64,000 bases of DNA from Octopus sinensis (taxonomy: Eukaryota), in NCBI RefSeq assembly GCF_006345805.1, contig NC_043013.1, forward strand, positions 31,496,001 to 31,560,000, written 5' to 3'. How positions within the stretch are numbered: position 1 is the first letter of the stretch; each line of letters starts with the position of its first letter. Positions 1 to 64,000 of this stretch are shown here, piece by piece. Position numbers and translations under genes: made by a program. Under the pieces are notes generated by a model. The model saw only the letters and a program-made list of their open reading frames with translations. It made no database searches and was not told the origin of the DNA.

Positions 1-679
1 ATACAGGCGAGGAAGTGCTGAAAAGATGTTGATATTAAGTTTATTGCGAACGGCCTGGTTGGAAGCCCAAACATCATAGTTCTGCAATGAGTGTGTGAAT
101 CTGAGAAGTGGATATCTTGGATAAAATCATAATTACCTGAACACCTGTATTTTCTTTTACCCAAAGCTAGGAACACTGCGGTGACCCCTCGTATGGCAGA
201 TATGTGTTAGGGATGCATATGAAACAAGAGAACGCAGAGATCGCAAACTACAGGCAAGGCAACACCAACGCCCTCTCAACGATTAACTGTAGAGTATTTT
301 TAAAATGAAAAATAATCTCAAACCAGAATACAAAAAATGAACCCAACCGGTCTCAAAAATTAACTAACAAGACGGGGAAATAATCTAGCAATCCTGTTCG
401 GTACCGGATCGATCCCAAAATCTAATCAGTTCTTGGCAGTTACGAAGCCAGACATCGCTGAAAATTTCATTCGAATACATCCAGCGGTTCTTGGGGTGTA
501 TTGACCACGGACAAACAAACAAAGAAATAAATTGTTGACCTCAGTTCGAATTTTGTTCTAAACAAACTTAGATTTTTCTGTTAGTATCAACTTGTGCCCA
601 TCCCCTTAGCTTCCCCTTTCCTTTCTCTTTGACAGCTTAAATAGCAGTAACTGATTAAATTTCTACCTCCTTCCTCTTT

Positions 680-1135
680 CTGTGATTCTTGATAAATTCA
701 TTAACAACCTGAACCGCTACAATATAAGACTGTCATTTTGCTTCTCATTCGGATTCCCTGATATTTTTCGCATGATTGTACCCTAAATCTCTTCACAAAA
801 CTGGATTATGAACTATAAGGACATACACATATTTTGTAAGTTCAAAACTTTTTCATCGGATCTCCAAAAAATCGAACTTATCTGCGATTCTTGTAAATTT
901 CAATAACAATCTGTTCCTCTACACGATATGACAGTTACTTTCCTTTTACTCAGACTTTCCTCTACATGATATGGAAGTCACTTTGCCTCTTACTCGGATT
1001 TTCAGAAATTTTGCATGACTGTATCCGAAAATTTCTTCACACAACTTGATCAAATATTCAATATGAGCTATATGTAGACATGCATAAATTCTATAGGTTT
1101 AAAACCTTTCATCGGATCTCCATGAATCGAATTTT
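680..1135. repeat. Degenerate tandem repeat (~200-240 bp unit, about 2 copies) upstream of a hammerhead
   Basis: Recurring blocks tgtgattcttgataaattcattaacaa / tgcgattcttgtaaatttcaataacaa and ttcatcggatctcca (about 853-866 and 1108-1122). Confidence 0.5.
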
Positions 1136-1206
1136 CTTCAATGCAGCTAATCTTACAACCTCTTTTGTATCTACCCCTTTTGATGTTTGGGAATTCTCTG
1201 ATGTTT

Positions 1207-1294
1207 TTTCGGCTGACGAGTACGAGCCATCTGTATTCACTGCATTTTTTGTAGCTTATTAAAGATGTCCTCGTACGAAACGATCGTACCGAGA
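1207..1294 (+). ncRNA. Type I hammerhead ribozyme, intact core
   Basis: Stem I UUUCGG(1207-1212)/CCGAGA(1289-1294). Core CUGACGA 1213-1219. Stem II GUACGAG/CUCGUAC. GAAA 1277-1280. Palindromic stem III CGAUCG. Predicted cleavage after GUA (1288). Confidence 0.88.
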
Positions 1295-1442
1295 TTTTAA
1301 TCCATTCTTGTTGCTTTTTTTCCTATTTGTAATCACCCCACTTGTCGTATGGTTAACACCATATAGATTTCCGGTGCATCCTAGTTAAGGACCATATTCA
1401 TGTGAATTCTTTAGAATTCACTAGAATCTCAATTACTTAACC

Positions 1443-1494
<52 letters not shown>

Positions 1495-1670
1495 AAGTCA
1501 AATTGCGATAAAATAAAATTAATTATTATCGCTGGTATTTCTAGCACAAGCCATATATTATTCATATATCAGTACATTAAGGCGAAATATGTGCTAGAAA
1601 CACAGAAGCTAGATAAATTTAGTGAAATGAAGATAAAAACATTTACTAACTCGGTTATATATATATATAT

Positions 1671-1820
1671 GACGGGCTTCTTTCCGATTCCGTCAACCAA
1701 ATCCACTCACAAGGCTTTGCTCGGCCCGAGGCTATAGTAGAAGACACTTGCCCAAGGTGCCGCGCTGTGGGACTGAACCCGGAACCGTGTGGTTGGAAAA
1801 CAAGCTTCTTAACACACACC
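1671..1820 (-). mobile_element. tRNA-derived SINE family A, head only
   Basis: Reverse complement matches the head of the copies at 37981 and 57929 (ttccgggttcagtccca...ccttgggcaagtgtcttctactatagcctcggg). Confidence 0.85.
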
Positions 1821-2400
1821 GTATATATGTATGTATATAAGTATATATGTATGTATGTATGTACCAATGAATATATGTAATTCTCTTTTATCTAAATATA
1901 TATCGTAAATTTGATTATGGTTAAGATACTATAATGCAATTTAAAGAATATAAATGCTTGTCTGACAGGATTACGATGATTTGATTCTTTAGACTGAAGC
2001 CACAAAGTAACGTCTGCGAGATAAAACCCCAGTCAGTGTTATTTCCTAATAGATAAAACTTCCTTCCCCATTAGAAAGGCAGCGTGTCTTCAACGAAGTT
2101 GCGAATAACATTTGTATATTTTTATTTTTAATTTTTTTTTTTTCACTTTTGTTCTATGGTTGATTCTATTTTGCACTGTCATTATTGCGTAGAACAAAAT
2201 CTGATTGGAAATTTTGAACATTTATTATCGTGTACGTTCAATGCTGTTAATCTTGTTGTTTAGCCTACAGCTAAACAACGACCAATTTATGACCTTCCCC
2301 TTGAATTATGTTAGATCTTACATTGTCCATCCTTCATCTAAATTAGTTAACAACAGATTTGAGGTGGATTTGGCGAATATGTTATAATATTTCGATGGCA

Positions 2401-2745
2401 AAGGGCGGCGAGGTGGCAGAATCGTTAGCACGCCGGGCGAAATGCTTAGTGGTACTTCGTCTGCTGTTACGTTCTGAGTTCAAATTCCGTCAAGGAATTT
2501 GCCTTTCATCCTTTCGAGTTCGATTAAATAAGTACCAGTTACGCAATGAGGTCGATGTAATCGACAAAATCCTCTATGTTTAGCCCACCTGTGGACAATA
2601 AAAAATTAATATTTCGATGGTAAAATTAGGTGCCAATCTGACAGAGTAGTTAGAACGCGGGGCGAAATATTTGGCGGCATTTTGTCCGTCTTTACGTTCT
2701 GAGTTCAAATTCCGCCAAAGTCGATTATGCCTTTCATCCCTTTGG
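2401..2745 (+). mobile_element. tRNA-derived SINE family B, one copy plus a degenerate second head
   Basis: ggcggcgaggtggcagaatcgttagcacgccgggcgaaatgc...gagttcaaattccg (A/B-box-like). A related, decayed copy lies at about 2645-2745. Confidence 0.85.
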
Positions 2746-3066
2746 AGATATGCTTATGCATGTGTTGTGGGATCAATATCTGCAAGTCTTTACTTTAGAT
2801 ATACGACAATTTATATTTATTATATTTAAACATTTATGCAATGTGTGATGTGAGGCATTCATTATTAACTCTTACTTATACACGAAATAATTCATAATTT
2901 CTATAATAAATGAGTATACATTGTATACACTGAAAAAATTACAAAAACAATAGTAAAGGAAATATGATTATATATGTATATCTGTATGTGTATAATGTTT
3001 TTATGCATGTTTACATATATATATATATATATATATACATATACAGACACACACACACATATATAC

Positions 3067-3107
<41 letters not shown>

Positions 3108-3225
3108 CAATTTAGGAATGGCCTAGACAGGCCATTCGTCCACTAGAAGAGCAGCCATAACTCCAACCGCCAAGTAGTGTAATTCGGAAATAAGGTGAAA
3201 ATTTAAAAACATTTACCCTAATTCA

Positions 3226-3326
3226 TCTTTTATACGATGCATCGTTTCAGTGTCTTTAATGATAGACCAGCTTAATTAAATTAAATTAAGCTAGTCTACC
3301 ATAGGTCACACTTCATCAGTAAAAGA
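3226..3326 (-). ncRNA. Type I hammerhead ribozyme (array copy L1)
   Basis: On the minus strand: UCUUUUA-CUGAUGA-AGUGU...ACACU-GAAA-CGAUGCAUCG-UA|UAAAAGA. Confidence 0.92.
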
Positions 3327-3699
3327 AACCTGGGAGAGACGATATATCCGAGGCGACTGTATCAATGCCTCGGGAATATCTGTCTTAAAATTTTCAAGAC
3401 CAACGCATTCGCGCCAAACTTATCGGCAGCAAATATAAACTGCCGATTCAATCTCAGAATTAGTCAGAAAATTATCAATTAATCAATTTAGGGTAGCAAA
3501 AAATTCAGTAAAAATTTATCGCTACCAGCGGCCCAATGGAAAAGAGAAAATAGTCAAAGACTAAATATGTATAAATATAACAATTTAGGAATGGCCTAGA
3601 CAGGCCATTCGTCCACTAGAAAGAGCAGCCATAACTCCAACCGCCAAGTAGTGTAATTCGGAAATAAGGTGAAAATTTAAAAACATTTACCCTAATTCA

Positions 3700-3800
3700 T
3701 CTTTTATACGATGCATCGTTTCAGTGTCTTTAATGATAGACCAGCTTAATTAAATTAAATTAAGCTAGTCTACCATAGGTCACACTTCATCAGTAAAAGA
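3700..3800 (-). ncRNA. Type I hammerhead ribozyme (array copy L2)
   Basis: Same motif as L1; tcatcag at 3787-3793. Confidence 0.92.
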
Positions 3801-4171
3801 AACCTGGGAGAGACGGATATATCCGAGGCGACTGTATCAATGCCTCGGGAATATCTGTCTTAAAATTTTCAAGACCAACGCATTCGCGCCAAACTTATCG
3901 GCAGCAAATATAAACTGCCGATTCAATCTCAGAATTAGTCAGAAAATTATCAATTAATCAATTAGGGTAGCAAAAAATTCAGTAAAAATTTATCGCTACC
4001 AGCGGCCCAATGGAAAAGAGAAAATAGTCAAAGACTAAATATGTATAAATATAACAATTTAGGAATGGCCTAGACAGGCCATTCGTCCACTAGAAAGAGC
4101 AGCCATAACTCCAACCGCCAAGTAGTGTAATTCGGAAATAAGGTGAAAATTTAAAACATTACCCTAATTCA

Positions 4172-4270
4172 TCTTTTATACGATGCATCGTTTCAGTGTC
4201 TTTAATGATAGACCAGCTTAATTAATTAAATTAGCTAGTCTACCATAGGTCACACTTCATCAGTAAAAGA
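4172..4270 (-). ncRNA. Type I hammerhead ribozyme (array copy L3)
   Basis: Same motif; tcatcag at 4257-4263. Confidence 0.9.
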
Positions 4271-4848
4271 AAACTGGGAGAGACGGATATATCCGAGGCG
4301 ACTGTATCAATGCCTCGGGAATATCTGTCTTAAAATTTTCAAGACCAACGCATTCGCGCCAAACTTATCGGCAGCAAATATAAACTGCGATTCAATCTCA
4401 GAATTAGTCAGAAAATTATCAATTAATCATTTAGGGTAGCAAAAAATTCAGTAAAAATTTATCGCTACCAGCGGCCCAATGGAAAAGAGAAAATAGTCAA
4501 AGACTAAATATGTATAAATATAACAATTTAGGAATGGCCTAGACAGGCCATTCGTCCACTAGAAAGAGCAGCCATAACTCCAACCGCCAAGTAGTGTAAT
4601 TTATACATATTTAGTCTTTGACTATTTTCTCTTTTCCATTGGGCCGCTGGTAGCGATAAATTTTTACTGAATTTTTTGCTACCCTAAATTGATTAATTGA
4701 TAATTTTCTGACTAATTCTGAGATTGAATCGGCAGTTTATATTTGCTGCCGATAAGTTTGGCGCGAATGGTTGGTCTTGAAAATTTTAAGACAGATATTC
4801 CCGAGGCATTGATACAGTCGCCTCGGATATATCCGTCTCTCCCAGGTT

Positions 4849-4947
4849 TCTTTTACTGATGAAGTGTGACCTATGGTAGACTAGCTTAATTTAATTAATT
4901 AAGTGGTCTATCATTAAAGACACTGAAACGATGCATCGTATAAAAGA
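4849..4947 (+). ncRNA. Type I hammerhead ribozyme (array copy R1)
   Basis: Stem I TCTTTTA 4849-4855 / TAAAAGA 4941-4947. CTGATGA 4856-4862. GAAA 4925-4928. Cleavage after GTA (4940). Confidence 0.92.
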
Positions 4948-5322
4948 TGAATTAGGGTAAATGTTTTTAAATTTTCACCTTATTTCCGAATTACACTACT
5001 TGGCGGTTGGAGTTATGGCTGCTCTTTCTAGTGGACGAATGGCCTGTCTAGGCCATTCCTAAATTGTTATTATTTATACATATTTAGTCTTTGACTATTT
5101 TCTCTTTTCCATTGGGCCGCTGGTAGCGATAAATTTTTACTGAATTTTTTGCTACCCTAAATTGATTAATTGATAATTTTCTGACTAATTCTGAGATTGA
5201 ATCGGCAGTTTATATTTGCTGCCGATAAGTTTGGCGCGAATGCGTTGGTCTTGAAAATTTTAAGACAGATATTCCCGAGGCATTGATACAGTCGCCTCGG
5301 ATATATCCGTCTCTCCCAGGTT

Positions 5323-5423
5323 TCTTTTACTGATGAAGTGTGACCTATGGTAGACTAGCTTAATTTAATTTAATTAAGCTGGTCTATCATTAAAGACACT
5401 GAAACGATGCATCGTATAAAAGA
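5323..5423 (+). ncRNA. Type I hammerhead ribozyme (array copy R2)
   Basis: CTGATGA 5330-5336. GAAA 5401-5404. Cleavage after 5416. Confidence 0.92.
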
Positions 5424-5791
5424 TGAATTAGGGTAAAGTTTTTAAATTTTCACCTTATTTCCGAATTACACTACTTGGCGGTTGGAGTTATGGCTGCTCT
5501 TTCTAGTGGACGAATGGCCTGTCTAGGCCATTCCTAAATTGTTATATTATACATATTTAGTCTTTGACTATTTTCTCTTTTCCATTGGGCCGCTGGTAGC
5601 GATAAATTTTTACTGATTTTTTGCTACCCTAAATTGATTAATTGATAATTTTCTGACTAATTCTGAGATTGAATCGGCAGTTTATATTTGCTGCCGATAA
5701 GTTTGGCGCGAATGCGTTGGTCTTGAAAATTTTAGACAGATATTCCCGAGGCATTGATACAGTCGCCTCGATATATCCGTCTCTCCAGGTT

Positions 5792-5892
5792 TCTTTTACT
5801 GATGAAGTGTGACCTATGGTAGACTAGCTTAATTTAATTTAATTAAGCTGGTCTATCATTAAAGACACTGAAACGATGCATCGTATAAAAGA
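5792..5892 (+). ncRNA. Type I hammerhead ribozyme (array copy R3)
   Basis: CTGATGA 5799-5805. GAAA 5870-5873. Cleavage after 5885. Confidence 0.92.
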
Positions 5893-6108
5893 TGAATTAG
5901 GGTAAATGTTTTTAAATTTTCACCTTATTTCCGAATTACACTACTTGGCGGTTGGAGTTATGGCTGCTCTTTCTAGTGGACGAATGGCCTGTCTAGGCCA
6001 TTCCTAAATTGTTATATTTATACATATTTAGTCTTTGACTATTTTCTCTTTTCCATTGGGCCGCTGGTAGCGATAAATTTTTACTGAATTTTTTGCTACC
6101 CTAAATGA

Positions 6109-6177
<69 letters not shown>

Positions 6178-6244
6178 ATGTATGTATGTATATGTATGTA
6201 TGTATACATGCAGATAAACCTAACACACACATATGTATATATAT

Positions 6245-6760
6245 AATACACAGAAAATGTAGAATTCTTGCACAAAATGAAGAATATATTTATTATAATA
6301 GTCAATTCTTGTGCCCTACGTGGTTTATGACTTAAATATTTATGCAATTAAATTGCATTATGAATTTGACAAAGCAAAAAATCTTCATAAGGGCAATATC
6401 GGATGGAGAGCTTCGGCCAATTGAATTGTATCATGAGCGTCTTGGATTCTGTCCTGAAAATAGCAGGAGGTTGATTTTGACGTAATTGGTCGAAATTTTT
6501 AGAAAATAATTGAAGACGCACATTCTCCAATTGAATTGGAATGAACTCTCCAACGATTAAGATGTGAAAGAAATAACAGTCGATTTTTGCCCTGATGAAG
6601 GTTTTTACTTTTTATATTCATAATCTAATTCAATTCCATAAATATGGATTTAAGTGAAGAACCGAAACGCGCGTAGGCAACATGAATTGACTATTATAAT
6701 AAATATATTGATTATTCTGTGTATGCATTCCCCATTTTCTTTGTATTGTTAATTTTTTCT
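6245..6760 (+). mobile_element. PLE-like relic with a hammerhead-bearing 3' end and an inverted upstream copy of that end
   Basis: Perfect 26-bp inverted repeat 6283-6308 / 6684-6709, extending imperfectly into the HHR. 6356-6420 translates HYEFDKAKNLHKG, weakly like a PLE GIY-YIG C-terminus. Confidence 0.55.
6587..6680 (+). ncRNA. Type I hammerhead ribozyme with an extra A after A9
   Basis: Stem I UUGCC/GGCAA. CUGAUGA 6592-6598. Stem II GGUUUUUAC/GUGAAGAACC. GAAA 6664-6667. Palindromic CGCGCG. Cleavage after GUA (6675). Confidence 0.85.
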
Positions 6761-7216
6761 CCTATGTTGGAAAGATGGAAACATCTATAGCGACAACTGG
6801 ATTTCAAATGTCTAACGTAGTAAAATCGAAGAAGAACAAACGATGAACATTAGTACATATACATACGTGGAATTTCCAGTATCATTAATTGATATATAGC
6901 TGAACCTGTGCGCGCTTGGATAAATATCCCTAGGAAGTAGTAATTCCCCAAACGAGATGTGATCCACTAGCTACTCGTGGAGCCAATGTTACGTTAGTCA
7001 AATGAATTTTACATTATTGTCAAGGGATTTTTCCAGCTTATCGAACCTCGCTTCGATATTGGAAAAAAAACTTTATAACATTCTACTACGTCAATAAAAC
7101 ACTATTGTTCCTGAAATATTTTTATAGCTTCTACGGACTATTCAAAACTTACTAACTCCCAACACCTTGATCCTTGGATCTTACTATGTGTGTGTATGTG
7201 TGTGTGTGTATCTGTG

Positions 7217-7460
7217 TGGAGGCGCGTGGCTTAGTGGTAAGGATGTCAGCATCATAATTGTAAGATTGTGGCTTCGAATCCTGGACTGGGTGAAGCCTTT
7301 TCTTGAGCAAAACTCTTCATTTCACATTGCTCCAGTCCACTCAGCTGGCAAAAATGAGTAACACTGCGATGCACTGGCATCCCGCCCAGCTGGGGAGCAC
7401 ATACGCCATTCAAACCGGGAAAGCGGGCCCATGATCCTGGCTAGGCTCTAAAAAGACGTA
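7217..7460 (+). mobile_element. tRNA-headed SINE family C (V/Meta-SINE-like central domain)
   Basis: A-box gtggcttagtgg and B-box-like ggcttcgaatcc. Central cttgagcaa...cattgctccagtccactcagctg and tgcgatgcactggcatcccgcccag; related segments at 58826 and 60926. Confidence 0.7.
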
Positions 7461-7465
7461 TTTCT

Positions 7466-7674
<209 letters not shown>

Positions 7675-8511
7675 TATTGGAAGCTCAAATATGTATGCAA
7701 ACATTTAGAGTGTAGTACAAATTTTGTTCGTGATCACGTCGCAATTTCGAGCGACAAGATTTTTGACACAACATTACAAACGATAAATGATCAAGGTAAT
7801 GCTTTTTTGTGTTGTTCTGAACGGCTAACTTGTGTTTTCCACGCTACAATACCTTTAGTTTCAGCACAATTTCAGATCAAAAAAGCTTGCCATGCAATAC
7901 ATCTCGGTAATTTGTATAGATATTTGTTACTACTACTGTTGAACAAATTAGAAATCCAAATACTATTATCCCATAATGGTATACCGGTTGTCTGCTTAAT
8001 TCTATAAATAACAGTCTTAGACACTTTTATGCATTATACCTAACTCGCAGCAAGATGTAATATTAATGAAATTCTGCTTCTGGTAATTGAAAGTAATATA
8101 ATGTCTGCGTAATTCTAGATGTTCAACTCCGGCCTCTTCATCTAATTCAGAAGCTTTTACTTTCGATTGTACATTATTGTCGCTGTTGTTCGTAACGTAG
8201 CGCTAACGATTAGTATTACTAGTATCTAATATAAACGTCACCACTAATTTCACACTAACTTGTGGAGAAATATTCTTATATCATGTGGATCTGTTATATA
8301 GTTATATAAATTCCATTGAACTCAATAGATCTAACTCTACGGAAAAATACAAATTGAAATGATCCAACGTGTGGTTTCGGGACGAAATATGCTTGGTCCT
8401 CAAACCGAATTTGCTTTTCGTTGGCGAAGCACGGTCATCATCATAGAGAGAGAATGCTTTTCAAGAAAATCTTTTGTAACCAATTTCTAGGAGGAAAGTT
8501 TATAGTTAGGC

Positions 8512-8674
8512 ATAAGAGTGGCTGTGTCGTCAGTAGCTTGCTTACCAACAACATGTTGCCAACTTGGGCAAGTGTCTTCTACTATAGACTCAGGCCGACC
8601 AAAGCCTTGTGAGTCCATATGGTAGACTAAAACTGAAAGAAGCCCGTCGTATATATGCATATATATATATATAT

Positions 8675-8714
<40 letters not shown>

Positions 8715-8935
8715 GTGTGTGTGTTTTTGTGTGTCTGTGTTTCTCCCCCCAATATCGCTTGACAACCGATGCTGGTGTGTTTACGTCCCCGTAACTTAGC
8801 GGTTTGGCAAAAGATACCGATAGAATAAGTACTGGGCTTACAAAGAATAAGTCCTGGGATCGACTTGCGCGACTAAAGGTGGTATTCCAACATGACCACA
8901 GTCAAATCACTGAAACAAGTAAAAGCGTAAAAGAA
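8512..8935 (+). mobile_element. SINE family A, full length with internal (TA)/(TG) microsatellite
   Basis: Head gagtggctgtgt..gtagcttgcttaccaac; tail cgcttgacaaccgatgctggtgtgtttacgtccccgtaacttagcgg...tgaaacaagtaaaag. Confidence 0.85.
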
Positions 8936-10124
8936 GATTAGCATAAGGTAGTGTACAACCATATAAGCAATTTAGAGAAATGTCTTCTATATTTAAGAAA
9001 TATAATTTAATATTCGTGTTAAATCAGCAAATATTGGACTCTGAGTAAGTTCAACTCTAAAGCAATTATAGAAATGAATAGAAGCTTCTTTTATTCATAT
9101 GCAAAATAGAAACAGTGGAATACATCGTGCACATTACTAATATTTATATATATATATATATATTCTTTTGATTTGGGTGTCACTTAGTTGTCAGGTATTT
9201 TGAAATACAAGATGGATTTATATATATATATATATATATATTCTTTTGATTTAGGTGTCACTTACTTGTCAGATATTTTGAAATACAAGATGGATTTTTG
9301 AGTCATTTTAGAACATTTATTAATTTTAATAAAGTACGAAATTCTAATCTCCTTTAAAATAGGATCTATTTACTACCATGCATGTGTTTTATATTCTATC
9401 CACTTCTTAAAGGCATCAAAAGCACACATTAGGTCGCCAAGAAATGGTTCGAAGGTGTCCAAAATTAACAGGTCTGTCTGCAGGGTCATAGACAGATCTT
9501 ATATCCATCTCTGTCAAGGTGTAGCTTATCAAGATGGATTTGCGGACTGGTGTTCTGGTCCTTTGTGGTAAAATATCTCCCTAAACCCCCTCAAAAACTC
9601 TCGTGATACATATCACGATGAAACATTTGCTCTCGCTAAGATGGATGTGAATGAGCTTTCTGGTGGATTGTCTTGCTTGAGCCCTTGTGCCAGTTAAAAA
9701 TAGCTGTATCATTCATACAAATTACTCCCTAAGTTGCGAGAAGCATTTCCGAAGTTTATTCCACAAAATAGTAAGCCATGGCAAGCTAGGTTTAATGTGG
9801 TGTGTTTCAATGCTGTTCTAGCTGTTTCCATCAATCTGGAATTACAAAAGTTACCAAGTCAGTTTATTAGATGTATAAAAATCTGTATTTAATGTGGTAT
9901 ATATTTTAGTAAATGATAATTTTCCATTTGTTCAAGTACGTTAGAATAGTTTACGAGCTTGCTCTACTCTCTTAGAAACATTTCAACCAAAATTGTGCTT
10001 CATGACAACTAAACAATCGTAGCTCCGAACTTTTTTTCATATATATTTTACTTGAAGTATTAATATCATATAATATGATATATATACACTCACACACACA
10101 CACACAACACACACACACACACAC

Positions 10125-10168
<44 letters not shown>

Positions 10169-10619
10169 ATATGTGTGTATCGTTGTTTTTCGTCCGCCGC
10201 TATAAAGGCTTCTTCCAATGCGCCAGAGAAAAAATTTGTTGCTTGTTATCAGTCGTAAGACACTTGTTGTTTTCACCGTTAATGCTTCTGTATTTCATGT
10301 TTCTGTATTCCATTATTGTTTTTTTTTTTTTTTTTATATCTGTCCCTTTTGCTGTCCTGGTGTTCGTATGCATTCGATCCTTCTTCCAGGAAATCTACGC
10401 TTCCAGCTTAGTTTTTCTAATGCTCGTTGCTTAGTTTTTCTTGGAGGGCTGGCCGTGATCTAGTAATCTCAAGATTAATCAGCCGAAATTACTACGATGA
10501 TCCGGTTCTTGACTGAAGACTGAGGGTTCCGAGTGTCCTGTCCGTGTTTATTGTGTCGTCTTCTAAGAGTTATACGTTCTTGTCCATGTTGTATTTTTCT
10601 ACATACCTTAATATAATAA

Positions 10620-10662
<43 letters not shown>

Positions 10663-10782
10663 CATATATACACACATATACATATATATTTAATATATGC
10701 ATGTATGTATGTATGTAATGTATGTATAATGTATGTTTGTGTATATCTATAAATGATATATATATATATATATATATAGATA

Positions 10783-10853
<71 letters not shown>

Positions 10854-10919
10854 TATATCTATATATATATATATTATACATATACATACATACATATATA
10901 CATACATATATACATATAT

Positions 10920-11830
10920 GTGGCGGGTGTGTTTGGAGAGAAGATTTGTTTCTCAAAGAGTCAAGATTGAGAAAACAACCTCTTTCGATTGCCGAAGGAC
11001 TCTAATCTTTGGGAAAACATTTCACAAAATGTTTGTAGGCTTTGTTTGTATATATGTGCAAGCGCTTTCAGTTATTAACTTTTTCAAGCAGGTGTTATGA
11101 TATAAGTTATTTTCAGTAACACGTTTGTTAACTATTTAGTTAACGGTTTAGTTTCGAACTCAGGAAACTTATGAAATATTCTTCTTTTGCCTTCTTTATT
11201 TATTTTATGAAGCAGAGAAATCTTAAATTTTCCTTGTGCACAGGTGTCTAAATGAGACATCCGATGTGGGGCAGGTAACTTAATAGAACAAGGACCAGCC
11301 AAAAAATTCAAGAATGGAAAAGAAGTGAGGATGAAAGCAAATATGAACTGTAAAACAAAAACCTGATGTATTGAATCACATGCCGACGATGCAACGAACG
11401 TTATATTGGTGAAACAAAAACGAAAGTAACCAACCGTGTAAATGTGCACATACATCAAATAAAACATGCCGCACTTAGATGCATACCATGTAGCTATCAT
11501 TTGGACGCCTGTACACCAGGAGAACTTACAATTTTCGCTCTTCATAAAAGGAATTATGAGAATGACCTTCTCCGGAAGGTAATAGAAGAATATTTCGTAA
11601 GATTTCTGAGTCCGAAACTATACCGGAAAGAGTCAACGACTATTTTACTGAAAAGAACTACCACTATATATAATAACATGTGATTGAAAACGTTAAGAAC
11701 TGAAAGCGCTTGGACATCTATAAAAGCAAAGCCCACACATATTTTGTGAAATCTCTTCCCAAAGGTTAGTGTCCTTCGGCTTTCTAAAAAGTTTCTTTTC
11801 TCAATCTTTCAGAAAAAATCTTCCCTACAA
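10920..11830 (+). mobile_element. Penelope-like element 3' fragment with an inverted copy of its 3' region upstream
   Basis: About 10935-11105 is the degenerate reverse complement of about 11680-11830 (aagcgctttcagttattaac vs gttaagaactgaaagcgctt). A GIY-YIG coding relic lies between them. Confidence 0.8.
11290..11625 (+). pseudogene. PLE GIY-YIG endonuclease relic (Neptune-like, Cys-rich linker)
   Basis: MNCK(frameshift)NLMY*ITCRRCNERYIGETKTKVTNRVNVHIHQIKHAALRCIPCSYHLDAC...RKVIEEYFVRFLSPKLY. YIGET at 11402-11416. One stop and one frameshift. Confidence 0.85.
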
Positions 11831-11884
11831 ATATTATAACTGCGCCAAGGAATTTCCAAAACACTCTAAATTATATATTACTAT

Positions 11885-12420
11885 TTTACTCCTTTACTTT
11901 TTTTCAATCATGTGACTGTGACCATGCTGGATTACCCAGCTAAAAATGGAAACCCACATAACGCCATATTCGAAATATTAAGAATAATCCTAGTAAAAGG
12001 TAAATTATACCTGACTCCTTTAATATCTCGAATATCCTGAGCACCACAATAAAAATGAATAATATTTCCCCCACATAAAAAAAACAAATCGAGCAAATCG
12101 ACTCCAGGATTTAATCTTTGTAACCCTAGTACTTATTCTACCAGTCTCTTTTGAGGAGCCGCTAAGTTACGGGGACATAAACACACCAGCATCCGCTGTC
12201 AAGCGATGTTCGGGGGACAAATACAGACACACAAACATATAAACACACATACATACATATATACATATATACGACGAGCTTCTTTCAGTTACCGTCTACC
12301 AAATCCACACACAAGGCTTAGGTTGGCCCGAGGGTATAGTAGAAGACACATGCCCAAGGTGCCGCTTAGTGGGACTGAACCCGGAACCATGTGGTTCGTA
12401 AGCAAGCTACTTACCACCCA

Positions 12421-12423
<3 letters not shown>
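11885..12423 (-). mobile_element. SINE family A, tail interrupted by a ~140-bp insertion
   Basis: Head at about 12270-12423. Tail split around 11940-12085. Confidence 0.75.
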
Positions 12424-12469
<46 letters not shown>

Positions 12470-13348
12470 TTATATAATTAGATAGATAGAAAGATAGATG
12501 TAAATATGTGTGGGGGCGTATGCATGTATATGTATATGTACGAATGTATCTGTGTAAGAATATATGTTTGTATACATATACTCATATGTGCGTGTAGTGG
12601 TATATATCGTGTTTGTGTGTGTGTTCATTTGTGTGCGAATTTTTATCTGTTCCTCTATGTTCGTATATCTAACAAAAACATAATTCATCAAAAGTGTTTA
12701 TTTTTATATACCAAACACGAACACGAAAAGAGAAAATCTTTAAATAAAAGCCGATACACATTAACATTCCAAAACCCTTTTTGGTGTTATTGAAGCGTGT
12801 GGCAGCATTTTTGAATAGAAACGTTATTTATAGCAAATTGTCATTAAATGCATGATGCACTTTAACAAAAGTATATTCCTTCATATTAGTAGCCTTTAAA
12901 AGCGTGGCGTGAATTTGTCTGTTATTCTAGTGTTACGCCCTTCAAAAAATATTTCCTGAATTATGCCCTATATAGCAATAAATAGATAATCTGAACGGAT
13001 GGATTGAGGGAGAATTAACTTGCACAATTTTATGAATTTTCTTTAAAATATGAAAATTATTGAAGAAAAATTCACGTTACACTGTTTGGTACTTCTAGTT
13101 TAGTCTAAATATTTTATTGTAAATTTCACATTTGACTGCGTGCGCATGAGTGTGTTTATGTGTGCTTATGTGTGTGTGTTTCTTGGTGTGTGTATGTGTG
13201 TTTGTGCGTATGCCTGATGGTGTGTTTGTGTGCTTGCATAAAATATTCCTGCCAGGTAACGATTTCGCGTCTACAGTCGAGGATGAAAGCGTACGGGATC
13301 CGTGAAATTGACATTATTAACCTATTGTTTAAGACGACGATGCATACA

Positions 13349-13424
<76 letters not shown>

Positions 13425-13435
13425 ATATATATATA

Positions 13436-13466
<31 letters not shown>

Positions 13467-13627
13467 GAGAGAGAGAGGGGGGATCAGATATATAGATAGG
13501 TAGATAGATATATAGAGATGAAACTTACTTGGAAATGTATGCGTGGTATTCGATCATATAATGATAACATAAATAATATATAAATATATGTAATATATAC
13601 CTACATATATTTACATACCTACATATA

Positions 13628-13671
<44 letters not shown>

Positions 13672-13689
13672 AATATATATATATATGGA

Positions 13690-13885
13690 GAGTTTACGAA
13701 AAAATAAAAGTCGAAGGCAGGTGGTGTACAAAACAAACAGACGTATTAGTATAATAATTATAATTTTCATAAATAGAAAAAGTATCCTACGTTTCGAGCC
13801 TTCTCTCTTCTACAGAAAGGGACACAGTAAAAAACAAAGAGAGAAACAAGGAGAGAAAAAATGTGTGTAGTGTCTAACGATCTAT
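13690..13885 (-). mobile_element. (TA)n-associated element with a hammerhead-like motif (core CUGUAGA, A6U) at 13782-13825
   Basis: Minus strand: GUGUCCCUUU-CUGUAGA-A-GAG..CUC-GAAAC-GUA-GGAUAC. Same family as 27195-27335 (shared ccacctgccttcg, atactaatac). Confidence 0.55.
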
Positions 13886-13924
13886 CATGGCGACTGACTC
13901 ATATATACATATATATATATATAT

Positions 13925-13983
<59 letters not shown>

Positions 13984-14234
13984 ACATATATATATAATAT
14001 AATATAATACTATATATGTATTATCTTATATGATCTTTAATAGCATACAGCTGTTTATAGTTGAGTGCCTAAATTAATATCTTATTTTGTCATCGCGGCG
14101 TCATATATGAAGTGAAATTTATTTGGGAAAACTAATAAATTTAACCATTTACAGTAATCTCTCACCATATTGCGGTTCACCTATCAAAATATAATTATTA
14201 AAAAAAAAAGATATATATATGTGTGTGCGCGGCG

Positions 14235-14810
14235 ATGGGGGGTACAGGACGTCACCAACTATAGAAACAACATGAAGTACGTAGACAAACGAGTTAAATA
14301 CGCAAAAAAAAACAGAGTGAAAAAATGAAAAACAGGACAAGTAACACGTGACCATCGTCTATCTTTTCCTCACGAGACCAATTTTCTTTTCCTGCACGAC
14401 ATTCTAAGGACTGGACGTCTTCTATCTATCTATCTCATCTATCATTTCTCATTTCAGAGAAAATATTTCTCCCAGCGTTCACTAATTTCCTATCGTTCTG
14501 GAGTAATGACCCTCCTTGTTTGCTTTTCGTTCGGTTTCCTTGTATTTCTCCATTGTCCTATTTTTGCCCCCAACCTTGACCCTTCGTAAACCCTATATTT
14601 TATTTTGGCATTTATAGTAGCAACTGTCTTCGAAGACTCATATTGTCGTTGACTGGTCAAAATGAGGAGTACATAGACAACCGACGAATAATGCAGGGTC
14701 GTTCTCCGCGTTACTTTTCCTGTTATGAATTTTCTCTCGTTGTTTTTGTACTCAACTCGTTTATTTTCGTACTTCATGTTGTTTACACAGTTGATGTCGT
14801 CCTCTACCAA
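14235..14810. repeat. Degenerate inverted repeat pair (~110 bp arms) flanked by TA/TG tracts
   Basis: caactatagaaacaacatgaagtacg...aaacgagtt (about 14256-14292) vs aactcgttt...cgtacttcatgttgtttacacagttg (about 14754-14792). Confidence 0.7.
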
Positions 14811-14817
14811 TATATGC

Positions 14818-14871
<54 letters not shown>

Positions 14872-14994
14872 ATGTGTGTGTGTGTATGTGTAAACGTATG
14901 TATGTTTGTATGTATATATTTAGATATACAAAGTGATTTATGATAGTCTACGATTCGGCGTCTATTTTCAGCATACACATAGTCTTTTCTATGC

Positions 14995-15595
14995 TCTTAA
15001 TTATAATTGCATTTCACACTATTATAAATCTCTATATATGAATTCACCTTAATAGGTCTATATAATATGCTGGCCACTGATGATATCTTAAACGGTTTTA
15101 TCCTTTATTACTATTATAATTGAAAAGTATTCCATTCACTTCGGGGCAGTCTTGTCACGTCTGCACTCCTCTGACCATATTCCCACGTGTTGAGGTAGAC
15201 TGCGAAATTTGTGGCGGATTTATTTGTGGTACTTTTATGTAACCATAGTTTTGCGTTTGCTTTTCTGTGGGTATGTATAAGTATCTCATTTATTTCCTTA
15301 TGTGTGTCTTGCTGATGAGGAAAAGTTATTGGACTAATCCAGAAATTTATCAATTGAAGACTAACTAATTTATGAATTTCTGCGGGCCAACCTCCTCGAT
15401 TGCAACTGGTTGTGTACTGTAAAAGTGAGAATGTTTAAGTGGTTTGACGATTCCGCATCTATTTTTGCCATGGATATAGTCTCTCAATGCCCTTGTTTAT
15501 AATTGCATTTTATACAATTATAAATCTCAGTATATGAATTCACGTTAATAGATCTACATTATATGCTGGACAATGATAAAATCTTTAAGTATGCT
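14995..15595 (+). repeat. Old direct repeat with ~497-bp period and a degenerate hammerhead at 15306-15361
   Basis: tataattgcattt..ataaatctc..tatatgaattcac..taata..atatgctgg occurs at about 15001 and 15498. GUCUUG-CUGAUGA-GGA..UCCA-GAAA-UUUAUCAAUU-GAAGAC. Confidence 0.5.
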
Positions 15596-15623
15596 TTATT
15601 ATTAGTATTATTACTATTGTTAT

Positions 15624-16092
15624 TGAGTGAGAGAGCAGCGCATGTCATCAAAGTGAAACTGGGGTAAAATATACGAAGTCCAGTATACCCATCATGACTA
15701 CCCGTCTGATAAGGGTACACCAAGCACACACATCACAACCATATGTGCGCGACATGGTGATCTCTTATCAAGATAATCAGTACATGAGTTTGCAGGTGGG
15801 GCCCAGTTAGAATTTCTTCTGGTCGAGTAACCCATTCCGCTCAAAAGGTCCCTGAATAAGGGTTGTTTAAAGATGTTGAACGAAACACCCATGTTTCCAA
15901 AAGTGAATTATCCAAACCACAAAGAATCCCTCTCAACACATGGCTATGATGCTCCCCCACTACTTCTGCTCATGATCAGAGATGCACATATCGTCAACCA
16001 CTAAGGGAGATGCTCAACTGTTTAAGGTCAAACAACTGACATGCAAATGTGTGGCATTGAGCAGAATATTTGCTGTAGCCCATCTTTTATAC
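15624..16092 (-). mobile_element. ~550-bp interspersed repeat flanked by (AAT)n (copy 1, truncated)
   Basis: Reverse complement of about 24810-25284. Confidence 0.85.
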
Positions 16093-16133
16093 TACTACTA
16101 CTACTATTATTATTATTTTTATTATCTTTATTA

Positions 16134-16197
<64 letters not shown>

Positions 16198-16310
16198 ATA
16201 CAATCGTCAATAAATGTGTCTAGTGGTGCCAAGAAATCTACAATGCTAGAAATAGGAGTAAAAAAAAACATCCTGGTATTATAGGGAGAGCGCTGCTGTA
16301 TACAATTTTG

Positions 16311-16364
16311 CTCTCACTGACGAAGAGTACAGAAATACGCGAAACCAGTCGTTTAGTCTGAGAG
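16311..16364 (+). ncRNA. Type I hammerhead ribozyme, near-intact
   Basis: Stem I CUCUCA/UGAGAG. CUGACGA 16317-16323 plus an extra A. Stem II GAGUA/UACGC (1 mismatch). GAAA 16341-16344. Stem III ACCAG/UUAGU (1 mismatch). Cleavage after GUC (16358). Confidence 0.75.
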
Positions 16365-17047
16365 ATACTCGATTCGGTCATGGGGCGATTTTCTTCCCAT
16401 ATCACCGTATGTGTATACATTTGCGCTCTTCCTTCAGGAGTATTGTACTGAAGTGGCATTTATTAAATCGAAGGAATGAATGGCACAGTGGACCTCGAAT
16501 CATTCGAACTCAGAACGAAAAGCCAGAAGAGAAGATACTAAGCATTTTGTCTGACCTGTTAACGACTCTTCTCAGCAACCCGAATTCCACTCCAGAAAAT
16601 AAAAACAATTCATGTTGGTGGTATAGATTTAATATTTGTCTAATGCATTCTAGATACGAACAGTATTGTTCTCGAAGAAAACTTTCTACTTCAAATATAG
16701 TTATCTCCAATTCTCGTGACAAGTTATAATTAAGTGGATATTTATCATATATGAATGCCTTGCAATAAGGACAATGCGGTAAATGTTGTTTAGTTAATTA
16801 CATTATATGGGAAAACTTCAAAATACCTATATTTCACAAAGCAGGAATATAAATGTGCACATATATGTTTCAGGAAAGTATCGACTAATTCTTTGTATTC
16901 GTCTATGTATTATTTATTAATTTACATTTCAAAGTTTAAATTCGAAATATTTCCAAGAAAATCAATAACAGTATTGTTTGTGAATTTCAGCATATAATTT
17001 CACATTTAATACTACAAAAATCGATACCTACACACACACACACACAC

Positions 17048-17081
<34 letters not shown>

Positions 17082-17101
17082 CATGCGCAGCAGTGGGTAT
17101 A

Positions 17102-17435
17102 TGTGCAGGAGTGTTTGTATGGTTAGTAGCTTGCTTACCAACCACATGGTTCCGGGTTCAGTACCCCATGCGTGGCGTCTTCTACTATTCCCTAGGGCCG
17201 ACCAAAGCCTTGTGAATGGATTTGGCTGACGGAAACTTGTGTATGTGTGTGTGTGTGTGTCCGTGTGTGTGTCCGTGTGTGTTTGTGTGTATAAATGTGT
17301 TTGTGTGTCTGTTTTTGTCCTCCACCTTCGACTGTGAACCGGTTCGTCAAAAGAGACCGATAGCATAAGTACTAAGCTTACAAAGAATAATTCCTGGTGT
17401 TAATTTGTTCGACTAAAGGCGGTTTTCCAGCATGG
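17102..17435 (+). mobile_element. SINE family A
   Basis: gtgcaggagtg..gtagcttgcttaccaaccacatggttccgggttcag head plus the family tail. Confidence 0.8.
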
Positions 17436-18082
17436 CCGCTGACTATTGACTGAATCAAGAAATTAAAGTAAAAGGGAAAGAATATATACACACACATACA
17501 CACAAACACCTGCAGGTATATGTATACAGTAATGTACATATTTACTCACGCATACACACACATCACATACACAAACACATACTCACGCACAAATACACAC
17601 ACATGTGTATGTACATGCACGCTCACCCATATTTATTTCACGTGTGAATTTATGAAACTATAAATATATGTATGCACATCTATCAATCAATTAATTACCT
17701 ATCTATCGATATATATATGCGCGCACGTGTATGGAGTGAGGCACACACACGCACATGCACATACAAGCACACACACGTATATATATACATATATATATAA
17801 ATGTATAAGCAATCCGCATGAACCAAATACATGAATTATTCAGGCTCCCGAAGCATATGTAGACGCGAATGTATATATGCATATCGTATATCGATATAAA
17901 TACTCAAAATATGTAATTATCTTCATGGGCCTTAATATAAATATTTTTTCCTCCAATGATTTTTTATGAATAGTTATTTTAGGCTATGTATGCGGTAATT
18001 TTCTGACTGCAGTTCACTTTCCACTCTCTATAAACCTGATACATTATGATACATACACATCTATCTATATTTCTATGCATAC

Positions 18083-18139
<57 letters not shown>

Positions 18140-18537
18140 TATATATATATAATGCCCTTAGCTTAGACCTTTTAGCTGCTACCAGATTTGAACACTCTCA
18201 AGTATAACTGCTAGAAACTCTAAGGAGAGTCTAGATACTTGACTGAGAAAGCTACGAATGATCCGTCCTTGGTTTTTCTTTTCCTGTCCCACTATATCTT
18301 GCGTTTGCTGTCCGACCTTGTATATACTTGAGACTGTTCAAATCTGGTAGTGGCCCAAATGTCTAAGCTAATGGCATTAGATTGTTCGTGGGAAAGAAAG
18401 CGAATCTGTACGGCAACGAAGACAAAAAACGGAGAACATTTACACAATTACAAATGCAAACAACAAGAAAATAACAGATGTGAATCGACTAAAAACAATC
18501 GAATGAAACTGAGCTGGCCTGCAGAGAGTGAGTGAGT

Positions 18538-18579
<42 letters not shown>

Positions 18580-18809
18580 TATATATATATATATATATAT
18601 ATACCTCTTCCATGCTCGTGCTCTGGGCTCCCCTATTTGAGTAGATTACTACACTTATGAGGGGGATGCTTGAAAAAGGGCTGATGCGCTACTTGTGGGG
18701 CAACGGCCATCGACAAGAATTATGCATTGAGAAACCACTCAAAATTTATTTGATACGAAAACATTATGAAAAACTATACGATACACACGATTATATATAT
18801 ATAACTACG

Positions 18810-18970
18810 TGTGGACTGTTGGTCATTTTCCCCCCGGCTTCCTTTTCTCTTGGATTTTCCTCTGTCTCCCGTTCCTGAAAAAGAGCTTTCTGTCCTTCCC
18901 TGAGCGTGTTTTAATATTTCGCATATACCACGTCCTCGCGTTGTTGTTTTGTTTCCTTGTGGTTTTTTCT
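18810..18970 (+). mobile_element. Fragment of the HHR-bearing family seen at 52720-52925; the ribozyme is internally deleted
   Basis: Shared ccacgtcctcgcgttgttg and ctgaaaaagagc (18875-18886). Confidence 0.6.
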
Positions 18971-19073
<103 letters not shown>

Positions 19074-19469
19074 ATATACTTACATGCATGTATATATGTA
19101 TATGTATGTACGCTTTAGGAACGCATGAAAAGCTGAGTCCTAAACACCACACTGTAGGTTGAATACTGTCCTTTGATAGTAGACAAATGTTACTATTTTA
19201 AAAATCGTTTAATACTCCTGTATTTGTCTGTGAGTTTATTTGAATGCATACGTGGATGTACGTACATGTAAACGTATGCAAAATACATGCATTTTTGTAT
19301 GTAAATGTAACTATGCTGTCAAAATGGAGTTACCACTGCATCTGCTTTATACATTTAGTTCTGTATGTTTCTTTGAATATTTAGGAAAAAGATGAAAGGA
19401 ATACTAGTATACTTTCTACTAGCTGCTAATTGTTAAGGCCACTTTTATACACATGTTCTTTTATTGTTT

Positions 19470-19790
19470 TATTCTTTTACTTGTTCAGTCTGTGTCTGAG
19501 GCAATGCTGAAGTATGGCTTTAGTCGAAGAAATCGACCCCAAGTAAACATACGCTTGTATGTCTACTACTTATCATCCTAAGTTACTGTGAAGTAAAAAA
19601 ATCGGTTGCGAAGCGATAGTTCGAGGTGGGAAAACACAGACACAAATAGTTTTTATCTAGCAAACCAACTCACAGGGATTAGGTAGGCTCGAGGCTATAG
19701 TAGAATACACTGGCCGAAGGAGGCATGCAGTGTGACGGAACTCGGAACCAAGTAGTTAATAATTAAGTTATATACCACACAGCCACTTTG
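19470..19790 (-). mobile_element. Degenerate SINE family A
   Basis: ttttacttgttcagtc..ggctttagtcgaagaaatcgacccc tail and cgaggctatagtagaatacac head remnants. Confidence 0.6.
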
Positions 19791-19796
19791 TATATT

Positions 19797-19861
<65 letters not shown>

Positions 19862-19977
19862 TGCATCTATCCATCTATCTACCAAATATATATTATACGT
19901 ATATAATATATATATATTATATATATATACATAGATATATATATACACACACACACACAACATATTATAATATTAGA

Positions 19978-20018
<41 letters not shown>

Positions 20019-20129
20019 CATGTATGTAAGTATATAAATATATGTATATATATACAATTAGATAGATGGATGGATAAATACACACACATATATATAGTCA
20101 CATAAATATATATATTCATATTCTCTTTT

Positions 20130-20527
20130 ACACTTTTACTCTTTTATTTGTTTCAGTCATTTGACTGCGGCCATGCTGGAGCACCGCCTTTAGTCGAGCA
20201 AATCGACCCCGGGACTTATTCTTTGTGAGCCCAGAACTTATTCTATCGGTCTCTTTTGCCGAACCGCTAAGTGACGGGTAAGTAAACACACCATCATCGG
20301 TTTCAAGCAATGGTAGGGGGACAAACACAGACACACAAACATATACACACACACTTATATAAATATACATATATACGACAGGCTTCTTTCAGTTTCCGTC
20401 TACCAAATCCGCTCACAAGGCATTGGTCGGCCCGGGGCTATAGCAGAAGACACTTGCCCAAGGTGCCACACAGTGGGACTGAACCCGAACCATGTGGTGT
20501 TATCAAACTACTTACCACACAGCCACT
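20130..20527 (-). mobile_element. SINE family A, full length
   Basis: Reverse complement of the 37981-38392 type. Confidence 0.88.
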
Positions 20528-20563
20528 CCATATATTATATATATATATATACTATATATAATA

Positions 20564-20652
<89 letters not shown>

Positions 20653-20653
20653 C

Positions 20654-20685
<32 letters not shown>

Positions 20686-20796
20686 TATATTATATATATA
20701 ATTCATATATAAATGGAATGTTAAGATAATAATTATTTATTATTCAAAAAATGGTGATCTTTACTTCTTACACCCGTTTCTATTAGTGTTCTATCG

Positions 20797-23700
20797 TATC
20801 TAGATAGGATACTGTGTAGGACAGTAGACAAGGATAACTTAGGATGTCCACAATTCCACACAGTCAGCTACACGGATCACAAATTGGTGACGTGTACGCT
20901 AGACTTAGATAAGGCACATAGACAGGGTCCTGGGTACTGGAAACTGAACGCATCATTCCCGTCCAGACAAGTTTTCAGAGACCGGATTAGCACACTAGTA
21001 AAGAGGGCTTTGACGGGAGCCATCATCAACAACAAATGGTGGTTTGCCCTCAAGAGAGCAGTAAAAGCAGAAGCGATTAGGTACAGCAAAGCACTAGCCA
21101 TAGATAGAAATAGAGTAGAGGGTGAGCTAGTTAAGAAGCTAGAAGAGGCAATTAGAAGCGGCATCGCATCCGACGTTTTGGCGGCGAGGTTGGCCCTCGA
21201 CCAACACTTCAACGCCAAACACGAAGGATGCTGTCAGCTAGGATGCGTGCTCTAAGGAACGAAGGTGTTGGAGCCGCGAGAGAGGCCCGGGTGGCAGAGG
21301 CGCAACAGGGCAACAAAGCCACCATTCGGTCACTGGTAGATGAACAGGGGCGCGAATTGCTCGAGCCAAGTAAAATGTTGAGGCCTTTCAGCAGCATTTT
21401 GCCCGACTGTTCGGGACGAGTGGAGGGCAAGAACGTAGGGTAACTTCAGTGCCTACCTACATAGCCTGCCACGACTCTCGACAAGAAAGGCAGGGTGCTG
21501 CGAAGGTGCCATCACGGCGGCGGAAGTGCGGGAAGCGATGGCAGAATGCTCGAGGGACAAATCACCGGGTTTGGATGGTCTACCCTACGAATTTTACTAT
21601 TGTATGTCAGACTTGTTTGGAGACGTCTTGGCAGCGGTATACTGCAACTGGCAGCAAACCGGGAGCATACCCGGTTTTGTGAGTCGAGGAGCTGTAACTC
21701 TGCTGAAGAAAGATCCAAACAAGAGAAACATTATACATAACTTTAGGCCAATCACTCTGCTCAATGCAGACCTGAAAATTTTGACAAAGGTGTTAGCCAA
21801 GAGGTTGGCGCTTGTCATGGAGAAACTGGTCGACAACGCACAAACGTGCGCCGTGCCGGGCCGGAGCATCCATGACAACCTCCATCTGATGCGCTACATC
21901 ATAGACAGGGTAGTTAACGAACCTGGCATGGGTGGGGCCCTGATCAACTTGGATCAATCGAAAGCCTTTGATAGGGTAGACCATCGATACTTGGAGGCAA
22001 TCCTGAGAGCGGCTGGTTTCGGTCCCGTCTTCCGCGGCTGGATAGCTGCCTTGTACAGAGGCATCCGTTCGGTAATTCGCGTAAATGGACATCTATCGAG
22101 ACCCCTCGACATTGCACGTTCGGTCCGTCAGGGATGCCCCCTCTCGGCGCTTCTATACGTATTGACTCTTGAGCCACTACTGCGGAAGCTGGCGACTCTG
22201 AGGGGCATCCCGCGAGAATTAGGATGCGGGACGAGCGTGTCTGCATACGCGGACGACGTCACCGTCATAGTGTCAAGCTACGAGCACATCGAGCGGGTCG
22301 GCGAGACACTGAAAGACTACGAAGCGGTGACAGGAGCAAAAATCAACCGGGAAAAGTCAGTGGGCTTGCGGCTCGGCACCTGGAGAAGCAAGCCCATGCC
22401 GTCCACCAGTACCTCCGTCGTGGACGCTGGACAGACGGCCCGGTTGAGTTGCTCGGGTCTGGTTCGGTCCGGACCTCCAAATGGAGAAGAACTGGAACGA
22501 GATAACGAGTAGGGTGGTCACTCTCGCCCAGCAATGGGCCGAGAGGAAACTGTCCCTAAAAGGTCGGGCGGAGGTGGTGAACGCGTACATCGCGTCCATC
22601 ATCTACTACCGCCTGACCGTCGTACCTTGTCCCGACCCTACCATCACCAAACTAGAACGCATCCTCTTCCGCTTCTTGTGGAAAGGATGCGTCCCGATGG
22701 TCAGGCGATCCATTTGCTGTCAACACCCGTTAAAAGGAGGGCTGGGCATGCCGTGGTTGATGATGCGCAGACACGCGCTGAGACTGCGACATCTCCGGCT
22801 CTATGTAGACGACGGTGAACAGGTGTGGTCGCCGTTTGTGAGGCACGCATTCCCGCAACTCGTCTCCATGACCGAACTACAGTCGTGGATCAAAAGAGGC
22901 CGAAGAAGGGCGAATGGCACCGCGAGTGTCGCGTTGCTCTCAAGCAACTCTGCCGTCCCGGGTCGACCTTGAGTGACTTCAACACAACCAAAGCATTCTA
23001 TAGGGGATTAGTGGAGGGGCGGTACGACGACGAGCTCGGGGCAAACCTGGACGAGGAATACCTGACCCGCCTGTTTCAAACGACTTTCGGCCCGGGACCT
23101 ATGGACAACTTCCAGAGATCCCTGGCCTGGCGGTGCTACCGAGAAGCGCTACCCGTTCGGGATAAGCTCTATAGGCATGGCTCGAGAAACACGGGGCCGA
23201 CCTGCCCGAGATGCGGGCAGAGCGACGAAACCGCTCTGCACGCAATCGTGCAGTGTCCAGCAATTTCCCACCTGTGGGCTTATGTCGAACGACTGCTGTC
23301 ACGTGTGGGACGTGTCGGTTTATCAGCCGAGTCTATCGTTAATATCGTCACGCCTCCTTCCTTCAAACGGGAAGGAAGAGCTATTTTTATCATACTTGTG
23401 GCTATGGCGAAAGAATGTATCTGGTGGACGCGTCTGAAGGATTAGAGACAAACACTTTCCTCTCTGGTCAATCTCTCATCAACTTCTTCAAGTATCACTT
23501 GAAGAAAAAAGTGAGAGTAAGAGGCAAGTTTTGTCTAGTGAATGTTTTAAAAAAAGATGGGTGAATGTAGCAAGGATGGCACGTATGAATGACGAAGCCA
23601 CCTTGACTATGATTCTATGAACCGTAAAAATTAATACAGAGAGTTGCTTATTTGCAAAAAAAAAAAAGAAATATAACATGTGACTTCATTGACCGAGGTT

Positions 23701-24010
23701 ACCGTGGTCTTTTCCGTAGGCTTTTCTTTCCACGGGTAAACCTCACCTGTCCTCCCCTTTACACTTCATATTGACATTTCTGTGATAACGATCACTATTG
23801 ATCAATTTTTTTTTCCTCTCCCCCTTTTTTTTAACCCCCCTTTTTTTGTCCTCTTTCTCTCCTTTTACGATCCCTTTTGATCGACCCCCCTTTTTTATTT
23901 TATTTTATTTTTTATTTTATTATTATTATTATTATTATTTTTTTTTTTTTTTTTACCTTCAAAAGAATTTGTTCTATCTGTGTGCAGCCCTGTGTGGCTA
24001 ATAAAGAAAC
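20797..24010 (+). mobile_element. 5'-truncated L1/Tx1-type LINE: ORF2 (APE C-terminus, RT, C-terminal CCHC knuckle), frameshifted, with T-rich 3' UTR
   Basis: YTDHKLV..GPGYWKLNAS (APE end), KSPGLDGLP, FRPITLLNAD, LINLDQSKAFDRV, VRQGCPLS, YADD at 22246-22257, CPRCGQSDETALHAIVQC. Split over at least five reading-frame segments. aataaa near 24000. Confidence 0.93.
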
Positions 24011-24588
24011 ATATTAGTGTTCAATAGATAAATTACAAATTTAGAATTTAAATTTGCATTTATATATTATCACCGTAATTTCAGCAGAGTAAAATATATA
24101 CATATTTGCCGAACGTTTTTCTTCAAACGGCTGTAATTTTGAATAAAACTTGAAAGTGAATATTCTCAGGAAATATTCTAGATCTTCTTTACTTTTACTT
24201 CTCAAACTGCATGAGGAGAAATGTGTTTGCGGGTTATTAATATCACACCCTGGAGGAATGAAGGACAGGAGAATATCATCCAATTTATACAAAACTGTTT
24301 CATTAAACATTCTTTTCCTTTTTGCTTTTCTTTTTCCTTTCCTCATTTTTTTCTCTGTTCTCTTTTTCTTTTCGCCTGTTATAAAATTGAAACTTAAAGA
24401 TTGATGATGTCATTCATTCAGCATGTGGACACTGGTTGCTCTCGTCTATACTTTAAACTTAAATTCCTATAATTTTGAATTGTTATCACTTCTTAATTTG
24501 AACTAGAGAAAGACAGACTTACTGTCGAAATATCGTTCAACAAATAAAATATCTATTAACACGGTTCGTGCTCGTTGTTTTGACGACG

Positions 24589-24704
<116 letters not shown>

Positions 24705-24728
24705 TGATAATAATATAAATAATAATAA

Positions 24729-25284
24729 ATGCACTAATGCAGTACCAGACAGTGGCTCTCATGGCTCCTGATCTTAACTGATCGGAAGTGTTATCACGTA
24801 CATTTTTTCGTCTTGGTATAAAAGATGGGCTTCAGCAAATATTCTGCTCAATACCAAAGATTTGCATGTCAGTTGTTTGACCTTAACCAGTTGAGCATTT
24901 CCCTTAGTCTCTGATGATATGTGCATCTCTGATCACAAACACAACTAGTAGCATCATAGCCGTGTGTTGAAAGGAATTCTTAGAGGTGTGGTTAATTCCC
25001 GTTTGGAAATATGGATGGTTCGTTCAACATCCTTAAACAATCCTTATTCAAGGACCTTTTGAGTGGGATTGGGCTACACGACCAGAAAAGTATTCTAACT
25101 GGACCCCCACCTGCAAGGTTATGCGCCGTTTATCTTGATATGAGATCACCATGTCGCGCATATATAGTTGTGATGCATGTGCTTCGTGTACCCTTATAAA
25201 ACGGGTAGTCATGATGGTAATACTGGGCTTCGTATACTTTACTCCAGTGTCACTTTGATGGCATGCGCTGCTCTCTCACTCAAT
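24729..25284 (+). mobile_element. ~550-bp interspersed repeat flanked by (ACT)n(AAT)n (copy 2)
   Basis: Inverted relative to 15624-16092; (AAT)n on both sides. Confidence 0.85.
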
Positions 25285-25399
25285 AATAATAATAATACCA
25301 ACCTCAATGTAATAACACAGAAAACGAAACACAGATAAAGAAATTAATAACGCATCATCACATGAATTAAATAAGAAGTAAATAACTAGTAAATCTACC

Positions 25400-25433
<34 letters not shown>

Positions 25434-25597
25434 TGTATGTATGTATGTATGTATGTATGTATGCATCTATCTATCTATATATCTATCTATATACATATAT
25501 ATATATATATATCTGCCTGTTTGTCTTTATATATATATATATATATATATGCCCGTCTGTCTGTTTGTTCATTCATCCATCGATCATCTGTCTATCA

Positions 25598-25634
<37 letters not shown>

Positions 25635-26549
25635 CTATCTCTTTTTATCTATCTATGTATCTATATATATGAGGTGGAAGTGTTATAAATCAAGATGATC
25701 TTAATATAATTTGCTTTGATTTAAATGCAGCCTTTATTAGTAGTAAACTTTAATAATAAATATGAAAAAGGTCGTATCCTAACAACTTATATTTCTGTTT
25801 ATATTGTGTACGTGTCTTGTGACGTTTTCGCCCTATACGATATTTCATTTAAATCATAAATTATTAAAAGTAATCATATGAAGTACGGATTTCAAACAAT
25901 CTTGAATGTCCTAGAATTTTAATAAGATATATAATATAATTCAATAATTTGTGATATATGTACAAATTTCGTTGGGTGAAAATAATAAACATGCCAACAA
26001 ATGAAATGTTTTGAATTTCAAACACATATCACTTACAGAAATGCGATAATATATTAATGTAGTTTTCTTATAAATTGTGTTCAGATATCAGTTTTTAACT
26101 TTACAAAATACTTTGTGATATCATAAAAGAAGCTAATAAATTAAATAACTGCCATTTGTATATCTCATTGTGTATTAGATAAGAGAAATGAGTTGATATA
26201 TGAAACTTACACCCTATTGTGGTTAACACATCTATATTCCCCAAATTGTCTTCTTTCAAAGTATGCAATAATAATATGAGCCAGTTTTAAAAAATATATA
26301 ATTGCTATTATAATGGTGAACACAATATTACGATTTCATAAAATTTCATCATCTAGACACAATTTTAAAAATGTATGAAGATGAACTTATTTAAATTACA
26401 CAACTGGTTTTCAAAAATAGTGTTACGTTTCGCACAAGATCACAACACACACACACACACACACACATCATCATCTCAATATAGATGATACCTATACACC
26501 TACAAAACAGGGTCAGTTTAAATATCTTATTTAACAGGGACAGGCCAAG

Positions 26550-26724
26550 TGAAGAAGCTGATTACATCGACCCAAGTTCGTAACTGGTACTTAATTTATC
26601 GATCCCGAAAGGATGAAAGGCAATGTCGACCTCGGCGGAATTTGAACTCAGAACGTAACAGCAGACGAAATACCGCTAAGCATTTCGCCCGGCGTGCTAA
26701 CGTTTCTGCCAGCTCGCCGCCTTA
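26550..26724 (-). mobile_element. SINE family B
   Basis: Reverse complement aaggcggcgagctggcagaaacgttagcacgccgggcgaaatgc...gagttcaaattccgccgaggtcgac. Confidence 0.9.
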
Positions 26725-27194
26725 AATACCTACAAAATGGAACATTATTCATCAAGTGAACGCTGTATAACTGAAAAACGTAATATCATACACTCAACAG
26801 ACAACATCTTAACTATTAGTGATGAATCTTCTCTCCCTGCATACAGAAGCAATATTTCTCACTTAATCATTTCAAAAGAAGTACCACCACCTGCGCAGCT
26901 AACCCCACCAAAATAAATCTTTTCCTGACCGGGAGATTTGAATAAACATATCACACGAACTCCTCACAGAGAAGAAATATACTATCATGATGAACTACCT
27001 CATTACACAAGCATCGGGACTTCACATGCCCAGAACATATAATATAATCCGAATAGGTTTGCCACCCAACACAACTGATTGCCGAAAAGTCAAATTCAAG
27101 TGTGATAACAAACTCAAAAGTTGTCAGATGTCAGCGAAAGGTGGTGTTCCTAAATTTATTGTTTTCTTTACGGGGATCTCCGTGAACTCAATGA

Positions 27195-27334
27195 GACTTT
27201 GTGCTTTTATCCAAAACGGAGCTCGAAACGTTAAAGACTTGTTTTATTTATATTTCCTGAGCGCCATACTAATACAATTGTTTGTTTGTTTTCCACCTGC
27301 CTTCGTCTTTTGTCTATTTTCATAAAGCTTCCCG

Positions 27335-27335
<1 letters not shown>
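27195..27335 (+). mobile_element. (TA)n-associated element with the 3' half of a hammerhead (GCUC-GAAAC-GUU-AAAG)
   Basis: gctcgaaacgttaaag at 27221-27236; the 5' core has decayed. Homologous to 13690-13885. Confidence 0.55.
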
Positions 27336-27375
<40 letters not shown>

Positions 27376-28970
27376 AATGCGCACACACACATACACACAC
27401 ATGTAAGCAAGTTATTTTATTATTTTTATTAATAAATATATAAATTATATAACATATAATGTTACTTCGACAGTTTAGTATTTAACAAAGGCTGTCTGTC
27501 TCCTGACAACATAGCTTAAATTTTGAATTATTTTGAAATAATTATGTTTTATTTCCATTTAAACGTTATTTGTTTTTTTTTTACTCTTTTCTTTTTAAAA
27601 TTTCATTCTACCTTATTCTTCATTTTATATTATTACCCATTACATACTTACTGATCCATTAACACGTCACCCACACACAGAAATAAAATAAAAAAGTTCT
27701 TAGTTATTCTGCTTTCATGAACGGAAAGGTCAGCATGTAATATCTTGTGAAATATGTAATATCATGTGAAAGATCGGAGCGGCGGTGGAGATAAATATGG
27801 GCTTGCAAAATAACTCTGTCTCTATTCTGTCTGTAGAAAATTTAACTTTCGTATCCAAAAATTCAATGCTAGTTTTTGAAAAAAACTAAACGCTAATTTT
27901 ATGTTGGACTTCAAGCAATAGTTTTTTGCATAACAGTCACAGAATTGCAAGAAGTTCATTAAACGATCATTAGAAGAACATACCTTTTCAAGGACACGCA
28001 AAATCTCCTTAATGTCTGCACCAAGCAACATTGATTTTGAACGATAGCGTTCAATGATAGCTTCCATTATGTTAAATGAATTACTCTCACCAATTAGTTT
28101 AAACTTTTAAAGCAATAAATCATTAGGCTTTGATGCACACATTGGTATATTTGATTTAAGACCGTCCGATATGACTTTTTCTTGTTTGCATGTTTCCAGA
28201 AATGATAAATGGCTTTTGATTTTAGCACGGAAACGATTAAGTTTTTAACTGATAGAAATGTTGATTTCAGCAATTTCTGATTCGTATTTGAATGGTACAA
28301 AGTCCATTGGCCCAGCATTGGGCTGTACACTGGGACCTAGCGAAGCTAACAGGGCTGACAAGCCAACTGTAAGAAGGTATAAAATGCAAAAACAATAATT
28401 TACATTACGATTTTCCTTTGACATCCAACTGCTTTGGTAAATTCCAGTATTTCTATATGATACAATTCTTATTCTGTGTAGCGTTTAAAGGCTACATATT
28501 ATGCGGTCAAATCCGAAATCCCATTTTTTTAAGGATAAAACGGATTTGTAATAAACATAGGGGATTACTGGAAACATTCAAATGCTTTTGTACATCATTA
28601 TAACGAACGAGGTTACAGTGAATCGCGATTAAAGGAAATAGCGTAATTTTAGCATACACAGTACAGAAATTTCAGAAATTTGACAGAAAGATGACAGAAA
28701 TTTCAAAGGTATTTCAAATATCTTGCATGAAAGTTACCTGCATGTGGCAAAAAAAAATCGTTTTTTCAAACAGATATTTCTTCAGCTGCCTATTGTAGCC
28801 CTTAGACGTTGGCTGCTCTCGTTTTTACTTTAAATTTAAATTTCTATAATTTTTAATTTTACCATTTCTTATTTTGAGCTTCACAAAGACAGGCTTGTTG
28901 TCGGAATATCTTTCAACCAATAAATATCTATTGCAATCGCATCACGCTCTTCGTCTTGTCTATTATTATA

Positions 28971-29014
<44 letters not shown>

Positions 29015-30000
29015 CGTCAACATCATCATCATCATCATCATCACTATTATTATTATGTTTTTCTGCGTCGTTTATTCAGAGAAGTTGCCTAAATTTAATA
29101 TAATATGTAATTATTATATTCAAAAAATGCTAAAATATTACGCCGTTTGTATCTTCCAAGGTACATTTCAATATAAATTGCTTTTGTTTCTTCTTCAAAT
29201 TAGAAAAGATGAATTAAATAAAAGACAATGAATATAACAACAAATACTGTGTACAAACACACTCCAGAAGACACCATCTGTGTGTTTATCTTCTCATTGT
29301 CATGTACACTGCACCGAAGCCTATATCAGACTGCATCTCGTGCATGTTTGAATGCATTTGTCCATCTCGCTCGTTTGTTTATGTTGTAAGGTGATAGGTT
29401 TAATAGCATACGCATACATTAACCGTCAAAGTTTTGGCTTTTCGTTACTCATACACCACTGCATTAACTGAGACACATAACGCAAATTATTTGTCGAGAT
29501 CATGGGACGCATGTCATAATTCCTTCAGTAAATTCAGATCAGTCATGTGCTTAGATATTATCCTCTTTCTCAAAATATTCATTAGATCATTATTCCCTTC
29601 GATAAATGGGAGTGTTTTAACACCAGAATATATCTCACATTTCTAATTACTTGCGCTTCTAATTCTAGTATATGAGAAATATTTTCTAAAGCTCACAACT
29701 TTCTGTTTTGTCGTATTCAGCGTAATCGGAAGTATGCGTCTTTGGTTCATACCGTCATCTGTCATTGACTTGAACTGCAAGAAAGATTTCAGACAAAGTT
29801 GGCATAAGAACACAATGGCAATTTCATCGTTTAAGCATTACTTCCAACTTCGAGATCCTAATAGCAAAATTCTAATCGTGTCCTTCCGCACTACGCGTCA
29901 ACAAAACTGTCACCGGCTTAGAAAATCATTAATTTGTGTTACTGGGATGTGGATCCCGTCATTTACAAGTTGTATCAATCTTCATTGTATAATAGTCAGG

Positions 30001-30039
<39 letters not shown>

Positions 30040-30162
30040 CTAAAACCTCATTTACACACACATAGCTTCTCTGACTAGAAAATAGATGCCTTTCCGAAAT
30101 AGCACCCTGAGTGTGTATGGTGTCATTCATCAATACCAATGCACATTCCTGAATAATATATT

Positions 30163-30385
30163 AGGGCGGCGAGGTGGCAGAATCGTTAGGATACCGGGAG
30201 AAAGGCTTAGTGGTATTTCGTTGGCCGATACGTCCTGTGTTCAAATTCCGCCGAGCTCGACTTTGCTTTTCATACTTTCGGAGTGATTAAATAAGTACCA
30301 GTTACGCACTGGGGTCAATGAAATCGACTTAATCCCTTTGTCTCTCCTTGCTTACCACCTCTAAGTTTAGTAACCTGTAGGCAAT
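30163..30385 (+). mobile_element. SINE family B
   Basis: ggcggcgaggtggcagaatcgttag...gtgttcaaattccgccgag..aagtaccagttacgcactgggg. Confidence 0.85.
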
Positions 30386-30789
30386 AAAAAAATAAATATA
30401 AAGAAAATATTCAAGCTACAATACAATCTTTCCTGTCAAAATGTCCACACAAGCAAAATTTTCAGCGTCTTACCAAGCCTGTCCTTGTGTAGCACATCGA
30501 TTCTAGACAGTAGTCTATTTGCGTACTGCCATAAAGGGAAAGATTGGTTATTTGTTGTCACATTTCGTCAGCCCTGTTAGAGCAGATATACGCTTAAAAG
30601 CATTCTAATCATGGCCATTACTACTTCTTCAAACTGATTACATTAAATAAAGTATGCTTTATTTTAAACAGTCTGATGTAGAACAGTCTGAGGAAGAATC
30701 GGTTACTATATCTAAAATGTTACTTCGGTTTCTTTAGTTCTGCTTTGCAGTTGTTGTGTAAGATATGGTTTTTGCTTAATTTGTGTTAA

Positions 30790-31043
30790 TCCTTAGACTG
30801 CAGCCATGGTGGGTCACCGCCTTGAAGAATGTAAATCGATCGAATCAACCCCGCTACTTCTTTTCTTGTATTCTATCAGTTTCTTTTACTGTACCGCTAT
30901 GTTACGGGAACGAAAATCATCAACATTATTGTCAAATGATGGTAGGTGACAAACACAGACACAATCACGCATGCGCGCACGCATACACAAACACGCACAC
31001 ACATATACATATATAATACATGTGTAAGTATATACATAGATAT

Positions 31044-31101
<58 letters not shown>

Positions 31102-31106
31102 GGATG

Positions 31107-31185
<79 letters not shown>

Positions 31186-31500
31186 GGATGGATGGATGGA
31201 TATATGGATAGATAAATAGATAGATACACATAATGTGGCTATGGTCGTTTTGACTGCTTCTTCTTGTGTGTAAAATTACCTGATATAAGGTAGTTTCTAT
31301 TGTGTTTAAATGTACACTATCATATATATATATCTATATATATATGTACGACTGGCTTGTTTCAGTTTCCGTCTCAAATCCACTCACAAGACCTTGGTCA
31401 GCCAAAGGCTATGGTAGAGAACAATTGGCCAGTTTGCTACGCAATGCTACAGACCCTAGAACCATGTTGCTCGGAAGGAAACTTCTTGCAACACAGCCAC
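30790..31500 (-). mobile_element. Degenerate SINE family A with an expanded internal (GATA)n tract
   Basis: Tail remnant about 30790-30960, head remnant about 31345-31500. Confidence 0.6.
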
Positions 31501-32135
31501 ACCAATGCCTCTGCGCGCACGCGTGTACGTCTGTGTCTGTGATTGTGTGTGTGTGTGTGTGTGCTTGTGTGTGAAATATGTTTTCTCCATCGTTATTCAA
31601 TTGAGTGTACTAACTTAAATGTGTCTGTTTTCCAGAAATGATATCCCCTGTGATAATTTTTCTGAATGTTTCAAAACAAATTGTCTGCTAACTTCTGTAG
31701 TAGCCTATTCAATATATAAGAACAGTCCCTATGCTCATCTTATTAACGTAAAGCTGTTACAGATGTGTAGTTAGGTAAAGTTACTTATTACACTATATAC
31801 CAATCTTTAAAATGCTTACACAAACTATTGTGAAATATTAACGTTCGGAATATAGATATTATCAGCGTCGAATTGTTGTGTCGTCTATTGATTTTCTGCA
31901 TCATTCCAAATGTAGCGTAATCCATGCGTCTGCTTAAACTTTTCACAGAAATATATACAATATATGTATTGGATACTCATTTCTTATTTGTAGCTATACA
32001 ACTCAGCACACACGAACACAAACATACACACACACACTCACACATACACAAGTGATCATGCATGCATATACACACATACATACACACATATATGTGCTAA
32101 TACAAACGTGCACACATACATATACACAAACATAT

Positions 32136-32900
32136 GGGTATCAAAAAGTAACTGCAAATGTCCTTTGTGAGAAAAACCAGTGGTAGCATAAACTTCATCC
32201 GCTAGAACCCAACTGATGCCTCACTTAGGGATAGGTCTGCACATCGGCTTGGCCTATGGGGTCATATTTCCGAGTGGTGCGCCTTTGCTTTGCAGTGATT
32301 CTCTACTGTTCGTCGATTGTTGCAATGCCTGACAGAAGAACCTGCGTGCTTCCGTGATATCTTGTTTTCTGCTGGGGAAAACGGTAAACGAAGCAGTTCT
32401 CATGCTTCAAACAGCTTACAAGAATGCTGCTATGAGAAGCAAAATACGAGTAGTTTTTGCGCTTTAGGAAATCGTCACTTGACGCTGGAAGAGCACTCTT
32501 GCTCAGGATGTTCAACAAGCTCCCGAACGAATGAAAACATCATGAAAATTCATGAACTGACCTTGGAGGACCGTCTCCGAACAATTGACAAAGTTGTAGG
32601 TCCTGGTGCTGTGTTCTGGTGCGCCTGCAAACAATTTGCTTGCTCACGGAAGATCAAAATCAGTCATGACTGAATGCGTGTCGTGAACAGAAACAGCAGT
32701 TTGAAGTTGATCAGGACATTTTTTCGAAGCTCATCACTGGTGACAAAAGCTGGGGCATCGGAATTTGCAGATTTGTAAGAGGTCAGCACTGTTTCGAATA
32801 ATGGAAAATAAGCCTGAACCGAGGCATTGCTTCAAATGGAAAATAATTTCAAGGAGATAACTGTGTAAACATGTAAAACTAAGCGAATAAACTAATATTG
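32136..32900 (+). mobile_element. Mariner transposon relic (internally deleted)
   Basis: HTH-like FLLGKTVNEAVLMLQTAY.. and SGCSTSSRTNENIMKIHELTLEDRLRTI; ITGDKSW (DDD first-Asp motif) at about 32735-32755. Confidence 0.8.
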
Positions 32901-33080
32901 CAAAATTCTTGTTTGTTTCGCCGTCGTACATATATACATGCATACATACATACACATACATATAATTATGCTTATGTCTGTATATGTTTATATAAATATG
33001 AACATGCATGTAAATGCATGTTCATTTGTATTGCATATGTATGTGTGTACCTATCCATTTATTAGTCTGTAATACATAGA

Positions 33081-33115
<35 letters not shown>

Positions 33116-33119
33116 ATAT

Positions 33120-33164
<45 letters not shown>

Positions 33165-33172
33165 ATATATAT

Positions 33173-33453
33173 AGTTACTGTTAATAACATTGGTATGCTA
33201 CATACCGTTACTTAATAAGTTGAAAAATGCATAGTAAATAAACATCGGCAGATAAAATACGTATACGTATCCAACCGGGCAGGAGTTAGATACTGAGGGT
33301 TCCTAATTTTTTATCACAGGCGTCGCAACTGACCGTCTGTTCGAAGGATTATTTATCTAAATCCACTGGAATAGATCCACTGGTTTTCAAATATACAAAT
33401 ATTATTATATTTATGTCTCTACAAAGGAGACTACGGCAGCGGTACTGGATACT
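33173..33453 (-). mobile_element. (TA)n-abutting element, inverted homologue of 36208-36483
   Basis: About 280 bp of close reverse-complement similarity (e.g. ctctacaaaggagactacggcagcggtactggatact). Confidence 0.88.
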
Positions 33454-34191
33454 GGATGTATGTATACATCTTGAATCTTGAGTCACTCGCTTGATATTAA
33501 CAAAACTATACCTCTGCTCACATTGTGAGTTCTATTTCCCCTGCTCACATCAATATACCTGCATATATAAATATATATATATATTTACATATACACATAG
33601 CAAGGTTTCTGAAGGTGAACCGTAAGCGAATAGCTAAATATATAGTTTTGTCTGATCTCATTTTGCAGGTGTGCAAATCATGACTACTGCTGTGTCTAAA
33701 CTTCCAAATACAACATTGCCTAATGCAGGAATCGATTAAGTTATCGTGAAAAAAAAACAATCGATATTCAAAACAAAAATCGCTAATGGACTTAGACACT
33801 TTAAGAAATTTCCTAAAATTGCTAAACAAACACTTTACCAAATACTCCCGGAAAGTTGTTATAAACGGCACTCTCTGAAATCTAATAGTTACGTGACCGG
33901 ATTCTTGATTAAAGTAAAATAATGCATATGTTCAAAACCTATATGTTACGTATATACGTATCATTCATTAAAACAACATAAAGAGGATTCGTGTCAGCAC
34001 GTAATCTATAAAATTACTGATACAACTAAATCCACCTACATGGTTTTCCATATTATGTACACATGCAGACACACATATATAGACACGCAGATACATATAC
34101 ATACCCTATTACACACATAAAGGCGTATACACACACGTATATCTATATATATATCTATATATCTATCTATCTATCTATCTATCTATATATA

Positions 34192-34236
<45 letters not shown>

Positions 34237-34370
34237 ATAAATATTAGGGAATAAATCCAAATTTACAGGGAAAAAAATCAGATTTAGGATTAAATCCAAT
34301 TTTATAGTAAAATATTATAAAATATTATTAGAGACAAAACCACTATTTTAATAAATAGTCAAAAAAACCG

Positions 34371-34413
34371 CCACTACAATCGTTTCTTGTCTTGATCGAC
34401 AATCTTCAGGTGG
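34371..34413 (-). ncRNA. Minimal type I hammerhead ribozyme
   Basis: Minus strand: CCAC-CUGAAGA-UUGUC(GAUCAA)GACAA-GAAA-CGAUUG-UA|GUGG. Enclosed by a perfect 32-bp inverted repeat 34318-34349 / 34476-34507. Confidence 0.82.
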
Positions 34414-34499
34414 ACTTCCAATAAGTCAGTTTCATAATTTTATGTATTGATTAAGTCTTTCCTTGTTTGTTTTGCAAAATAGTGGTTTTGTCTCTAATA

Positions 34500-34530
<31 letters not shown>

Positions 34531-34574
34531 GTTTCTATATTCACGCGTATATATCTGTGTATATATGTAAGTCA

Positions 34575-35200
34575 TTATTCAGTCTTACTTCGATATTTCT
34601 TGCTAACAGAGAGAGCCGGTTTCTAACGTTGACCCAAGACCCCTTCACTGGAATTTCAGCAATATTAACAGGCTATTTTTGCATGCATGTACATAAGTAT
34701 GTATACGTGCATATTTGTATGTTTTTTATGCATGTCTTCTCATGATGGATTAGATCTGTAGTCTTCGAATCAGGTTTCTCCTTTCTAAATTGAGAAGCTT
34801 AATTTATCAAGATTGATATTTAGGCAGTGTGCCAAATATTCTAGTGCCTAAATAGTTACAGCTATAAACCCGAACTTGTAATCTGGATAAAGTGACTGTA
34901 AATTTCTCAATATTTCAGTGTAGGTATTTTCTTTTCCGTTGATCTTTACCATTATATTAACATTCGTTAGACAGCTGATTTCTATAACTATACGCCGTTT
35001 CTTTTCTTTATTCCAAATCATGTAAGGTCTATTTTATTAACATTTTATTGAGGTTTTCAATAGAACCTTCTATCAGTGCTCCTTTTATTATGAGTGGCTA
35101 TGTCTTCCACCATACTGTGGGCTCTTGCTAGTATGTACGTATGTTTCATCTGTGGTGGTGTTAGTTTCAGCCATAATCGTGTTAGCGAGATTCCCTGTGG
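34575..35200 (-). mobile_element. R4/Dong-type non-LTR 3' fragment (restriction-like endonuclease relic and 3' UTR)
   Basis: Minus strand: KNRPYMIWNK..IVIEISCLTNVNIMVKINGKENTYTEILRNLQSLYPDYKF (PD..E..K REL pattern). Confidence 0.75.
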
Positions 35201-35481
35201 TGTAGATGTATATTTTAAAATCTGTTCAGGATAACGCTACTTTGGTGGGTAAAAAGTGTTTTTCTTATTAATTATTCGAGAAATAAACCTGTTACCGAGT
35301 TAGCCTGGAGGAGTCGGCATATTTTTAGTTGAAGGCGTTCAAAGCGGAATTTTTAAACAGTCCTCTACACCTGCACGTCCGATGTTGACAGCGCCATTAT
35401 ATATATATATATATATATATATATAAGAAATATTGAATTCCTAAATCTCTCGTAGAGACATGTACGGTGGTGGGGCGATAG

Positions 35482-35867
35482 AATGGTTGTATACTGTCAA
35501 TCTAACAAGAACGTGACGGTAGGGGGTACACCACCGTTTTATAGCCCTAGGAGGCATCGAACGCCTCCTGACAGCTTCGACACGTTTTTTCCCTGTGTCC
35601 TTATATACATATATGAAGGGGAGACAAACACCCCCGGCCGTCGGAACTGCATCTAGGGACACCGATGAAGGACAATGATCCTGAAACACGGTGTCCCTAG
35701 ATGCAGTTCCGACGGTCGGGGGTGTTTGTCTCCCCTTCATATATGTATATAACGACACAGGGAAAAAATGTGTCGAAGCTGTCATGAGGCGTTCGATGCC
35801 TCCTAGGGCTATACAACGGTGGTGTACCCCCTACTGTCAAGTTCTTGTTAGATTGACAGTATACAAC

Positions 35868-35871
<4 letters not shown>
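35482..35871. repeat. 183-bp near-perfect fold-back with a 24-nt loop that carries a hammerhead-like core; lies between (TA)n tracts
   Basis: Arms 35482-35664 / 35689-35871. Apex GGGACA-CCGAUGA-AGGA(CAAUGA)UCCU-GAAAC-A. Confidence 0.9.
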
Positions 35872-35914
<43 letters not shown>

Positions 35915-35925
35915 TATATACATAC

Positions 35926-35967
<42 letters not shown>

Positions 35968-36054
35968 TATATGTGTGTGTGTGTATGTATGTATGTATGT
36001 ATGTATGTATGTATATATATATATATATATTATTATTATTATTATTATTTCTAA

Positions 36055-36480
36055 CTGTCTGAAGGAGACTACGGCAGCAGTACTGGATATTAATAGTTAT
36101 CGCCAAGCTGAATGATAGTCCATAAATATAGGACGAAAGCTGCCGTTGATTAGCTCCAACAGGTCATCGCCTCTAGCGATGCCATATGAACTTGGCGGTA
36201 ATTATTAGTATCCAGTACCGCTGCCGTAGTCTCCTTTGTAGAGACATAAAAATAATATTTCTATATTTGAAAACCAGTGGATCTATTCCACTGGATTGAG
36301 ATAAATAATCCTTCGAACAGACGGTCAGTAGCGAAGCCTGTGATGAAAAATTGGGACCCTCAGTTCCTAACCCCTGTCCGGCTGGATACGTATGCGTATT
36401 TTATCTGCCGATGTTTATTTACTATGCATTTTTCAACTTATTAAGTAACGGTATGTAGCACACCAATGTTATTAATAGTA

Positions 36481-36483
<3 letters not shown>
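36055..36483 (+). mobile_element. (TA)n-abutting element with a 46-bp stem closing a hammerhead-like multi-way junction
   Basis: Stem 36062-36107 / 36192-36237. Inside: CUGAAUGAUA-GUCC/GGAC-GAA-AGCUG/UAGCU-C. Confidence 0.7.
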
Positions 36484-36511
<28 letters not shown>

Positions 36512-36689
36512 CTGCTGTTGACAGATGATCCGTAGCCCGCCTTCTTTCATTCTCTTCTTTCTTCACACTGGGCGCCCAGTAATCCGGTCGCCAAAAATTT
36601 CTCTGACTTGTTATATGCCGTTTTCTATATCCTTCGGGATTTCTACTAAGCGTTACCCAACATCCTTGTCTTTTGAGCCCTAACCCTAT

Positions 36690-37430
36690 CTTGCTCCTAT
36701 TTATTTCGTGTTTGAAGAAGATTTGATTTGGTTTATCTCCAACGAGAAAAATTTCGATCAAAAATTCAACAGAAAAAATGACAGAGGGTTATATGCAGAA
36801 CTTTCTGATGTTCCAAGTGTTATGCATACAAAATTTCCTGCAACTGTTATGGTTTTAGGATTTGTCAGCAATGAAGGACATGTGATGCCTCCTTACTTCT
36901 TTCTACAAAACCTTGGAGTTAACTCTGTCGCCTACTTTGTGCTCCTGGAAATAGCTGTTAAGCCCTGGATAGACAGTGTATGCAATCGAAGGCTATATTT
37001 GTTTTAGTAAGACTCTGCACTATCACACATGGCTCTAGTAACGCGGAAATGTGTAGCTGAAAATTTTCATGATCACATAACCCCTAACATTTGGCCTCCT
37101 AATACCCCAGATCTCAATCCATTGGGCTATTACATGTGGAGCGTTGTTGGTAGAGAGGTAAATGAACACGCCCATAACACCAAGAAATCTATGAAAGCTA
37201 CCATAGTCAGAGTAATGTCCAAAATGAACCAGACCACTTGATTCGAGCATGTAGATGATTTAGATCTCGTGTAGAAGTAGATGCTGAGCTGAAGGTGCTT
37301 TATTGAATAACATTATAGAGAAGAAGGTTTATTTAAATACTCATAGCGTTTTTTGATAAATAAAGTTATATGTTATTACATGTTCGTTTCTTTTTTTATA
37401 AATATAAATATGTCCTCAAATATCTTCGAA
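36690..37430 (+). mobile_element. Tc1/mariner-superfamily DD37D (maT-like) transposase relic
   Basis: SNEKNF..VMHTKFPATVMVLGFVSNEGHVMPP..VKPWI..; *DSALSH..WPPNTPDLNPLGYYMW (catalytic Asp motifs decayed). Confidence 0.85.
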
Positions 37431-37938
37431 CACGGTATGTGTGCGTGTGTTCGTTTCTTTATGTATGTAAGTATGTGTATATGTACGTGTGTGTGCATGT
37501 CAGTGTCAATGGATGTCAATGCGTTGATAGTGTCTATATGCAGTCTGTGTACTTCTATGCATATACATGTATCATGTTTACAGTAGATGCAGGGTCGTAT
37601 CGCACGGCCAGACTTTTACCTCTTGCATCCAAAGAGTTTTTAAGCCAATACTTACAACGTTTAAGGTAATACTTACAGAGAGCTTTATATGCGGCGGGAT
37701 TCATCTTTCTAAAAAAGGAATTATTTGACTTTCTCGAAGTACCTAAATTCTTATAATGTCAAGTACATACACACATGCATACTTATACACATACATACAG
37801 GTATAAATATATACATATTCAACCGCCCTCTCTCTCTCTCTCTCTCTCTCTCTTGATATATTTTTATATGTATAAAGTTTAATAAGGAACGGAGAAATAG
37901 AAGTGTAGATAGTTACTTCTTTCATATAGGCTTGTATG

Positions 37939-37973
<35 letters not shown>

Positions 37974-37980
37974 GTCTATA

Positions 37981-38143
37981 GGCGCAGGAGTGGCTGTGTG
38001 GTAAGTAGCTTGCTAACCAACCACACAGTTCCGGGTTCAGTCCCACTGCGTGGCACCTTGGGCAAGTGTCTTCTACTATAGCCTCGGGCCGACCAAAGCC
38101 TTGTGAGTGGATTTGGTAGACGGAAACTGAAAGAAGCCCGTCG

Positions 38144-38174
<31 letters not shown>

Positions 38175-38392
38175 GTGTGTGTGTGTCTGTGTTTGTCTCC
38201 CCAACATCGCTTGACAACCGATGCTGGTGTGTTTACGTCCCCGTTACTTAGCGGTTCGGCAAAAGAGACCGATAGGATAAGTACCAGGCTTACAAAGAAT
38301 AAGTCCTGGGGTCGATTTGCTCGACTAAAAAGGCGGTGCTCCAGCATGGCCGCAGTCAAATGACTGAAACAAGTAAAAGAGAAAAGAGAAAG
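37981..38392 (+). mobile_element. SINE family A, full length, young
   Basis: ggcgcaggagtggctgtgtggtaagtagcttgc..ccgggttcagtccca head, (TA)/(TG) middle, (gaaaa) tail. Confidence 0.92.
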
Positions 38393-38912
38393 ATATACAT
38401 ACGTTCATATATCATGCATGTACGTGTATATATTGTACACATGCACACACATACACAGTTTCGCTCCTTGTAATTAAACTGGATAATTCGTGTGGTGATA
38501 AGATGTTGATAACCAATGAATTTAAGTAAATTGATGCCTACTCTAACCTACTCTATTCACGTAGGTATTGTGTAATAATCAGGCATCTGTTCTTTAATCC
38601 CCACCACCCACTCTTTTAAATTAGGTCTAAGTTACACTTGCATTTGTGGCTGAGAGGCTTACATCTGTTCCGAAATGGATAAAAGAATTAACGAATAAAT
38701 ACTGCATATGCATGTGAAATTGCATTATTCTATTTAATGACACCGTATACAACGATGTTTAAAGATACGTTAGGTTGTTCAAGTTTGGTAGAGAAATTTC
38801 ATTAAAGATTAGAAACACCTCACCTGATCCTAGTTTATCCTTGGCGTAATTATTGTGAAATTACAGTTCAATTTACAAGTGTGGTGTTGGTAGTATGCCT
38901 ACATACATATCG

Positions 38913-38981
<69 letters not shown>

Positions 38982-39308
38982 CATCTATCTATCTATCTAT
39001 CTATCTATCTATTCATCTATCCATGTAACTATCTATCTATCTGTCTGTTTGTCTATCTATCTATCTATCCATCTTTCTGTTTGTCTATCTAACTGTCTAT
39101 CTTCCTATCTACGTCTATCTACATCTCTATCTTTGTGAGCATATATGTCTGTGTGTATGATGATATGTGTACATATACTTATGTAGTCATTGGAAAGGCT
39201 TTTCGTACATCAATGGATATTACGATATTGAATTCAACTAATTAATATTAACTGAATACTTAATTTTGCAGTTAAATGACAACTACATAGTGAAATCTCT
39301 ACATTCGG

Positions 39309-39376
<68 letters not shown>

Positions 39377-40032
39377 ATATAAGAGAGTAAGAATTCCCGG
39401 AGATGTTGCAATTTACTACAATCTATGCCGCTATATTCTGTCGAGTTAATATCATATGTATGAAATATTATGTATATATCACATTTTGATTTGCAGCCTT
39501 TTTCCGGTACCAAATGCTGTGTAATGGGTTGGATACAAATTGATCCTGACTTTAGGGCTCAAAATCTCTGGAAGCTGATCTACTCTCAGAGCTTAGTTAC
39601 TGTAAGTGCTGATTTCGGTTTGTATTTCCCATAATCAGTCGTGTATTACTGCTGTATTACGCTTTATTAGCATAATAAATCACTTTGAGCGTGAAACTAT
39701 TTTATGTTCAGTAAATATTCTTTCACACACGTATACACTACAGGCACTCTCTCTTATGTATATGAAATATACACACACCACACACATATATATATATACA
39801 TACACACATACATATATCTCTAAAGCTACAAAGCACAATAATAGATAAAACAACTAAACTGGAATTGGACTGTCCGATGGTAATCTACGTTGATGTCTAA
39901 ACTCAACAGTGGCCGACGTATGTTTAACTGTTAGACAACGGAACGAAAGGCACTTAGCTCATTTATTGGGAGTTGCATGTATAGATCAAAACAGTTTGAT
40001 TCAGACTCCTTGGTACTCTGAAGGGTGTACCT

Positions 40033-40340
40033 CTAGTGACAACAATACGATACCACATATTTCTTGTTGATGGATACTGCGGGCTGGTAGATGATACACT
40101 GCTTTTCATGAATGCACAGCTTGTAATTAATGACATCGAGTGAATGTAGTGGCGCCATATTGATAATAGTCCACTTGATGCTGGGTGTTTCGTCTCGAAA
40201 GTGACGACGTCTCCAGAGAAAGCCCGACTGGAAAATGAATTTGTCTCTGTCCTCGGATCTAAATGAATGCAATTTCAGCGAGTACCTTCCCTTGAAGTCA
40301 TTGGCTGTTATACCCGTATAGTGCCGGGTGATGTAAGGAT
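40033..40340 (-). pseudogene. Second PLE GIY-YIG endonuclease relic (different subtype from 11.3 kb)
   Basis: HYTGITANDFKGRYSLKLHSFR..IKWTIINMA..KLCIHEKQCIIYQP..INKKYVVSYCCH matches the YIG..F..R..H..SF / IKW / CxLCxxEK / LNKRxE..CxH pattern of invertebrate PLE ORF ends. Confidence 0.75.
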
Positions 40341-40469
40341 GGCTCTGTATACTACAGCCTACAATTCCCAAATTGGCAGGGATACTGGATCGGTGTATTG
40401 CTGCGCACGGTGACTATTTCGTATGTGTGTGTACGTATGTATACGTGCATATTTTGTAAGTTTTGTTTC

Positions 40470-40850
40470 TCTTCTCTATCCCAAATCATTATATCAGGAC
40501 AATCGTGTTTACACTTTATTGAGGCTTTCACTGGGACATTCCACATTTCTTTTTATTGTGAATGGTTATGGGTTCCAACATACTGTGGAATTTATATCTT
40601 TGTTCTAGGGTTAATCCTCTCGACGGATCTCGTTATACAGTGTCCTAGCTACAACATCATGTGTCATGAGTAGATTTACCGTGATAATATTTTCGGACAA
40701 TAGATTTTGATGTGGGTGATATCTTCGGTATTAACTCCACAAATTCTACGTCGGTTGTCACATTTTACAGCTTTCCCTACATCTCTGTTCTTTTTGTGCA
40801 TCAGGATATTTGGTTGATATTCCCTGTTCCTGGACTGCAAATGTATATCC
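40470..40850 (-). mobile_element. R4/Dong-type non-LTR fragment (zinc knuckle and start of REL)
   Basis: RRICGVNTEDITHI..CPK..(R)HDVVARTLYNEIRR..; WNVPVKASIKCKHDCPDIMIWDREEK. Confidence 0.8.
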
Positions 40851-42465
40851 TTCGAAGTGGCCGGTAGTAATATGTATCTATGTATGTATGCATGCATGTA
40901 TTAAAAATGTATGTACGTATGTATGTAGTATGTATTTATGTATGTATGTATGTATGTATGTATGTATGTATGTATGTGTATGTATGTATGTATGAATGTA
41001 TGTATGTATGTATGTATGTATAATCATACTGTCACACATATGTGTATGCTTTTGTATATTGTCTTAATGTGTGTTTTGTCTCCAGCCACTTTTGCATTGC
41101 ATCTGTTACTTTTTATACGAAACTTCCTAATCTACATAACAATAGCCATAAAATATATGAGGATATTGTCCATAGCATACTTTTAGTTATAAAAACATCA
41201 TGTTCAGTAAGCCACACCTGTAACAATAATATTTTATCGAAAGAAATAACCAAATTAACATACGAATAAACACAACAAATGTAGCTTAAGTTTCTCAAAT
41301 ATAAATGTTTTATTTCTTATTTTAGTTTATACAAAATATTTATGACTTTCTTAAGTTTTTTTTTTCTTTTCGTTTTACCTCGCATGTATGATTGTAAATG
41401 TCTATATTGCTTTTACTTTGTCGTCCATGTTAGTAGCATATTATATGTTGCATATTTATGATAACATCATGAGAATAATGAATATTCGATGCGACACAGA
41501 ATTACATTTAAACAATCAATAACGTCTTCAGCAAAACAATAAATTCTCAAATAAACGTTGCTGCTACTTATATGTACTTACAATAAAATAATGTTTTAAC
41601 ATCGTCACCGTGTGTTAAAAGATGTATAGAAGGAGACACGTCTGCTATCAATACATAATTTCTTGTTTAAAGACATGCACTATAAATGATTGCTTACAAG
41701 ATAGATCAGCTTTACCTCACCCATCTCGCTTGTTCCCCCAAATAAATTAGGAACTTTCTTTGTGCTTGTTATAAAACTCTGGGATAATGCAATAATACGT
41801 GAAACAGAAATATTGCATGAACAAAAAGTATTGCGTTAATTCATTAATCTCTATATCTTATAAATATTTAAACCAAAACACTAAGAATGAATAATAGGAT
41901 AATGTAAAAAAATAATAATCTGATGATGCGTTTAGCTATTTCAATAATGGTTCAAGTGTGTTGTTTATTGTTTTACTTTGTTACAAATGTATCTTCGTTA
42001 GAAGACAAATTATTAAATGTGAATACGAATGACTTTGGTTCATTTATTAACTAAAACTTGATATTTTAGAAAGAATTTAAATGATTCAGCATCACGAATG
42101 TGTCTGCATGGAGATAGATTTTATAGTAAACGAAAACATTTTGCTCTAAATCGAACAATTTCTGATCATTCCGGCGAGATATCATCCATGTGCATGATTG
42201 TTCTGTAGAGGCCTGACACAATTGATTCTCACATTTCGGCATTCAGCTGGATGAATGACGAAGATAAATGGGAAGCTATTTGAAACGACTTCATGTATAC
42301 GCCATACGAGCAGGGTGCCTGTGTAGTTAAGAACTTCACTCCAAACCCACGTGGTTCCGGGTGTATATCTCCTATAAATCTCTGTTTTGTCCAATGAGTT
42401 GTAAATGAAATTGTCAGGTGTAGATTTCCGTGATATATACATACATATATATATATATATATATA

Positions 42466-43838
42466 CAATAACAAAAGGGTAAAATTAATTAATTATTAAT
42501 TATCAATTTTACCAAGTAGTGTTCAGTATGTAAAAAGACCATTTACGGTATATTTAAAACATTACGTTATATAATTAGGGTTCAGTAGAATAATTTACTT
42601 TACCACACACCGAACGTTTAGAAATAGCAGCCCAAAAATTTTAGCTATTTCCTCTACTATAAGAAAAGTCTCCCAGACAATGTATACTCAAAAATAATTC
42701 ACGCAGGTATAGAGGGATAAATAACGAAAGATCAAACGTACATCGATTACTTGAGAACGCCGTTTCTGGATTAATTGGATATAGAGATCAACATTTCCGT
42801 CATCAGCCCAAGATTTCTTTAGGTTTGGATTTGAGAGCACTAAAAATCGAACATACCCGTTTGATATGAGTAAACCCAGACAAACCATCTTCGACCGCTA
42901 GTACTAACGAATTCAAAAAGTACGAATGAGACTCCGTAACCTCCCTCGTCCACCCACGTGAGTGATAGAGCAACAAGTCGCTACAGAGGGATCTGTAGTT
43001 TATTATCAGGGAGAGAGAATTATATTGTCAATAATAAAAGGGTAAAATTAATTAATTATTAATTATCAATTTTACCAAGTAATGTTCAGTATGTAAAAAG
43101 ACAATTTACGGTATATTTAAAACATTACGTTATATAATTAGGGTTCAGTAAAATAATTTACTTTACTGAATTAGTTTTGAGTATACATTGTCTGGGAGAC
43201 TTTTCTTATAATAGAGGAAATAGCTAAAATTTTTGGGCTGCTATTTCTAAAAGTTCGGTGTGTGGTAAAGTAAATTATTTTACTGAACCCTAATTATATA
43301 ACGTAATGATTTAAATATACCGTAAATGGTCTTTTTACATACTGAACACTACTTTGAAAAATTGATAATTAATAATTAATTAATTTTACCCTTTTATTAT
43401 TGACAATATAATTCTCTCTCCCTGATAATAAACTACAGATCCCTCTGTAGCGACTTACTGCTCTATAACACACGTGGGTGGACGAGGGAGGTTACGGAGT
43501 CTCATTCGTACTTTTTGAATTCGTTAGTACTAGCGGTCGAAGATGGTTTGTCTGGGATTACTCATATCAGACGGGTATGTTCGATTTTTAGTGCTCTCAA
43601 ATCCAAACCTAAAGAAATTGTGGGTTGATGGCGAAAAAGTTTATCTCTATATCCAACTAATCCAGAAACGGCGTTCTCAAGTAATCGATGTACGTGTGAT
43701 CTTTCGTTATTTTTCCCTCTATACCTGTGTGAATTATTTTTGAGTATACATTGTCTGGGAGACTTTTCTTATAGTAGAGGAAATAGCTAAATTTTGTTGG
43801 CTGCTATTTCTAAAAGTTCGGTGTGTGGTAAAGTAAAG
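42466..43838. mobile_element. Head-to-head fold-back of a 563-bp tandem monomer between (TA)n tracts, with one hammerhead per arm
   Basis: Unit starts at 42466 and 43029. Junction 43166/43167. Inverted arm 43167-43838. The arms differ by many substitutions. Confidence 0.9.
42750..42812 (-). ncRNA. Type I hammerhead ribozyme, partly degenerate (weak stem II)
   Basis: Minus strand: CUUGGG-CUGAUGA-CGGA..UCCA-GAAAC-GGC-GUU|CUCAAG. The plus-strand copy at 43619-43681 has a mutated core (UUGAUGG). Confidence 0.65.
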
Positions 43839-43855
43839 TATATATATATATATAC

Positions 43856-43948
<93 letters not shown>

Positions 43949-46512
43949 TACGTATATATATATAGTGTTAGTTTATTTAGATCCTTATAACTTAGCTTTG
44001 TGGCAAAAACACAAAAAGAAAACAAGAAGAACGTGGGCAAAATACGTAACAGATCGATAATAAGCATAGGCATCCATTTGTTTAATTATTCATCTAAGTG
44101 GAGGCAGTGGTGCTCCAGCATGGCTAGGGCTCTTTGCTGAGGTAAAAAAGTAAAAATAAGAATGAGATGGGAATGAATTTTGTGAAGCATATAGTCTGCC
44201 ACATTATTATTCAGCGTAATACAACCTTCTGATAGATGATATCGTTGTTCAGAAATGAAATTAGGGTGTCAGTATATTATAAAAGTCGATAACACATACG
44301 TACTTTTCAACCCAACTCCATAAATTACATGATAGCTAATACACGATGTCAAATTAAGCAATCTATAACAAAACATCTGCCATGCCAGGGCCTTCTAGTC
44401 AGAAAAATGCAAGTATTATTAATGGAAATTACCTTGAAACCACATTTTCCGAAATTATTCCAAGATTTATCATTTGATTATTGAATTATGATAAATTAAC
44501 GCAAGTAATGTCAATGTGTAGGAATTTCGACAGGGATATATTGTGTCGCCAAACAACTAAAGGAAGCAGCTTCTTCAATTGATTTGTAGCAATGTAGGTT
44601 TGAAAAAGCTATGTATCACATAGACGTGGGCCAGCATTCATAGTTGTGACTACAATTAGTCAGAGGAGGAAAATATACGACGGTTTATGGAATGTGCCAG
44701 AAGCCAGTCTAGATTATTGAAATTTGAAACAGAAACTAATTGTTGTTTTATGACATTTACTGTAATAATCTCTTGTCTTCAGATATTATGACAATTAACA
44801 AAAAACTTGTTTTATATGGGGTGTTTCAGAATTTTATTTTATTTATGTGGATAATGATTTACAATTTTCGTTCAAGATAATTCCACAATATTATTTAACT
44901 CGTGCTCTACCTGTTATATATATTCAACATATTAATTAAGATTGACCTGATTTTAAATAATAAAACGCGCCTTTAATATCCCATATTCAAATAGTGACTG
45001 AGTCTTATGTACAGAACGACAGTTAAGCGATTTTATCCGTGCAGTTCATTTATTAGTGGTACATGACCTCAACAACGGGCGAGCTCTCAGTCAAGTTAAA
45101 CCAAATACCTGACTGGTATGTCATTGTAAAATTTGGAAAAGCATAATGCTCCGTCATTACATAGAAAATGTAAAGTATAGAAACGCGTAGAAATAAATAG
45201 TCTTTTTCTATCCTGTGATTTTTAGTAATAGATATATATAACGGAGAAAGATTTCAACGATGGTCTATGCGTGAAAGCCCACGTGGCTTGTTTTACGAAT
45301 CATTAGTATTAGTATCAGAAGAATATATACATCTAACAGTTAAAATCCAACTGGAGAAGATTGTATTTCATAACAAAAGATAAGATTTCGATGAGTTTCC
45401 TTATATGAATGACAACATGTTGTTTTTACAAGCTTAGACGTGCTATAGTTATTAGGAAAATGTTAGACGATGGAATCTCAAGAAAAAGTATTGTTGAATA
45501 TTTGTCACATACAATATATTTTCTGGTCTATGAAGGAGATTGTCAAATAAAAAAAGGAAGATTTCCTCTGACGTAATTCTCTGAATATCTCATTAATCTA
45601 TATTATATAATACTATACTGCCTGTAGTATAGAAGGCAGATATTAATTAATCTGAACTTAAAAGCATCTACACTTGGAATCTTGCGCAATTTCATATAAT
45701 TACTTTCAGAATGTTAGTGGAAGAATAATATCTTAAACTTTTTATCTTCACTTTAGTCTTGTTTCTCTATCAGACAGATTTTATGAAATATAAAAAAATA
45801 ATCCTAAATGTTTCTGCAGACTAATCCCAGACATAATTTTTCTACATCTTTTAAATGGAGAAGAAATACAATATACGTCTGAAAATCTCTCACAGATTAT
45901 GTCTAGTTTATATATACATACAAAGACTCTACTATTTCGCCATTTTTCTGTTTGACCCAGTCTTGTTTTCCATTGATTATATCTCTTCTTAATTGTCAAG
46001 GGAATTTAATTTATGAATATATTGATAATTTTTACATCATGAAATTAACTTCTGTAACATTATTGCATTATTGCTTTTAGAATTTTGGGCTTGGGGCTAT
46101 TTTTCAATTTGTGGTTCACTTCCTCTGTACTATTCATTATATTTAGTTTCTCTGCATGTGTTTATTTAGCCTACTTTTTTTGTTTTGTATTAAATTTAGG
46201 TACTAATAAAATTTATACTCTTCTCTTTCCGAGCATATGTTTCGAAGTTTGAGAACTTTGGAAAATTTATTTATAAATACTCCCAAAATGTGTGTTAAAA
46301 GATCTGTCCACAAATAAGAGTGTCAATATCAAATTCCTGAGCCGGCAAATTGGAAGTAACGTTGGTACGCAGGGGAAATTACTCAGACTCTTTTCGTTCG
46401 TTATTTCGTTCATATTCTGTTGTGGCTGTCTTTAAATTTCCTAGTAAAAACTAAGAAAAAGAAACATTATCTGATACTGAAAAAGATAAATCTACATTTG
46501 GAAGATCTCAGC

Positions 46513-46599
<87 letters not shown>

Positions 46600-46699
46600 G
46601 ATATAAGGAGAGAGGGAGATACAGAGTGAGAGAGATAATGAAGTCCCACTAGTTCGAGGGATGACTATCCACGCCAATATCTAAACGACATATATAATC

Positions 46700-46908
46700 T
46701 TTTCTACTATAAGCACAAGGCCCTAAATTTTGGGGAGAGGGGGCCAGTCGATTAGATCAGTATGCAACTCGTACTTAATTTATCGACCCCGAAAGGATGA
46801 AAGGCAAAGTCGACCTCGGCGGAATTTGAACACAGAACGTAAAGACAAACGAAATACCGCTAAGCATTTCGCCCGGCGTGCTAATGTTTCTGCCCGCTCG
46901 CCGCCTTT
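46700..46908 (-). mobile_element. SINE family B
   Basis: Reverse complement of the family B head and body; tail fragment repeated at about 46935-46980. Confidence 0.88.
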
Positions 46909-49883
46909 AAAATGAGAAAATATTTTTCTTTTCTACTCTAGGCACAAGGCCCAAAATTTTTGGGAAGGGGACCAGTCGGAGAATTTGAAACGAGATATAT
47001 AATGCTTGTATGAAGTGAATGAGCGCTACAGATTTAAGTTTAACTAAAGTGGGTTGCCAGGCCAAACTGGAGTGAAGAAGCAATGTGACATTTGATTAAA
47101 TTGTAATATTGAATTACATGTGCTGTCCATCAGACGGAACTCTGCAGTGTTCGCGTACACAATTTCATTCACAATGAACCAAGGACTTTGCAAAAATACA
47201 TACCAAATATGACACCATATGCAAATTCCAGCATGGGATATCGAACCACGTGACCAAACATCTGTTTGATATGACGAAATTTAAAAAAAAGATACAGGCG
47301 AAACTGGACAGACATGATATGAATGTTGACATTTGATTATCTTGATTATCTCTAGATAACAATAGTCGATATAAACGTTGGTTGGTTTTTCCATTCATGT
47401 TATTTATTGTATAGAGAGGGGATGGGAGAGAGAGAGAGAGTGAAAGACTAATATTGGGAAAGTAAGATATAAAGTGTAGGGTGTCATAAACATTCGAAAA
47501 ATACACATTTCTAGCTGAAACTGCTGCGAACTGCCATTGTGTGGTAGAATTTTAGCCATAAAATAGGCAGTTTACAACCAATGTATTTCTTAAAACCATC
47601 CACCAATCTTTATGAATCTGATTTACTGTACACTGTTACAAACTTATATCACCTTGTTATCATGATAACCAAATATGTTGTAGTAATATTTCTTCTCTAA
47701 TTTATAAATATTATAAGTTTTAGAAACAAGTGACCTAAGTAGACCGTAAGAGGAGACAAAGCGACATAGATTTCTTCATATTTTCCAATATGGTTGTGAC
47801 GGGAAACTCTTGATCACAAAGCCATCTTGCGTCAATGTATGATATTGTTTCATGTTGCTTTAACTTAATTTCGTCATTCATCCATCCGAGACGCGATAGC
47901 GTGATCATAAATTCGTTCAGATATCCATGCTGTACACATACGAAAATCTGACGTCTTGCCTGAGTTATCAGTCAAATGTCAAGTCATTTCGATATATTGT
48001 CCAAAATATATCGAAATGACACTGGTAAAATAGAAAAAAGAACGAGTACCATGACGACTGAACTTGTTACGCACTGCTGAAGCCTGTAACTCAAAAGTTA
48101 AGCCTATACTGCACTAGTTAAGCCAATAAAGTGGCATGTCGGTTAGCCTTATTTCACTCTTTTACAGATGTTATGCAAAGACGATAAAGCTGTAACGCGC
48201 CTGTGACCACTCTGTTTGCAGATTGACAAGCAATTGCTCATGATATACATATGTTAGCAGATGTTTATTAGATATTTACCAATAAAAATCGAAATGACCC
48301 AAATGATAAATTGATCATTTGTTGTCAACAACAATGACTGTGTGAACTGCAGGAACAAAAGACCAAATATTCGCCACCAGTCTGTTTGCTCAATGTAATC
48401 TATCAGGGTTATTAATCAATGAAAGTTAACTTGTAATCGAAATTTCTTATTAGCTGCAAGCACATATTTCAGTTAATTAGTTTGACATTAATTTACCGAA
48501 CGAAGAAATAGCAGTTCTGATATTTGCTAGATATCTTTTCAAAACATTTTTCCATTTAGGTTGCTTCATTCACTTCCCTTCTTCTTTTTCACTACCTTAT
48601 TTGTTCAGGTTTGACCGTTATTTAAAATCGTTTCCATCGCTATATTCCTGTAAATATTTGAAGAAAGACAAAACAACATGAACTTGTAACCGCAGTCACA
48701 GTACTGATTTCGTTTCATATGTGAATCGTGTATGCATGTTCCTGTGTGTGTGCGTGTGTGTGTCGCAGCATTGTGTATGAAAAGTGTATGCATGTGTAAG
48801 TTTACACCACACTATGCATGTGTGTTATATTTCATATAAAGTTTGGAGTTATAATATTGTCGGGAACAACGGCGATCAATGAAACGGGAAAATCAAAATG
48901 AAACAAAATAAACAGCTTCCAACAAATATTTGGAAGTTTACAAATCCTTCTGTATTAAGGGCTGATGATCATTATATGAGAAAAAAGCCAAATGCTGAAA
49001 CATTTTTGTGTACGCAACCAGGCAATTTATCAATCAAACTCGCTTTTAATCAATGAGCAAACACAAAATAGTTATGTAGATAACTGTGTGTACATAAAGT
49101 TCTGAGGAGCGACGACGACCAGAAGATAATTCTCCAGCAAGAAGTTTCAAATTACAGTTCAGACAAACTCACATTATGTACAGAGTTAATGTTTTTAGAA
49201 AAAGCTTCAATATTTCGATAACTTATTTGTATCCTCTCCTGATATATATATATATATATATAAAGGCATGTACTACCCTTCTCTGTCCGTTTCTTAAGAT
49301 GTTGCTCTTCAACAGTAACCGAATGTTATAAATATTAATATAGAGGTGCAGATAATGGTATGGTTCCTGATGCATAAACAGAGTGAATATTTTATAATGG
49401 ATATGATTATTTAATTTCAAGTCAATTCTTAATCTATCTATCTACCAATTAATCAGTCTATCTATTTATCAATCTATCTACTTACCTGAGATGACAATTC
49501 CCCCAAGTTAAGGCCCCCTTGCAATGCGGCCCCTACAAAGGTCGACATCACATCACATAAGAACATTGCAACACAATTTCTTTACTACAAATGTTCCTGC
49601 TCTTTTCAATGTTAACCCTAAAGAAATTAAATAAGAAAAAAAACCACGAAACTTTCAAACGGCACATGGACAAATTTCTCAGGAAATACCGGATAAACCA
49701 CCTAAAACTGGATACGTCTCAACCCAAAACAACTCACTGCTTCAGTGGTCCATGGTGTCTCTAAATGATTAACTAGAAGACTTTTCCAGGTGGTGCTATT
49801 AAGTAAGCCATGGCCTGGGCCTATGATAGCCGAAACCAGTCTAAGTTATCTAAGTTACACACACACACACACACACACGCACG

Positions 49884-49981
<98 letters not shown>

Positions 49982-50020
49982 TATCTGTATATATATATTA
50001 TATATATCTGTGTGAATATA

Positions 50021-50326
50021 AAAGGGTAACCCTCTTCGGTCAAGAATGACCATGGTATTTCAGTTAGAAAGTTACCATCCGAGGCACAGGTTTGGGCAAA
50101 GTTGTTTAAGTAAGACCAGCAGTCGCCCATACATACCAGCTTCTGCTCTCCACGCCACCGATGTTATGCAAGGGAAAGGCAAAGGCCGATACAGCTTATT
50201 TCTACAGCTGGGTGAACTGGAGCAACGTGAAATAATATATCTTGCTCAAGAACGCAACACACACCCCGGGTCACAACCTCACGCTCGCAATCTCGACGCT
50301 ATAACCTCTGAGCAATGCGGCTTCAC
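50021..50326 (-). mobile_element. tRNA-headed SINE (same family as 60926-61268)
   Basis: Reverse complement shares cacgttgctccagttcacccagctgtagaaat, ggtatgtatgggcgactgctggtc and catggtcattc..gaccgaag. Confidence 0.85.
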
Positions 50327-50483
50327 ATATATAATAGTTACTGTTGAAAAGGTTGCAAGACGCAACGAAAATTTTAGGAAAATAAAAATAAGAAAAAGTG
50401 GAAATTTTACCTGTGAGTGTGTTATATTATTAGGCACAAAAAGAAAATGACTCTCCCCAGACACAATAGCATATATACATATG

Positions 50484-50554
<71 letters not shown>

Positions 50555-50686
50555 TATATATATTAAAATGAGAGTGAGATATTTCTTATTGGTTAGAACA
50601 TAGCGTATCTTCTTCTAGCTTAAGGTTGTCCACATGGTAGCCATGCCTCTCGTATATGTATATATATATACATATATATATATATA

Positions 50687-50833
<147 letters not shown>

Positions 50834-51304
50834 CGGTGTCCGCGTGTGGTGAGTGTGTGTATGTGTGTATGTGTGTGTGTGTGTGTGTGTTTTCGTGCTT
50901 GTGTTTCTATCTGTTTAACTATTTGGATCAATAATTGTTACTTACGCGCTACTAGACCAATTCAATCACACCCGATCAAATTTCCTAAAAAAAATTTTTT
51001 AAATGAAAAATGATCAAATTGCTTAGGGAAAGGGATTAACACGAAAGATTAAAATTACATTATATTGATATGTTAATATGATGAAAGATAGAAGAAAAAT
51101 GTGCAGCGTTAATTCAAAATTCATTTTATCTTTTGAATCATCAATGACTCCAATATATTTCAAAATTTCAATTAAACCAGTTATAATTTCATTCTTAAAA
51201 AAAAAAAAACAGATATTGCTCACCAGTAGCTGCTGCACACATCAGAACTCAGTTTAATTTAATGGGAGCCCCTTGTGAGTGTGACTGCCTCACTAGGGTC
51301 TCTC

Positions 51305-51381
<77 letters not shown>

Positions 51382-51499
51382 ATCAAGATATCTATCTATA
51401 TATGTATGTGTGCGTGCTTGTGTGTAAGTATATATATATATATATATACCTTTGAGAAATCTCGAGTTGCACATGAGAAAGTAAGGAGGGATATCTAAT

Positions 51500-51905
51500 A
51501 TCTGTTATACTTCCAGAAGGGAAGGGCCTTCCTTTGACTCTGACATGCAATGTCTATGCAAGACCCTGCCTCAGTAAGGCCGGACTCATGAGTCATCTTC
51601 GTAGTCATGAAACGAGACAGATGAGTGACAACCTGGCCACTGGTGGTGGTGTAACACACCATACTAATCATGTCTGTCGGGCATGTGGAAGAGAGTGTAA
51701 TTCGGCAGGAGGACTTAAACGACATGCAAAGGTACATGAAGCCCAGTTACAGCTACAGCTGGCTATTACCAGTAAAGGTTTTTGTTGCCAATTTTGCACA
51801 AAAAATTGTAGATCTTTAGCTGGGCTAAAAAGTCACAGCACCAGTAGCAGTTAAGCTTCGTGCAATGACCATACTCGATAACGAGGGGGCAGCCATAATA
51901 ATAAT
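51500..51905 (+). mobile_element. RTE-type LINE 3' end encoding three C2H2-like fingers, with (ATA)n tail
   Basis: CNVYARPCLSKAGLMSHLRSH / CRACGRECNSAGGLKRHAKVH / CQFCTKNCRSLAGLKSH, then gaccatactcgataacgagggggcagcc-ataataata. Confidence 0.7.
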
Positions 51906-52066
51906 ATATATATACTGTATTTAAAAGCAGCAGAAAATTCAACAAAACCTGTTACTCTGAGTTTCACGTTCCCATTCTTTTAAATAAAGCATATTACTCT
52001 ACCCCTGGTATTTGAGTACCATTTTTTCCACATTGTTTCACATTTACCTTGTTTCATGTTTACTCC

Positions 52067-52132
<66 letters not shown>

Positions 52133-52134
52133 AT

Positions 52135-52230
52135 ACTAAGCAATAAGGGTTTAGCAACGAATTGCCTTACCACATACCGAATTTAGAAATAGCAGTCAAA
52201 GGGTTATAGCTATTTCTTCTACTAAAAAGG
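52135..52230. mobile_element. Fragment related to the 563-bp monomer, abutting (TA)n
   Basis: ttaccacataccgaatttagaaatagcag..tagctatttcttctacta vs 42600-42660. Confidence 0.6.
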
Positions 52231-52319
52231 GAGATCTCAGTAAAAACAGCAATTGGAAGGCTGACACAAACAGGTAAGAGAGAATGAATTAACTGCAATC
52301 TATCAAACATTTTTAAAGT

Positions 52320-52350
<31 letters not shown>

Positions 52351-52429
52351 GCATATAAGTGTACTAACGTACATAAGCTCACATACGTGTGAGTGTATAC
52401 ACTCTAGACATATATTTACATGTATATAT

Positions 52430-52625
52430 GTATTTGTGTCTGCGTTTGCCCCCACCATCTCTTGACAACCGGTGTTGGTGTGTTTCCGTCCCCGCAACGT
52501 AGTGATTCGGCTAAAACGACGACTAGAATAAGAACTGGGCTTAAAAAGAATAAGTCCTGGTGTCGATTAGTTCTATTAAATGTGGTGCTCCAGCATGGCC
52601 GCAGTCTAATGACTGAAACAATTAA
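52430..52625 (+). mobile_element. SINE family A tail
   Basis: cttgacaaccggtgttggtgtgttt..aagaataagtcctgg..gtgctccagcatggccgcagtc. Confidence 0.8.
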
Positions 52626-52668
52626 CGGGATACACACACACACATATATACATATGTGTATATATATA

Positions 52669-52719
<51 letters not shown>

Positions 52720-52728
<9 letters not shown>

Positions 52729-52925
52729 TTAATCCAAACATGTAAACACAAAGAGAAAACACAACAACGCGAGGACGTGGAACAAATGTAGTATTATTGG
52801 ACGCTCAAGAAGGAAGGGAAGAAGGAGGGTATCACATTTCGAGCGGAGCTCTTCGTCAGAAATATATGAAAAGGAAAGATCCAGAGACGGGAAGACGGGG
52901 GAAAAAAATCGCCAACGGTACACAC
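52720..52925 (-). mobile_element. (TA)n-flanked element with a degenerate minimal hammerhead at 52828-52865
   Basis: Minus strand: CUGACGA-A-GAGC(UCC)GCUC-GAAA-U-GUG. The GUG triplet and poor stem I suggest it is inactive. Confidence 0.6.
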
Positions 52926-52940
52926 GCGGTCACATTTTGA

Positions 52941-53004
<64 letters not shown>

Positions 53005-53232
53005 GTGTGTGTGTGTGGTGTGTATCGTGGTGTAAAAAGAAAGTGAACTTCAAGCAATCCGTAGAAAATATTTAAAAAATCTCTCAAGTACAATAGTTGT
53101 TTATTGACCCAGAACCTTTCCGTAACGAAGTACAATAGGCCGAAAGAAATTATTTTTTATTTCACGGTTGATAGCCATGGTTGCCAGGTATATGAACAAA
53201 ACCCAAAGGTTAAGGTATGTAGTAAATAAAAT

Positions 53233-53321
53233 TTGGGCTACGTATGTTTCGTAGCGAGCGGAACCTCGGAAGTGATAAATATCTAAGCGAGGTCTAAACT
53301 GAAGGCTACTCTTCAGGCCAA
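53233..53321 (-). ncRNA. Type I hammerhead ribozyme, near-intact
   Basis: Minus strand: UUGGC-CUGAAGA-GUAGC..(ACCUCG/CGAGGU hairpin)..GCUAC-GAAAC-AUAC-GUA|GCCCAA. Confidence 0.8.
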
Positions 53322-53479
53322 GAGCATCTTGATCGAATGCAGTATACATAGTCGTTTGGAGACCAACGTTAATACATGGAAGATTCGGTCAGAATGCTTA
53401 GAGAGCACAGTTTCAGGGGAGAATATAACTGTGAAGATAAATTAGGAATAAAAGAAAGCAAAAAAAAAAAGACAGAAAA

Positions 53480-53910
53480 AAAACAGACGAAGTACTGCTA
53501 AGCATTTCGCTCGGCCTGCTAAAGTTTCTGCCAGCTCACCGCCATATTAACTTAGGTATAATGTTATGTGAATGGCAAACGTGAGTAGAAATCGTTTAAC
53601 ACATAGTTTCAGTTTGCTTTTATTTGCCGTTTCAAATAAGCCTAAATGTTTGAAGTTCTCAATAAATATTTTATTCAGCTGCTTTTATGTTTTATCAAGG
53701 CGAAGAGCTAGTAAAATCCTTAGGGAAACAAGTAAAATATCTCGCGGCATTTTGTCCGTCTTTTCTTTCTGAGTTCAAATGCCTTTGGTGTCGACTATCC
53801 CTTTCGTCCTTTGGGAGGCAAAATATATGTACCAAACGAGCACTGGAGTCGATGTAATCGACTTAGCTCTCTCCCGAAATCGCTGGTCTTGTGACAAAGT
53901 TTGAAACCAA
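53480..53910. mobile_element. Two degenerate SINE family B fragments (minus about 53480-53545, plus about 53700-53910)
   Basis: aagcatttcgctcggcctgctaaagtttctgccagctcaccgcc; tctgagttcaaatg..gtcgatgtaatcgactt. Confidence 0.6.
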
Positions 53911-54494
53911 TAATATGCTGTGTCAACTCAGTCCATCATCTCAAATAATTGATTGCAAAAAATACAAATTGAGATATCAAGGAAGTATTGCATGCATTCA
54001 TATACTTACCATGCATTAACTTTGAAAGGATATCTTAGATTATTGGACATGCTATATTTTTTTCTGTAATCATCATCTTGAAAGTTTTCTGAAGCTTGAA
54101 TATCCGATATGAAATCTATTATATTTCTTTAGAAGCTTAGAAGCATTAGGATATATGTAGCATCGAATATCTATCTATAATTTAGCTGGAAGGTGGAGAC
54201 CATGTTGAATCAGATTCTATAATGTCAAATTAATAGACGGAATACGTGTTTATGTATATTTTTTCTTTGAGAACATATATGCTGATTTGTATAATCCATC
54301 CATCTCTCATCCCTCACACTGAAAGCTTTTGTTGTCGCGTACACACTTCCAGCAATTTTGAATCATATACTTATGCTATCGTACTTAAATCTCACTACAT
54401 TCCTCACAGTGCTCTACGTGTTACCTACATGCATCACTTCAAACTTGCACTTCAACTCTAGATACTGTACATTACTTCAAATATAGATACATCA

Positions 54495-54654
54495 ACATTA
54501 TTTACATTATTTACATTTGACGGATATTTGTCCGCATCTTGTTTGTTGTTAACACAACTTTTCGGCTGATTTACCCTCCAGCCATCATCAGCTGTCTTCG
54601 GGAAATTTCTAACCTGGGTTCCCATTCCTAAGGTATTGTTCGATGTTATTATTA

Positions 54655-54717
<63 letters not shown>

Positions 54718-54843
54718 CATTATTATTATTATTATTATCATTATTATTACTGTTGCTGTTGTTGTTGTTCCAGTTGTTCTTGTTATTCTTGTTGTTCCTG
54801 TTGTTGTTGTTGTTGTAGTTGTTATTGTTATTGTTATTATTAT
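54495..54843 (-). mobile_element. Inverted copy of the HHR-SINE body plus (AAT)/(AAC)n; degenerate hammerhead at 54551-54596
   Basis: 54495-54647 is the reverse complement of 55209-55361. Minus strand: GACAG-CUGAUGA-U-GGCUG/CAGCC-GAAAA-GUU|GUGUU. Confidence 0.85.
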
Positions 54844-54973
54844 TCAGCCAGCGGGCAATTGTGAAGTGAATTTTAGGGCTTATAAATCTAATGTTTTCCT
54901 ATCCTTCCTTAATACCTTATCCCATATGCTATTCATATCTGCACTCGGTCTGCTTAGGAGGTTGTTGTGCCTA

Positions 54974-55393
<420 letters not shown>

Positions 55394-57357
55394 TATAGAT
55401 ACATCAATTCATCAGTATTCAACTCTTGAAACATTGCACTTAATACATGGGAGTCCCGCTCGTTTCATCAGTACACATTTTTAATGGCAACATGACATGA
55501 ATGTAAGTTTTTACGGTCTTTAAAACAGCTGGTATTCAGTCTCTAATGATGTCTGCAGCCAAGTTCATATTACAATAGCTGCATCCCAAACAATACCCAA
55601 ACAATATCTAGCAACCTACAACAATATCCACCTTATATTGGCTAGTAACCTACAGCAGTTGCTATCAGTTCATGATTCTGTACTGAACACGTACGTGATC
55701 TATATTAAAATATTATTCTTAAATTTGTGACGGTGCTACCGAGATATTCTCTCCTGTCACTGCTAAAACGGTCGGCCTGTACACTTTTGAAACTCGCTGT
55801 ATTTGTAAAACCTTCCTTCATCCTTCCCCGCGTTACACACCTCATTTTTTTCACATCCGCTAACAAAACCAGCTGGAGCCCATATGTTCATTACTTATCT
55901 CGACTCATGTCTATTATCCAGATGTTGATATACAGCTGTTAAAACTGAACATCAACGGCATTAACTGCGTCTATCACGTAATGGTGCAAATATCATTTCG
56001 ACCTTGTTAATTAATATTATTTCTAAAAAAATAAAACCTTGCTAGCAGCGTACAAAACGTAAGTCTGATAGTTATATTTAATATATACAACTATCCATTA
56101 ATAGGTTTTACTGTGTTTAATATTTCAGTAGTTGAATTATACGGAAATCTCCCGAAGTCATAAAAATTTACTGAAGTCATAACGATATAGTTAAAAATAT
56201 CCCGCATCTGGACGCGTGATTAAGGCGGTGTGTCGCTGAAACCTCTATGTTTCTGTGCCAAGATAAATTAAAGCAAAACCAAAATGCAACTCTAATACAG
56301 CTTTAGTTACTGTTGCATCTATATCCAGTATACAATGGTGAGATATTTTCATCAATATCCTCCATGTTTCATCGTAGGTCCTCAAATTCGAAGAGTTTTT
56401 AAAATCATAGAATCAAAATTTAAAGTCTTTTCTCTCAACGTAGACGAAAACAACAGAATACAATCCAATTTAACTATATTCTATTTGATTTGCTCATGCA
56501 TAAGCAATACTCGACGTTTTGTGCCGTTGTATCCGTTGCACAATCCGATATCAATCCTAGTTGATCAGACCTATGAACAAAAATATTTAAGTCTAGATGT
56601 TCCTATATTATTCTTAGTGTAGGTACACCTTGCCAATTTTCTAGACGGTAGTGCGTAGTTTAAAGAATGTTTGGTAGTTATTTCTAGCAGTTCGAACGAA
56701 TGCGTATAGTTCCAATAAGCATCGTAAGAACAATACAGACAATGTATAATTTAGCTTTTGTTTCATAGCATGAATAGCGAGAAAGCGACGGAAAACAGCA
56801 TTAAATTGAATGCCATTAAACTGATGTCTTCGTGACACATTTTCCTGAACACCGCTGTCGGAAATACAGTGAATTAAATAGGCTTCACAATTTTCTCTTT
56901 TGCCAAATAATTACATATTTCACTTGCGAAAAGATACAATTTTTGCTCATCGCATTCTTTATGCTCTTTAGACATTCCTTTGATTATACGTTCAGCCAGC
57001 ATAAAGTTTAAATTTGAAGATCCAGTTCATTGTTCTTGTTTATTTTAATTTTTTTTTTGTAATTTTCATTTTAAATAATTTAATCGACTGACTCTTTAGA
57101 ACTTTACTATCATTTTATGTTCACAAAGAATTAATTTCAAGTCAATAATATAGTTACCTCAATCAACATTAAGTTGTGTATTTTAAAAGAGAGATAATTG
57201 CAATCTACAACTGACATTAAAACAATTGATTTTCGCCATTGTAAATACAAAGGAAATGTTCGTATATTACATGCTGTTCACAAAAACATCTTGATTCAAA
57301 AGAACATTTCGATGGATTTAATCAGTTTTGGTGAACGGAACTGCTAGAAGTTAGGAC

Positions 57358-57433
<76 letters not shown>

Positions 57434-57467
57434 TATCTATCTATATATCTGTCTGTCTATCTATCAA

Positions 57468-57528
<61 letters not shown>

Positions 57529-57639
57529 CTGTCTATCTATTTATCCATGTATCTATCTATCCATCTATATATCTATATATTCATCGATCTAGCTATCTAT
57601 GTATCTATCTATATATCTGTCTATCTATCTATTTATCTA

Positions 57640-57697
<58 letters not shown>

Positions 57698-57928
57698 GTT
57701 TATCTATCAATTCATGTATCTATCTATCCATCTATCTATCTATATATCCATCCATCTATCTATCTGTGTATCTATCTATATATCTATCTATCAAGTAGAA
57801 ATTATGGGTAAAAACAGATGCATGATAACTACAGCTATACTTATAGTTTTCCGCGTATTATAATAACCCGTGTTGCTTTCTCTACATTTGTTACGCAACT
57901 TTTATAATGATTAGTATGTAGGCGCAAT

Positions 57929-58320
57929 AGGCGCAGGAGCGGCTGTGTAGTAAGTAGCTTGCTTACCAACCACATGGTTGTGGGTTCAATCCCACTGTGT
58001 GGCACTTTGGGCAAGTGTCTTCTACTATAGCCTCGGGCCGACCAAAACCTTGTGAGTGGATTTGGTAGACGGAAACTGAAAGAAGCCTGTCGTGTATATG
58101 TATATATATGTGTGTGTTTGTGTGTCTGTGTTTGTCCCCCCACCATCACCTGACAACCGATGCTGGTGTGTTTATGTGCCCGTAACTTAGCGGTTCGGCA
58201 AAAGAGGCCGATAGAATAAGTACTAGGCTTACTAAGAATAAGTCCTGGGGGTCGATTTGCTCGATTATAGGCGGTGCTCCAGCATGGCCGCAGTCTAATG
58301 ACTGAAACAAGTAAAAGAGA
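57929..58320 (+). mobile_element. SINE family A, full length
   Basis: ggcgcaggagcggctgtgtagtaagtagcttgcttaccaacc head and the family tail. Confidence 0.9.
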
Positions 58321-58648
58321 GAGAAAGAGAGAGAGTTCATACAAGTTATGAAGTACGCAGTGAATATAAGAGAGACCATGATTGTGAAACATGCACAGGA
58401 ACAATAATATAAACATACGTTTGTCCTTATTTCTTATATACATGTGTGTATGCATGTGTGTGCGTGTGTGTGTATGTCTGTGTATGCATGTATGTGTGTG
58501 TTTTAATATTTCGCTTAGACATAGCGAGACTAATATGGCATAGAACTCAATAAACCTATGGCCAAGGATACAATGTTATATGAGTATTGTGTGGTCATAA
58601 AAAGAGATGACACCGGAAAAAACTAAATGTTATGTAATGGACCTGCCT

Positions 58649-58711
58649 AACTTACAGGCGTTTCTGCAATAAGACGAGGTGGACTCTTAGTCCTATATGT
58701 TCATCAGAGCC
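58649..58711 (-). ncRNA. Degenerate type I hammerhead inside an inverted repeat (58599-58632 / 58772-58802)
   Basis: Minus strand: GGCU-CUGAUGA-..UAGGAC/GUCUUA..-GAAAC-GCCU-GUA|AGUU. The base of stem II is mismatched. Confidence 0.55.
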
Positions 58712-58825
58712 TTGAATATGAAGTATTCAACTAAGAATCCACGAGATGTTATAGTGGAAATAGTTGTAAGCTAACATTTGTTTTTTCTAGTGTCATCTTT
58801 TTACTTCCTTACGTGTATATATAGT

Positions 58826-59127
58826 GAGGAGGTACATGGCCTAGTGGTTAGACCAGCGAACTAGCGGTCGAGGGATCGTGGGTTCAAATCTCAGACCGGA
58901 CAATGTATGTGTTTATGAGCGAAACACCTAAGCTCCACGCGGGTCCGACAGAAGGTAATGGCGAACTTCTGGTGACCCTTTCGCCACAACATTCTCTCAT
59001 CCTTTCCACCTGCATCATGCAGCTCACCTGCTACGGACTGGCGTCCCGTCCAGGTGGGGAACCTATACGCCAAGGAAACCGGGAAACCGGCCCTTATCAG
59101 CCAGGCATGGCTCGCGAAGGAACAAAC

Positions 59128-59128
<1 letters not shown>
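58826..59128 (+). mobile_element. tRNA-headed SINE family C variant
   Basis: tggcctagtgg A box, gggttcaaatctc B box, cggactggcgtcccgtccagg core and gaaaccgggaaaccggccc shared with 7217-7460. Confidence 0.78.
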
Positions 59129-59169
<41 letters not shown>

Positions 59170-59351
59170 CTTACTTATAAGCACCAGATACCTAAACATG
59201 TAAGATGCCAGAAAACGGCTAGATACAAAGACAGTGCTCGCAGTGTAATAAAAGAACACTGTATATTTCAAGTGCAGGTACCAAATCCAATTTGTAACTG
59301 TTGATCCATCTCACCAGAGTTCCCTGGTGTAGTGTAGGTATTCGTGTTTAC

Positions 59352-59425
<74 letters not shown>

Positions 59426-59472
59426 CATACATACATATATATATATATATACACACACATACACACACACAC

Positions 59473-59520
<48 letters not shown>

Positions 59521-59872
59521 GATTTTCCCAAAAGTTTATAAGGTTGTAGAGCAATTGCAGCTAGGCCATATACAGTTTTAGAGGTGTATGCCATGCTGCT
59601 CTTTCCGTACATTTAGCGGTTATCTACCATACCTGTGTTCCAATGAAGCCTTCGACCCTTTCCATCCAAACAGATTTTTAACATTTATATGTGCTAAATA
59701 ATAGGTTTATCTTTTCGAGATTAACAGTTACCAAATGATATATACATGTATAAACATACAGAATTTTAAAAATTCATTATCATAAAAATTCTTTCGAGTA
59801 AATATAGACGACTTAATCAACACCAGTATTCAAATGGTCATGGGTTCCCCGTGAGGAATATAAAAATCGTGA

Positions 59873-60210
59873 TCAGACCCATGGAGAGAGTGAATCGCAG
59901 AGCATATTTGGACATAATTCAATATTCCAATTAAGCTTAATTTCTGAGTGAGTTTCATTTCTAGTTATATTCCACAGTCCTACATAACGTTCGGCATAGT
60001 ATAATCCACAGTTTGTGATATTTGGAACAAAAAAAACATTAGGATAGTTTTTGTATACAAATGATGTTATAGCGTTTGCAAATGTGTCATCTTGTTCTGT
60101 TAATGTAAAGCAAAGATTGCTACATTTATTAGATATCAGTAGTGGCTCTGACAGTTTGATCACTTCTTGAAATGAATGCTCTTTTATACATATAAACAAT
60201 TGTCTTATTA
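59873..60210 (-). CDS. Unassigned ~110-codon non-repetitive ORF; possible exon or pseudo-exon of a secreted or membrane protein
   Basis: Open frame (VIRQLFICIKEH..NITNC..WNITRNETH..CPNMLCDSLSPWV*), a polypyrimidine tract ending aaacag just upstream, several NxT sequons and Cys residues. No clear donor site. Confidence 0.22.
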
Positions 60211-60479
60211 CTGTTTGATTTATGACAGAAAAATTCCAAAAAGAAAAAAAAAACTATAACTAGGCTCGTACCTACATAGACAATTTTTTAAATATTTGAT
60301 ATATGGCATTTTCGCTCAAATAGTTGAAGATCGAAATAATAGGAGAGATGATTTATGACTTGGTAGTCGTAAATCAAAGCGTAGTATGTATATATATGTA
60401 TATATATATATATATATACATACATACATACATTCATATATACATACATACACACACACACATATATATATATACATAA

Positions 60480-60511
<32 letters not shown>

Positions 60512-60666
60512 GTATGCATGTATATGTGTATATATATATATTTGAAATATATAGAAAAACACAAGACGAAGACAGGTGTATGAACAACAAACATGTGTAT
60601 TAGTTTGATGCCCGAGAAGAATGAAAATATCATATATATATATACATATACATATATTGTATATAC

Positions 60667-60736
<70 letters not shown>

Positions 60737-60821
60737 TGGTCCAAGCCATGTTTAACTTAATAGCACCACCTGATAGGATTATTTGAATCCTGTTTAAGTC
60801 AAGTTTTGTTTGTGGTCCATT

Positions 60822-61350
<529 letters not shown>

Positions 61351-61351
61351 C

Positions 61352-61393
<42 letters not shown>

Positions 61394-61499
61394 CACATAT
61401 ATGGGTATCTATGCATGATTATACCTATATGTAGATATATATGTGTAAACAATACTGCTGTATCTTTAGTGATCTCACTGATATTGACGTAAGAGAAGC

Positions 61500-61790
61500 G
61501 AGCGAAGTTGATTACGAGCATAACCTTCACTGCCTCAGACATCATAGCAGCAATAAATGTGTTCAAATACTACTCTGCTGTAGGCCCTGATAGGCTCCCG
61601 CTAGTCTCCTGAAGGAATGTAGACACCAACTTGCAGTCCCTCTGCAAGACTGTCTTGGGCTCGCTCCTCCTTATAATTTTCATAAACGAACTTTCCAGCG
61701 TCGTAAATCAATGCAAATACCAGAACGCCACCCATACCTGGATACAACTCACTCAACAAGAACTCACTACTCGAATGGACCATAAACAAA
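61500..61790 (+). mobile_element. CR1/L2-like RT relic with an internal deletion
   Basis: ITFTASDIIAAIN..SAVGPD.. fused to (Q)xTVLGSLLLIIFINELSSVV. Confidence 0.6.
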
Positions 61791-61814
61791 ACATATCTAA
61801 GTTTCATCTAATTG

Positions 61815-61859
<45 letters not shown>

Positions 61860-61984
61860 GAACTGGAGGAAATGTTCACAGATATCTACACTACAAGCCA
61901 AATTGTCGACATCAGTATGGACATTACATTGGAAAGATAAAGAGCCTGATCAAGACGCACATTACGCCATAAAATAGGTGGACA

Positions 61985-62460
61985 GCTATGTTCACATGGG
62001 GAAGTTGGTGACGAAAGAGGGAAATCTTTTCTCGGAAATGAAGAGAATAGCACCTGGTTGGGCGGCCTTTGAGAAGGTGTAATGCCTCATGAGAATACCT
62101 AAGGTATCTATGAAAATTAAAAGAATATATCCTGCTCTGATAATTTACGGCAGTAAAATAAGGGCTCTGAACACTAACGTCTTAAATGCCCTCATTGTAG
62201 CCCAAAGGAAAATGGAACGAATCGCGTTCGGTATCATATTGCAGGACAAGAAAACCAGCGCCTAGATATGATAGCACTTCCTGGCCGTCGTATTCATAAG
62301 AGGTATCAAGGGGAACTGATATCAATGGGCTGTCCACATCGTATGACTGAAAGACAATAGAGGGACAATCAGGATTATGGAATGGACACCAAGACGATAG
62401 AGAAAATCAAGAGGAGGACCAGAGACGAGAGATGATACTATTTCACTTGCTACCAAGGGA
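61985..62460 (+). mobile_element. RTE-type LINE RT thumb / C-terminal relic
   Basis: YVHMGKLV..GWAAF..LIIYGS..VAQRKMERI..QWAVHI..DNRGTIRIMEWTPR..RGGP. Confidence 0.7.
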
Positions 62461-62774
62461 GTAAGTGACTACGACTGGCCAGAGACTGACTGCAATTGAG
62501 GGAGTCCAGAGAGGGGTGTGGTTTTATATTGGAACATTGCTACGCTTCTCCATTTTGTTACACGAGGCTGTAAATGATTTCAATATATTTACAGGTGTTT
62601 CCCTTGCTGTGAGGTTTGTGGCTGGGAACTGAGTTCATCGTAGATTAGTTTAATACCTTAATTCTTCTTATGTGAGAACTCATGTGCAAGTCCAAATTTA
62701 TATATGTAAATACATACATACGTGCACGTGCATATCCATACAAAATATGTACACACACGAACACACATATATAT

Positions 62775-62806
<32 letters not shown>

Positions 62807-63004
62807 GTATTCATATATTTTTGCGTATGTATATTACGTTCTATTGTTTCTGAGTGTTATTTGGAATTATAATATTGGGGAGAAGAATTGTAAATGGGTG
62901 AATAAGAGTGAATGTTAGTGAGTGTGAGGAGTGAAGTTGAGAAAAACGGAAGTGTTTCTTTGAGTGTATCTGTATATGTATATATCTGTGTGTATGTCTT
63001 TGTG

Positions 63005-63036
<32 letters not shown>

Positions 63037-63682
63037 ATGTGTTTGCGTTTGTCTGTGTGTTTACATGTGTATTTCTTCTAGATATGCAAAAAGAGCTGAA
63101 AACGAATGAAAGGAAAATAAAATATCAATTAACAGACATGTGAACATGTACTTACTGATGGAAACCAAAGTTCACCTTCGAAATTGAAGTTTCCAATTCT
63201 TTGAAACCAAAGTAACAAAAATGATTGAACGAACTCGTAAGTCTCTGTAAGTTCGTCTGTGAGCGTGCGTGATCCTATGTTTTCATTTCTTTCAAATTGG
63301 TAAAATTACCTGCAGATATAAACAAAAAGACTCAGTAACAATATTTGAATGTTGTTAGAATATTTACGTGTCAGTTCAAAATAAAAATGTTAAGAATTAT
63401 ATGTGAGTAAAAATTATCAGAATAAACACTTTATTTATGTACACATGTGAAGGTCTAAAGTTAGAAAGAACTGGCAATATTACTTTTAATTCTGGAAATG
63501 CATATGAGGCAGAACAATGTACTTGAGATGCTATGAAACAAGTTAGTCTACTTGAGATGTTACGAAGGAAGACCAAAATTCCCCAATCCCTCTTATGAAA
63601 CAATTTAAATGAGAAATCAATAAGAATTAGAAAGACGCTTGAAAAGATGAATGGCGTGTATATTTTTATATTTGATGAGAAA

Positions 63683-63732
<50 letters not shown>

Positions 63733-64000
63733 CAGACAGAAGTCAGACAGACTGACAGACAGAGACAGAGAAACAGACAGACAGGCAGAGTAGTACAGTA
63801 CACAGAAGACAATGACCGACTACTTGTTTGGAAAATGAAACAGGAAAAGGCATGTATTTGACAAAACGATGTTCAGACACGATCTATCTAAAACGCCTCA
63901 GGAGTGAAGATTCAAAGAATTTAAGACTTCAGACAGAGATTTAATACCAGAACAGAAATGAAACTAAAGAACAAAGGCTTTCAGTCGAAGGAAACTTTAG

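What the first reader, a model, noticed from the sequence alone, without database searches (positions are those of the whole stretch)
3106..6111. Head-to-head, six-hammerhead tandem array in a (TA)n tract: a candidate octopus retrozyme with dual-ended insertion geometry
Seen: a ~473-bp non-coding monomer repeated ~3.2 times, then ~3.2 times inverted. The arms join at a 3-bp ATT microhomology (4599-4601), with (TA)n on both outer flanks. Each full monomer holds one complete type I HHR (CUGAUGA, GAAA, 7-bp stem I, GUA site). HHRs are on the minus strand in the left arm and the plus strand in the right arm, so both RNA 3' ends point outward. Established: PLE pseudo-LTRs carry type I HHRs with palindromic stem III, and metazoan non-LTR retrozymes are tandem HHR monomers that yield circular RNAs. 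Inference: tandem copies with arbitrary start and stop phases are what reverse transcription round a circular template would produce. The outward 3' ends suggest that both strands of the self-complementary (TA)n target primed cDNA, which was then joined head to head. I am not aware of this having been described for cephalopods, but cannot check the literature here.
Basis: partly seen in the sequence, partly recalled or inferred. Interest (0 to 1): 0.92.

Follow-up and report, generated by a model that had tools for sequence, protein, structure and literature searches.

The report
Half-inverted hammerhead-ribozyme repeat array in (TA)n
A 3-kb block of six near-identical 475-bp non-coding repeats, each carrying a hammerhead self-cleaving RNA motif, sits in a (TA)n microsatellite with one half flipped, and this looks like a single "twin-primed" retrotransposition of a known kind of ribozyme-bearing parasite (a retrozyme), not a new kind of element.

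Summary
Window 3106-4601 and 4599-6111 are two ~3.2-unit tandem arrays of one 475-bp non-coding monomer in opposite orientation. They join at a 3-nt ATT overlap, and (TA)n abuts both outer ends. Each of six units has a complete type I hammerhead motif with a palindromic helix III. My descriptor found none in 200 shuffled windows, though Rfam's model does not score it.

The outer end of the left arm and the inner start of the right arm are exactly contiguous on the monomer. The locus is therefore one continuous ~6.4-unit template whose 5' half is inverted, which is the signature of twin priming as proposed for L1.

Tandem plus inverted 5'-truncated copies and a (TA)n insertion bias are published hallmarks of Penelope-like elements. 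Rolling-circle reverse transcription of circular RNA is the published retrozyme model. Two other hammerhead-bearing elements in the window also lie next to (TA)n.

Verdict: a likely non-LTR retrozyme, probably mobilised by a Penelope-like element. It is a new member of a known kind with an unusually clean integration scar. Self-cleavage, circular RNA, read support and the octopus origin remain untested.

The parts
3015..3105 (.). Left flanking (TA)n-rich microsatellite. The pure (TA) run 3069-3105 abuts the array. 4-5 nt (TATAT) are shared with monomer nt 128-132.
3106..4601 (-). Left arm: about 3.17 units, ribozyme sense on the minus strand. In sense direction it runs from monomer nt 49 (at 4601) to nt 128-132 (at 3106-3102). 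This is the inverted 5' half of the template.
3226..3326 (-). Hammerhead motif L-outer. Cleavage GUA| falls between 3233 and 3232.
3700..3800 (-). Hammerhead motif L-middle. Cleavage falls between 3707 and 3706.
4172..4270 (-). Hammerhead motif L-inner. Cleavage falls between 4179 and 4178. The distal helix II hairpin has 2 single-base deletions.
4599..4601 (.). Head-to-head junction: the 3-nt ATT overlap between monomer nt 49-51 (antisense) and nt 131-133 (sense). No (TA)n remains here.
4599..6111 (+). Right arm: about 3.21 units, ribozyme sense on the plus strand, from monomer nt 131 to nt 229. This is the direct 3' half of the template.
4849..4947 (+). Hammerhead motif R-inner. Cleavage falls after 4940. 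The distal helix II has 2 single-base deletions, one shared with L-inner.
5323..5423 (+). Hammerhead motif R-middle. Cleavage falls after 5416. This copy was folded.
5792..5892 (+). Hammerhead motif R-outer. Cleavage falls after 5885.
6112..6206 (.). Right flanking (TA)n microsatellite. The array ends ...GATTAAT|ATATAT with about 2 nt of possible microhomology.

Best explanation
The locus is a genomic copy of a non-autonomous, non-coding retroelement of the metazoan non-LTR retrozyme kind: a 475-nt unit with a type I hammerhead that is predicted to act as a double (dimeric) hammerhead. Shown: one continuous template of about 6.4 units is present, its 5' 3.17 units are inverted, and none of the four ends lies at the ribozyme cleavage site. 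Inferred mechanism, step 1: an endonuclease, most likely the GIY-YIG nuclease of a Penelope-like element (PLE), cut a (TA)n tract. Step 2: one DNA 3' end primed reverse transcription at monomer nt ~229 and copied back 3.2 units. Step 3: the other DNA end annealed through TATAT microhomology at nt 128-132 of the same RNA, which was either a circle copied round and round or an uncleaved multimer, and copied a further 3.2 units. Step 4: the two cDNA 3' ends were joined through the 3-nt ATT overlap. This is twin priming, as proposed for L1 5' inversions, and it gives the tandem-plus-inverted architecture typical of PLE insertions. Inferred life cycle, from published work on retrozymes: transcription, hammerhead cleavage, circularisation by a tRNA ligase, then reverse transcription in trans.
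For: Array structure. Joining the sense left arm (ending at 3104) to the right arm (starting at 4599) restores the consensus monomer at 80/80 positions; about 8 of 475 offsets would allow this, so chance is about 2%. Neither arm can be copied from the other: the left arm starts at nt 49 and the right arm reaches nt 229. No (TA)n is left at the centre. The flanks are not mirrored. Hammerhead: 6 array hits against 0 in 200 shuffles. The catalytic fold is 1 kcal/mol above the MFE of the isolated motif. Two copies cofold into a double hammerhead with a 12-bp helix III (-89.9 versus 2 x -37.6 kcal/mol). All three helices appear in the MFE of the full 476-nt monomer. The sense strand folds to -152 kcal/mol (z -8.6) and the antisense to -118 (z -5.2). 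A second hammerhead with the same architecture lies at 1207-1294: a 47-nt loop-2 insertion and GAAACGAUCGUA. It scores as Rfam Hammerhead_1 at 21.4 bits, E 0.0028. Helices I and II differ completely among the three motifs in the window yet all stay paired. The copies differ by 1 substitution, 19 single-base deletions and 1 insertion in 3009 nt, nearly all singletons. Literature: PLE tandem/inverted insertions and (TA)n bias (PMC8557442); retrozymes as PLE derivatives (10.64898/2026.07.22.740005); the twin-priming model (PMC10760644; 10.1101/2024.12.14.628481); circular RNA copied as multimers (PMC7761336).
Against: Rfam's hammerhead models give no hit on the array motif. The 10.1-11.1 pair is A-U, not the usual G-C, and helix II carries a ~60-nt extension, so activity is unproven. 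Only one locus of this family is visible: there is no other copy in the window and none in the searchable collections. No PLE ORF is in the window, and homology of the monomer to a PLE pseudo-LTR could not be tested. (TA)n tracts are common here at 4.8% of bases. The two innermost copies share one deletion in the helix II hairpin, which hints at mirror copying or gene conversion. The near-equal arm lengths are unexplained. No target-site duplication can be read in (TA)n. The indel-dominated differences suggest a noisy long-read consensus, and I have no reads to confirm the junction.
Confidence: 0.55

Rival explanations
1. Post-insertion DNA inversion. A single head-to-tail array of about 6.4 units, however it formed, later had its left half inverted. 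One break fell exactly at the array/(TA)n boundary and the other at monomer nt 130/131, repaired by microhomology.
For: It predicts the same contiguity of breakpoints. The (TA)n tract and the monomer's TTATAT segment are both self-complementary, which could favour such an exchange.
Against: A break anywhere inside the ~36-nt (TA) run would have carried TA units to the centre junction, and none are there. It needs a second rare event, whereas inverted 5' copies are reported as frequent products of PLE integration itself (PMC8557442).
Confidence: 0.2
2. Fold-back inverted duplication. One arm was copied from the other, either at the DNA level (hairpin-capped break, template switch) or by snap-back self-priming of the cDNA, and the ends were trimmed later.
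For: The arms are nearly equal (1496 versus 1513 nt, three hammerheads each). The innermost copies share one T deletion in the helix II hairpin. A 91-nt perfect inverted repeat with a 79-nt spacer sits at the centre (I21).
Against: Neither arm is contained in the other. The left arm begins 82 nt earlier in phase, the right arm extends about 100 nt further, and the flanks beyond (TA)n are not mirrored. It leaves the exact phase contiguity (about 2% by chance) unexplained.
Confidence: 0.07
3. Assembly artefact. A chimeric or palindromic long read, or a mis-oriented unitig, created the head-to-head join in what is really a simple direct array.
For: Differences between copies are almost all single-base deletions in homopolymers, the error profile of a lightly polished long-read consensus. 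Craig et al. note that such PLE structures cause assembly problems.
Against: Fold-back read chimeras give arms symmetric about the join, whereas here the inner ends are at nt 49 and nt 131. Both flanks continue into different unique sequence. The inverted segment's boundaries fall precisely at the array edge and at a microhomology, as a biological event would produce.
Confidence: 0.08
4. Two independent insertions of the same element into one (TA)n tract in opposite orientation. Both breakpoints were drawn to the monomer's most TA-like segment by microhomology with the target.
For: Both contiguous breakpoints lie in TTATATTTATAC, the most (TA)n-like stretch of the monomer. The family appears to favour (TA)n.
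Against: The second insertion would have to land exactly at the first element's boundary and leave no TA unit between them. It needs two hits in a ~70-nt target. The right arm's outer end is not in a TA-like site, so the microhomology constraint is weak.
Confidence: 0.04
5. Ordinary satellite DNA whose hammerhead-like motif is inactive or irrelevant. The array grew by unequal crossing-over, and RNA plays no part.
For: There is no Rfam hit on the array motif. The 10.1-11.1 pair is A-U. No expression data are available.
Against: The motif does not arise in shuffles. The same helix III signature and the same pairing scheme appear in three unrelated sequence contexts in this window, one of them scored by Rfam. 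The sense strand is 34 kcal/mol more stable than the antisense. Unequal crossing-over does not make a half-inverted array embedded in (TA)n.
Confidence: 0.06

Closest known systems
Metazoan non-LTR retrozymes (Cervera & de la Pena 2020, PMC7229834; review PMC7761336)
   Same: [quoted passage not shown] One type I hammerhead per unit, with a weak or palindromic helix III that favours dimeric cleavage. A strongly self-paired monomer in which helix I brings the two ends together. The published model has circular RNA reverse-transcribed into multimers.
   Different: At 475 bp the monomer is above the sizes given by Cervera and de la Pena (150-450 bp repeats), though Li et al. 2026 report family consensuses of 51-972 bp. 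Helix II carries a ~60-nt extension (5 bp, a 5x5 internal loop, then a 19-bp hairpin). The 10.1-11.1 pair is A-U. No loop1-loop2 tertiary motif is evident. The host appears to be a cephalopod-like mollusc, for which the searched literature describes no retrozyme. Expression and circularity are untested here.
Penelope-like element insertions: pseudo-LTRs with hammerheads, complex tandem/inverted structures, microsatellite targets (Craig et al. 2021, PMC8557442; Cervera & de la Pena 2014, PMC4209133)
   Same: Partial tandems plus an inverted 5'-truncated copy abutting the 5' end. A (TA)n target, as reported for Naiads. Type I hammerheads with a palindromic 15.2-16.2/loop 3 region, a long helix II and dimeric action.
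   Different: There is no RT/GIY-YIG ORF here or elsewhere in the window. Naiads, the clade with documented (TA)n bias in cephalopods, lack canonical hammerheads. The two outer ends are at different phases, not at one defined 3' terminus. No 30-40-bp 'tail' was recognised.
L1 5'-inversion by twin priming (Ostertag & Kazazian 2001, as summarised in PMC10760644 and 10.1101/2024.12.14.628481)
   Same: An inverted 5' segment joined to a direct 3' segment. The two are adjacent on the template, joined by microhomology, with both sense 3' ends pointing outward.
   Different: The template is periodic (a circle or a multimer). There is no poly(A). The probable enzyme is a PLE RT/GIY-YIG, not L1 ORF2p. 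The target-site duplication is unreadable in (TA)n.
Hammerhead-bearing satellite DNAs: newt satellite 2, Schistosoma Sm-alpha, Dolichopoda pDo500 (~500 bp; PMC2837043)
   Same: Tandem units of about 330-500 bp with a type I hammerhead. Double-hammerhead models apply. pDo500 shows compensatory changes even at 10.1-11.1.
   Different: Those are large genomic arrays. This is a short ~6.4-unit insertion with defined edges and a half inversion.

Membership tests
Type I hammerhead ribozyme | Conserved core C3 U4 G5 A6 N7 G8 A9 ... G12 A13 A14, the A15.1-U16.1 pair, and H17 at the cleavage site | tested here: met
   CUGAUGA ... GAA A...U A| is present and identical in all six units.
Type I hammerhead ribozyme | Three helices flush with the core, with helix I open (type I topology) | tested here: met
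   Helix I is 7 bp. Helix II is 5 bp plus a 19-bp distal hairpin. Helix III is A-U plus CGA/UCG with a UGCA loop. The descriptor gives 0 hits in 200 shuffled windows. All helices appear in the MFE of the full monomer.
Type I hammerhead ribozyme | Match to the curated covariance model (Rfam RF00163 or its clan) | tested here: not met
   There is no hit at the gathering score or at E<=10, even on a 126-nt slice. A sister motif at 1207-1294 scores 21.4 bits, E 0.0028, below the gathering score of 34.
Type I hammerhead ribozyme | G10.1-C11.1 pair, highly conserved in canonical and PLE hammerheads | tested here: not met
   The pair is A10.1-U11.1, or equivalently an extra A-U pair inserted before G-C. 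Compensatory variation at this pair is reported in pDo500 (PMC2837043).
Type I hammerhead ribozyme | Site-specific self-cleavage | not testable with these tools
   This needs in vitro transcription of monomer and dimer constructs.
Metazoan non-LTR retrozyme | [quoted passage not shown] 2026), non-coding, GC <50%, no LTR/PBS/PPT | tested here: met
   The unit is 475 bp with 36% GC. The longest open frame is 62 codons. The array is tandem.
Metazoan non-LTR retrozyme | A type I hammerhead in every repeat | tested here: met
   All six cleavage-site-containing units have an intact motif. This holds at motif level only.
Metazoan non-LTR retrozyme | Expression as linear and circular monomeric RNA | not testable with these tools
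   No transcriptome is available. Folding shows only that helix I juxtaposes the monomer's ends.
Metazoan non-LTR retrozyme | Dispersed multi-copy family in the genome | tested here: inconclusive
   There is no other copy in the 64-kb window. None was found in the metagenome or viral collections or via ORF look-ups. The host genome itself is not searchable here.
PLE-type insertion (non-autonomous) | Partial tandem copies with an inverted 5'-truncated copy abutting the 5' end | tested here: met
   compared with the description in PMC8557442.
PLE-type insertion (non-autonomous) | Insertion into a microsatellite, (TA)n for Naiads | tested here: met
   (TA)n abuts both ends, against a background of 4.8% of bases in such tracts. 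Two further hammerhead elements lie next to (TA)n. The rough joint chance is about 8e-4.
PLE-type insertion (non-autonomous) | 30-40-bp 'tail' extension at one end | tested here: inconclusive
   Nothing recognisable at the array ends. The small element at 34246-34514 has a 39-nt inverted terminal copy, which may or may not be the same thing.
PLE-type insertion (non-autonomous) | Sequence homology of the unit to a pseudo-LTR of an autonomous PLE | not testable with these tools
   No repeat library or host genome is available. No RT/GIY-YIG ORF is in the window.
Twin-primed insertion | The inverted 5' segment and the direct 3' segment are adjacent on the template | tested here: met
   Joining the sense left arm ending at 3104 to position 4599 restores the consensus at 80/80 positions.
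Twin-primed insertion | Microhomology at the inversion junction and at the internal priming site | tested here: met
   ATT (3 nt) at the centre, and TATAT (4-5 nt) between the left (TA)n and monomer nt 128-132.
Twin-primed insertion | Target-site duplication or deletion flanking the whole insertion | tested here: inconclusive
   Both flanks are (TA)n, so any duplication is invisible.

The most novel reading that the evidence does not exclude
The locus may be an intact molecular fossil of one retrotransposition event. In that reading, a circular (or uncleaved multimeric) hammerhead RNA was reverse-transcribed for more than six unit lengths from both ends of a break in (TA)n. That would be twin-primed, rolling-circle, target-primed reverse transcription. 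It would be sequence-level evidence for how animal retrozymes integrate. It would tie them to the (TA)n-targeting, tandem/inverted-producing machinery of Penelope-like elements. It would do so in a cephalopod-like genome where retrozymes are undescribed, and with a hammerhead variant that has a ~60-nt helix II extension and an A-U 10.1-11.1 pair.
Probability: 0.45. Interest if true: 0.6.

Novelty: new member of a known kind. Interest (0 to 1): 0.45.

Why it matters
Animal retrozymes are assumed to move through circular RNA and a borrowed reverse transcriptase. The papers read here do not describe their insertion junctions: the 2020 NAR paper contains no mention of inverted copies, microsatellites or target sites. 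The link to Penelope-like elements rests on co-occurrence and pseudo-LTR homology.

This young insertion has exact template contiguity across an inversion. It has microhomologies at three junctions, and none of its ends lies at the ribozyme cleavage site. Together these give a concrete rule that can be counted genome-wide: the outer end of the inverted arm equals the inner start of the direct arm. That rule tests twin-primed integration at (TA)n and so tests the choice of helper element.

A head-to-head array would also yield a ~1.4-kb hairpin RNA if transcribed through from outside. That RNA could feed small-RNA silencing of the family (inference).

The value is incremental: the kind of element, the tandem/inverted geometry and the (TA)n preference are all already in the literature.

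Tried and rejected
- **Rfam scans.** I scanned the whole window at gathering thresholds, 2900-6300 at E<=10 and 5310-5435 at E<=10. None gave a hammerhead hit on the array, only chance miRNA-like hits on (TA/TG)n and the helix II hairpin. The motif at 34375-34409 is also unscored.
- **Fetching other copies through the protein collections.** An exact look-up of the 33-aa ORF in the monomer found nothing. A homology search with the 62-aa antisense frame found no candidate.
- **Exact-pattern scans.** Two 22-26-nt monomer strings had 0 hits in JGI metagenome contigs and one had 0 hits in IMG/VR.
- **Looking for a helper element.** Pfam on 28 open frames across the window found only a LINE-type RVT_1 plus zf-RVT, a DDE_3 remnant and a C2H2 fragment. 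There was no GIY-YIG or PLE reverse transcriptase.
- **Identifying the species.** The closest reverse-transcriptase relatives (77% and 75% identity) come from unnamed metagenome contigs. The best named one is a cuttlefish at 53%, so 'octopus' stays unverified.
- **Sampling a cuttlefish locus for related hammerheads.** This gave only unrelated minimal motifs, and I dropped it.
- **Models rejected.** A perfect palindrome or fold-back fails because the inner ends differ by 82 nt, the outer ends differ by ~100 nt and the flanks are not mirrored. Two unrelated cDNAs fail because of the phase contiguity. A coding element fails because there is no long ORF.
- **Twin-priming source.** The original Ostertag and Kazazian paper is not held in the library. 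I used secondary descriptions instead.
Full report
**What is there**

TRF reports two adjacent arrays of the same unit: 3092-4601 (period 474, 3.2 copies, 98% matches) and 4599-6113 (period 473, 3.2 copies). They are bracketed by (AT)n at 3015-3106 and 6112-6206. The repeat finder shows the two halves are reverse complements of each other, with arms up to 322 nt at 100% complementarity.

I cut all copies at the putative cleavage site and aligned them in one orientation. This gives a 475-nt consensus with 36% GC. The longest stop-free frame in a consensus tandem is 62 codons, so the unit is non-coding. No other copy exists in the 64-kb window, and the sequences beyond the two (TA)n tracts are unrelated to each other.

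**The hammerhead**

Every unit that includes the site reads:

UCUUUUA CUGAUGA AGUGU-[internal loop + 19-bp hairpin]-ACACU GAA ACGAUGCAUCGU A | UAAAAGA

- The full catalytic core is present, along with A15.1-U16.1, cleavage after GUA and a 7-bp helix I.
- Helix III is short, and its 10-nt core CGAUGCAUCG is a perfect palindrome.
- A simple type I descriptor finds the six array copies plus one more site in the real window. It finds none in 200 dinucleotide-preserving shuffles of the whole window.
- The isolated motif's MFE pairs part of the core with helix III. The catalytic fold is only 1 kcal/mol higher.
- Two copies cofold into the classical double hammerhead with a 12-bp intermolecular helix III (-89.9 versus 2 x -37.6 kcal/mol).
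- In the full 476-nt monomer the MFE contains all three helices, and helix I closes the molecule. The sense strand folds to -152 kcal/mol (z = -8.6). The antisense folds to -118 kcal/mol (z = -5.2), partly because the sense strand uses G-U pairs.

Three points count against the motif. Rfam's hammerhead models do not score it at all. The 10.1-11.1 pair is A-U, not the highly conserved G-C. Helix II carries a ~60-nt extension. Activity is therefore plausible but unproven.

**Independent support from the same window**

The descriptor's extra hit, at 1207-1294 (+), reads:

UUUCGG CUGACGA GUACGAG-[43 nt]-CUCGUAC GAA ACGAUCGU A | CCGAGA

It has the same architecture: a long loop-2 insertion, a palindromic helix III and a GUA site. 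It also has a canonical G10.1-C11.1 pair. Rfam Hammerhead_1 aligns it over the full model at 21.4 bits, E = 0.0028, below the gathering score because of the insertion.

A relaxed descriptor adds 34409-34375 (-):

CCAC CUGAAGA UUGUC-GAUCAA-GACAA GAA ACGAUUGU A | GUGG

About 0.04 such relaxed hits are expected per shuffled window.

The three motifs share GAAACGAU..YGUA. Helices I and II have entirely different sequences and remain fully paired. For example, pair 2.1-1.1 is A-U, G-C and C-G in the three motifs, and pair 10.1-11.1 is A-U, G-C and U-A. [quoted passage not shown]

**The phases are not arbitrary**

I number the consensus from the first base after the cleavage site.

| Arm | Direction read | Start | End |
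|---|---|---|---|
| Left (sense on minus strand) | centre to left | nt 49 | nt 128-132 |
| Right (sense on plus strand) | centre to right | nt 131-134 | nt 229 |

The uncertainty at each end is the bases shared with the neighbouring sequence: ATAT with the left (TA)n, and ATT at the centre. Joining the sense left arm ending at 3104 to position 4599 restores the consensus monomer at 80 of 80 positions. The same holds for 3102 joined to 4601. About 8 of 475 possible offsets would permit this, so the chance is about 2%.

The locus is therefore one continuous template of about 6.4 units whose 5' 3.17 units are inverted. In template coordinates: left flank, then the reverse complement of X..Y, then Y+1..end, then right flank.

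That is the signature for which twin priming was proposed in L1. [quoted passage not shown] A caught intermediate with adjacent template segments at the two ends has also been reported (10.1101/2024.12.14.628481).

Neither arm can have been copied from the other, because each contains phases the other lacks. This excludes a simple fold-back or palindromic read chimera. No TA unit is left at the centre. That argues against a later inversion with a break inside the TA tract, and against two separate insertions.

None of the four ends (nt 49, 130, 131, 229) coincides with the cleavage site. The template was therefore not a ribozyme-cut linear monomer. It was a circle or an uncleaved multimer.

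**Copy-to-copy differences**

Across 3009 nt there is 1 substitution, 19 single-base deletions (16 of them in runs of two or more identical bases) and 1 insertion. Virtually all are singletons. Ordinary decay would be dominated by substitutions. These differences look like long-read consensus errors or reverse-transcriptase slippage, so the units were essentially identical at birth and the insertion is young. The one shared variant is a T deletion in the helix II hairpin of the two innermost copies. It remains unexplained, and gene conversion between the inverted neighbours or a recurrent error are both possible.

**Context and target**

Perfect (TA)>=6 tracts cover 4.8% of the window, so landing in one by chance has a probability of about 0.05.

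The other two hammerhead elements also adjoin (TA)n:
- The 1207-1294 motif has a (TA)23 tract 158 nt 3' of its cleavage site. The chance of a tract within 160 nt in a given direction is about 0.20.
- The 34375-34409 motif sits in a ~270-nt element with (TA)n on both sides (chance about 0.08). Its end next to the (TA)n is a 39-nt inverted copy of an internal segment.

The rough joint chance is about 8e-4. This rests on three loci and is suggestive only.

No RT/GIY-YIG ORF is present in the window. The only reverse transcriptase is a decayed LINE (RVT_1 plus zf-RVT at 21.4-23.4 kb). Its best named relative is the cuttlefish Acanthosepion pharaonis at 53% identity. A cephalopod-like mollusc is plausible, and 'octopus' is unverified.

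**Comparison with what is known**

- Metazoan non-LTR retrozymes are low-GC tandem repeats of 150-450 bp, each with a type I hammerhead. [quoted passage not shown] The published model has the circle reverse-transcribed as multimers (PMC7761336).
- A 2026 preprint argues that they are non-autonomous derivatives of PLE pseudo-LTRs.
- Craig et al. 2021 describe PLE insertions as partial tandems, often with an inverted 5'-truncated copy at the 5' end. They report a strong microsatellite bias, (TA)n for Naiads, which occur in Octopus spp. They single out the tandem/inverted structures and the microsatellite bias as unexplained features of PLE integration.

What this locus adds:
- an exact twin-priming scar in a retrozyme array
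- a hammerhead variant with a long helix II and an A-U 10.1-11.1 pair
- a host group for which the searched literature describes no hammerhead repeats

One mismatch remains: Naiads lack canonical hammerheads. The helper could be another PLE clade, and Arkhipova's Neptune clade was also suggested to target microsatellites.

**Verdict**

The locus is most likely a young insertion of a non-LTR retrozyme. It was made in one event by target-primed reverse transcription from both ends of a break in (TA)n, probably by PLE enzymes (confidence about 0.55).

The rivals, in order, are a later DNA inversion of half the array (0.2), an assembly artefact (0.08), a fold-back duplication (0.07), an inert satellite (0.06) and two separate insertions (0.04).

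It is a new member of a known kind and of moderate interest. Its value lies in the countable rule it offers for testing the integration mechanism genome-wide.

Noticed in passing
window 1205-1296 (+), with (TA)n at 1445-1491: A solo type I hammerhead with core CUGACGA, a 7-bp helix II with G10.1-C11.1, a 43-47-nt loop-2 insertion, a palindromic helix III ACGAUCGU and a GUA| site after 1288. Rfam Hammerhead_1 scores it at 21.4 bits, E 0.0028, below the gathering score. A (TA)23 tract lies 158 nt downstream. Two copies are predicted to form a double hammerhead.
   Followed up: partly
window 34246-34514 (-), with (TA)n at 34506-34530 and 34184-34239: A ~270-nt element between two (TA)n tracts carries a minimal hammerhead-like motif (34409-34375; helix III CGAUUG is one C>U change from the palindrome). 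A 39-nt inverted copy (34514-34476 versus 34349-34312) abuts the (TA)n. This may be a miniature of the same tandem/inverted insertion geometry. Rfam does not score it.
   Followed up: partly
window 714-879 and 959-1134: A diverged direct repeat (71% identity, ~245-nt spacing) lies just upstream of the solo hammerhead at 1207-1294. It could be the remains of an older tandem element. No hammerhead was detected in these units.
   Followed up: no
window 21439-23442 (+): A decayed non-LTR retrotransposon: RVT_1 (E 1e-31) and zf-RVT (E 2e-8) are split over three overlapping frames. The closest relatives are unnamed metagenome contigs (75-77% identity). The best named one is the cuttlefish Acanthosepion pharaonis (53%).
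   Followed up: partly
window 3106-6111: Differences among the units are 19 single-base deletions (16 in homopolymer runs), 1 insertion and 1 substitution. This profile suggests residual long-read consensus errors in the assembly, or reverse-transcriptase slippage. Small indels elsewhere in this window should be treated with care.
   Followed up: partly
window 1656-1759 versus 8560-8665 (inverted, 86%); similar translated motifs at about 31300-31570 and 37880-38360; tRNA-like segments at 2400-2470 and 2640-2720: A multi-copy short interspersed repeat, SINE-like and possibly tRNA-derived, is scattered through the window, often next to microsatellites.
   Followed up: no
whole window: Microsatellite density is very high: 46 TRF arrays scoring >=100, about 24 of them (TA)n. 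Perfect (TA)>=6 tracts cover 4.8% of bases. (TAGA)n, (TATG)n and (TAA)n arrays are also common. This sets the background for any claim of (TA)n targeting.
   Followed up: yes
window 36684-37238 (+) and 51477-51851 (+): There is a weak DDE_3 (Tc1/mariner-type transposase) remnant (E 0.005) and an open frame with C2H2 zinc-finger matches below the gathering score. Both are probably decayed.
   Followed up: no
L003 14832-14864 (-) (Acanthosepion pharaonis contig CAHIKZ030005532.1): A compact hammerhead-like motif (UCACA CUGAUGA GCUGU-GAU-ACAGC GAA AUAGUCUGU C|UGUGG) lies 3 kb from a LINE reverse transcriptase in the cuttlefish genome. It is unrelated in sequence to the array motif.
   Followed up: no
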